64,000 nt of DNA from Laetmonice hystrix (GCA_965235115.1 OZ249436.1:62744001-62808000); one strand, 5' to 3'; counted from the stretch's first letter, positions 1 to 64,000 are shown. The notes: generated by a model not told the origin, from the letters alone. Program-made: numbers and translations.

Positions 1-3000
1 TAGTTAAAACAATCTAGGCAACGTTACCACGAATTACTTAATTGGTTCAATATTCTCAGCATGGGCATTCCATTTTTCTCCCACAATAGTTGCTAGAAGC
101 CCGTTGCTGATGTAATGTATGTGACAGATGACAAGTGAATCAAAGAAGATGAAGTGAAGACCATTTCCTGACTCCACCGATACATCGTCGCCCACACAGC
201 AGTGGTGCGCTCACCGAGATATGTGAACATTATCCGTGAAAACATCTAGCACTATTCCGAATGTATTATGCATAGGACACGAGACGGGCTGGCTGGCGGT
301 GTGCCATATTCGGCTACAAATCTGAGAGGATATTTAAATGTGTTTGCTGTCCGGTAGAGCTCCCAAGTCAAAATATTCCAAAAACTTGACACTGTAAGGG
401 CATGCAGGAGGTCTCCCAAACTCGCCGTGACAGTTCCTTCTCTCTGCCTTCTTTACTTTTCTCATAATTTCTTAAACTTCGGTTACGCTTCACCTTAACT
501 GAAGTTAAAGTTCCCATTTTTAAATTCCCTTTTTGTTGCCACTTCCTTTCAACTTGCACTCGGTCACCCCTGGCTGACATACACCACCAGCAGGAGTGGA
601 GGCAGTTGCAGGCTCCACACACTCTGGCTCACACCAGCGTGTCACTTAGCCAGCTTACAGTCCACATCATCACCGCGGCTTCCATTTCACTCAGCTCAGG
701 CCATAACAACCGTCGCACGTACAACATACCTCAAGCAGCGATCAATAATGAACTAAAATTAACAGGCCTGCTTAACACAGGCTCAAGGGATGGTTACATC
801 CACTATGTTATACATGCTGTTTAGCCTATACATAATGGGGTTTATTCAATTATGATCCTCATCTAGCACCTCTGTCTGGCCGAAGATTTATTATTTGTCG
901 GTCAATGCACATATAGTATACAAAAATATTAATTACTTTATCAATCTCTTTTTTTAAGTGCTTTCAATTGTACACGTACAAAGGAAGCGGTTGTTTCCCA
1001 AGCGTAACTACGCATGTGCTATATTGGATAACTTTTACCTCGAGAAGATGTGATCATCGGTAAGTAGCTAAGTGATAACTCCCCCTGCATCCTGATCACA
1101 CGGCGGCATTCACCCTGTTACCGCTAGGTGTCTCTACAGGCACAGTTACCTTCCAACCCACCTCGTGTTGCCTGAGGTTGGGGGGGGGGGCAAAGGGGAG
1201 CTGTCCTGATTGCAGCAACAGGGAAACTAGCTTGCCTCCCCTTTTCGTGACTTTACCCAAGGTTATCAGTGGCATTTGCGTGTTCATCAATCCTGTTCCT
1301 CAGATAAATGGTCTATGCGCGGATTCCACGAAAATGGCGGAATCTGTCATTGAATTACTAGCAGCGGGCCATATCATCAGCCGAGACGAGGGCTGCGAAC
1401 ATTTGCTTGCCACCCCTTTTCTCAATGCGTAGCAGTGGCGACCAGCAATGATTTATACCTCCCTTACGTATCGATTCTTTCCCAATCAAATCTAAGGGCA
1501 GAGAGACAAAAAGTCGTGGTGGTGCTCACAGGTGATGGTTAATAGGCACGACTGAGCCTGGGAAACCAGAGTTCAAGAAATGATGGGGAGAGGGCAAGGC
1601 GCGCCAAGGGTGGGTAAACTGGTAGGAAGGGTTGTGGGTGGATAAATGGGACCGGGTAAGATAAGGCTATGAGTCTCGTGCCTGTACACGGAGGGGCCGG
1701 GTGGGAGCGGGTAACCGAATAGCTGGCGTCTATCAGGATAGGGGCGGTCAGCATTAACTGGCAATACCTGTCTTTGGCTGGCTGGGTATCAAACTTGTTT
1801 AACGTGGTATCAAACTTGTTTTAATGTATGTGTGGCAAACTCTACAGGTTATGTGTGTGTAGGGGGGGGGGGGGGTGAAAATTAAGCACGTAGGAGGACA
1901 GCCAGAGTACAAGGCCCAAGGCGTTCAATAGACACAGGTAAAACAGTCCATTTAAGCCACTCCCAGATGTTCTCAGACAGTTAAACAACGGCTAGATCAA
2001 TGAGGAAACGGACAGCAACAATTAAGTTCCACACCATGGCTGTACATCGGGCATAGCAAGACATCTAGCCGTGCGCCAACCGCCTGGCTGTCCAGCCCTA
2101 CTCGCACGTATGTGATCGTCCACGGCAAGCGGGCAGGGCTCCTCGCAGCTCCAATTACAGTGCAGGCAGCAGAACAGCTCCCGCCATGCCATCGATAAGC
2201 CATGGAAACAATACTATTTCTTATTAATTATTCAAATCATTGCGATTACGTATGTCAATATTCAGAAAGGGCGGCGGCGAGCCCAAGCTTCGCGCCACGG
2301 CCGCCAGGGGCTGAGCCAGCCGAAGATGTCTCCTGGCTTTCATTACCCAGCACTAAGGCGGGTAAAAACGAAATACTGAAATGGATTAATTTCAGTAATT
2401 ACACATCAGCCAGAGCACGGCATCTCCGAGTAAATGAATGCATCTGCCTCCGGATCCTCCATAGGGTTATAGGAACGTTCTCAATGTGACATGACCAACT
2501 ACTGACAAATATCACCTTTTCCTGCTTCGCCAGCTTAACGCTCACTGCTAGTTCATTTTGTCCTGTGTTGCAAACTGATAAGGGAAATAGGCAACTATTT
2601 ACAAATATAACGGGAAAGAAGTGCTTGTGTACATCAATAACGCTCGACAAGTGCCTGATTGTCATGATATTCTACAATCTTTTTCATAGACACTGTTCCT
2701 CGGTAAACAATATCTAAGGAGATCCCAACAAATAAATGGCATGTAAATTAAAATAACACTTTTTTCAATGAAATAAAAAAAAGTTTGGCTAAGAAAGCAG
2801 TTAAAACTGATGGGGTTTCCTTTTTCTTAAATCAAGCGCAGAATTCGTGAAAAGTAGGAATTTCCTTGCAGAATTTCTTGAAAAATACCCCTTTCATCGT
2901 TCTGAGGCAGCTAATGAGACGATGTATACAAACTCCCAGCAATATATTTCCGTATAGCTGTCTCGGTCGGGCTTAGCGATGTAATAATGAGGCAATGAGC

Positions 3001-6000
3001 CAGTCTGCTTACTCTAGAGAAACACTGGGTAGAGAAGGTTGTGTGTGGGAGTAGGGCAGTGATCAAGGCTGCCTGCTGGGTTGTCTAATTACAGAGTATG
3101 CTTCCCCTCCGTAAAACACGATTTGTCCTGACCTAGGGACCGTTTGATTGATTAAACTCTAACTACAAGAGAAGGAAAAGTCTTGCGGAGAAGGAAACAA
3201 TGTGTTTACCTGCTAATGTATCACATCCACTTAGCCTGTTGGCAACAATATTGGCATTAGGATCCTCATCCGCTCGGGGCAGTGGGGGAAAGGGGGGATC
3301 GGGAGGTGTTGGGTGAATACCTCCACCCCCCGGGATAGAAGTAGACTACTATTCACAAACCTCACAACACACACATACAATAACATCAGTTCTGTCGTTG
3401 CACCGCCATCGTACCTGGTTCAGTACAGAATAAACTCAAGCTCAGAATCAAATAATCAAGCAACAAGTACCAGCCGTCAGGTGAAAGAGGGACGGGGGAA
3501 ATGACAATCAAATAAACCATTAAATCCGGCTTCAGAATTAACACCAATGACTAGCAATTGATATTCAATACAGAACAAATTGCTCTACACAAATCGTTTA
3601 CTTTGCTTCGGGGGACGCATCATAATTACTGGTTTCAACTTACACGTTTGTCTCTAGAATCACGATGGAAATCTGATGTACACGACCGACTCCCTGATTT
3701 TATACTGGCATCACGCGGGTCAATTTACTTCAGCAATTGCATCAGTAACTGTTTTTGGCAAAAATTATGGTTCCATGGCATTGTAATTAATACTGGTATT
3801 TTTAGTATCGGTCTGCTAATGAGACTTGCCTTCATGTACTGGTCATTATGGTAAATCTATTGATAAATAACAATTATGAAAAAAGGGTTAAATAACATAT
3901 AAATATGTCTACTTTCTCCCTCATGTGAAAATCATTTTCAACATGTCATGTGGCCAAACTGGGTTAAAAGACCAGGCCTGATGTCTTCACTGATGATATC
4001 ACTTAGTTCAGATGTTACAAATCTGAATACCGCGGGGATATATCCCCCAACATACTTGGTCGGTCGTGTCAGATTTCTGTGAATGTGTCACACCAACTGG
4101 CCAGAGATGTCAAATTCTCTCAATTCTCATCCCTCCAACCAGAGGTCACAAGCACTCCAAGGACTGATGTTCTCAAACAGTGTGACGTCGACACACAACA
4201 AATAATTATAATTTAATACTTTATTATTGTTTCATTTTAACATGGCTCTCTCAAATTAAGCATCTGGATGAAGGATAAAGAGTTTGTTTGATCCACAATG
4301 TATCGGGTAAAATTAATATCGCTCGCCTACCACAGCACTACCAATGTTCTGCAGTGCCGCAGGCCGGGGATTTTAGAGTCCCATAAAGATGGGCTCGACT
4401 TAAATTGCTCAGATATCCGTTGTACGAATACGACACTTGTATCAGAACACCCCTAGCATTCCTTCCGGCACGTGCCTGTCGTATACCTTGAGAGATATTA
4501 CAAATATCTGATAAACAACCAAGTAGTATCATCACTCTTCCTCATCATTTAAATCTGACAAGAAATTCCACAGGATTAGTAGGAGTGGGAGTAGTCTCCA
4601 ACCACCTGTTCAGCTAAACAAGTGCTTTATGGGCGGTAATTTCAGATGGGGGGGGGGGGGGTCCGTCTCTAGCATGTGGCCTTATCCCCACCCAGTGGCC
4701 CCATTACTGAGGCCGACCGGACTGGCAGGTAATACGGTGTTTACTCACCGCTCGCTGCTCATGTCCACACAGTAGAAAGCCACCTGACCTTTCCGGGATG
4801 AAGCCCAGCCTGCTGTGACCTCCCCATCTTCCTCACCCGCCCGCCTCGCGACTACCACCACAATCACACAGACCAGATCAATGCCACTGCATGAGCTACT
4901 TGCTAACCCAGGAAAAGAGGGGAAAAGGGCTTCGCAGCTTCAGGCACCATTTTCCTGTTGCCATGGTAATTGCAGCAGAAGTTGCCATCAGCGCCCGAGG
5001 AGCCACTAGTGATGAGGTGCCAGTGGTATTAGATCTGTGATTGTCTACAATGAGGATGCATGCTAGGTCAGCCAAGGTCGTCACCAAGGCGGCTCGCTCG
5101 CTGCACTAACGGCCCGCCTGAATGGTCAATCACAGGGCCTGACCACTGCCTGACCACCGGTCACTCGTCAGCCCTAGCCATCAGTATTACACCGATGCAT
5201 CACGGCCGACTACAGACACTGCCTGTCCATAAAGGCCTTCTTTGGTCAAAAAAGGCCTGCGCCCGGCTGAAGCAGCCATAACAAATTTATTTCCGACCAT
5301 CTCCCAGGAACAAGCACAGAGACCTTCCTCGGGCGCTTTTCCCGGTACGCCAGGGCTTCAGCCACCGATTTGCCCTAATACATCAAATAAATTCTGAAAC
5401 CTCATTAGTATGGATGGTAACTGATACAGATACCAAGAACGGATGTGAAGTGGTTCTTTCACAAAGCAACCTTGTTAATCTTCATTCCGACACAAACTGA
5501 CTCCGAAAATGTCAAGACAGAAACGGTTCTGCAGCAGCAGACTTGATCGACCTTTTTAGGTCTGCACATCGAAATGGAATATCAACTACCAGAGAGAAAT
5601 ATATTTCGGGGACCTCTTTGCTTGTGTGGCGGACACTGCCGTCCCACGACCCCTAGTGGATCTATCACATGATCATAGCCAGAGCACACATCCACTGACT
5701 GGCGGTAATAAGGACGTCAATGCCGGCCAAGGGCGCTGGGGTTCTCCACCGACTACCTTGGATTTACACAGATCCTGTAGCCATATTGATCGGGTCAAAA
5801 TGATGCCTCAGCTCTCCCCCACCCTACCCCTGCCCCCTTATCCCCCATCTGCACTCATTCCATCAAACCCTCAACCGACCCCAATGCGTTCCTGATCCCC
5901 TACTCCCACCAGACGCGACCAAGAATCAGCGAGGGTCAAGCAGCAGGAAACCATGGAGGTTCTACTGCTTGTGCAAGGGTGTATTGAGGGGCATGTGGAA

Positions 6001-7110
6001 CGGTCGGCTTCCCTCCAAGGATGGGAGCATGCAACAATTACGTTAAAAACATCAGGAAGTACATCAGTACGGAAAGGCGTTGGTATACCTATAAATGGAC
6101 TGGAGGTTTTATTGGCCTCTTACATAATACATGGATTGTCCTTTAATAAATCAATGCAGAAGGCTAATATTAATATATAATGCATGGCGTTCCAGGAAAT
6201 ACACTGCCTACAAAATGACCTGCCATTACCCAGACACCGTTTCGAAACATTTTCCGTGATGGGACAATCAACTGATTGATATTACACAACAATCTACTGG
6301 TTCTCTTAAAAGCAACAAAAATACATGATTCAATTACGTATCACCCGATTCACATAATTTATAGAAACCAACACCCAGAGTAAGGTACATGTAACAACAG
6401 TAAAGGGTCGTTGTCTTGAATAGCTTTGGAGTAATTTAACCTAACATAACAACGCTGTAAGCAATCATGACACTCGTGGCTTTGAAATAGCGACTGAACT
6501 GGGACCAGTGTCGTCTGTTGACAGGAAAGTGGGCATTGCTATCGGCGTGCGGCAGGTACGTGATGGCTAACAGAATATCGACCCTGATATGGCTCAAACA
6601 AACAGCACCAGGCAGCCCTGATCAGATGAAGACATCGCCCACGGCCCAGCACGGCCCGTCGTCAACGTCGTTTCCCTCCGCGCACGCGCACTGTGAGCAG
6701 CTCGCCGGGCATGTTGTATTATTGACTTCATACACCCAGAAGGAATAGAAGCGGAAATCGCATCATCTGTGACGCTGTAACCCCCTCCCCCTCCCAACCC
6801 CACCGCTATACCCCCACCCACCTCCAGAACCCAGCTCTGAGTAACCAATGGTAGGAAGGCATATCTTCTATTCCTTCAATCCGCTGGAGTCTCCTGGGTA
6901 ATGCTGATCTTCCTGACGGCCCCTCCCGGCAGTCAAACGTCAACCCACCAACCAACCAACATCTTCACACGCGGCCACGTGACTACGATAATGTCCCCAC
7001 CCTTCCTGCCCAAGTGAAAGCCCGTCTTGTTGTTGCATACCCTCCGGCTGTCAGTATTGCAGTAACGGCCATCTTATAACAGTGTGAAAATTCACACAAT
7101 TACAGTTTCG

Positions 7111-7266
7111 CAGGGTTTCCAGAAGATTTTCGACTTTTTTTTTGGGGGGGGGGGTGCGAGTTGGGGGGGGGGAGTAATGCAAAATACCTGGAAATTTTTG
7201 TTGGAGAGTAGCTGAATAATGGGGGGGGGGGGGGCAAAAAAAAACAAGGGCCTGCAGGAAAGCCTG
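7111..7266. mobile_element. MITE, 156 bp, CAGG termini, 6-bp target-site duplication (hAT-like)
   Basis: Left TIR CAGGGTTTCCAGAAG matches the reverse complement of the right end, CAGGCTTTCCTGCAG (12/15). A perfect GTTTCG direct repeat flanks it (7105-7110, 7267-7272). The interior is rich in G runs. Confidence 0.75.
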
Positions 7267-10200
7267 GTTTCGTGAATGATATTCCGTTCAACAGTATTAC
7301 CTTTAGTCCTTGAGGTGCAGAGACTACCGACACGTTTAAAGTTGCGAAATACAGTTGATAGGGAGCATCACTCGAAACAGTTGGGTCGTCCTCAGGCATA
7401 CTGTCTGCATGACGAAAAGACGATCACTTCCAATACTATCTTTAATCTGGTGGTCAAGATTCCTCTTATATAACTAACAAAAGACCCCGCGATAGGAAAA
7501 TCAAGACAAAAAGTGCCTACTGCCTCCAGCTGGGGATACAGAGAACTGATTAAGGAATATCCATTAATTCTGTGTCGGTCTCTAAGCCACCTCTCACACC
7601 ATTTCCCACAGCCTGGCAGTACATACTTAGCAATCCAGCTGTTTTTATGCGCCATCCAAGGCCTTATGCCGCGCCAGTATACATCAATTGCCATGGAAAG
7701 GTCAGTGTTCCGTGAACTCCCTCAAAAGGCCGGCGAGTTGAGGCTGTGAGGAATGGTCTGGTAGCATTCCTCAGTCTGTCTACCGGCGTTTCTGACTGCA
7801 GCGATGGCTGACCCAGGTTGGCTGGAGGTCGTTGGGGAGGGGGGGGGGGGAGGTGTCCCTCTGGTTGTTTATCCACCGACGGATCCTCACAAGCTGACCC
7901 CAGCTCTCCTCCTGACCTAAACTGAACCGGTGCTCGGTCGACGACAATGAAATCAACAAGCACACCTGAGGCCTACGGCGCCACCTGTCGGCCAATTACC
8001 GCTCCATGTTCTCATAGCTGTAGTGGCCACTATCAATGCAGAGGGCCTTTCAAAACGTTGTCAACAATCAGCGGCTTTACAAATAAATGCCATGCTTGAT
8101 GAAAGTAAAGGAAGAATCAAGTGGCAAGCTCGGCAAGCAAGTACCGGGCAACTTTGGAGTCAATCAAGGGAAGCACCTTGTAGTCTTGGGTTCACCACCG
8201 TTCATTAAAACCGCTCAGGTCAATGGGTGTTGACACTGACGAGAATAGCGACAAGTCCTTCGACTCCCGGATATTCAACGTAAGAGGATTGCTTCCTGTG
8301 ATATTGGATTTCACAGCGAACTTTAAAAGCCTAAACAGATTGAGAGAATCATGACATTTCATGATATAATGTATTAGGAAAGGTGTCAATAGCATACATA
8401 AAAAAAACGAGCCATTCATACGATATTTCTGAAGCAACTAATGCTACACAAATCAGCGTTATCGAACAATCTACGGATACCTGATGCAGGAGCTGGAGCT
8501 AATACCGACATGAGTGATATTTATTTAGTTGCCATTGGTAACACTCAGGAGCATCACCTAAGTGTACCTCAGACAGGCAGTGTCCTGCTGGATGCCATAT
8601 TTGTATCATTGTGACGACAATGCTTGTGACAAATGCCACGTAAATAGCAATCCTGCTCATCAACCCACCTGCCTGTTGTTATAGAAACCGAGAGGACAAG
8701 ATTCTCCAGATGTGTACCGCTGTTCTCTCATCCTATATATAGAAAGTCCATGGCATCTGTCTGGCTTGCCCTTTACAATATTCACTTCACATTCCTGGAA
8801 ATAGGCGAACAACTTAACTACATGTATGCATTTTTTACTGGGATTCATATATTCATATATTCATATATAAATCTGGTCGCCTCCGTATAAATTTATCTAT
8901 AGTAAACGTATCAGCATCTACACTTTCGGTTTTGCGTAACCAATCTCGGTGTCCCACATGACCCGTGGTGCTCCAGGTTAGGGAAGACCGGTACTTATTT
9001 GAATGGTCCACAAGCATACAAAAATTGACTCAGCTAATCTCATTTGAGGGAGGAAAAAAGGGGGAGGGGCTAATGGTTAAAAGCTTTGGCGTAACTGTTG
9101 TCGTTTAAACCAGAGTGATTAAGCCAGTTATTTTGGCTTGATCATTCACTTACACCCAAAAGAAAATAACTACCACCGCAAACAATTTAGAAGACTACAT
9201 GTGACTGATTCTATCAATAAAGGGTTAATAAATCGGATGTTGCTCTTAGAAGGCCGGTACATATAGTCACAAAAAACACACTAAAACTACAAGCGTTTTC
9301 CATTAGGTAGAAATAAGAATGCATGCCCTGTCGACATTTCGTTCAAAATCTTGTTTGAGCAGCTCCTCGCAAGGTACTGTGCCTAGGACCGCCCCCCCCC
9401 TGCCCGGCGGAGATGATCCTGGTACCGAAACCTGCCACTCAAACCAACCCACCTGGTACAGTGAACGAACGAGTTCACAGATCACCGACCATGATGACGT
9501 CTATGATGATAAACGAGCAAAACTTGACCCAGCCTACCTTCGACCGGTGAGGTCTCTGTCGGAATCCCCCCCCCCCCTCCCATTTCGCTTCGTGTATATC
9601 TACGCCTGCCTGGCACGAGGTGACATAGTATTTGACTAGGCCTTTTGTCCCACCGTTACCCTCACACGCTTCCACTCCTATACCTCCTAAGGTAAGCAAG
9701 GAAGTGTCATGAGTATGTAAAACTCAAATCTAGCTTTCGTTTAAACTTGTAATAGATCATTGCTTAATGAAACACATGAACGTGTTAATTAGAGTTGTTG
9801 GAGTTGATGCTCTCCGATACTCTCAAACGAGTTGACCTTCTCAGGCCCCCTACGGCCGCTGACCCTCGGGAGTAAAAGGAAACGGCGTGAACAATTTAAT
9901 ACCTGTTGCTCTTCATGCCCTGCAGCAGGGGAAGGCTTTTTTTATAGTTCAAGAATGAAACACGAACAATGCAATTAGTCTGCAGCTGAACGCTGTGACT
10001 GACAATTAACCTCACAATGTGTATTATTAGTTTTCTAAATCAACTTTTTACTGGTAAATTGAGCAATTGGTATTCCGATAAAGTGCCACATATATTACAT
10101 TCTGTATTGAAGAGGAATGTTTTACAATGAATACCATTAATGTTGACGAATATCAAACTATAGCTGTGCTTTAAGTCAAGGTACGTTTGTAATATATTTC

Positions 10201-12929
10201 TCAACCGTTCCAAGCCACAATAAGAGAAATCTGAATTGTAGTAATGCTCTTTTAATGACAGCGCCCGCAGTGTAATCGGTGTCCCACATTAAACTCACGT
10301 CAGCAGACAGTCTGGGCAGACACCTGACGTCAGGACGATATGGTTGACCTAGACCTGGGATGGGATCAATTGAGATATCTTGACCGACAACCAACCGAGT
10401 CTGATTACTCGTTGTGAAACTAAACAGTGATCAGACATTCCATTGCGAGCCATTTAATTTAATTTCCTATGGTTGGGTTTTATGGATCTCGGCGTGTGTA
10501 ATGGTGTGATCCCACAACGGATACACAAGGGATAGAGCCGGATAGAGGGACGACTTGCCACCAACTGGCCGCCCCGGTCATTGGCTGACCGACCGCCCTA
10601 TATCCGAGGTGTTTAGTTAGGTAACAACAACCCCTCCCGCCTCTCTCAACCCCTCCACCCTCTGCCACTGACCACACAGCAAGCCTGCGGCAGACCAGAG
10701 TTCTCAGACTCCCCACTGGTCAATCCTTTCTCAAGCCAGGCGACTATAAATAGGTGTAATTACTGCTAAGTACCATGAGGGTTGACCCATCTGGCCCGGC
10801 CCCCAACGCTCCACCCCATCTCTTGCACCCCTTGCCTCCCAAGCCACCACCCACCTTTACCCCGCCAGACATCCACCACCACCACCCCAGCCCCTCTGTC
10901 CACGGCGTGTTACCCTCCCTCCCTCCCTCGACCCCTGCCGCTGACAGCCACACTGCTCGCTGGGGCCAGTAATAACCATAATCACATTAATATCAATACT
11001 AAAGTGGCTTCACAGTGCCTTCCGCTGTACACCCCCACTACACAATGTCCCTACCAACAGCTGTAGCGGGTGTGCTGACTGCGTTCCCCGCAGGTCATAC
11101 ACCCTGCCCACAATGGCCTTGTGATAGGGCCATCAGGAAGTCCCTCTCACGCTCTGCTCAGCTCCCCAAACCACTGGCCCACTCCACTCGTAAGGAACAA
11201 GTCAACAAAAGCTCTAACAGCCACTCTCTACTATGATCTGATGGACTGTATCGAACCACTGTATGCCGTGGATGCAACACGCCTGTCAACATATGTTACG
11301 TTCAGAGTATAAAATCAATATTACGTGGCGCTGCAAATACACATCACTCAATGAATACTTACCATGGTGCTGTAGGTGCCATTCTGGGTATCCACACTGA
11401 GGATCTTGAAGATGTGATGGGGGGAGTCAAAGATAGATTATAATACACTGAGCTTTCACATAACGTATTGCCGTAGGACCCAACCAGCTTCGCAAGTGTC
11501 ACTTTAGATTAGGAGAGTCCCAGCTGTGATATGTGAGATGCGGCAGCAAATCTTTGTTAGAAATAGTGCTATATTCCAGGCTTGCCTGACAACAGTACAG
11601 TTTGACGGCGCTCCAGTCTAACAGGGAGCGAGACCTTCATTCTTCCAAGGTGAGACTAAAGCTGTGGCTACAGTCTTGAATGGTGTGAGATGGTCCCTGC
11701 CTGTAGGTACCATGCCTGTGGGTAAAGTGGGAGGGGGGGGGGGATTGTTGGGAAGTTAAGGGCGGGAGGGGGCTCCCCTGCAACCAAAATAGCACCCTAG
11801 CCCGGCTTGGCCAAGGCTCTCGGTCGGTTCCCCTCTAGGCGCTGGGCTCCCTGCCAGGCACTACGCCATGTCTGGTCATAACAACAAGAAAGGTACAAAT
11901 CTGCGCAGCTCTCCGACAAGTGCTTGCTTTTATCCCGTATGATCCCCCTTCTCTATTGAGACTCGACTTCTCTTGAGATTGGCTATCGGTTAAACTGTAT
12001 CATCATCAGTAATGGACACGGAACGATGAGGGAGAATGAGAAGGTCATGACAGAGCTTGCCGCAGGGCGGCGTTTGTGGTTGTTTGTGGTGTTGTGGGAG
12101 GGAAGGGGAGGGGTCCCAGTAGGGTCCTGTCCAGTGCCCTCCATCTTTGCCATTACCACTTCCCTGCCTGGCCCCCAAAGTTCATGGTGGGTGCAGAACA
12201 AAGCCGGGCGCTGCGTACCCCGCCGCCGCCGCCGCCAGCACCCCACCCACCACTAACCCTTCGACTGGAGCCAGCGGTGGTGACTGGTCACCCTTCCCCA
12301 CCCCGGCCCACTCACACTTCCCTGGTGCTGGCACACAAAGACCTGGCTGCCCAGACAAAGGTGCTGCTTTCTGCTCCCAACATAAAGCTGCCAACAATCC
12401 AACATTCCACCGGGGTGCAGACAACATCAGACCACTTTAGTAACATACACAGCTCTATTGATAGCCTAAACAGCTAGTAATGGGCCCTGAGCTGCACATA
12501 GCCAGGCTTGGTCTGACGGCAGGCCACTCATCCTGACCACAGTCGCTGACACATACACAGATCCCCTCCCACCCCTAACATGCTTCAACCCCCTCCGGTC
12601 GACATATGTATCGTTCCAGGTAGAGAAACCACAGAGACATAACGCTGACACAAGTGTTCTCCGCTGTCTACGGAAAACATCGACCTGCCCTCCGCACCAG
12701 TTCCTCGTTCTTGGCGCGAAGCTGGACTGACTTAACTTTTTCCAGAATTATCATTAGATTTACAAAACCTAAACCATTAGTAATAACAGTTGCGGAATCG
12801 GTTCTGACCCACTCAAGACTAGGGCAGATAACCTTCAATGGAATAAGTCGTGTTTTTTGACTTACAACAAAAGGCTGCCCGTACCATTGGCACTGCAGCC
12901 GCTCGCCTACCACAACTGGTCAGCGCAAA

Positions 12930-13015
12930 TGACGCAACAAATGTTGCGCCAACTTATGCAAGTCTGGGATAACGCGGGAAATTGGGGTGCTCTGATTGGC
13001 TCGTTGTTATGACGT
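12930..13015 (-). promoter_or_regulatory. Candidate internal promoter (bZIP/CRE, E2F and CCAAT motifs)
   Basis: TGACGCAA at 12930-12937, GCGGGAAA (E2F TTTCCCGC) at 12974-12981, CTGATTGGCT (NF-Y AGCCAATCAG on minus) at 12992-13001 and TGACGT at 13010-13015, all in CpG-containing context. Confidence 0.4.
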
Positions 13016-16000
13016 TTTGATTTATTAACTGCTCTGCGACGGAGAAACACATGCACTGTACAACTCTCAGTGGGCCTTTCGTGACATTTCATGTATTCCT
13101 TCTAGTCGTAGAAACTGTGGTACATTTTCCAAATTGCACCAACAAAATTGGTCTCAAGTGGTTGGTTCCTAACTCCCACAAGAAGCGTCATCCTACAAGC
13201 ACACACGTTATCTTATGCTTCATGACATGTACCCTATTCACCTGTGATACGTCAGTACGACTGATCATATACAAACATCTGTCTAAGAAACAACCAAAAA
13301 AGTTATGTCGCCTGCAATACACCTGTGCCATACAATGTGGCGAGTTTTTTTTCCCGCTGACCCTAGCAACATTCCTTTGTAGGCAGGTTTTGCTACTCAC
13401 ACTGCAGTTTGTCAATAGCTCTGCCTGCTTTTCAACTTGATTCGTTTCCAAGTACACGACCACTTATTGATAGTTGTTACTAGTTTTCGTCGCAACGTTT
13501 GGTCCAGTATTTGCTGTAGCAATACAGAGTGTATAAAAAAGGTATACACTCAGAAAAATTAACAAGAAACGGACCATTATTATTTTTATTATTATTTTAT
13601 TTATTTCTCATTATTTTTAGCAAATCTGTCCAGACATAATTTGTAAACGAAGCTATCACGCTTTTATTAACACCACGATCATGCAAAGCATGTCACGTCT
13701 GTGTGAACAGGGGCGAGTTTCGTAAACCAAAAATGCAAGGTTTCAAAAAGCATCAGAGACCACGAGTGCCAAAATTAACATGTGCCATGTCTGTATGTGA
13801 GTGTATAATATTTTTTGATACACCCTGTATTATCAGCATTATAACCAATAATGTTGTATGCGTAATACCTCTGGCCTACCTTGTAATTATTGCTTCAATT
13901 AACTTAAAATGGATAAGACGGGTCAAGACATCTTTTGCCTTTGCAACTAAAATTCCCCTCTAACTTTCCTTAGTATATATTATTCTCCATGTTTTACTTC
14001 ATATATTTAAATTGCTCTTTAAATGACTTGAATTCCCGTTTTAGACACACTTAAGTATATATCGCGAATGCAGCTGTTCTCAACGCCATCTACCGGGAGG
14101 CGATGTAGTTGCACATTTAAAGCCAATTGTTTCCAATCGACAGTGTGTTGATGTAGAGAATATCCAAGCTGATTAAAAGATGGTGACTGATATAATGATC
14201 AGCACACCACAGCAGAAAAAAAGACGGTCAATATTAAAATCCTACTTGTAGGAATCCGTTAATACTTTTTTATCGCGGTAATTTGATGGTTTGAAATATG
14301 CAGTGATGCTAGTGACAGCCAATCTACATAATATAACGTGCAGTATGGATTTTTTTCTACATTCTACAGGATTTTTAATTATCCCATTTGGAGCTTCCTG
14401 ATGCCCTGCCAATTACTATTTCTTGATTAACAACCTTACATGTAAATTCCCTTCTGGTTTCCTTGAAGGACTTCAGAGTTTAGTCTTTTAATTTTTGTCC
14501 CCAGTCATGCTTATATTGGCTACTAGATAACTGTTTACTGGTTACGTGAACCTCTTACAGAACGTCTTCCACTTGATAAGAACGTCTAATGAAAGCGATC
14601 AAGTGCGCTCCCTTATTGACCATTCCCTAAACATCTACGGAAGCTAACATAATCTAAGATTGATAGTATATCCCTTCCCCTCAATCAGAAGTATCGTTGC
14701 CGCACAGAGATCGGAAATATGCGGCCGAAGGACACCAACATAACAATTGCAAGCCTAGGGCGTGTCTGTCAATAGGTGTTGCTTTCATTTCCATGAATTA
14801 ACCTCAATTTTGACTCTGGTATCTTTGCCACAATATATAGTGCTCAAATACATAGCCTACATATAAAAATAGAATTGTGGCAGACATACGTTTGGTTGGG
14901 CCATTACGGCAATTGATGGTCTCCAGTCTGGGATGACATTGTTGGTGCAGTTGGATCAGACCTGGGGGAGGCAGTTTCAGTGAATGTTATAGTTTCCAGC
15001 TAGGGGGCGCTGCATCCCGGTATTTATGACAAGGGTCATATCCTTGGTTCGGCCACAGAGGGGCTCCACGCGTACAAACATATTAATCAAGCTGCCGCGC
15101 CTGAATTTGTTCATTGATTTTTGCCGCTATTGTATTACTACCTCTGAAGAGTTGTTGACTCGCCCGTACAGGTATGATCATTCTACGTTGCAACAACAAC
15201 AAGCAGCGGGGTTAAATACAGCGCCTAACGACTCTCCCAGAAATAGGGCAAATGTTCTGAAATCCTACCAATCGGGTAAACAGGTTCTCTCTTCCCGCCA
15301 CTAGTACCGCCTCCCTCCCTCCCACTTCCACCAGCATTGATTTGTAAATCAGTCACAGTTGAGGGCGCATGGTTGAGGGCAGGGCAGGCCCCGCTGGAAA
15401 GCCTGTCGCGATGACCCCCAAACATCACGGTGACAAAGGCGGGCAGCAGCTTGTCACTCGCCGGCCTGATATTGATGCCATGTGAGTGCTTCAAGACGCA
15501 CTGCGGGTCAGGATTGTTAAACACATAAATAATGTTTTTCTAGCAGTTATCCAGTGTTGGCTTGATATCAAGGGCGGCTGCGTGGGGCTTTATTCGCCTC
15601 TTTAAATGGATATCCTGTCACGATGCCAGTCTAATTTGACAATGACAGCATCTTGCTAAACACCGTGCAAATGGCACTAAAGGAGCTTGACGCCGGGGAA
15701 CAATGACTGAATGAAGCGAATAATTAGTAAGCCCTCGAAAATAACACTCTACGCCTTCATTCTCTCTTTTCTTTGATGCTAGATTATAATAGTAACACAA
15801 AGTTACCATTTCCACTCTGAAGAGATATTTCTATTTTCCCGCTGTCAAGAAACAACGCTAATATAATGTAATGATGGTGATATCGCTGAAAGTCATTGTC
15901 TTGACAGTAGACATGTTGGAGGACGGCTGGTGTTCAGCAACATTAAGAAGTCACAGGTATTTGAAAGTTTCTGACTAGGTTATGGCGGCGCTTCCATGTG

Positions 16001-16165
16001 AGAGGAGGCACGGCTGGCCAGCTGGGAGTCAAACGGTCACTGGCCGCAGGTGTACCCTCGATTTGGGAGAAACTCGCGGGGTCAGGCGAGTGCTTGGGTG
16101 GAGTCGGCGAGGGCCAGACACACGGACAGCTTCATAAATGTAGCGTGGAATGTTACCGCTCCACC

Positions 16166-16201
16166 CTCCTGCCTCCTCCTCCTCCTCCCCTCCTCCTCCT
16201 C
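16166..16201. repeat. (CCT)n microsatellite
   Basis: ctcctgcctcctcctcctcctcccctcctcctcctc. Confidence 0.8.
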
Positions 16202-19200
16202 CCCACCGGACCCTGGGACCTCTCCCTCCCCCACCGGGCCCCGGGACCTCCCCCCCCCTCCCCTGCTCGATGCTCCCCTTGCGCTTGGAGCCTCTTTGGG
16301 GTACCTCTTTGTCCCACCAGGGGGCCTTCGACAAGAGGTGGCTAGTGGCCAGGCGGCACCATTGGTCGCCAACTGTTGAGTCGTCGTTGCACTGGCTTTG
16401 TGCTGCCCTTGACCACTTAAAGTTATAATTAGAGCCTCATTTTCTCCTACCACAATCAGGTCTCTCTCTCTCTCTAAGCTGAACATTTAGCTCGAATAAC
16501 TTTAGATTGGATAATGAGCTAAATTTATTGACCTATGTTACTATACACAGAGACCTCTCTGTCATAATTTCTATAGGTCACTGGGTTTTGACCACCTAGA
16601 GTTCAAACGTCATGCAATCTCTCCAGTTATACTATTTAATATAGATTTCACGGCATATTGGTCCAGTATTTTCTAATATTATACAATCTCACATTACCGT
16701 CAGTGCATTACTCAAACCACCTACCACTCAAAGGACTGTTTTTGTTTTTTCCTTTGTGCTGAAGAAAGACAGCACAGTTCTAATTTTTCACACATTGTAT
16801 TAGAATTTACAAAAAAAGATAATAAATTAATAAGCTGGCCGAAGACCATTGGGTGTAAATACTGAAACAGGAATTTCTCCCCTTAATACTTGGAACTGTC
16901 TTGATAACTATAGGCGGTAAATCCAGCGGCAGAAAAAGGGAGTGGGGGATCGCATCCAAATTTACGGTAATCATTTAAAAAGCAAATATTCATAACCGTT
17001 CATTAATTTTTTTTAGTGCCTCTTTTGTTTCACCATTCCTCCTAATCATTCTTCCCATAGACATGCTCATGTCTTCATCAGTCTGTCTCCACACCTGGCA
17101 AGGCCATTTTTATGATCACAGTTACGGTTGACTTTTTTGAAACACAAGAAGAATAGTCTGATGTGAAGTGGTACTGTCTGGTTCCATTGTCTGTTGGCAC
17201 AAATAAAGCTTAGATTTGCCTAATTCTTCCCGCATTGGTTTGTCACTCGAAATCTAGCACCTTTCGACAATGGCCTGACTCGGGCGACGGTGAATCATGA
17301 AAGTGGTCCGATTTGACGCCCATGGGTGGAAACAATGCACTGACTGCAACCACTGTCACTCTTAATTATGCACACGCTGAGATCAATGGCGAGGTCAGAG
17401 CAAATGAGGAGGGTCACAAGGACAATATCCATAACAATAACATCCCGCTCTGACCCAGTTCGGCATGCTGGCATTGTTTGCAGCTTCCTAATTATCATTT
17501 ATCCACCACCGTAGCAGGTGCAGCGACACACATGTAAACCGACACATACACACACATTTTTAACACACCGTATTCTCGCTCGCATTGTATGGGAACTTCA
17601 TGAGAAGCACAGACAGACAGACTGTTTGGCCGGTGTCCTGGTTTAAAATTGCCGACCCCAGTGTATTGCGTGAGCAGATAGTTTTGTCACCAGTAGCCTA
17701 GGCTCCTTAACGGCCTCAGGTGGCTTCATCTCATAAAATATAAATATCGCCAGCCAGATCATACGTCAGTCAACCGCTGGTGGGGTCTAGGTCAATGCAA
17801 TTATAAGTAGGTCTACATCAGATATACGGTTAGTATACTTTCAGTCTGGCCCTGCTCAACCAACGTTTTTACTGCCCTAGATGTAACATCACGACTGAAA
17901 TAAATCAAGTTTCAATTCTAAACGCTCTGTTTACTTATTCACTTACTTCCTTTACTTGATCAATCACGATCTGTTTTATTCTACTATTGCCATACGTCTA
18001 CATTATCATGAAACGTGTCACCCAAGCTGACGTTCTTGCTCTGTGAAATTCTTTCAACATCACACATGTAGGTCGTGTAAAAGACGACGATCCGGGTCAA
18101 TCAACTGTCCTTCACTCTCCATCCTCCCTAAACTGACCCACACATATCTTACATTGATTGTAAAGCCGCCTCGTCATTATGCCAGTGACTGTCATTACAG
18201 CACGACCTGTTCCGGATGATGTCTCTGTGACTCTCTGAGCTAGCACTGTCAACACGACCAGACAATGAGACGCACTCCAAACCTCAGCAGCAGCAGTCAC
18301 AAGTAGACTTTCATCTGCGGCAACAATAATGGCGCCAAACTTACTTATTCATCAGCCAATTAACTTAGACACAAACAGCCCGCCACCCACATCCCACCCC
18401 CAACCCTCTCTCAAGGGCATACGTCATCGCCGACAAGACAGCAGTCCCACACAGCCGTCAGAGTTGGATCTTGGGCCCCAGCCATCTGCTATGAAGGCGG
18501 CAATATGGCCTTCACAAAATAATGCGGTTGCTGTGAAGCTGAAATTCTAACTAGGCAAACTGGGCTGAGCCATTGTGTGGCTGGTTGTTGTGTTTATACT
18601 GGATACGGAGAGAACATCTGGCTCGCTTGTCCCTGCTCCTATTTGTTCTCTCCCTGACCAATTCCGCAGCCACACCTGCACATTATATTCTGTCGGAACA
18701 AAACGAACGTGTTTAACAATTTTAAAAAATGCCGCTCTCCCTCCTCACAATCAGCATATGTAAGCTACAGATTACACAATCTGTCGTCGATTTTACCTTG
18801 GAAACCTCAGTTCTGTGCTTACAGTAGTCTATCAATAAACCTGAGCAAAACTAACATTCCGGAATGACTCGAATCGAACACAAACGTGCACCGATGAATA
18901 TATTGTTTAGCCCCTGCACTCATCAAGTCCAATGGATTCACTTCTATGTTGCAACCAACTATCCCACAGTTCGACTGCACAGATCTACTGAAACTGATTA
19001 ATTGATGATGACTTTAAGCATCTCACACCCCCAACCCCAACCCCCATCACAAATTATCAATATCAAAGCAAACAAAGGCCTTCTATGGAAATTACAGCTT
19101 TCTACACCGTTCGATGAAAGTCCATAAATTGCAAGCTATATTATGGAGCCTATGCAACAATTATAAGTTAAAGAAAGCATGGATGAGTTGAGATGGTTCA

Positions 19201-19856
19201 GGAATTTCGACTTCTTATATTTGGTCACAGTTGTGCTTCAATGTGCTGAGAGACCAGAGATAGCCTGGTTCAACAACCAGTAATGGGGACGAATATGACA
19301 GTATGCAAAGGTTTGGGTCTTTATATAGGAGGGTCCAGTGTGTGTGGCCGGGGGATGGGCTGACCTTTCGTCATGAAGGTACCGTGGAAGAGTGGCAGCA
19401 ACAGCCCCAGGCAAAATAAATTGGCTGAGGGGCCGCGGACATGAGGGGTCACTCGGGGGACTCTGGTCAGCCCCTATCTGATGAGATAGGAGCCGTCACA
19501 TTGCAGTCAGCACCAGCCACAGAACCCGTCACTCCTTTGCCCTGCTCTCTTACTTCATACCCCAATTTGTTCACACGTCATCCCCTCCTACAGCAAGGTT
19601 ACAAAATGTCCTATACATGTATTTCCAAAATTGCCCCCTTCTATCTTCTTCAACTCCTTCAGTTTTGATTCTCCATTAGCCTATCAGTTCCGTTCAGAAT
19701 CCATTCTGTATGCTTCTCAATCAAAGTTTCAGGAGGAATCAGGGGAAACTAAACCAGTGATTTTGTGAAGTGCTTTCTGAAATTGGATGCATTTTCTTTC
19801 TTACTCCTGGGATGTTTGGACAACCCAGAGAACTATAATACAGAACAGTCTGCAAT

Positions 19857-20120
19857 ACGAGCCTCCCACTGTGGCCTGTATGTTACAGGGCTGCCTTCAG
19901 CCGCTGTGTTCTGGTCCCAGACCTGCGGTCAGCCAGTCTCCTGGTTCCCAGATACACGAGCCTCCCACTGTGTGTCCACTGTGTCACTGTGTATGTTACC
20001 CAGCAGGGCTGCCTTCAGCCATTCTGGTACCAGACCTGCTTTCAGCCAATGTCTCCTGGTACCCAGACAAACCTGTATTTTATCACTCTGTCCTCGTACC
20101 CACAAAGACCTGCTTTCAAC
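19857..20120. repeat. Tandem duplication (~100-110 bp, two copies plus a partial third) built from ~30-bp subunits
   Basis: acgagcctcccactgtg starts at 19857 and 19956. gggctgccttcagcc, ccagacctgc and gtctcctggt.cccaga are each repeated. Confidence 0.85.
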
Positions 20121-20277
20121 TATTCTGTTTTTGGACTTCTTCGGCCACTCCTGTCAAGTCAAATCCCGACATAATAATTCCAATGGACCTTTCCGAAATG
20201 AATGTTTCAGCAATATTTTCATCGTTTTTACTCGATGTACTTATATTTCGACCCTTTAGTAATCACCTATGCCTGTG

Positions 20278-20403
20278 GAAACACTTCCGGTCCTTTTGTT
20301 CAGGACGCTGAGAAGCGACTTGACCTCGTCCAATTTGACCATTCTGGTGAGGTCATTCTTGACCGGCCGTAGCCGGGCCGCGGTTGTCCAGAGGCAGGTC
20401 TCG
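20278..20403 (+). mobile_element. Decayed non-LTR retrotransposon (CR1/L2-like) reverse transcriptase fragment
   Basis: ETLPVLLFRTLRSDLTSSNLTILVRSFLTGRSRAAVVQRQVS is collinear with the generic LINE RT segment DTVPHxLLLxKLxSYGIxGNLLxWIRSFLTGRxQxVVVNGQxS. The downstream PQG motif is not intact. Confidence 0.5.
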
Positions 20404-23400
20404 GCCCATGACAAGTGTGTTATCGGGGCAGGTGTCCGTCCGCTCACATTGTGACACGAGTCCGGCCAGAATCCGTACTGCAGTCCATGTCAGATCACTG
20501 GCACTGAGTGACAACGAGGAATGGTTTGAGGGCAGGACAAGGTCAGCAGGTCATTAAGTGCTCCCCCTGCCCAGCCACCGCCGCTCGTCGTCTACTGCAT
20601 ATCCTATTCTCTGTGCCACTCTATTACCGTTTCCTGACTGCTACCTAATCCCGCGTCCACAGACCTGAGCGCCTCCCAGACTTTTAAAAACGCCCCGAGC
20701 ACGTCTGATCAGGGATATCCTCCGAATGGTCGTTCTGACCTCACGCTGGGGTGATTTCTCCAGGAAACACGGCGTCCCTGCCCACCTCACCGGTGCTTAA
20801 ATTAGTTAAATAAGACCGCTTCGTCAAGCACCCTACCCCCCAACGTCTCACGTATTTCATCCGTGTGCCACGGAATACGCTTGAGTAAGATACATACCTG
20901 AGTTATCTTGTTTTAACTACGGTTCTCAACTGAAATTATGTTCTCAACTGAAATCAAGTCCTTGGCGAATATCCTATGGGGGGGGGGGGGGGGCTGAAAA
21001 AGTGTTTACTCGGAAAATGTTATGACATGCACATAAGAAAACTCCTTCTACTCCTTCGGCAGGCGGTCCTTCGGGGGCTATCATGAAGACTCATATATTT
21101 TAGGGGCACAACCCAGCAGTTACTAAGCCTTGATGGGAGTCACTTTACAGCTTTCCCAGGGGTTATACGATGGCCCGACAGAAGTGCTTCGGCGCAATCT
21201 GTGCTACGAAGCTGATTTGGCAAATGATCCATCTCCGATTGAGACAGGTGAAATCCAATTTAGCTCTGCCAACGATCTGCCACCCTGCAAAGGTTAGGTC
21301 GTAGATTTAGATTACCACTTCCCCATGGCCACTGAACGGGTCACGGTGACGAGATGTGCGAGCGATGTGCGCTTTCATATTGCTGGTAAATAATTCACCA
21401 TTTGGAGTGGATTGCCGGATTGGCTAAGGAGATACACTTGCCAAAGGGGGTTTGGGGTGGCTATTTTGTGGGAGTTCAATCTTGGCGGCAGCGCGCGTGT
21501 GTTGACTGACCACTGGTCGATTGGTTAGGTTTGTGGCGGCCACTGTGGTCAGCACTTTCTTTAGCTGCTCGAGAATGGTCCTCGGCCCCCGTTCCGGACA
21601 TCGATTCAACAATTACCGAGATTTCCGCCCATACAACTCCAATTTGATCCTGATTGCATCCCCTCCTCGTGACCCCAACCTCGCAGCCAAGTGCTGACCG
21701 TCGACCTCCGATGGCACATTCCCGCCGCACAGATTCGGCAGAAACCATTTAGCATTTCAAAGGCATGCCTTCCGTTCTTGTACAATACAGAAAAGTCTGG
21801 CCAAAAACAGCACAAACTGGATATTCTAGCCTGAGAACATGACAGGTTACCTGACCAAATTGCCTGGCTGGGGAAGGCAATAAACACCATCAGTTTACCC
21901 CAATTACATCGATGCTCGCCCCTGACCCAAGGAATAGCCTGGCAGGGGAGTGGTGCACAGTAAAACAGGTATTGGATAACAACTCAACTCATTCTTTCAC
22001 TGATCTATTAATACACCGAAACGTTAACTGCCGCCTTGACCGCGGCAATACCAAAGCTGAAGTCGGAGGGGAACATCAAAGACCGGTGTCCTGTCTGTGA
22101 CCACCCGGTTTATATGGTCCGTAGGAAGACCCACGGCTCCTTTCATAACAGTCATGGCCACCAAAGCGGCACCGGCCAACACTAAGTGTAGACGGCTCCT
22201 CAGATGTGGCGTCAACCCAGTTTTAACTACCGTAGTTTTCTCCCGCTGATTACTCTATTTTCCCCTTTATTGGCTTCTTTCAAACAAGATAGTTCAAATA
22301 CCAAAGGTCACTCCAGATGGGCCACATGAGATCGAGCTCTTTCAAAAAGCTGAACAAAGCCAGCCAAGGGCCCTGTTAATTATTTTGGCAAAAATTTCCC
22401 AGGCTTTTCTTCGCAAATGATTTCTCTTTCTCTTCCTCTTTCTGTCCCCTCATTCATCTACTTTTTAACATTTTGGAAGTTATGAAAACTATTTTCAGGT
22501 ACCAGACTAATTCTTGTCACTTGGGAATCAATGCAGAGATGTAAAGTTTGTGTTAATGTGTCGGAGAGCAGGGAAGACAGCGGTCCATCCTACTGTCAAG
22601 ATCTCTGGTCCATCGCCACCGGAAGGCCAACTGGGGCTGGCGGCTGCCATGATGAGGCCTCGATGACAGCCAAATGATTGACAGCCTACTGATGGACAAC
22701 CTGTTTACGGCTGCCTTGCTGCTGACCGCTCATATCCACAGCCCGAGCCACCTACACCCACGCACAGGGTGGACACTGACCATGCTTTGCCAGCCAGCTG
22801 ACCACCCTCAACTGACCAACCTGTCAACTGGCCACAATCCCTGAAATATGAATTAATTTCTCCTCACAGGCACGGGCAGTTGACCGCTCGTGTTACCACC
22901 AAAGGTGGCAGACATCCGCCGGCCAATCTCCATGCGTCCTATTTCGTCCAACAGTGTGCCCATCCCCCCCCCCCCCCCCAGCCTGTCGCCCTTGCTGACT
23001 GGACCAGGCGGTGCCAGTCGGGCCACGGGAGGACGTGACCGTCCTGGACATGGTGACGAGCATGCCACAGTCCCTGTGGACACCCCCCTCCCCTCCTTCT
23101 AGTACCAGTATATGGCCACTTTATGACCTTCCCAAGCCTCTAGTGACCGGTGCTGGCAGGGCTCATACAGACACACAACACATCACACCGAGTCAGAGGG
23201 AAGAATGATAGAATCCGTTATTACAGGTCTAGAAACCATTCAAATGCTTGTGTATACACATTACGAATAACATAAGGACTTAAGGTAATATACCTACTGG
23301 AATGAACTGATTAAAAGGTGGCTTTAGAATTGAATAACCCTCGCATAGCGGAAGTGAGCATCTTTTAAAAATCATCCCATTATTACAATATTGAAGATTA

Positions 23401-26194
23401 CATTTCAGACTGGTCCCCGTCTCGGCATGACTCAGCAGTTTTGTGACCATGAAACACTGTTCCGATTGTCTAAAAACGGCAGAGGAACCTAATCGTGTAC
23501 ATTGTGCCTACGCAACTTGTGAATACCGCAAGCATTAAGTATTGATGGTGACCATTATGTATCAGGACAGGCGGTCATCAAAGCAGTGTGGCCGGGCTGC
23601 CTCTGAAGAAGCCGGTAGTGGGGCGTTAGGCGGCGGCGGGCGGCGGGTGGCGGCCTAGGGCTGCTGCATTATTGATGCTGTCCTTGCGTTACGAGACAGT
23701 AGTGCCCTTTACACTGGTACCACCACAACACTTATTGATTGTTTCCTCTGGCCGTCTAGTACAACAAAATAATCTTGAGACATCTTTCCAGCCCGCTCTT
23801 AACATCGAGCCCGGGCATATTTGGCCCGTTGAATCCTCCCACCGAGGAGGAATCACTCCTGTGTCAATCATCAGACGCTTGTTGTATGGAGATGTTGGGT
23901 AGGGTGGGTGTGGGGGACATATCATCATGTGACCATGTTCAGGTATTAACATTGGTGATGCCGTGCCCAGTTGTGGCGGTGCGTGTGGAAGCGCCGTACG
24001 TCCAATGACTGGTGTTTGGGCGGGCGGGCGGGAGGCTGGCCACCCAAAGTTCTCGCTATTGATCTTCCATCTTTCTACAGTGCACCCTCCGCAGTTACAC
24101 CGACAACTCACGCTACAAAACACTCCCCAATATCAACACGGCCGACATCTATCCCGCTGACTTTAATCCCTGCACCCCCGTTTAATCAAGTCTCAGATTA
24201 TTTGTGCTTCGGTCAGGGGAAGCCGATTATGAGGCAACAGCGATCTGTTGCTTTGGCAGTACCCGTATGCCTGATGTTGGAAGGGTGGAACTGCTCATCA
24301 TAGGTTCTAGTGATTACGGTAACCGGTTTCAATTAAATCTATACGTGACTGGTAACCACCTAAACATACCTCAATCATAACACAGAACCACATAACTAAC
24401 ACCAAGTGAAATCGTTCGCGTTTAAATTAGAAAAACGCCAAACCGGGTCTTTCATTTGGAGGCCAATCTCTATTTATGCGGCAGCGACTAACTACTAATG
24501 TTCAAATTGAATATCGCCTTACCCGTAATTATATCTTTCCACCTAAACAAATGGATTTCATACTTTCACACAGATCATTAAATGTCACTTGAGCCGCCAT
24601 AGAACTGACTGGAAGCAGTCAGCAGATACCTCACGGCGTCTTCTCACGTCAGGTGTGAACCCTCTCCAGGTGATTAGGGTTGATCTCTGTTCTACCTGCC
24701 CCGACTGGCGTCAACGATCTAAGTGTGCGGCCTGTTGTGGACTCTGCCGTTAATGAGAATGTCAGCACTCATTAGGTTCATCACCAATTAAGCCAGCAAG
24801 AGGCCATAATGACAATGTTAGGTCACCTCAGGCCGCTCCTTAGACGTTGGGGGGGGGGGGGAGGCCTGGCACCGTGAGGATTTGTTTAGTTCAGGCGGGT
24901 CAGTACACATACGACACTGATGGGGTTCATACAAGGTTGGCCTGGTGAACCAGCGCTGAGAGCGCACTTTACTTTGTTATCTAAGGTGTACATCAAAGGC
25001 TTACAAGTCGGCGGCGTTACGCAGGTAAATTGAAGCAGGGAGAGGCGCACAGGTAGACAACACATGGGAATAATCCAGGTGCCACATGTGACACGATGTT
25101 GATCCGCCTGCTTTCCATCACAATCCAAACCTGGATCACCAAGCGTAGATGTTCCTACATTATCATGTATCGATTAAGGCGGGGTGTTTTTCCTTTAAAA
25201 ACGTATATTGCCATTGATCTGTGCCGTTTTTGCTAATTGGACATGGATTTATAGCTCTCAATGCATGTTTAGGATCCAACTTCTTGGAGATAACTTGGAA
25301 ATGCTCTTCCAGCTGATTGATTACGCACTTGAATGACCTTCGAGTGTATCTGTAACCAATCTTAGGGCTGCTGGTGTCTGCAGTCGCGAGATCTAGTCGA
25401 AGGTATTTTTGAGTGTAAATTTGTATAATACATAGTCCAAATCATTCATTAAAGCACCCAGTACATCTAAAAACATTCCATCGTTTAAAGAGGGCCTTGA
25501 AAAAACACTTTTTTTGCGGTAGAGGCTGGTAGATGGCAGCTCGGTAGGTGACTACCCCCGCTGTGACAGCGCCACCTTGCGGTGTTTGCCGTGACCTTGG
25601 ACCAGGTCCACGCTCACACAAACGTCACGCCACGCCAGAAAATTCCAAAGATTACGTCATGTCGGACGCCACTGCCTTACTGAAAGACTGTTCGGTTTCA
25701 CATCAGTCCAACCTTGTTTTAAGTTCAGACAATACTATGATTTAGAACATTACTGTTGGTCCTGTCTGACTGTCCTTTTGTCCGTATTTCAACAGTGAAT
25801 AGTGTCATAATTTGAACCACATCCTTATGAAAACTGGTCCGTGTTACCAACCCCCGGCATAAAGTCGCCAGGCGTCTGGCCACATTGACAATGTGTCTAG
25901 AAAGGGGCCTGATGTCAAGATCTCTGGTGTGTCTATGTCGACATCTACCAGCCGCCTGTTTACCGTCTGCTCAGGTACACGAAGACCTACACGTGTGCGT
26001 CCTCAGTCCCAACTGGTCGCCACCTAACATTAAATGACGCTCTCGTACCAGACACAGAAAGGGGCAGCAGTGTGGTGGGGGAAACACTTTTATGTGTGTG
26101 CTGTTGCTGGTTGTACTACAAACAAAGCGCGATATACTGAACAAAAGTTTCCCTGGAAATGGAACTTTTCCCCTGTGTCTGCCATACGACTGAC

Positions 26195-26208
26195 CTGCCA
26201 CCTAGTGG
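26195..26208 (-). promoter_or_regulatory. CTCF core motif, perfect match (CCACTAGGTGGCAG)
   Basis: Matches CCASYAGRKGGCRS with no mismatch. Confidence 0.55.
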
Positions 26209-28532
26209 CAGTGACAACCAGACAATGACTGCCGCGGTTGAGTTCATCTCTGTGTCGAAGTCTGCTCGTCCGATGTCCTTTTATATAGAGTACCGAGCTC
26301 TTGAGGGCAAGCCAGGCTTTACCATCACATTGGGGAGCGGGCGGTGCCAAGCCCAGCCCACCCCTCCCCACCCCAGCGCTGCCATTGCCCCATTTTACAC
26401 CATACTGTTACATAACTTTTCTGCTAGGAGTAAACTGCCAGTCAGCTATAATCAATTCTAATTACTAGTTGGCGGGGTCTAGGCCCGGTACAAACCCATT
26501 GCCCTGGGCTGCTGACAAACTTGCTTCAATCAAGGTTGGGGGGTTGGGTGGGTGGAATAGCTAACTGAGGCAGGCTGTTAGTTGGCAGGACCGTTCGTCC
26601 ACGGGCGTCACACCTGCAAACAACTGACTGTCGCTGACACCATTGTTGAACATGCTCTTAAATAATAATCAGGTACTTTTCTCTGACCCTTCTCTTGGTC
26701 CAGCCGGGGCTTCAGTGGCCGTTTAAGTTAGTTTTTTTTTGTCATGCTTGGCAGACATCCAAATAGAGCGGTTTCAACGGCCACTGCACGGTCGAGTGCC
26801 CCCCTCGCCCGCTTCAATCACACACCGGGTTGTGCCACAGTTCTTGCCCTCGTTTTTGTTCGAATTATCATTGTCGCCAAACGGGGCTAAAAAACTGATT
26901 TGTGATATACAGGTCAATATATTCTTGCTAATATGAATATATAACAACGATTGATCCCCTATTTTGCCGATCCCACATCCCATATCAACCCATCACAACA
27001 TCCAACTGGTTGACTAGGAAGACATTCAAACACTTGAATCACGCAGAGTTAGCGATACATTGTTGTCTTCTCAGGTACAAAACGCCATGCAGACAAACCA
27101 TTGTATGCAAATAACACAACCAATAAATATCTTGGCGGCCACTCCATTACTTTTTTTTACCCTACCCTCCCACTTCTGCAATGATGACCGAGCTCACTTG
27201 ATTTCTTTTCTTTCATTCCGCTTTTTTTTCCGAAGGGGGGCTGGATCTGTAACTGTGCCGACATGGTGGCGTCACCAGGTCACGCTGTGCTCGAGGCAGC
27301 TCGCTGGCGATTTGTCGTGGTGGAAAAATTCACCGGCAGATCCGAGATCAGTTTTCATTGTTGCTATGAATGTGGAGAGCAGGGCCCAGCCTGCAGTCGG
27401 CCGGCCGGCTTGCCGGGGGAGTCAGTATCTGCACAGAGATCAATACTCATATATCATCCACTCTATTGGCTCAGCTTTAATAGCGGCGGTTTCTTATGTC
27501 ATCTGATGTTTATTTAGCATGACTTTTTCCTGGTTTATACTCGGTCCACTAAAGCATGGATTAATCTTGACATGGCACAGTTCAACATGGAATGATCGAG
27601 GCGGGCGGGCAGTACAACACAACGATGAAATCAAGCCAGACGAAGTCCTTTTTATATCAAGCTTGTTTTTTGCCACATCATAACAACACAACATACCACG
27701 GCAATTGGGTCCGAGTCTACCTGTCTGTATTTCATCCCAATCAACCTGACCATAATGCCAACTACCTTCTATTATGGTATGCAGCCACCTGGAACCGATA
27801 CGGGTGACTGGGGGTAACTGCCCACTCGTCAGCAACTTTTTATTAGGAAGGAAGCTGAGACACCGGTTTCCCGCCTTTACTGGTGGCTCAAATGTTGATC
27901 CTCTGGCGGGTACTGCAGCAACTAAAAAACCGGCTAACACTCCTTCTTTCTTGACGCATGAATACACGCCCCAGCCAAACGGTAAACTAATTTCCTACGA
28001 TATCAAATTAAGAAGGGATGACATTTCATCAACAACAGGACGTCAACCGTCTGCAGCTTTTGTTCACATGTGCCAGGCCCAGCACGTGTTGCCCCACGAG
28101 CTCACACGCCGATCTGGACTGACACCTGGCGGACTACGCCCGAACTACAAAACCGTTTCTTTGACTTGTCACATGGTTTCATCATTGCGAACAAAACATA
28201 CAGTCACTATGTCGCCTTGCATGCTTGTTTTTGCATCATTTAATGTAAATGTTGGAAAGAAACCTTATATATTAAGTTTCTTTTGGTCTGTTAATATCTT
28301 AGTATTTATAGCGGTTCAATTTTCTGGAGCAACGATTGACCACCTATGCAGGCCTTGCGACTCATGCACCAGGCATAATAATCGTGAGATGCCCCCCGAC
28401 TGCTAATGATTTGGTTTCGAAGTTGTTGATCCATACATGACCGACTGAACCATCATAAGTCATCAAGGATTGATCAAAGGACAAGTCAGCCATCTCTGTT
28501 GCGGACAATCAACTGCTTCCCAGGTGACTGCT

Positions 28533-28546
28533 CTGCCACCTACCGG
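28533..28546 (-). promoter_or_regulatory. CTCF-like motif (CCGGTAGGTGGCAG)
   Basis: One mismatch to CCASYAGRKGGCRS. Confidence 0.4.
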
Positions 28547-29058
28547 GCTCATGTATAACTACCCTGGATAACATTGAAATGGAATCGACTGTTTCATAAT
28601 GTGGCAGTAGATAAAATCAAGAATCTGCTGTAAAGATTGAACGAACGACTAAGTGGCCATGATGTAAAATAGATCTGTTTCATACTATATCATTTTAATG
28701 AATGCTTGTATAGATTTATAGAAAGACATAAAAAGATCTACACCGTACATGCGCTGCACACCTTGCTTTGAATGACGCATATAGTATGCGTGGAGTGCGT
28801 GATAAAAGCTTCACTATCCATCCTACATACAGAGGGACTCTGATTATGTAAGTAGATCTGATCTTACTTGCCAATCCGAGACAAAATGATAATGATACCG
28901 ATATCTCATGGGAAATGGGGTAAAGGACTCTACAGTAGTACACAAACATGACACTCATGCATTGAAACAATCTAAGGACACGCAAGTATTTACCACAAAA
29001 AGGTCTCTCAACAAGGGACCCCACAACATCTCAAACGATAAACTCGACAGTAACTGTA

Positions 29059-29072
29059 GTGACATCTAGTGG
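29059..29072 (-). promoter_or_regulatory. CTCF-like motif (CCACTAGATGTCAC)
   Basis: One mismatch to CCASYAGRKGGCRS. Confidence 0.4.
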
Positions 29073-30235
29073 AAGAACAAGACATTACGGCCTAGACTCG
29101 GACGCTGATTTATGACTGTTCTCCGTTATCAGTGTGAGACACGGACGCTCAAATATTCTAACTAGGTTCTCCATGTACATGAGATGGAAGTGTCCTCAGC
29201 GTCTCTCGACCTCGGTGGGCGCTTCTTAAATCTCCACCCTCATAGTGGCCGTAACTAGAGAATCTCGAAAAGCTAATCCCTCATGCTGTAAAATGCTTTA
29301 CATATGGGAACATCCCACTAAGACGGAAATATTTCCCTCGGAGGCTTTGTTCTTAATCAATCTCAGGTTGGCACTTAATTATTCTATTGTTACAGTGGCG
29401 AGAGAGACAGTTTACACAAACAAGTGCTTAAAGCGTGCTGTACTCTCTGTGTTGTTAATCAAATTGCCTTTTTGTCAGGCTTTAGCAGTTTCAGGTCAAT
29501 TAATTATTGGTTGATGATTCTGGGTGCCTTTGTCATTGGCTAGTTAACCTCGAGGAGGCCGTTGAGCCGGGTGGGTGGGTGGGTGGGCCGGAGATGAAGA
29601 CATTGGGCCGCCTGGACGGAGTACCCCGTCTACCGGCCGCCCCTGGTGTCCTCACCCCTCCTCCCCAGGTGTCTCCCCGTGTACCGCCACTGCCGCCGTC
29701 ATTAGACGCAGGACGTGTCACTGTGGCTGACTTCTGAGTCACGCCCACAGCGCCATGGGCGACACCCCAATCATTTCATAAGCAGTAATAATGAAGAATA
29801 TTTCACGCCACTAATTTCATTTGCGCCGTGCTCCGGGGAGCCGGGTATCCAGGGCTGAGCGCGCGCTGAGCTAGGCGCTGGTGTTCTGACTCAGCATGTC
29901 ATGATGCTGGTGGTGGCTGGGTGGGTTGGGGGGATAGGGGACTGGGCGGGGGGGGGGGGGGGGGTTCCTGATACTGCTGAGGCCCACCGCTTCCCTCGCT
30001 GGGGGAGACAGACAGAGACACAGCGAAGGAGAGAGAGACGCTACTAATATAACAGCGGCGGCAGCATTCATTGCGAGGCACCTTTACCAATGTGGCATTC
30101 CCATCCGTATCAGCCCCATAACTCCCTCTCCTCCCGTTACCCCCTTCACTGAAACCACCCTCCCCTCTCCCCATCTGGCTCCTCCCCCAAATCAGCCGCA
30201 GCGCCGCTACCCGCACTCCACCGCAAACTTCCCCA

Positions 30236-30249
30236 TGATGACGTCATCA
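30236..30249. promoter_or_regulatory. Perfect 14-bp palindromic CRE/ATF site TGATGACGTCATCA
   Basis: Read directly from the sequence. It sits at the edge of a GC/CpG-rich segment (~29.5-30.4 kb). Confidence 0.5.
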
Positions 30250-30823
30250 CCCCATCAGATGGATCATTTCCTTTTTACCCATTCCGAATTTATTTGCGTC
30301 TCTCCCGTTTTTGTTTGTGGGGTTTCATTGGTTTGTCTAATCAATGTCCGCCGCCGAGCTCTTTGTCCAGTTCCAATGTCTGCACGCAGAACGACCTGCC
30401 ACCAATGGCTTTCGTAAATGATTCAAAGTAAACTGAACACGGTCAACTGCCGCCGTAATCAGGTTCATAAAACACACATCACAGATGATAAGATCAAATA
30501 GTTACAGTTGAAAACTCAGTACTTCTGGATGTTACCCTTCCACGTTTCTGTCATTCTCACACATTTGCATTGTGTTAATAATCATGTCAGAAAAAAGCAT
30601 ACTCAGGTAATTCAACAATCGTGAGGAAGAACAATATTCAAGATTACCCGTGTAAAAGACATGACACTGCCCTTCACCACTCAAAACCCACTGATCTCCT
30701 CTCAGTTTTTAACTTGTCCTTTGAACCTTCTTGTTCGGGTTGGAAGAAATCTTCTCAGCTAGGGAGTAGGATATGAGTATCTGAAGGGATCCTGAAACGT
30801 GATGGAATGTAAAGGTCATTTAC

Positions 30824-30929
30824 CTGCTGATTTGGGTGAAAACTTGTCCCTGTGAGCTGCACATACTGCCAACAACCGGTAGCCAAGGTCAAGGTCATAG
30901 CCTGGCCGTGCTGCCACCTGGCTCACCAC
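30824..30929 (-). CDS. zmiz1: ZMIZ1-family coding exon 3 ([35 protein letters not shown]+G)
   Basis: 106 nt, phase 0-1, acceptor TCCTATTCCAG|, donor CAG|GTAAAT. It matches the recalled human [35 protein letters not shown]. Confidence 0.97.
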
Positions 30930-33820
30930 CTGGAATAGGACAAGGTCAGACAAAAGTCAAACAAGGTCACACCACACTCCCACACCACACCCCAGTTACG
31001 TCGTAGGGAGCCAGTCAGACGCACACCGTTGGCAGACTCGACAGATCACTTACACCCGCATACGGAGCACAAAGCTGGCCAGCTGATCGATATGATCATG
31101 TCTCCTAAAATACCACATCATTCAATCACTGTTGGAAAGGATACAGATGTGAGAAATCCACAACTTAATATATCAGGTATATATATTTAAGGTAATTCTG
31201 AGAAGAGGAGACGGAATTAACACACTTTCTACTGGGGAACTTCTGCATCTGATTAATTAATGAATTATCCAACAAAACTTTGTCCTGTAAAAACAGTGTA
31301 CATGAATTGGAAGAGACCATCTTGGCTGTTATTTTATTCTTCTATGTATACTAACTGCTCAGTGATGAAAGTGTCTATTTCTGTTGCCATACTAATATTT
31401 CAATCTGACTGATGTCTTTACCAGTCTGCTTTGAATGATTAATCAATATTGTGGCGTTTCTAATAGCGGTTTTCTTGTTATTTTTTATTCTCTTTTTCAC
31501 CCCTCTTTTCCACCCTCTCCGTACTGCTATACTACGCATCTACGCTGTAATTACATTAACTACACTCCCATCAACGCAAGGCGACACCCACGCTGGCGGA
31601 TCTGTAATTAATCTCTCCGCCTCCCCCTCACCCTTTAACTCGACTGCTGCTCAATACACATACGATACCAAGTAACACCAATCAAGACATGCATTCAGAT
31701 TACCACGTCACTATTTGCACTGCTTTATGTTTTCCGACAAATATTCACGCAAATATTGAAATGACAAGACGACATCATCGCCATTTAGTCCTCAAATATC
31801 GACAGAAGCACACAAATCAAATTGGTAAAGTAAATAAATAAATAAATAAAATTTTGTTTCTCCTACAAATTGTATATTCCGGTACAGTACTTTCCTTTAC
31901 GCGATGTCACCCCGATTAATAACCGACATTATGTGCCAACCAACCGGTGTTTAAAAAGTAAACCTGACCCAACGGAGCATTAAACTGTCGCCTTCACCCT
32001 CTGGTTCTAGTTATAACGGATGATGGGTCTAATAGTGTCTGCCCATACACAGCCTATATGCGGCAGGCTCTCTCCAACACCGACCTAGCCCGGAGGCCAG
32101 TACTAATAGCAAAAATGTTATTTATGTGGTGTAATCTTTTACAAAGTTTTCAGCGGGGAGCAGAAAATGATCAATAAGTGCCCACAAAAGAAACAGCAAA
32201 AAGAATGTTATTACATGAGGACTTTAAAGCTACAAGTTATAATGAGACGATGATAAACAGGGAACTGCTACTTCTTGAGCGGCTTCCATATTTATATTCA
32301 CTGTTTATCAGACAATAACATCCTAATAAAGGCGTACTTGTAAAACCATATCAACGACCTTCTGGCCCATGATAACTGGCCATAATCCGAGTGATGGTTA
32401 TGGCTGTCACCTTCGTACAGTCTGAAGGGTCCTGTAACAGTTGTCAAATCAAACGGCCCAGATGTGTGGCCTGACGGGTCCCAGGTGGTTAGAACACACG
32501 GCGGCCGGCTGCTCAGCCAGTCAGTCCCAACCCTCCCTCCCTCCCTCCCCGCCGGTCGTCCACCTCCCCCGGCAGGTGTGCCAGCTATCTCTGTCATCTC
32601 CAACACCTCACCTGGCTCACGGCATGTCCTCGGCCACACTCCGGGAGCCTGTCCTCGGTGTCCCTTATCTCCCCTCCCCCTCCCGGTCGGCGGTTCATCC
32701 CCGTGTAGGCCGACCCGTATCAATCACCACCGCCCAACAAGTCGGGATCCACGGTTGATCAAACATCACGCCGCTAGTACCTTCTGTCCCGGAGTGTAGA
32801 CGGTCTCAACACGGTGTGACATCCGAGTGAGGACGTACCGTCATCAGTACTACCTGACGACAGCCCTTACACTGCCAAACCACCACATGTATCACTTTAC
32901 GGGTCAAAGTTTGAACACACACTTAGCTAACAAAAGCCAAATTTCTAAATGAGTACTTTTGCATTTCGACGTCATTAGGTCATGAGTGACAGGAAAACGA
33001 TGGCATTTGTACCTAATTTATATGGTATAAGATGAATGTCTTACCTGCGACATGTTGTCTAACAACCAAACGGTCATATAAACGGGAGAAGTATTTTTCA
33101 CTACTCTATGCAAATTATCTTGTTTAACCTTCCTTGTAATCGAAGATGAATAAATTCTCACACCATACAAGTCAATGTTGTATATATAATTAATACACGT
33201 ATATGATGGCTATTTGGTTGTACACTAAACAGCTGCTCACTGCTGTTATTGATATATTCAGTCCAACTAAAAAACATCCCTCCTATTTGTGCACACATTT
33301 ATGAACTGAATGAACTGTTTCCTCATTGCGTGTTTGATAATCTCAACACGAGTTGTGTGTTCGGTGGTGGTATGTTGCCATTAACGCAAGAATATTGGGA
33401 TGGGTAGACGACCACTGGCGATTGATGTTTTGATATTCAAAGATAAAACTTTAGATAGGATTACCGAGTATCCAGGCATGTATACATGAAACTAAACCGG
33501 ACTGTCCGGATGTTGTCAACTGTTTTTCACATTTTGGTCAGAACAACCTGAAAGGTTGCTGCTGATGGTCCTATCAATGATCTAACAGATTCATGTTAAA
33601 GACCCAGAAACATACCAAGGCTTCATCTTCAGACTTGGCATTCCTGTCGAATGTTGCGTAAAGAGGGGAAATATATTGAGATAAATTAACTAATCTACAT
33701 TCAGATCCTTTATTTTTAAATCGGATTATCCCTTTCAATGCTGCTCTGATGATGGATGTACATAGATTTTGCTACATTTTAACGTTCCGGTATATTTGGT
33801 AAGAATCCCCTGAGATATGT

Positions 33821-34600
33821 TCAAGATACCAACTTCAATAAGTGACTCTTTGCTGCCTCTATTTGGTGGAGAAATTCTCCTGTGTATCGAGCGGTGCTCA
33901 CCAATGCTATTATAGTGTACCCAAGCTTCCGTTCAGTGGATGGAGCCAGATAATTGAGCAGTGAGCAGGACGGCAAAATAATCATTGGCAAAACCGCAAG
34001 CAATATGAAGTCAAACACTGAATTATGAAAGTAGGGCGAGGAGGAAAAGGAGGCAAAGCTACTGTTAGCGTCATGATAAGCCAAATTTCCGGATAATGCT
34101 GACAGAGAATTCATAAAGACAGGATCAGTAAATACAGTTGATGTCTCAAGTGGGACATTTCTAACTGTTTCGTGATTGATCGCACTGGTGCCAAGATTGT
34201 CTTCTGGTGGAGCGCACAGCAACGAACTTTCAACGAAGAAAAATGGTAGTTTCTGTACTGAAACTATTACTCGGACTGATCTAATAATTCCTGCTGTTGT
34301 GGTAACACCACGGCATCATGTTTGGTGGAACGGTTTCAGCGTGTGTAGTAAATGTTGCCAAGAAACCGACACCCTGATCTACGGCGAGGGTCTGACAGCA
34401 GCCTGCTCAATCTTTCCGGTTCACACAGCATGGAATCAGTCAAGGCTTGCAGAACTTTTGAAAAACCACGCCAGTGATCTGGATTATCTATTTCAACCGT
34501 CCACCATGAGGAGAAGGCAGAGCCAAAGTTGTGCCTCTGTCGATCTGTACCGAGTTTTGTTCGTAGGAGAAGAGAAACAACGTACACATGTATGGGAGCT
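33821..34600 (-). pseudogene. Possible decayed intronless Cys-loop ligand-gated ion channel-like sequence
   Basis: Two minus-strand frames give collinear but weak motifs: PIHVYV, NPDHWRGF, LCEPE (compare IWxPD), VQKLPF (compare FPFD), LPMIILPSCSLLNYLAP (M1 P-x14-P) and ERKLGYT (compare EKISLGIT). The Cys-loop cysteines and key tryptophans are absent. Confidence 0.25.
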
Positions 34601-36094
34601 GACTGGCATGTTTCGGACTTCAAACAACAACACTGGTGGGAAATTCTTGTCTTGGAAATAAAACAGTCACTCACTGTGACGCTACCCTTTAGTTCCCATA
34701 AAACAGCTAGAGCCGAGCTCATATATAATGTGGAGAAGTGGGAATCATATGTTCTCCAAAAGAACAAAAGGAAACAATCCATGTTGACGGTGTGCTTGGT
34801 TGGGGTTGGGGGTATCTTTTGTTCGGACGCCATCAAATAGAGGACAGTTACTGAATTGCAAGCGAATGAAATGGTATAAAAAATATGCCATTTAAAACGT
34901 ATGAACTCAAATAGAAAGAAGAAATTGAGGGAAACCGAACTAAGAATTTCATAAGAATGAAGAACGGTGGAAACGTTAAACAATATATTAATCATTGGAT
35001 CATATACATTTTATAATAAACCATGGTCCATAAACGGGGATGTGTTTTATGAGACATAAAATCAAACAATTGATTTCAAAATAATACCGTTATTACTTGA
35101 TAACATAATATGGACGTACTGGTATAAACCTCATGCGGTTTTACATTTCTCTGACGCAGCGTCTCAGCCCGGTAATGAGAAAGCACGTAAGTTGGCGGTC
35201 CGAAGACAAACGATTTCCCTTGTGTGTGTGTGTCTGTTTCCTGTAAACAACGCCACACTAACAGATCATTGTGATCTGCAATATTCGCTCGTCTATGACA
35301 TCGGAATTCTCCGAGGAGGTCAACGACATTCTGGCACGGAGACGTCAATTGGGCCAATCCAGAGAATGCTACTGAAGACACAGTAAAAAGCAATGGGCTT
35401 GAGGCTTGGTACGACTGCCTTCAAAACAGAGGTGTACTTTTTTCTGTTTAAGTACAGCCCTTTAAAGTGGCCCCTTGGCTTAACAGTTAGGGCTATTGAT
35501 CATTTGTTACGATTGAACCGGTTGAATAGAACAGCATCATTATTTTCATCATCGTCCTCTTTGCGATCATCAGTTCACTTTTGTGTAAAGTTAACAAGAT
35601 GCTATTGATTCCCACTGTACTATAGATAAACATAATCTGTACATTTTTTTAAATTCATTTATGACTGAAATTGTCGATCAAATATTCTCAGAAAAGCCAT
35701 TTCTTTCTTTTTTTCCTGATGTGCAGTAGAAGGTTCCTATTCGGCACACTATAACTGAACTGTGAACAAAGTGTTGCCATTACAACGGAAGTGGAACTAA
35801 CGTAGAATGCGGCGATATATTGGTCAACAATGACGTCATGATAATATCTTGAGTGCATTCCATGACAAGGGGGCATTTAGAAGGATAAGGACCACTTGCT
35901 GCTTAACGTAGGGCTCCTGCGGTGGCCACCAGCCAACCATTGCGGACCCGAGTGCCAAGCTTGGCCATGGTTGATGCCATTTCAACGTTCACTGACACGA
36001 AGGCAGTTGTCTAACGCTGAGGCAACATCATCTCCAATACATCCTCTTAACACCACCAGTCTGTTAATGCACATTACGCTGCACAAGAAAAGAT

Positions 36095-36144
36095 GCAGCC
36101 ACAGCCGCAGCAGAAGCAGCAGTCGCAGAAGCAGCAGCAGGCAG
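36095..36144. repeat. Imperfect (GCA)n low-complexity tract
   Basis: gcagccacagccgcagcagaagcagcagtcgcagaagcagcagcaggcag. Confidence 0.7.
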
Positions 36145-37995
36145 AGACATTCTAGCCGTGGCGGCCGCGTGTCAATGCCTGCATACTGAGTGCCTCGACT
36201 CACCCCAACAATGCCGCCACTGAGTTCCACTGCCGACGCTGCCTGTGAAAACTAAGTGGAAAGGAGCCATCTCAATGACATAATGAGGCAGCCGCTGCTG
36301 CCCACTGTAAAGGTCACCGGAGCAAATCTTGGCAAACAGTTGGCATCGCTTTCAGTGCTTGCCACCTCTTACTGCCCCTCCTCTCTCTCCCCTCCTGCCT
36401 CCCGACCTCCTGTGCCACTCATCACCCAACATGCCTAAAATACCATTTGCAAGACTCCTGTTACCATTTCGGCCTCATCAACAAGTTCAGACAGGAAACC
36501 GTGAATTAAGTCGCAAATGGCTAGAAACATAACAAAAAATCGATTTATTCAAATGACATCTCTTTTATATTGTCATGAGCAGCCATGTCTTCTGATAGCA
36601 ATAACTGTAGCGTGGTGTCTTGGCGCGCCGACTGCGGGCGGTTTCTGAGGGTAGCGGTTGGGTATCGGTGGGCATGCCGCCCACTACCGCTGAGGATGGG
36701 GGAGCCAGGAGTGATTGTAGCAGATCAGAAAGCGCCCATCGATCAATAGACCCGGCCGAGGAAATTGATTCTCACTGAAATTGTGACAGTGATCCCAGGG
36801 GAATCCCACGATCAGGGGAGATGGCCTGACCGTCTGCAGTCCGCCTGATACATACCGTCTACAGCCGCCCATCCTATTCGCCTCATTTACACCGCTCCAC
36901 CCCGAAAACAAAAGAGGCAAACAACCTTACTGACCGGCCGACCCGTGTCATTGAAGCTTTCCCACACGATCCTCATATAAACCAATTGTTACAACCCACT
37001 TACCCATGCTACCCAACTCGTAATCCCTCCCTAATACCAAACGGTGACCGTTGACACTTCCAACGACTCCAAAGCTTATTTTTCCCCCATTAAGAAATCT
37101 ACTACCGTTGTAGAAAAACTGCTTAAGTGTACATTGCTTATTACAAGGTTAAGGGTGCACGCTTAGTTTGCCCAGCCAGCCACATAACTCAGTCTGTCAA
37201 TAAACATACGATCGCTCCCTTGCTACACACTCCTGACCCCTGGTGGCTGAAACTGCCATTACCGCGATCCAGTTTTATGAGGTGGACGTAAGGCCATGCG
37301 TGCGTGACCGCTCCCTCGCATGTGGGTAGAGAGAGACATCTTGCGGTCAGAATTCGGCGTCCTTCCAATATCTAAAACTAATGCAGCCGTTAATCAGCAT
37401 AAAATAAAAATTTCGCTCTCACAAAGGCACGGAAGATGTTTCAACAATAACAATCATTTACAAATGGCACAGAAGGCTACACCCCCCCCCCCCCCCCCCG
37501 ACCACAAGATTATCTGCTTCACGAGCCGTAAACATCAAATGGGTTGTACAGGTGAGAGAAAAACAAACCACAGCATTCATCTTCGTTAATTAATGGAAAA
37601 TATTTCTCAAGTCTGGGATACCTAAAGCTCTTATAGCTATGCTATCAGTTGATGTAGAAAAATCAAAACAAATCTTGAAAGTCGGTTGTATTCCATTTGG
37701 AGCGTACCGATTCAACAGCCAAGTCCCTCTTCATTTAAGGAGACTCGGGTCCCTTACCTATGTGGCTTAGCCTGACCCTGAATTAGAGATATACCAATTA
37801 ATTATACATACGATGTTAACATGATCCGTGAACACCTCTACTCGGCGTCGGCGTCGGTAGGGAATCAGATCCCACCTGACGTTAGTGACAGGTGAGTTGA
37901 GCTTACCCCCAGGTGTGCTCATGTCTGATCACTGTCAGTGGCAACTGTGTCAGCCTTTCTCAGCGAAAGGCCACGCCGCCAATATGATTGATTAC

Positions 37996-38292
37996 CGCCT
38001 CAATGGCTTTTCTCCTATTGACATCCGCCTCCACAGCTTTACTCGTATACTTATTACAGCATCAATAGGCTTTACTCCTATTATTGACTGCCCCAATAAC
38101 TGTACCCCGACTGATCACCGCCACAAAAACTTTACTACTGTTGATCTCTGCCTCAAAAACTTAATTACTTCTGTTCATCTTTCCCTCAAAAAATTAACTC
38201 CTTATCTCCGCCATAATAGTTTTACTCAGTTTGACCATCGCCTCACCAGCTTTACGCATGTTGTTGACCGCCCCCAAAGCTTTATAACTTGA
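37996..38292 (+). repeat. Degenerate ~30-bp tandem repeat (~10 units)
   Basis: Units begin CGCC/TGCC and carry a GCTTTACT/ACTTTACT core (for example cgcctcaatggcttttctcctattgacatc and cgccacaaaaactttactactgttgatctc). Confidence 0.8.
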
Positions 38293-38591
38293 TTACCTCT
38301 ATAGGGAGTTTCACTTGTGTCTTGCTCGATACCAGGAATCACATTAGACTGCAGTGGAAACCGGCCATGTAATGCTATGCATCCTCTGCTTTAATATCTC
38401 TAAATCCATCGGGATCATCACGTTTAGTTCCTATACCGTTTTATCTCTGGCCATCTTCAGATTTTTCTTTAAAATCAAAATCGTGTGGCTGCCAATCATG
38501 TATAAGATGTCTGGGCGACATTCAGTGGTTTTATAATCTAACTTGACCTGTTGCAGAATAAGGTGGGAATTCCGACTACATGTATACATAA

Positions 38592-38730
38592 AGCCCAATT
38601 TTTAAAAAAATTCGCAACTTGAGTACAGCTTATACTAAACTGGTTTGCTAAAGCAGACCAGCCAATCAGAAGCCTGTTAGTTAACTTAAGTAAGCTTTAC
38701 TCAAATTGAGAATTTTTGAAAAACTGGGCC
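38592..38730. mobile_element. Foldback MITE, 139 bp, PIF/Harbinger-like
   Basis: Left AGCCCAATTTTTAAAAAAATTC matches the reverse complement of the right end, GGCCCAGTTTTTCAAAAATTC. An inner arm pairs too (aacttgagtacagctt / aagctttactcaaatt). Flanks are TAA and AAA (an imperfect 3-bp TSD). Confidence 0.7.
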
Positions 38731-39819
38731 AAAACACAGTCGACCAGTGTTTGAATAGGAACAAAGGACATCAACTAAATACGGAGCACCTGTTTTTGGA
38801 CACGCCTATATACATGTACCATTCAAACTGATTAACATTAATGAACACATTTTTCTTCGTTCAAAATCTAAATATGCTCATAACACACTAGCCCAAAATG
38901 TTCCGAAACTCTGCATGATAGCATTAGCAGCTTGAAGGAATTCTCTTAATCATGTCCTTAGTTCAATATGCGCATTACCATTCTAATTACATATCATTAC
39001 ATGACCCCCGCCGTCCGCTGCTCGCCATTATACGGACCGCCGACAACAGACATCCCTTGCCCGTAACACCAACCCGGGGAGCCGCCGCCGCCGCCTGCTC
39101 CGGCACGCACGTTACCTGATGGAGGTACTCTTCACCGGTGCGTTTACCATTCCAGTCAATCTTGTAACCAGTCAGTGTTGCGCCTTACTGTCTGTCTGTG
39201 TGTCTGTCTGTCTGTAAAGGCCTTCACGCCTCTGCCGCGGGCTATGGGGACACATTCATGAGATGTTACCGATATTGCCCGCGCTGTTCCGTTATGCACT
39301 CGCTCACAATCACGTCAACTCCCTACCCCCACCTGTTAGAGGATAACGCTATAAAAGTGCTCAATGGAATGAGGACGAGGTGACATTCATATAGTTTTAC
39401 TCTCTCTCTCTCCCTCTCTCGCAGATGAACAATTGATTTTTTTTTTTTGGGGGGGGGGGGGATTCAGGGCAGTTTTCAAGCCTATAGCCCCTGAAAAAAA
39501 ACTCGCTCGATAAGCACACGGTCATTTATTAATATGAGTGTCAGTGTCATTATCAATATTAAGGGCATTGGTCTTCCTATAAAGTACACTGTGTTCCCCT
39601 ATGTGATCCTTATACAATGTAGTTTACTAATACTTTTTTGCGAACTTATACACAGTTCATTATTGGATCGTCTAAAAATTTAAAATTTGAATAGGTATAG
39701 GTTTGTTGAGGGGTATAAAGGGCACATTTACGGTAACTCTAATCCTTTTCATATTTGACCTGGATATTAAAGTGGATGTATTTGTAACTATGTCTCGACT
39801 ATTATGCTCAGAGGTCTGT

Positions 39820-39912
39820 TAGACGCTTGATGGAACGTTTAATACATCATAAGATTAAACACTTCTAATTCCTACAGGAAGGGCATTCCACGCCTTGTAA
39901 ATGGAGCGTTGT
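39820..39912 (-). mobile_element. 3' end of a CR1/L2-type LINE ORF2, decayed
   Basis: RSIYKAWNALPVGIRSV, then after a frameshift IKRSIKRL. This resembles the L2/CR1 C-terminal motif (R.F..WN.LP..IR...SL..FK..LK). WNALP lies at 39890-39876. Confidence 0.5.
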
Positions 39913-40105
39913 CGTCCGACTCGTGGGTGGCCGAGACCTAACTGACTGGAAACTGAAGGAGACTGCCACACAGACACAAAACGTTCATTAGGTCCTCCAC
40001 TTTTTAGTCCGTAGAGATTTTCTGAGCCCACTGGCACTTCTACCTTCTAGTTTACCCGCTAATATCAAAACGGTTCTTGTAAATAAAACAGCACTAATAG
40101 TCACC

Positions 40106-40308
40106 GGCCACAGAACAGGGCTTGGGGGAGGACTGGCAACAGAACAGGGCTTGGGGGGAGGACCGACCATAGAACTGGGCTTGGGGGAGGACTAGCCACA
40201 GAATAGGGCTTGGGGGAGGACTGGCCACAGAACAGGGCTTGGGAGAGGACCGACCACAGAATAGGGCTTGGGGGAGGACCGACCACAGAACAGGGCTTGG
40301 GGAGGACT
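40106..40308. repeat. Minisatellite A, ~7 copies of a ~29-bp unit
   Basis: Unit approximately GGCCACAGAACAGGGCTTGGGGGAGGACT, head to tail with point variants. Confidence 0.95.
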
Positions 40309-40320
40309 GGACATTAACAT

Positions 40321-41106
40321 CGACTAGAGGAGGTCCGGGCACTGACCACGACTGGAAGAGGTCCGGGCACTGACCACGGCTGGAGGAGGTCCGGGCACTG
40401 ACCACGACTGGAGGAGGTCCGGGCACTGACCACGACTGGAGGAGGTCCGGTCACTGATCACGGCTGAAGGAAGGACCGGACACAGACCACGGCTAGAGGA
40501 GGTACGGAAACTGATCAAGGCTGGAGGAGGTCAGGACATTGACCATGGCTGGAGGAGGTCCGGGCACTGACCACGACTGGAGGAGGTCCGGGTAATGATC
40601 ACGGCTGGAGGAGGTCCAGGCACTGATCACGGATGGAGGAGGTCCGTGCACTGATCACGTCAGGGGGAGGACCGGACACAGACCACGGCTAGAGGAGGTC
40701 CGGGCACTGACCACGACTGGAAGAGGTCAGGACACTGACCATGGCTGGAGGAGATCCGGGCACTGACCACGGCTGGAGGAGGTCCGGGCACTGACCACGA
40801 CTGGAGGAGGTCCGGGCACTGATCACGGCTGAAGGAAGGACCGGACACAGACCACGGCAAGAGGAGGTCCGGACACTGATCACGGCTGGAGGTCAGGACA
40901 CTGACCATGGCTAGAGGAGGTCCGGGCACTGATCACGGCTGGAGGTCCGGACACAGACCACGGCTAGAGGAGGTCCGGACACTGATCACGGCTGGAGGTC
41001 AGGACACTGACCATGGCTGGAGGAGGTCCGGGGACTGATCAGGGCTGGAGGGAGGACCGGACACAGACCACGGCTGCGACGAGGACAGGACACAGACCAC
41101 GGCTGC
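40321..41106. repeat. Minisatellite B, roughly 28 copies of a ~28-bp unit with 25-29-bp variant units
   Basis: Unit approximately CGACTGGAGGAGGTCCGGGCACTGACCA. Variant units such as GAAGGAAGGACCGGACACAGACCACGGCT and GGAGGTCAGGACACTGACCATGGCT recur. Confidence 0.95.
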
Positions 41107-44100
41107 AGGCAGAACCAGACAAAGACTATGGCTGGAGCGAGGACCGGCTCGTAGCATTCCTCCAGACCCCCAGGACGTATGTACCCTGCCAGTTATCATT
41201 AGACCAGCTCCAACTGCGGCCACTGCCGACCTCGACACGCTTTCTTGATGCTTCAACCTCATGACTCCCAAATCAGCTACAGAACCTTCCTGCCTCGTCT
41301 AATACATCCAGAATGTTTCACACAACCGTCTACTCTGTCCATTTACTGTGGTACTAAATGTAGTTTGTATCGGCGGTAGACCTGACATGAAGATGAAGGC
41401 CATGGTTGACTTCTCAGTCCAGTTTCACATCTGATGGTCTAGATGAATCAGGGAATGAAAACCTTTTACGGTTTCTTCCTCAGTGTTCGTTGGTGTAAGG
41501 TAAAGGGTTTGCGGGCTGCACAGTCCTATAATAAACATCTCTCGATTTCCCCCCTCCATCTTTTTCTCCTCATTAATATCGAGTTTGGACTGGCTGAATC
41601 TCTGTATTACTGCTCTAGTCTATCATTGATGGGATCATTAGTGTCTGATGGAATGGTTTCCATGGTAAATCTATAAAGAAATACAACGCAGCATCACTGA
41701 AGAGTCAGAAGTCAATCAACAAAACAGCGTGAGAAGTCAAACTATCACGTATCAATCCGCCCGTTGTGTCACTAAACACTAGTCCCGGATTGGCCTCCCC
41801 CAGGTGGTTCGTATTAGGACCGGCGGCCTAATAGGGACCTGTGGATGATAGGGTGGTGGTGGGGTGGTAGGGGGTTCAGCCCCCTGACTCTCGGGCCCCC
41901 AGACACAACAACCCTGCCACCCAGGCGGCCAGCCGGGCCACGGCTCCCTCGGCCGACCACCACTTCTGCACCCTGCTCCTCTACGGAATGAAATACTGCT
42001 GCATCAACCTTCATTTGGTGGGGGTACTTCCAACTTGGCTGACTGTCTGGAAACGTGATACAACCCGGTCCTTGCTATAAACATTTCAAATAAATGTCAA
42101 CCGGAATGGATTTTATGTTTCCAGGCTTAAATTCGATACATTCCTGCGATTCCCTCCCTCTATTTTTATACCCGATAATTCTTAGTTTTATGTTAAGGCC
42201 TTGTTGGGAGATACTAGCCCCCACAGTAGATTCTGCTCTTATGGAGGAAGTACAAGTGTTATAACTCGTTTGAATTAGATGAAACCCACACAGGGGTTCT
42301 TGGTCACGAAGTGAAGGGCATCAGCGACGTGTTGTAATGTGCCAACGAGCCGACCAATAATATCAGGTACTGAGGCCTAAGAAGAAGTCATCAAAACACT
42401 CAAGCTCGTCCTAGGTGGTAATGTGGAGGAAGTCTGGCTATTTTGGCGGGGCCGGATCACATAGGTGGGATGCCTGTCAGTGTGCCTGCTGGTAGTGAAG
42501 CGGCACACCCTGACTCACAAGTGGCACCCTTCTGCCGTTTCAGGCACATTGGTGATGCTCAACAACTCAAGACGGGCGGTGTGCCAACCCCAACTCCCGT
42601 CATGGGGGTGGAGGGCGGGGGCGGGGGCGCGCAGGGGGACTCAGGCAAGCAAGGCCACCAACTTAGGACTTCTCCTCCACAGTGGGGTCACGCTCGGGGT
42701 CAGTAGGCAAACTCCCTTATCCTAAACAGGCTCCTCCCTCCCCGACACCAACCCGGGCCCCGAGTCCTGACTCCCAGTTGGAGCTCATCGAAACAGTTGG
42801 GGGAAACGGCAAAACGAACAAAAACACGCTGCCTGGCAAGTTGTCGTCACACCACAACATGTAAACAATGCAACATGCCCATTGCTCTAAGTGATTTAGA
42901 TTGAAAACAGCTTTTAATGAGAACACAGGACCACCGTAATCGGGAGTGTATCTTTGCCCGGTAAAAGATGAGCAGAGAGTACTCGGTGCTCCCGCGGGGC
43001 TGGGCTCACTTACCACCCGTGTTGTTTTTGTGTGCTTGACATAAAGCCACAAGAGAGCGGCTGGTTCGGGTACAGCGAGCGGTGGATATCATAATATACC
43101 AGCTTCTCTCCGCTCTTCTCTCCATGCCAAGCTTCCCTGCCACAGTCAGCGAGCATTCTCTCAAAACGCAAGTGGTGGGGGGCGTAAGTGAGCCAGGGTG
43201 GGGGGTGCTTCCTTCACCCCGCTCATCTTCCCCCACCCCCTTTTCACGCCCGTCCAGCGTGCCGCCCGGGTGGGTGACCCCTTCCTCCGCCGGGCTGACC
43301 TTGTCAGACACGTGGCCCCCAGAAACCTAAAACCTGCATCTCTTCCCCGAGCCCCGCTGGCTCCCGGGGCCGCCTCGCCACTCCTCGGCTGGTTTCCATC
43401 AGGCTCGGGTCCTCGCGCTGGCAGCTACCTCCTTCTTTGTTACTCTTTGGCTGAAAGATCATCTCAACTTGTTGCCAGATTTCAACATGGTGCAACCAAC
43501 CCTCCGGGGTACTAGCGTGGCACCAAGTTGGCAAGCTCGTCAAGTAAACTGCATCTACTAACCTGCCAACAAACACAATCTCCTGAACAGTTGCCATATA
43601 TCGTGTTCCCCCCGCCCCTTGCCACTGTCCCTCACTCTCAACGGTTCCAGACGCTCCTATTGTTATGGTACAACGGGTGCACGCATGTATCAACTGCCAA
43701 GACGAAGGCACGAAATCACTTCCTCTTTGTAGCCCCAGCAGCAAATCTATTAACCTAATCTTTCAGAAAATCATTTGCCATTTCTAAGTCTTTTAAATCA
43801 AGTAGCCAGCAAGTGCTTTGAACAGGGAACATGGCTCTTGCCTGATTTTCATATAAGATGGTAGCTAGGTTTGAATCATGACAGGCGCTACTGACCACAT
43901 CTATGAGCAAGAAAAAGAGGCGTTTTCATTTTCTTCAAACTTCAAAGTTTCACAAGTGTAAACAATACTTTGTGAAATCGAACTGGACTCTTGGAACGGA
44001 TTTGAGATATGGAGTCTGACTGCGACCCTCGCACACTGGGTAAAAAGACCGAGGGCGTGTCGCTCGCGGTACCTTCCAACACTCCAGTCTCCGATCAACA

Positions 44101-47100
44101 CAGCCCCAGTGAACCCCTCACAACTGGCCACCACCCAAACCGCCGTGGCCACCCAGTCAAGGGCGAACAAGTACACCCGAGCGGCTCGAGTTGACACACG
44201 GGTCCCGCCATCCCCTACCATCCATTGTTGTCAACCTATATAGCTACAGATTCCCAGAATCGAGAGGCTCTAAACTGTGCAAAACACTTGGCTTACGATA
44301 TCATGAACAACAAATAAACAAAAAAGGAGGAAAAACGTGACAAAAAAAGAAAGAAAGAGAAGAAAGAACGTCTACTTGAAGAGAGACTCTTTGCTCAACT
44401 CTGTCTGGGCGAGCTTTGATGATGTCTTGGAACCCACTGATGGTGTTATTAAATTTTGTTTACTTCCAAATTTTGTTTACTTCCAAACAGAATTTCACAT
44501 ACAGAGACTTAGGGAGTTGCGCTATCAGCTTAAGAGGCAATGCATTTCTCAAAGGACATTCTACATAAATCTACATGAAAGAATGATAGACAATATAAAC
44601 GCATGCGATCGGTTCAAACCCTTAACCTAGTAATGTTCAATGTTGAAGGCAATAATAGGATGACTAGATCTGGTTATATAAGGGCAATCGATCAGGAGAG
44701 GTGTCCCTAAAGTCCGATGTACAGAATGCCACATCAGACTAGAGGCCTTCGTCTCTCTTACAAGTGAACGATCAAATGTATCAAATTTCGCATTGGAAGC
44801 AATTCTCCATACAAAATATATACCGTAATTCGCCTCGGAAAAGGGTGGATCCACTTTTACCTGCCAAACCGTACAGCCCCAGAGGTTCATGCTATATCCT
44901 AACCCGTTCCCTTCCGACATCTATTTAAGTGGTTCCTGGCCGATACTGGCCTACTGACCCTGCTTGTGGTCGCTGGGGGCAACAGCATGACACAAACAAT
45001 ACCCATAGGCATCTGCTCACCTCTTACAGCAGTCTCTACCACTGCATGGCCACAAACTGTTGATACGTGGGGAGGACGAGACATGAGACCGCTAACACAA
45101 ACCTCACCCCAGTTTACTTCACATGATTGATTGCTTTCTTTGGGAGTGAGTATATGACAGCATAACAACAACAGATACTTGGATTATACGCAAACCCAAT
45201 AAAAGGGAATTGGCTCCATTCCATATTAGTTGTATAAGAATCTATATTTCACGCTGAACCCATGACACGCTCACTGCCTCCATATACATGTACATGTGTA
45301 TGCCAAAATGTTATTTATTGATACATTAATATAAATTAAGTGCATTTTAACAGAATATGAAATATTTCACTGAATGAGTTTCAAGACATTCACCGATGTT
45401 TCTCACCCTGTTACACCGGTTGATAGGCAACGCCGAAAGCCTGTAATTTCAAATCACTGTCATTCTGTCAGCGCAGTTAGAGAGACTTCACAGGTAATTC
45501 TGTGAAATCACAGCCTTACTCGTGGTCTTATAACATGTAGTAGGAAACACTGTTTTGTTGATAGCAACAAACACGTCAATACTTATACAAATAAATAATT
45601 AACAGATATATCAATAATTTGTATACTCATTTGCTAATAATTATTCGGCTGATTAATCCTGACCACGGGGAATCTGTAGGTTACAGTTGAGAACATATGG
45701 TAATTAGTTCAAGTTGAACGTAAGCGCACTAGGAACAAAGCACTGGCATGAGCAGGCCAACTATGTAAGGCATGTCTTCAGGTGGTTGCTGTTTATAGGT
45801 CTTCAAATAGTGGTGTCCGCGATGAGTTCTGTAACCAAGGGAACTCTATTCATCGGCCGGCAGTCAATCATCACTGCAGCCCCCTATCCAATCCCTCCCC
45901 TACACCCTCCCACTCCCGCTCTTTCTCTGTCTCTACCTGCTCTACAATACAGAGTTCACATACAATGACTGCTCCCTCAGGGAACACCGGCAAAAATCAA
46001 TGCTCCCCGTGTCGGACGTAGCGTCATTGTGTCGGCAGAACACAAGCTCTTCCCCACGTGCCCCGCGGCCCTCCACCAAATGGTCGGAGCCATAATACAG
46101 CGGCGATATTAGCTATCTTACATTGCTTTTTAGTCAGTGAGACAGTTCCCAGAGGGTTCGAACAGTCACAGAAAGCACACTCGGAGAGGGAGACAGAGCG
46201 ACGACCAAGCCGCATCTTAGGTAGCGCGGTTTGTGGCTCTGGTGCAGCATTAATATGTCATGAATACTTTATCAGAGGCACTAATTGGCTTACCATTATA
46301 GACAGGCATGCTTCATCCGAGGGGTGCCGAGACGGCAATTAACAGCCCGTTTCCAGATTTGCACAATGCCACCCACAAAATACTTGTTATGAATCAGCTG
46401 TCAGACACACACATAAAAAACACCCTTCTAACTCGAGCACAAGCTGCTATGATTTTCAGGTGGGACGTGTGTCTGCACTGTATGCCATTGTGGAGGTGTG
46501 TGATATCCACTGGTACCTAAAAACTGCTGACATCATAAACGTTCAATCTAAATGATTTTGCTTTTCTCTCAAGACTTCAATATAAGGGAAAACTTCTAAA
46601 AATAATGACCTGAAGTAGCATCCTCCAATGATTCATCTACTTCTTTCAAATATTTTCAATGGCATCCCTTTTTTGGAATCCAGGCAAAACCATGATTTGA
46701 CCGTTCCTCTTACACAACTTTTCCCCTGCAGTGTCTGTCTGATGACGGGAACAAAGACGCCTCGTCAATGTCGACAAGTATTTCATTAAAATAAATTGTT
46801 ATTCTCAACCATACTTTCTACAATATTCTCTTTTATCGTGATATTTCTTGATCTACTCAAATATAACTCATTTTTTCAGATGAAAAGTTGTGCCCAACTA
46901 TCACCATAGAGTTGATTTCTTATTCTATCAAGAGACTATGTATGTTTTCTCACGTATTATCAAGTGAGGACGTGCTCCTTACTCCTTGTACCCGTTTAAA
47001 AAACAGCTACATTTATTTCTTTTCCGCAGACAACAAGTAATATATATATGTACGCAAATATTTGGACGCAAAAAGTCTATTTTTAGGAAAGCATTAACCT

Positions 47101-47397
47101 ACTCATGATGCTACATGGGTGCAGGACTTGCTTTCTCGCTGTCTACAAGATTGAACCTATTCACGGTGTGTGTATTCTATAACTGGTTGCACTAACCAGG
47201 AGAGCAACATGTGAATTCCTCCCGGACGGAATTATTTTCTGAGATGGCGTACGACTGCCATTCATTCTGACCTGTGAATAGTCCCATCTAGACACCAACC
47301 TCCCTATACTCCCAACGATAAGGCCCAGAGCGACACCGTAATCTCATCCCTCGTAACCTCTCTAAATCACTTGATCTCTGGCAGAACAACAACTTAC

Positions 47398-47511
47398 CGT
47401 CAGACATCCAATCAGTGCTCCTTCAAAGGGTTTCTGGAATGCGCGCGCATCGGAGCACCATTCCAAGAGTTCCCGCGCAGCGTTCTGGAAGCCGTTCGGC
47501 GTGCCCAGATG
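47398..47511 (-). CDS. zmiz1: ZMIZ1-family coding exon 2 ([38 protein letters not shown])
   Basis: 114 nt, phase 0-0, acceptor TACTTCTAG|, donor ACG|GTAAGT. It matches the recalled human [38 protein letters not shown] residue for residue in length. Confidence 0.97.
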
Positions 47512-50500
47512 CTAGAAGTATACAAAGAGCAGGTAGGTATAAAGTGACAGGTTTTACCTCGGTTAACCCAGGGCATTTAAACTTCATATATCTGCTTCAT
47601 ATCTTAAATATGTACACTTACTGTAAAAAACATGGCATAGAATGGAATGTTACCCCTAACTATATTCGTTCAAAAATAATCAAAACCGTTATATTCTCAT
47701 CTATGAAAATATAAACATAGAAGGAACAATACAATAATAATAATATTAAGTAGTATTAAGCAGTAAAGTAATGACACTGATTAGTCATCCTAGATATGAA
47801 TCATTTATCGCAAGAACATAATCGAATCAAACTATCCACAAGCAAGCAAGACAACCGACTTACCATAGTAAATCAAGACTTACAAATACGGGTTACTGGA
47901 TTAGAATGTCAGCTTTATACTCACCCAGGTGTTACTTATACCACAATACCTTCAACTTTACTTAGAAGGGTAGGTTCTATTCCCATATGTAGCAATTCCT
48001 TCAAATTTAGGGTATCTGCTTCTTCTTTTTTCATTACAAGTCATCTGACTGATTTTGCTGACCCTATTGCAGGTCATGTAACAAAAGAACAAAATTGGTT
48101 CCACCTATGGGAATCTATACCCGATCTATACCCGATTTCATACTTGTTATTATAACTGTTAACTTTCACGGAGAAAAAGTGGATAAAACAGGATAAGTTA
48201 ACAATGCGTTTGTAAATGTTACTAAAACCATCTGTACCAGAACTGTTTCACTAGATCACCGCTAATCTCTTAGAGCACTGAGAGTGATCACCGAGAAGCT
48301 ATGTTTCCACACCATGAAGCACAAAATCCGCCTGAGCACAGCTTACATGTCAAGGGTTTATGAAACATTAACCTCATCTCTCCGACACTGCCATGGTCGG
48401 CTGACTCTAAATGATTTATTAATTTTCTACAGCTCTTTACCCGTATTTAGGTCTCTTAAAGCATGTACGCCCCGCAATAGAAAAACTTGTAATATAAATT
48501 TCAAGGTTTCAACATTTGGAACATGTCTTACTCTATTTTGGGCCGAAATAATAGACATTTGCTCGGTGCAATATATTATTTTTGGCAGAAATAATACTAT
48601 TGGAACCAAATTTGTGGATATGCTGGTAGGACAAGGTCTATGCCTTTGAGCTTCTTAGACTGAATTTAGCATCCGTGTAAAGATCTCTACGAATATAATT
48701 AAATATTTCACTGTGATTAACAAGAATGGGAACACGATTCAGAATGAGTTAAAAAAAACTCCGACCAACCAACCAGTGTCGACCGGTCTGATCTGCTCTC
48801 CAAGCATCATCTTTTATAGCCTGGTCACGCTCTTCACTTAGAGGCCTCGTGTCATACTGGTAATTTCCTCCCATGTACATCCTCCGTTTTTATTTAGATG
48901 ATTTGCAGCTGAATGGCCGCCTTTGCTATGCTTGGGCGAGAGTAAGCCACTCCGGTTGTTTTTGCTGCCAACATGTCACCGTGAATCTTGGCCTATAAAA
49001 CCTGCTGAGAGCGCCCTCGCCGGTCAACTCGGCAAATGCTCTCCTCCAATTAAACCTTGTCATACTGGCCTGAGAATGGGAAGTACCTGGTCGGCATGTA
49101 ACGCTGGGCGTCAACGCGGTCGGCTACTCCTATTTAGTGTACGAGGCCAACATTTTATCAAACGTATGATGCCATTTCTAAAACAAGAATGTGGCACCTA
49201 TGTTTAAAAAAACGTGAAGGGAAAGCTGTAAAATTAGCGGGGGTACTTAATTTACACCCCTTCACCTATTTGTATCAGGGTCAGAGACTAAAATCCTGTT
49301 GACAGCCTGCGCTTTTATCAGACTTGGATAAACACAAGGATTTAACTCGACAAACAGCGAATACCTTATCACAATGTTCCTGTGGATAAAATAATACCCT
49401 TGACAAAGGCAAATTAGACCAAGTACACGAATGTAATACTTTGTACCCATGGAGGGTTATTTAAACAAAAGCGCTATTTAGTGTAATCAGGTAAAGGCCA
49501 TCATTCGAAACCTTTCACGGTGTGGCACGATACCACGAAACCACTCTGATTGCAGGAGACATCCTAGAGCTGCTGCACAATTCAGTTGTATACAGCAATG
49601 CTGTCAAACAGAGTTCTTCACACTCATGTATTTTACAAGCAAGGTCTCTTATTCAGGTCTTCTTAAGAACATCTGTGAAATTCCTATTGGTGACTATAGA
49701 CTTACGGTAGCATATGGTTTTCTGAATCAATGCGGGGGTGGGTGAGTGAGTGGGAGGTAGTATAGGGGCAACTCGTGTGCTTGTCAAGTATAAGTGACAC
49801 ACCACAACAGTTACGAGTTGGTCCGTGTTCCCAGTGTGGTGGGCGTTAGTGGATCAATATTAGGTTAAAGGTCAAGGTCGTGTAGCCGTCCAGGTCTCAT
49901 CCTTATTCCTACTACCTGCTTTATTAGTGTGAGGCCCCCTCTGTACCTTCTTTATCATATGATCCTATTATAACATTGATGTACAAGCAGACTGATGAAT
50001 GTGCATACAGACTTACGTAATATATTTTTACAGAGAAAGCCTGTCCTCAGCATGCAAGACTCGTCAAACAAAGGGACCGGTTGTAAAATTGAACTATTGT
50101 TCAAATCGAAGTGATGAGGAATAAAAAGGGCACTAGTTGTTGGCCATTGTTCAGCTTCTTTTTTTAAATCTTTCTGAAATAGTGCCAGGAACCTTACCTT
50201 TTACCTGCCTGTGCACACGTTGAGGTCATCACGACTGAGACCAAGCTCTTGAACAAGCTGCCTAGATCTGACCTTGGTTGTTAGCAGAAACCTGCATATC
50301 GAGCCGCTAATTCATTCACCCAAAGAACGAGGACGTCTAAACCTTACCATGTAACAATACCCCAAAACACAAGATGGAATAAATGACACACTTCCAGTCG
50401 GACATCTCAGGTTGATTTCCGTGACATCGCATGATGAATGAGGTATCACGCGTCCGTCACGTGTTCCTAGTAGTATCCCAGAGTTTCAACCCCTCCCCCT

Positions 50501-53500
50501 GCTCCTGCCCCAACTATCTTCATCTCGGATGGATTTAGTATCAAAATGACAGCACAACCTCAGCCTTAAATCCCTTCATATCAGCTCCAGATATATTTCA
50601 GCCTCACATCTCCAGCCTTTTTATTAGGAATCCACCAGTTTCCCTCTCGGTCTCGCACTGTGCATCCCTTTCTGCTGCTACAACTTTTTTTCTCCTTGAC
50701 CTTTTTCGCAGAGATCTTTTTCCCCCCATCATGCAGATTATAATCAGGCGATACTTTTCACTACAGTACCGGTAATCGAGAATAGAGATGGCTTTTTTCC
50801 CAGTGAATATGTACGCGTGTTTAGGTGTACTGAGTAGATCAAGATGTAGACCACATCTTATTTTTACCGTTTAAATCAATGCAGTGAGGGTGTATACACC
50901 TTGCTTGCCCACAGAGCCTGCCGCCAGCTCGGCCCTGCCGCTCCTTCAAATGCCCACAGGCGTCGGAAACCATAAACAAACAGAGAATCTTCGGCTGCTC
51001 ACGGCCCTCATGGACAAAGTCACTTACAGATGATAAAGTGACGTCCTTATTACATAACTACTGTTTATAACGGTGACTAGGTCTAACTGGGGGTAAGGTT
51101 ACCTCTCTGGCTAGGTCAGCTACAATTTGTTTTTATCGGTATCTCTTCGTCAAGACTTGAAAAGTACTGAAGTGTTTCAAGAGAGAAAATTACATCTGAC
51201 AGGAAACACATCAATATAATAAAATGGAAAACTCTTTAATAAAACAACATCCATCATGACCTTTCAGATTGATACCGCTATGTTTAAAGCGATGGGAAAA
51301 CATGCCGGTAACTTTCCGTTCGATATTTCCCTCGTAATGCTCTCCTTCCAAATATGGGCATTGATACTTGCGACTCCGTTTTATACACAATGGCCCCGAC
51401 AAATATTTACCGTACATCTGCGACTAAACGCCCAGCAATTCATTTTGTTGAGAGCATCCTCAAATCTACAGGAGGATAGGATAGACAAATGTAACACCCT
51501 CGTAACTCATTTAAATGAGGAAATTTGCCTTACTAAAGATGGCTTATTAGTGACCCTGATAGACTGCCTAGGGGTAAGCGTTTAAGCAAGTTCATCATTT
51601 AATCAAATTTGGATCTCTAAAATGAATAAATATCCGGGAGCAACCCCCACCCCCGCCATACAGGTCTTACGTACAATGTTGGTCGTGTGTGTCTGCGTAT
51701 ATCGCTCCTGGATATCGCTTTTTGATATCTTCCATAGCGTCACACCTGATCGAGATTACATGACCGGCTCCGTCACGACACAACATCATGACACATGCTG
51801 CTCGGAATTCATCTCCACATAATGCCGATTCGTGAAGTACAAAACGTCATCACACTTCTAGAGACTCATAAAAAAGTGTTTTTTTCATGCCGTAATGCGC
51901 TCGCCTCTTCAGTAGATTATAATAGACATGACGCGAGGTCATGCATAAAGAAGAGCGAGCACTGTATTTTCATTTCCATGTATTTACTTCCTGCAGGTAT
52001 CATATAGCTTTTAATAACAGTGATCAGGAAACTGGATGGCGGGGCTTAGCATTGCCATGATCACGTAGGTTAGACAGGGACGGCGGGAAAGGTCAGTCAT
52101 ACCCCGTCGTCCTTACTGGTACATTAATTCAAACACGAAACTAATTACCCCAGTTACGATGGTCTGAGTGCAACAAGCGATACTTTAAATCAACCAAGGC
52201 ACAACTCTGTGGCTTTCAGGAATTAAACTGACGAGTATCCATGGCTACACTAAAACCGACCCGATCTGGGATTCGGTGTGAGAATTCAGGATCCAAAGAG
52301 ATTCAGAAGTACAGCTCGCATTAAGTACAAAGTCCACCATTATCACAAAACAATTTGCGTTTCTGCTCTTTTTTCAAAATGACAAGGAAAGCTGCATCAA
52401 CCACGCCCCACCCCACCCCCAGCCCAACAGTGATGGAGGGTACTTTATAAACAAGTGACGGCGGACTAACAACCCCACCACCCCCACCGACACCCCCACC
52501 CCCACCCGACCTGACCCGTCCATCTACACCGACATACCACAGCAGCACTGTGCTACCGAAAGGGACACACCGGAGTGAGCCCAGTTTGACATCAACTACA
52601 AAGATTCCACTCACAACATCAACACCCAGTTGGGACTGACGGGAGAATCTCCCCACCACGACAAAGATGCCTCAAGTGCACACCAAACGGGCCTAGTTTT
52701 CAGTCCCCTCTCACCATTTCTGCCTGCCGGCACTTGGGCATACTTGTTTTTCACCCTCCACTGCTGTTGCTGACTTTTTCTTGCGCAGCACATCCCATGT
52801 TTACATTCAAGTCTCCAAACAAGTTGATGTTTGAGTTGTGCACCTGTATGAAATGGGGCTCAGAGGTTGGATGGTTTGCCTGCATTACAGCCACGCTCGG
52901 CCAATTTGAAAGTGCAGACTGGATTACAGCACCAGTCTGTCAATACGGGGAGTAAACATGACAATGTGGTGAAGGAGTCGCAACAATAAGGCACCAATGA
53001 AGGCCGGGATATCAGGGGCTAACAGGGGCACCCTAAGGTTGGGTGCTGTAACCACCCCCGGTACCCCTCATGCCTCCCTGGCTGGTACACACTCTACTCT
53101 CTATAGACCGGGGTCAGGATATCTGGCTTGGTGGCAAATATATATTTCATATACCCACTTATCAAATAAATAGCCTCCATGCTATCATAACAGTCCACAG
53201 ATACTCATCCGTACATAATACGGAATTCGGAACGCATATAACTTTCAGCTTGTCGTGAGGACCGTGTGTCTTACACAAAAGTACTTGCGCTGCATGTTGA
53301 ATCAGGGTTTCAAAGGCTCCCATCATTCCAGTACATATGTACCGTTAGATCCCGACAGACTCGGGTTAGGAAACGTCAAGGCCAGATAGGGATAAAGACG
53401 TACGTAGCATTCATTAACCATTTATATCCTTAATAAAGTTCACTCGATTTTTTCCCCTCATCACATCCTTGTGTGATGATAACAGGCCAACTTGTAAAAA

Positions 53501-55954
53501 GACATATCATTTCCATTATACACGGAAACACGAGCGTTCGGCCAGTCAGTGACATTCGCCAACTTTGCAAAAAAGCCCACGGCCCCAGACATGGTTCTTA
53601 GATTTCAGTACCGACTGATCTGCAGTCCTTGTGTTGACACACTTCACGCCATCCGGATCTGCCTGCCACCTCCCAGAATACACTCCGATACGTGTCGCTA
53701 CGTCAATCTACGTCACGAGGAGCGATGTGCGACGTAAGGAGTTGAATAGTCGGGTTATAGGGTTGAATGGTCGACCCTCAGCGGCTACACAGACTGGTTA
53801 GCCATTAGATGTACTTCATTACACTTACTTAATGCGAATGTATATAAGACATCCTTTATATCACAGTATTCTGTCTCTTGGAACCTCACGCGAAAAGGTA
53901 TAAGAGTCACAAACATCTATTTTCTTTCATTCTGCTACTGCGCTCGCGTTGCGCCAATTAACGTTGGCTCCTGACACTAGTTTTATTTCTGTCACCTTCC
54001 ACATAACAGAATCAAGCCAAGTGTTCGGCAGGAAATGTTACCTACACATTTGCACGCGATTGCGAGTTTATATGACAGCATAAATATAAATTTACACGGA
54101 TCCAAAATAGTATATTATCACTTTATCACTAGCAGGGTTTACCATGTAGTCCATATTTAGTGCATGCAGAACGTTAAGTTCCGAACAAGTTACTTCTAAT
54201 AGGTCTATAAGTATAAGCGGTTTTGGGGACCTCATGCACACTTGAACGTCTTGGACGCCAGGGTAGCAGCTATAACCTAATACTGGGTTATGTTTGTAAA
54301 TCCCCACCACCAACCCAGCTTTGGAGATTCTGTTTCCTAATGTTACATAGCAAACTGAGTTCCTGAGGGTCATTTACACAATGATTGCCCTTTTTAAATA
54401 CTTTAGCTAACACCTCGCGGCAATTACAGGCAACCCATTTACTGCTGGTAGATTCTAAATTTTGTTTGCGCAAGTCGATATGACAAAGATCAATATTTGA
54501 TCCTGACAGAACTCTTTTTATCTATGTCCGCCAATGCTATAACTGATCATAAGGATGGAACCCTCAGTCAATGTCTCCTTCTTTCAAAATATCCTGGTCA
54601 AAGTCCAAGGCGACACAGTTTCGCCTCGGATCCCATAAAATTTGAACTCCTGTTACTATTCTACAGCGTAGGACGTACTGCCATGTTCTAGCAATTCGTG
54701 CAATGATGTGTCATAAACTGATGGCCAAGAACTTTGGCCCCTGTGACAATCATGAGGGCTTCATGTACACCACTGACCCTGGCCCATTGACGTATTTGCC
54801 TACGCTATGTAACACTCAAATTGAACCTTGGTCCTTAATTTACATATACACGACGCCCTCTGACCTTTCTAGAGCTCCAGTGTACAACAATACTTCACTG
54901 CTGACTAACTCACTAGGCACAAAACCAAGATCAATATGTAGGTTTCAATACATTGTATTATGACAAGAAACTACAGAAACCCTATGTTTACTTTCTATAG
55001 CTGGCTATAGCTGAAATCACCTGGAGACGATTGACATATTTAGTGTCAAGCGTCAGTCTGAACGAGGGCAACAGTTACGGCGAGCTAGCTTCATTTTGTT
55101 CACCTAATCGACAGTTAGTGTCAGGACAAATATCAATGACTTGTCACTAGATCGTCTAGTGTGTGCATACACAGATACCAGATAACTATGCCCTCCCTAG
55201 AGAGGCACTTCGGGGCCCTAAGAGATAATTACAGTCTTTTCATTTTGACAACACGACAACCGGACTACAATTTTACTGATCTGATATAATTATGTAGTTT
55301 GTGCTTACTAAACAATTAAACTTTTCAATCTTTATTATTTCTGTAGGATTACCGGTACGTTTCATTTCGTATTATAAAATCATAATTTCACCTACATTTG
55401 AGGATAAGGCCCTTAAAATTTAGACCTCAATTATAAATGTATTTTCCAATTTATTTGGATTAGTACAATGTATACTGCTCATAAAAATTATGTTGTGTAC
55501 GCATTCTTTTATAGCTGGAAATTAATTGTAAGTCATGTCCCACGAGTTATAACTGACTCAAAATGTTATGCTAAGTTTAAAGAAAACATTATTATACCAA
55601 AACTGATATCTGTACAGTTAGATTTAACTTAGACTATATCTGATCTAACATGGTGCCTCTATCTAGCTTCATTTAAGGTAAGTCGGCCATTTCTATGTCT
55701 GTCTTAGTGAGAGCTGTACCCGCATACCCTAACCATCCATCTTTAGTAAGGACCGCTGTAACAAATTTAGCTGTTGGGCAACAGTAGCCTGATTTGAGTG
55801 AAACAGTCTGTATGATTGGTTGAGCTGCTTTATCATGCTTTCTTAAAATGTAGTATTCACTAGCTCGTCACTAGCCTACCTGTCGGATGAACTGTAGCCT
55901 GTCAATGGTTGGCTTGTAGGATGTAAGGCTGTTTGTGATTGGCTGGCAGCCTAC
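47512..55954 (-). other. zmiz1: zmiz1 intron (8,443 nt, GT-AG)
   Basis: Bounded by the exon 1 donor and the exon 2 acceptor, with an in-frame junction KQ|HL. Confidence 0.9.
55880..55954 (-). repeat. Diverged tandem copy of the exon 1 3' end plus donor; candidate in-frame 75-nt exon extension
   Basis: The copy ACCATTGACAGGCTACAGTTCATCCGACAG|GTAGGCT resembles the exon end ACGGTAGACCGACTGCAGTGCATCAAACAG|GTAGGCT. The 75 nt between the donors are 25 stop-free codons in frame. Confidence 0.7.
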
Positions 55955-56017
55955 CTGTTTGATGCACTGCAGTCGGTCTACCGTCTGCTGGATGTGTCTA
56001 TCCATATCGTTGTTCAT
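55955..56017 (-). CDS. zmiz1: ZMIZ1-family protein, first coding exon ([21 protein letters not shown])
   Basis: The translation is near-identical to the recalled human ZMIZ1 N-terminus ([20 protein letters not shown]). The ATG at 56017-56015 has a good Kozak context (GCAACC-ATG-A). The donor is CAG|GTAGGC, phase 0, and splices in frame to 47511. Confidence 0.95.
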
Positions 56018-56079
56018 GGTTGCGGTGATAACACTGGCTGGATAATCAGCTCAATGGAAAAGCCAACAACTCAGACCAT
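56018..56079 (-). other. zmiz1: 5'UTR portion of the first zmiz1 coding exon (whole exon 55955-56079)
   Basis: A strong acceptor with a CTAAC branch point (AACTAACTTTGACTTTTGTTTTCTCCTATTACAG|) lies at 56080-56113. This implies further non-coding exon(s) upstream. Confidence 0.75.
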
Positions 56080-56093
56080 CTGTAATAGGAGAA

Positions 56094-56163
56094 AACAAAA
56101 GTCAAAGTTAGTTCACCCTGGCTGCATGAACAAAAGTCAAAGTTAATTCACGCTGGCTGCACT
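56094..56163. repeat. 35-bp tandem duplication covering the branch point/polypyrimidine tract of the exon 1 acceptor
   Basis: aacaaaagtcaaagttagttcaccctggctgcatg followed by aacaaaagtcaaagttaattcacgctggctgcact. Confidence 0.9.
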
Positions 56164-57686
56164 AACCACCTTATCTACCATCGACGTGGACACCGTAATA
56201 CACCATGCAGACATTAGCACCCAATCTGGAATAAGTGGAAGCAATTTGGACTATGCTTATTTTGTTTAAAAGTCATTGAAGATTCCACAAATTAAGTAAG
56301 ATGTGCTGCTATCAAAGTCGTCCATATATCCATATACATTGAAAGTTACCGCAAACCAATCACACACAAAATGCATTATAATAATAACATTATAAAATCC
56401 CATAAATGCAACTCCGATGCTGGTCCCTTTACAGATTCTACAGCTTAATCTGAAGATCTACTCTCATAAGAACCCCCGCCCCAGGTTCGCTAAAAACCAT
56501 CCTACCCAGACCAGAATATTTTAGCCTGCTAGGATTTGCCAGTACTGGCCTCACTCCCTACACTCTAGGATCAACCTGTGATCACCCAACGGTCGAGGCG
56601 AGCCAGACAGATGTATAGATGTTCTCCAGCCTGCCTCCCCGTCCCGCCAAACAACACAACATCTGTGAAGACCTCTAACATGATTTCCCAGCAGAGGTTC
56701 GTAAGGCTCGGCAGTTATTTGTTGCCGTCGTGTGACAAGCACCCATCTTCTGCAGGATACCCTGATTGCTTGGCTTATAAACAGCGTCCACTGGTCAGCA
56801 AAGGTTATTTCCTGTTCTGGCCCATCGACAGGGGTCGCTGTGCGGAGCTCGCTGATTGGTGCTAGCGGGCAGGTATTAATTAGTGCCCATCTAATCTGAG
56901 GACTAAGCTGGGAAGAATATTTGCGACTATTGTTATGTTCCTTTATCGTCAATCTCATTTGTCTTACAGACTACTAACTCCCGTTTGGTTCACCAAGGCC
57001 AATTCTGACCTGGCAAAACGTTTCCGATACCCAGCACTTCTTAGAAAGACTGCGTTCAAAGTGACAAAACGGTTCCAACACCACTGCTCTGATGCAAGTT
57101 CTGAAAGATGTTTCCAGTGCGCTATGAAAGACATGCCAGCAATGATATCTCCATTACGATAAAGTGTTCTAATTTAAAATCCTTGAGATTCCTTCTTGCC
57201 CTAATTACTTTCATAATGAATCACGTCTTGAACTGGCACACGTTTTGTAACATCCCTCCTGCCAACGATGGAAACATTTGTATGTATCCAAAAAAATCAT
57301 GTACGCAAGAAGTGGGCAACCGGTTAAACTCCCAGCTTTTTTTAATTAGCTCATAAACCCATGGGTGAGTTTGTATGCGATCGTCACGATTGGTATCTAC
57401 AGCTGTGAAACACATTCGAATCGTCGCGGGAGGATGGCCAAAGGCTGGGGTCAGGCGCGCGTTGCCCATTACCCCCTCAATGTAGCATGACAACAACAGC
57501 CATGTGCTTGGGTCCCTGTCCAGATGGTGAAGAGTGGCGTGTCATTTACTCTCTGTCTACCTACTATAATTGACTGCCTTTGCAGGAGCAAAGTCAGACA
57601 CGAGACTCCTGTGGCCACCTGCATTTATGGCCGCCAAGCACAAAGCCGAGCCGCTCAGAAGGCTGGCTGGTAGCAGGTCGGCAGCT

Positions 57687-57747
57687 GCCAGCCAGCCAAC
57701 CAGCCGGCCAGCCAGCTAGCCTGCTTGCCAGCCAGCCAGCCAGCCAG
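57687..57747. repeat. Interrupted (CCAG)n microsatellite
   Basis: gccagccagccaaccagccggccagccagctagcctgcttgccagccagccagccagccag. Confidence 0.85.
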
Positions 57748-59202
57748 TGTCAGCTGCCATCGTTGTCGCTGATGAACATGGTAGCCTCGTCAGAGTTGGT
57801 GTCGGCAGCACAAGTCTGCCATAATGACCTATGTAATAGCCGACCAGAGCAAAAACGCTGGAGCGATGATGGGCCCTGTATTTACCGTTATACGCCCGGG
57901 CTAGCATGCGACCTCAGCTTGTAGCCAGGAAACTGGCACGGTTGCACTTAAATGCGCATCATTGGTTTGTTGAGATACATCATACTACATATATGTAATA
58001 TTGATACTGTTTTTTTCGGGGATTTTATAAATACGCAATCGATAATGGTTCATTGGACAGTATGGAATCAGGTAAAGTTTGCAACGAAAAGTTTATCAAT
58101 GAGGGCAGGGATTGGGTTTCAAATTTTGGTGTCCTGCTTCATAAAACATTCACGACCTGAGCCTTAACAAAAGTTCAATGACCTCATGTAGTAGTAAAGT
58201 TTATTAGCCTGGATAACAGTAACAGCACATTAACTAATGTAGGCCAAACTCTTTGTCCATTATTCCGACGTTTCCAGAAAAAAAATCACATAATGTTCAC
58301 CGTATGTACCGAGAAAAGGCAACCGCAGTTTAAAAGTGAAAGCGAACCAGCTTTCAGCCTGACTACGACGATATAACCTAGACCCGTAAGATTTTACTAT
58401 ACCATCTCTATAGAGAACACAAGCTCTCATTCACAAGTAAAGATGCAGGACATCCCTTCCCATAGTTGTTTAATAAGTATAACGTAACGTGCCCCCCTCC
58501 CCCTCCCTTACTAATTACCATCCTCACTGGCAGGAACCGCTACACAGGTGATTTACAGTAATGCCCCAGTATGTCAACAACGCCAATCTCGCATTACATT
58601 CCCAATCGAAAGTTTGCCAGGTTTAACTATAAAACATCGTGTCACTGCCATACTAGTTTCAGAAATAGTTTATTCGATCAACATGCAGGACTGCCACGAG
58701 CTAACAATCTCTCAGATGCAAACCTTCCATATGGACCTCCATTCTTGTCCACTGCTGTGTGTCTGTTTACGGTTAAAACAGTACGGGTCAATCATGAATT
58801 AGCTGAATGATGAATTATTTTTATAAACAGAAGGACAGTTTCATACACCTTGTAGGTTACACGTATTGGAAACGATACAACCTAGCTCTCGGCTATCAAC
58901 ATAGCAAAATTGGACAGGAATAGTGTTTAGCTAATAGGCAAGGAAACAAACAATACTGCTCACGATGCTCACTTCAGGTAATGAAGACTATATTATTTAA
59001 GATGCGCTATAGGAACTATTAATTACAATTACCACAGTCCTGTTTTGGCAGGGTGCACAACAATTAGTACAGCGTGGCGTTACAACTCAGGGGGTAACGA
59101 TCTGTTTTCTCGCAGACACCAGCCTTTTTATCCTCTTTATAGCCTCACCTTTGGATCAAGCCTGTATCCATACATGTGAGTCAGCAATAGCCGTGGATAC
59201 AG

Positions 59203-59447
59203 CAGGGGTGTAGCCAGGGGCTTTCCGACTTGCACGGACCGCCCCCCCCCCCCCCCCCAAAAAAAAAAAAAAGTGATAAATAACTAGCCTAAATAATGAA
59301 ATATATGGTTAGGTAAAACCGGGGTGATCAGCTGAAAAATGCTTTAGCTTCGGGAGCCTGGAGTGGCCCCCGACCCCCGGTCACATAGAGCTGCGGCGCG
59401 AGGAAGACAGTGGTTGGACCCCCCCCCCCCCTCCCGTAACACCCGTG
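59203..59447. mobile_element. MITE, ~245 bp, CAGGGGTGTAGC-type end, 5-bp TSD
   Basis: Left CAGGGGTGTAGC versus right GTAACACCCGTG (9/12 as an inverted repeat). TACAG flanks both sides (59198-59202, 59448-59452). Poly-C tracts lie just inside both ends. Confidence 0.6.
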
Positions 59448-61719
59448 TACAGGTATATACTGCCGACATTGAGTTGTGCTGGTAAACTTAAAGATCACCA
59501 AGATGGAGTGGAGAACATACTTTGGCTAGGCCCAAAATAAGTTCACCACGGAAAATGGATTTCCGTGACTATTTGGTTGTCCCCAACTGGATTTTTTTTT
59601 CAATATCAAATTCCATGACTTTCTAGAATATTCCGACACCACAAACTTGACAAAGTGGCGACCCCGAACCTGATGCCGCCAGTGACTCTCTGATCATGTG
59701 TGGACGTCCAGACCTATCTGTACCTGAGAGAGCTGAGTGATTCACCTGGGCATGGTTGCGCGATGATTTATGACCTCTCACTTGCCTTCAACCGCCGACA
59801 TTGACGGCCCTAACCTGTTTAAAGCTCTTGATTCCTGACACAGCCGAGTGGCTGGCCGACCACCATTAAGGTTTGATTCTTGCATTCTCTTGTTGGGGTT
59901 ACACCAACTATCTATTGATCCCTTTTGTGATCCAAGTGGTGATGATTATTTCAGTCCCGTTCCGTCAGTGAACCACATTGTACTACTATCAGTATCACAG
60001 CCAGCTGCGCCCACTTGGCCATGTCTCTTTGTGTCATTCATCTCCTAATACAAACACTATAGCTGGCTAGCTCCTGAGACATTAACGCAATTTTCATTGG
60101 AGGTCATAAAATAACTTGTATCTCTCTTTCCCTCTTCACAAGCCATTTTACAGTTACGGGATAGTTAACAAGACCTTAATAGACGTTCTGTGATTAATAT
60201 CAGTGTGCAACAATCAGCAGGAATTTGCCAATTTGCCATGAGTATATATCTCTTTGTGGTGATATTGGTACGCCACACAATTAGATCATTAGCCATAAAA
60301 AGTCCCTGACACTTACTACCGTCAACTGATGATTTGATCAGCTGTATTATGGCTATTAGAAGACTTGCTATACGTACACATTATACATTGTACTATACTG
60401 AAATTAAACACGAGTGCAATAACCTCTACTTGCGCGTTTATCATTCAATCTGGAAACAGAAGACGAGCATTCGCACTCGGCACTCTCTGACGCTCTCCTG
60501 AGCTCTACCTGCTATGTAATCTCTGTCACACATCACGGCAACCGACGATTAATAATCTTTCAGGCCATGAGTGACAGGCCTACACTTAAAACGGAGGCGT
60601 CGGTACCTGGGTACACTGCAGGTAGGCGGCCGTGTCACTACTGGTTGTCATATGGGGGTCGACACTTCTGACAGGGAGTGGAATTCATAATTAATTGGTC
60701 CTTGAGTAGTGACGATTATCAAAACATGTGAGTTGGGTGGAATTTCGCGTTTGTTGTTGTTGTCCCCAACAGCTGAGAGTGTACTCGGCCAGTTAAATTC
60801 ACAGGACAGTATATAATATCTGTCTGTAATTTTGTAATTTATAAAAAGCAATATAATGTCCATAATGCAGGATTCGTCAACATAGTTTATAACGTAGCAA
60901 GCACTTTATTGCCAGATAAGGTAGTAATTTCAGGGGTTTCTTTTCTCAAATTTATGCTTTATTACAGATTCACATTATATACTTCTGATAACGTGAGACT
61001 GACTACGTTACTTATGAATCGCACATTTGTATGCTGGGAATACAATTGAAGGAAAAGCTTGACTTGAGGTGGCAATCATGATGTCAAAATCGATCAAAAG
61101 AAGTGCACGTAATAGACAAGTAGCACTTTCCGGGTTTCACACTGGATGCGCAGAGTCATTATTTCGACCAGACTAAGGCCTAACAGCACAAGGTACCAGA
61201 CCGTTACAATAACCACCCATGAGTCAGTGGCTACTCACAGGTCACTGTCACTTTGTCAGGTGTTGGAATCATATGACACTGCAGTGATATAACAGTTACA
61301 CCAATCCCCTGGCGTACTGTTGTGGCTACATAACATTAAGTACCGAACGACACACACGTCTCCTGTTTAGCGACTGGAGGGTTTACCCCTTGTCAGCATC
61401 TTGTATGTCGTTTTTCATGGTGCCAACACATCGTGTTAGGGCCAGTTTAGTACACTGATGATACATATCAGATCAGTGAGCATAGCAGGGTTCATTCTCA
61501 ACAGGTAATATGGAACTTTCTCTGCATAATGTGGACAGGAACTAACCATCAGCATTCCAACGAGTTTCGGAATGGGGCAAACGTTTCTGCTGATGTTCGG
61601 CAAATAGCTCAATTGTACCACTTTATAAAACTAATTACACAGCATTATATAAGGTTGGACATACTACATTACTAGTCGAACTTGTGAAAAGCCATGTAAT
61701 CTTCAGACTTTTAGAAATA

Positions 61720-61823
61720 CAGGGCTTATGGGGTAATTTCTGGGAAATATAGGGGAACCTCCCCATAATATTGGAAAATATTGTAATTTTAAAATTACAG
61801 GAATTACAGGACCAGAAGGCCTG
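61720..61823. mobile_element. Decayed CAGG-ended MITE
   Basis: Left CAGGGCTTATGGGGTAATTTCTG resembles the reverse complement of the right end, CAGGCCTTCTGGTCCTGTAATTCCTG. No clear TSD. Confidence 0.4.
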
Positions 61824-64000
61824 ATATTACAATTAACTGCTCTCTTTTCCCTTTCAGAATTCTGGCTATCCTAACAGTCATAGAACTGACTGCATTTGTC
61901 AGTCTGTTAGAGCATGACTTCAGTTCAACAACTCCTTAGCTATCTGGTTATCCTTGTCCTCAACTACCAGGACTCGACCTGTGACTTAGACACCGAATGT
62001 AAACCGCATCCACTAACACAAATATAACCAAACAAATAAAACTTTGATCATATGCAACCCGTCTGAGGACGAACACTTACTAGGAGACATGTCTCCAGGG
62101 TACTCATGTATTTATGTATATGGCAGAGTTCCCTCTCAGCAGATTCTTTGTACTGCAATCCGAATCGAATCGTTCTCATAGTACTTCTAAATTCACCCTC
62201 AATAATAATATTGGTTTGTAATTTAACCATAAAAGGTCTACAATATAAAGTAGCAATATTTGATTCTTCTTACAACAATAATACAATGCGACACTGTACA
62301 GGTAGTTATTGCATTAAATCCTCGGTTCCTCACCTCACATGAAGAAAAATATAAACTTTTGCACGTCAACACCTGATCGGTAACTACCACTGAGCAGTCC
62401 CATCATAACAATGAACTTGAAATATACCACACCTCATAGAGAATGTTTCGGTGTAAACCTTACCATATTAATATCACTATAATAACACAATGCTCCTATT
62501 ATATCTTTATATCTGGTCTGAAATCTGACTCAGCACTACAAATACCTAATTCGAGGTGACTATCAACAAAATAACATCCTCACACTGTTGCTGATAGAAT
62601 TATGTAAATTTAATTACGGTATATCTAATCACAGACATTCAGGATGTTAATCAGCTGCATCAAACTACCCGGGAGCATCAAGAAGCCACGCTGCTATAAA
62701 GGTCTCATGTCATAAGGTAAGACCGCTGGTCAAAGTTTCAATATCCATAACATGGGTTCAACAAATTCTCTATTTGGGACTGTGTTGGAATCTCATAATA
62801 TTATTATATTATATATTTAAATAATTGGGTAGGTCCACTGGTACCTGCGCCGCGGTCACCAACAGATTGAGATATTGATCGAGTCAATGTTCTTACCCCT
62901 CAATACGGCAACTACACATCCTAAAAGGGGGTAAAACCACCAATCAATTACTCAACGAGAGATAACATCTCTTCTGGTCGAATTTCCTGTACCCTATAAA
63001 ATAGAAATCCTACAGAAACAAAATGTAGTAGTAGAAAAGAAGGATGACGCTTCACAATGTCGCATCAATAAGAAGGATAATACCCGTACGCTATAGATTT
63101 ATATCGGATCTGGAGACAATATTGTCATCCTTTAGAGATGGCGAAAAGTGGGAAGTAAGAAAGGGGAGCGGAAGCCGTACACTCCGAATGCAGCAGGGGT
63201 AAAAGAGGGTGTAGGATGGACTTAAAGTAAAGGTTCTGTTCCAGATGTGTACAACTCACCGAATTAGGATATGATTACAACGAGGCACGTATTTCTGCAC
63301 AAATTCACTACCTTTTACACAAACTTTAATCATTTGTTTCCAAAACCTGACTGGTTATAATAATCTGGAATATTCGGAGTACTGTTAGAATGACGTCTAC
63401 CCAGACTAATATATTGTAGCATGGTGCTACCAGAAATATGCTTGTAATGAGAGCTTAATCTGCATTGCCAATCACATAACTGCAAAATGATCAAACCTGC
63501 ATGAAATGTGACCCGTTCATCAAGGTGATGACAGTGATTACAGAGCGGTCGCCACAGGAACCGGTGATTACTTATGGCCCAATTAATCTTGCCCACTTTG
63601 TAACACATATAGTGAATCGGACTCATCTTCGTCACACAAGTCTTGCCCGCAGATGCATACCGTTACTTCTAGTGTGTTAATAAAAAAAAAGTGAAAACCG
63701 GTTTGACGGAAGCTTCCTTTTTATCAAATCTGCTTCAATAAACACTGAAAGTTTCACTGAGTGAAAGAACATCTTTTCTTTACACTGTGGTTACTAAACA
63801 CTACATAGTAATTACCGGTAACATCAAATACCTCAAGTAAAAAACTTTAGCTACTGGATCACACTTCCTGTAAACAAATTTCCTTTATGTGCATTCAGTT
63901 TAATAAATGTGTCAATAAAACTGAGGACTAGCAACGAGATAAAAACGTGGTTTTCCATAGTTCGCCGTTTACAAGGTCACTGCCCTCCCATCCCTCGTTC

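What the first reader, a model, noticed from the sequence alone, without database searches (positions are those of the whole stretch)
55880..55954. Duplicated exon end creates an in-frame second donor that would add a paralogous helix to the ZMIZ1 N-terminus
Seen: exactly 75 nt downstream of the exon 1 donor is a second CAG|GTAGGCT donor, preceded by a diverged copy of the exon end. The 75 nt read stop-free in frame as VGCQPITNSLTSYKPTIDRLQFIRQ. Comparing the last 10 codons (TVDRLQCIKQ vs TIDRLQFIRQ): T ACG>ACC, R CGA>AGG and L CTG>CTA are synonymous; V>I and K>R are conservative; only C>F is radical; D, Q, I and Q codons are unchanged. Both forms keep a DRLQxIxQ|HL junction with exon 2. Established knowledge: the ZMIZ1 N-terminal helical (TPR-like) domain is a protein-interaction module reported to bind Notch1. 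Inference: the synonymous bias suggests protein-level selection, i.e. an alternative 5' splice site giving a +25-aa isoform with a tandem helix that could tune cofactor binding. I know of no description of this, but could not search.
Basis: partly seen in the sequence, partly recalled or inferred. Interest (0 to 1): 0.7.

Follow-up and report, generated by a model that had tools for sequence, protein, structure and literature searches.

The report
Conserved duplicated splice donor in ZMIZ
In the single ZMIZ co-activator gene of a worm-like marine invertebrate, the end of the first coding exon and its splice signal were copied 75 bases downstream; the copy is unchanged in a related species, so it is probably a second splice site that adds 25 amino acids, but no RNA data could be reached to show that it is used.

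Summary
On the minus strand the first coding exon (56079-55955, ATG 56017) ends in ACAG|GTAGGCT. The same 11 letters recur exactly 75 nt downstream (exon-type end at 55880). They are preceded by a 74% identical copy of the exon end, in frame and without a stop.

The resemblance is not chance: 31/42 matches, against at most 27 in 300 shuffles of the intron.

The gene is not a vertebrate ZMIZ1. It is the only ZMIZ gene of a spiralian invertebrate, and the closest annotated orthologues found are from ribbon worms.

New evidence: genomic contigs of a related organism align only to 55783-56085.
- They show no difference across 55867-55972, which covers the whole extension and both donors.
- Exon 1 coding sequence has 2 synonymous changes.
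- The 5'UTR part has 4 substitutions and an indel.
- The intron from +14 of the second donor has 9/84 substitutions and indels.

Differences between the two copies are mostly synonymous (5.5/7 against 3.5/23 sites). The copy is therefore under selection, most likely as an alternative 5' splice site.

No RNA run was available, so use is not shown. RefSeq isoforms of two ribbon worms lack the insert, and one of them lacks the copy.

This scan has noted similar exon-end/donor duplications ("mirages") elsewhere in this genome.

The parts
55955..56079 (-). First coding exon of the ZMIZ gene. It is an internal exon with acceptor ...tcctattacag|ATGG. The 5'UTR part is 56079-56018, the ATG is at 56017, and the CDS is 21 codons: MNNDMDRHIQQTVDRLQCIKQ.
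   Evidence: The N-terminus matches ZMIZ orthologues. The aligned island in the related organism starts 6 nt before the acceptor.
55880..55954 (-). 75-nt candidate exon extension (VGCQPITNSLTSYKPTIDRLQFIRQ). It is in frame and stop-free only in the exon's frame. GC is 0.51, against 0.39 in the next 100 nt.
   Evidence: There are 0 differences in 75 nt against the related organism.
55948..55958 (-). Donor 1 core ACAG|GTAGGCT (exon end at 55955).
55873..55883 (-). Donor 2 core ACAG|GTAGGCT (exon-type end at 55880), identical to donor 1 from -4 to +7. An in-frame TAG follows at +7 to +9.
   Evidence: It is conserved through +13 in the related organism.
55948..55989 (-). Repeat copy 1: the last 35 nt of the exon plus 7 nt of intron.
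   Evidence: (family D1).
55873..55914 (-). Repeat copy 2, 74% identical to copy 1 and 75 nt downstream of it.
55783..55879 (-). Intron flank after donor 2. It is still alignable with the related organism, but from +14 it shows 9 substitutions in 84 nt and three indels. Beyond 55783 it is unalignable.
47398..47511 (-). Exon 2 (38 codons, HLGTPNGF...GCLT), the shared acceptor for both donors.
   Evidence: PF18028 scores 48.5 bits. PDB 5AIZ matches at E 5.8e-13.
30824..30929 (-). Exon 3 ([35 protein letters not shown] plus 1 nt).

Best explanation
This is an old partial duplication of an exon-intron boundary (the 'mirage' kind). It placed a second copy of the last roughly 35 nt of the first coding exon, plus its 5' splice site, 75 nt into intron 1 of the single ZMIZ gene of a spiralian invertebrate.

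The copy has been kept by selection. Most likely it works as an alternative, intron-proximal 5' splice site. Splicing from 55880 instead of 55955 to exon 2 (47511) keeps the frame and inserts 25 residues after Q21.

Q21 lies two residues from the end of helix 1 of the Zmiz1_N domain. The long form would therefore carry:
- helix 1;
- a 15-residue linker (VGCQPITNSLTSYKP);
- a second, slightly different version of the last 10 residues of helix 1 (TIDRLQFIRQ), joined in the native register to the helix 1-helix 2 turn.

Shown: the duplication, its frame, the identical donor cores, and the conservation in a second organism.

Inferred: that the second donor is used, and any effect on folding or partner binding.
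For: 1. The repeat is real and beyond chance.
2. The extension is open only in the exon's frame.
3. The two copies differ mainly at synonymous sites: Sd 5.5/7 against Nd 3.5/23, p about 0.002. Copy 2 keeps T12, R15, L16 and I19, four of the five columns in that stretch that are invariant across 16 ZMIZ N-termini.
4. The donor core is 11/11 identical, while the 31 nt upstream are 65% identical.
5. Genomic contigs of a second organism (runs X4-X6) align only to 55783-56085 and show no difference in 55867-55972. The flanks differ more: 2 synonymous changes in the exon 1 CDS, 4/62 plus a 4-nt indel in the 5'UTR part, and 9/84 plus indels from +14 of donor 2. For 0/88 against 9/84, Fisher p = 0.0013. 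At the flank's rate, P(0 differences in 75 nt) is about 2-3e-4.
6. [quoted passage not shown] An exact copy of a working donor downstream of it is therefore expected to compete.
7. Extension GC is exon-like: 0.51, against 0.39 just downstream.
8. A low-confidence single-sequence AlphaFold model of exon 1 plus extension gives helix 3-20, a linker, and helix 35-44.
Against: - There is no transcript evidence. No RNA run holds the stretch, and a protein search with the 46-aa exon-plus-extension peptide found no candidate. Both are blanks, not negatives.
- RefSeq isoforms of the two nearest annotated orthologues (Lineus longissimus X1-X6, Tubulanus polymorphus X1-X3) have no insert after CIKQ.
- Intron 1 of Tubulanus holds no copy (best match 22/42).
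- 177 of 179 ZMIZ N-termini seen here keep a fixed spacing across this junction.
- Copy 2 replaces the otherwise invariant Cys18 by Phe.
- Having no synonymous change at all in 25 codons is slightly better explained by a nucleotide-level constraint. At the per-codon rate of exon 1, P(0) is 0.09.
- Earlier notes of this scan report many exon-end/donor duplications in this genome. Where a transcript was seen, the first donor was used (not checked by me).
Confidence: 0.55

Rival explanations
1. A conserved non-coding element next to exon 1. The copy is never part of mRNA. It is kept as an intronic splicing regulator, for example an extra U1-binding site that helps define the short exon, or as a transcriptional enhancer in intron 1.
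For: - The extension shows complete nucleotide identity even at would-be synonymous sites: 0/75, against 2 synonymous changes in the 63-nt CDS.
- Conservation continues at a lower level for a further 84 nt.
- Annotated ribbon-worm isoforms lack the insert.
Against: - It does not explain why the copy is in frame and open only in the exon's frame.
- It does not explain why the differences from the exon are synonymous-biased.
- The fully conserved block stops 13 nt after the second GT, as at a real exon end.
- No structured RNA is indicated: fold z = -0.84 and no Rfam match.
Confidence: 0.23
2. A tolerated, unused 'mirage' duplicate. It is a by-product of a genome prone to small tandem duplications and is removed with the intron. 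Its conservation and protein-like look are luck.
For: - Exon-boundary duplications are a described and mostly harmless kind (PMC3087553).
- A 35-nt tandem duplication lies right next to this exon.
- This scan's notes list many donor duplications in the same genome (not checked here).
Against: - At the neighbouring intron's rate, no difference in 88 nt has a probability of about 2e-4, and this test was independent of how the case was picked.
- A neutral copy diverged to 65% would not be expected to keep 11/11 of the donor core (0.65^11 is about 0.009).
- It is not a minisatellite: there are two copies and only 42 of the 75 nt are alignable.
Confidence: 0.12
3. A constitutive long exon. In this lineage only the downstream donor is used, so the protein always carries the 25-residue insert, and the first GTAGGCT is simply codons V-G.
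For: - The intron-proximal site wins between identical strong donors in vitro (PMC3413131).
- The conserved block runs unbroken from the exon through the extension.
Against: - The spacing across this junction is fixed in 177 of 179 ZMIZ N-termini from arthropods to mammals, and the junction lies inside helix 1.
- The first donor keeps a full donor consensus identical to the second.
Confidence: 0.08

Closest known systems
'Mirages': tandem duplications spanning an exon-intron boundary (amphioxus Adh3 and globin genes; Ebner et al. 2010, PMC3087553). The human F7 intron-7 donor repeat was named only in this scan's earlier notes and was not checked by me.
   Same: The duplicated unit holds an exon end plus its GT donor and lies in the following intron. 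The period (75 nt) is in the reported range. Ebner et al. propose that such copies could become real exon sequence.
   Different: - There are only two copies, not an unstable minisatellite.
- The copies are old (74% identity over 42 nt, the rest unalignable).
- The copy is conserved without change in a second organism, is in frame, and shows synonymous-biased divergence.
- Described mirages are reported not to disturb normal splicing.
Alternative 5' splice site exons (frame-preserving exon extensions) and competition between neighbouring donors (Hodson et al. 2012, PMC3413131).
   Same: Two GT donors share one acceptor. The distance is a multiple of three, there is no stop, and the alternative region is highly conserved.
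   Different: - The second site did not arise by point mutation of intron sequence. It came from copying the exon end, so the added peptide partly repeats the preceding one.
- Use in RNA is not shown here.
Tandem exon duplication giving mutually exclusive exons. This is from general knowledge; this scan's notes also list such pairs in this genome.
   Same: A local duplication of coding sequence kept by selection, which lets one gene make two versions of a structural element.
   Different: - Only the last third of an exon plus the donor was copied, and there is no acceptor.
- The copy would therefore be added to the original, not exchanged for it.
ZMIZ1 N-terminal TPR-like domain (Pfam PF18028; PDB 5AIZ), reported as the NOTCH1-binding module of vertebrate ZMIZ1 (review PMC13687641).
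   Same: Exons 1-3 encode this domain. PF18028 scores over its cut-off, and the 94-aa N-terminus is 72/94 identical to vertebrate ZMIZ1 and 83/94 to the Lineus protein.
   Different: - The host is an invertebrate with a single ZMIZ gene.
- No N-terminal insertion isoform is described in the review. The known N-terminal variants are truncations that lack the domain.

Membership tests
ZMIZ (ZMIZ1-like) gene with Zmiz1_N domain | Match to Pfam PF18028 (Zmiz1_N) above the curated cut-off | tested here: met
   exon 2 scores 48.5 bits and exon 3 scores 45.5 bits, against a cut-off of 28.9. These are the only hits in the genome.
ZMIZ (ZMIZ1-like) gene with Zmiz1_N domain | Sequence similarity to the solved ZMIZ1 N-terminal domain | tested here: met
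   PDB 5AIZ chain A, E 5.8e-13 over all 38 residues of exon 2.
ZMIZ (ZMIZ1-like) gene with Zmiz1_N domain | Downstream ZMIZ-specific domains on the same strand of the same chromosome | tested here: met
   PF25527 (GBD-like_ZMIZ1_ZMIZ2) scores 117 and 66 bits at C1:62705879-62706406 on the minus strand. That is about 38 kb beyond the window and is the only locus in the genome. The SP-RING domain was not searched.
   the best matches are the ribbon worms Lineus longissimus (83/94) and Tubulanus polymorphus (82/94), then bivalves and gastropods. Vertebrates reach 72/94. No paralogue was found in the genome.
'Mirage' exon-boundary tandem duplication | The repeat unit spans an exon-intron boundary and includes the splice signal | tested here: met
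   35 nt of exon plus 7 nt of intron are repeated 75 nt downstream.
'Mirage' exon-boundary tandem duplication | A minisatellite-like array of similar units with length instability | tested here: not met
   there are two copies only, Tandem Repeats Finder does not report them, and identity is 74% over 42 of the 75 nt. The species' own read contigs show one form.
Alternative 5' splice site (exon extension) | A second consensus GT donor that shares the acceptor and preserves the frame without a stop | tested here: met
Alternative 5' splice site (exon extension) | Both junctions seen in RNA | not testable with these tools
   no run on record as RNA holds the stretch; all runs laid were genomic contigs; the protein search was a blank.
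Alternative 5' splice site (exon extension) | The alternative region and its donor are conserved in relatives | tested here: inconclusive
   It is fully conserved in one related organism. It is absent from Tubulanus intron 1 and from Lineus and Tubulanus isoform models. Lineus DNA was not obtainable.
Recursive splice site (ratchet point) | A polypyrimidine tract and AG directly before the GT donor | tested here: not met
   the 24 nt before the second CAG|GT hold only about 11 pyrimidines, so there is no pyrimidine tract.

The most novel reading that the evidence does not exclude
The long form is a regulated 'helix-swap' isoform. The paralogous half-helix (TIDRLQFIRQ, with Phe in place of the invariant Cys) takes the place of the end of helix 1 against helix 2 and displaces the original helix on a 15-residue tether. 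That would change which partners the ZMIZ N-terminal domain binds. More generally, boundary duplications ('mirages'), which are frequent in this genome, would be a source of new alternative coding segments that selection can keep.
Probability: 0.25. Interest if true: 0.65.

Novelty: new variant of a known kind. Interest (0 to 1): 0.45.

Why it matters
Duplicated exon-intron boundaries have been described as harmless curiosities, with only a hypothesis that they might become coding sequence. This case shows signs of having been kept by selection. The signs are synonymous-biased divergence from its parent, an untouched donor, and complete identity in a second organism. If RNA confirms its use, it would be a documented step from boundary duplication to a conserved alternative protein segment. 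It would sit inside a domain whose spacing is otherwise fixed from arthropods to mammals and which, in vertebrates, mediates partner choice of the ZMIZ1 co-activator. The practical value is modest. It gives a clear and cheap RT-PCR test, and a natural variant for probing what helix 1 of the Zmiz1_N domain does.

Tried and rejected
- **Chance resemblance:** rejected by shuffles.
- **Dispersed repeat or transposon:** rejected. The 301-nt stretch occurs once in the 627-Mb genome.
- **Comparison with a paralogue:** not possible. No second ZMIZ N-terminus exists in the genome.
- **Structured RNA or a known RNA family:** the fold z-score is -0.84 and Rfam gives no match at E<=1.
- **Recursive splice site:** there is no pyrimidine tract.
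- **Annotated isoforms with the insert:**
  - The search of 1.84 billion representatives with exon 2 and two region searches gave no ZMIZ with a copy-like insert.
  - Only 120 of about 238 hits were listed each time, so a long isoform could be hidden.
  - The 46-aa exon-plus-extension query found no candidate, which is uninformative.
- **DNA of relatives:**
  - The Lineus gene range is too long to fetch, and isoform X2 look-ups failed.
  - The exact 48-aa ORF is not on record.
  - A degenerate pattern for DRLQFIRQ plus GTAGG found nothing in JGI metagenomes.
- **RNA reads:** none were available.
- **Spliced long isoform:** Only exon 1 plus the extension was folded, with low confidence.
- **Other exons:** exons 2 and 3 of the gene have no duplicated donor.

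Full report
**1. The observation**

The gene runs on the minus strand. Its first coding exon is an internal exon with acceptor ...tcctattacag|ATGG at 56079 and ATG at 56017. It encodes MNNDMDRHIQQTVDRLQCIKQ and ends at 55955 in ACAG|GTAGGCT.

Exactly 75 nt further on, the same 11 letters recur (55873-55883), which gives a second exon-type end at 55880. These are the only two occurrences in the window, against 0.02 expected.

The 75 nt between them read VGCQPITNSLTSYKPTIDRLQFIRQ in the exon's frame. The other two frames each hold a stop. Exon 2 begins at 47511 with HL.

The repeat finder reports a 42-nt direct repeat of 74% identity with spacing 75. The 31/42 match was never reached in 300 dinucleotide shuffles of the 8.4-kb intron (maximum 27), nor in 3000 shuffles of its first 300 nt.

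Only the last 42 nt of the 75-nt unit are alignable. The first 33 nt of the extension resemble nothing in the exon. The stretch is single-copy in the genome, and contigs of the species' own reads reproduce it exactly (X2).

**2. What gene and what organism**

- Exons 2 and 3 match Pfam Zmiz1_N above its cut-off and are the only such hits in the 627-Mb genome.
- Exon 2 matches the solved human ZMIZ1 N-terminal domain, 5AIZ, at E 5.8e-13.
- The ZMIZ-specific GBD-like domain lies about 38 kb further along the same strand, again as the only locus.
- The 94-residue N-terminus is closest to the ribbon worms Lineus longissimus (83/94, with the same MNNDMDRHIQQT start) and Tubulanus polymorphus (82/94). 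Bivalves and gastropods come next. Vertebrate ZMIZ1 reaches 72/94.

So this is the single ZMIZ gene of a spiralian invertebrate, not a vertebrate ZMIZ1. The Notch1-binding role of the domain (review PMC13687641) applies only by analogy.

**3. Signs of selection inside the sequence**

Over the 10 aligned codons, a Nei-Gojobori count gives 5.5 synonymous differences on 7 sites and 3.5 replacements on 23 sites (Fisher p about 0.002). Nine random nucleotide changes leave 7 or more of 10 residues identical in 1.7% of trials.

Copy 2 keeps T12, R15, L16 and I19, which are invariant in an alignment of 16 ZMIZ N-termini, but it changes the invariant C18 to F. Its Ile at position 13 is the state seen in Lineus and Mytilus, so copy 1 has also changed since the duplication.

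The donor core is 11/11 identical, while the 31 nt upstream of it are 65% identical.

These tests rest on very few sites, and the case was picked for these very features, so on their own they are suggestive only.

**4. Independent test: a related organism**

No RNA run holds the stretch. Three runs of a second organism hold 36% of its words. Their contigs are genomic: they continue into unlike sequence on both sides, and not at splice junctions. They align only to 55783-56085, which is the exon from 6 nt before its acceptor plus 172 nt downstream.

| Segment | Coordinates | Differences from the window |
|---|---|---|
| 5'UTR part of the exon | 56018-56079 | 4 substitutions in 62 nt, plus a 4-nt indel |
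| Exon 1 coding sequence | 55955-56017 | 2 in 63 nt, both third-position synonymous (I9 ATC>ATT, R15 CGA>CGG) |
| Extension | 55880-55954 | 0 in 75 nt |
| Donor 2, +1 to +13 | 55867-55879 | 0 in 13 nt |
| Intron from +14 of donor 2 | 55783-55866 | 9 in 84 nt, plus three indels |
| Beyond 55783 | | unalignable |

- For 0/88 against 9/84, Fisher p = 0.0013.
- At the flank's rate, P(no change in 75 nt) is about 2-3e-4.
- A difference-free run of 106 nt among 15 substitutions in 303 nt has p about 0.02.
- At the per-codon rate of exon 1, 2.4 synonymous changes would be expected in the extension, so P(0) = 0.09.

The copy is therefore intact, in frame and with its donor, in a second organism. The fully conserved block ends just after the second GT, as at a true exon end.

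This relative does not meet that criterion.

**5. Evidence against use or great age**

- RefSeq isoforms of Lineus (X1-X6) and Tubulanus (X1-X3) show no insert after CIKQ.
- The Tubulanus locus (L011) has donor AAGCAG|GTAGGTAT and no copy in its 3-kb intron 1 (best 22/42).
- Lineus DNA could not be fetched.
- Among 179 ZMIZ N-termini seen here, 177 keep the same spacing across the junction.
- Earlier notes of this scan report many exon-end/donor duplications in this genome. They judged them to be 'mirage'-type minisatellites, with the first donor used where a transcript was seen. I did not check those loci. I did check the cited kind in the literature: tandem duplications of exon-intron boundaries in amphioxus genes that do not disturb normal splicing, with a proposal that a copy might become real exon sequence (PMC3087553).
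- A 35-nt tandem duplication lies 15 nt upstream of this very exon.

**6. How it most likely works**

Origin (inferred): a small local duplication copied the exon end and its donor into the intron.

Present state (shown): two donors identical from -4 to +7, 75 nt apart, sharing one acceptor, with an open frame between them.

[quoted passage not shown] An exact copy of a working donor placed downstream should therefore compete unless it is silenced.

Consequence (inferred from models):
- In an AlphaFold model of the Lineus domain built on 16 orthologues (pLDDT 89), helix 1 spans residues 2-23 and helix 2 spans 26-40. The junction after Q21 therefore lies inside the end of helix 1.
- The long form would read helix 1, a 15-residue linker, then TIDRLQFIRQ joined in the native register to HL and helix 2.
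- A single-sequence model of exon 1 plus extension gives helix 3-20, a linker and helix 35-44, at low confidence (pLDDT 63).
- The second half-helix could take the place of the end of helix 1 and leave the original helix tethered. This is a hypothesis only.

**7. Rival explanations**

- A conserved intronic regulator or enhancer fits the total nucleotide identity. It does not fit the frame, the synonymous bias, or the end of the block at donor 2.
- No RNA structure or known RNA family is indicated.
- A neutral, unused mirage copy is hard to square with the second organism.
- A constitutive long exon is unlikely, given the fixed spacing in other animals and the intact first donor.

**8. Verdict**

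Its use as an alternative donor is the best explanation (about 0.55) but is unproven for lack of RNA. It is a conserved, probably co-opted variant of a known kind of duplication, of moderate interest.

Noticed in passing
window 56094-56163: A 35-nt unit is repeated twice (89-93% identity), ending 15 nt upstream of the exon's acceptor. The upstream copy ends in ...cttttgttcatgcag, a possible extra acceptor in the 5'UTR. The species' own read contigs show extra short contigs and 2-3 times the depth here, which suggests copy-number or haplotype variation. The related organism's sequence cannot be aligned here.
   Followed up: partly
window 40103-41144: Minisatellite arrays of 28-29-nt units (up to 28 copies, 81-88% matches) lie in intron 2. 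They give long, spurious proline-rich ORFs on both strands.
   Followed up: no
P0289 (Lineus longissimus isoform X6) and P0294 (Tubulanus polymorphus isoform X3): Both ribbon worms have annotated ZMIZ isoforms that start at MLSLW and lack the whole Zmiz1_N domain. This parallels the N-terminally truncated ZMIZ1 forms described in mammals.
   Followed up: no
P0039 (Liparis tanakae TNN48122.1, 106 aa): A fish ZMIZ1 gene-model fragment carries a 20-residue insert (ATGFSEWDAGAGRGNKCHEG) at exactly the same exon 1/exon 2 junction. It may be a retained or mis-modelled intron piece or an alternative micro-exon.
   Followed up: no
P0005, P0012 (ENA genomic contigs up to 706 kb): ORFs called on genomic contigs read straight from ...CIKQ into HLSTP... 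and only leave the protein after ...CLTV. In that unidentified animal the intron between exons 1 and 2 therefore seems to be absent.
   Followed up: no
window 57687-57747: A GCCA microsatellite (15 copies) lies about 1.6 kb upstream of the exon.
   Followed up: no
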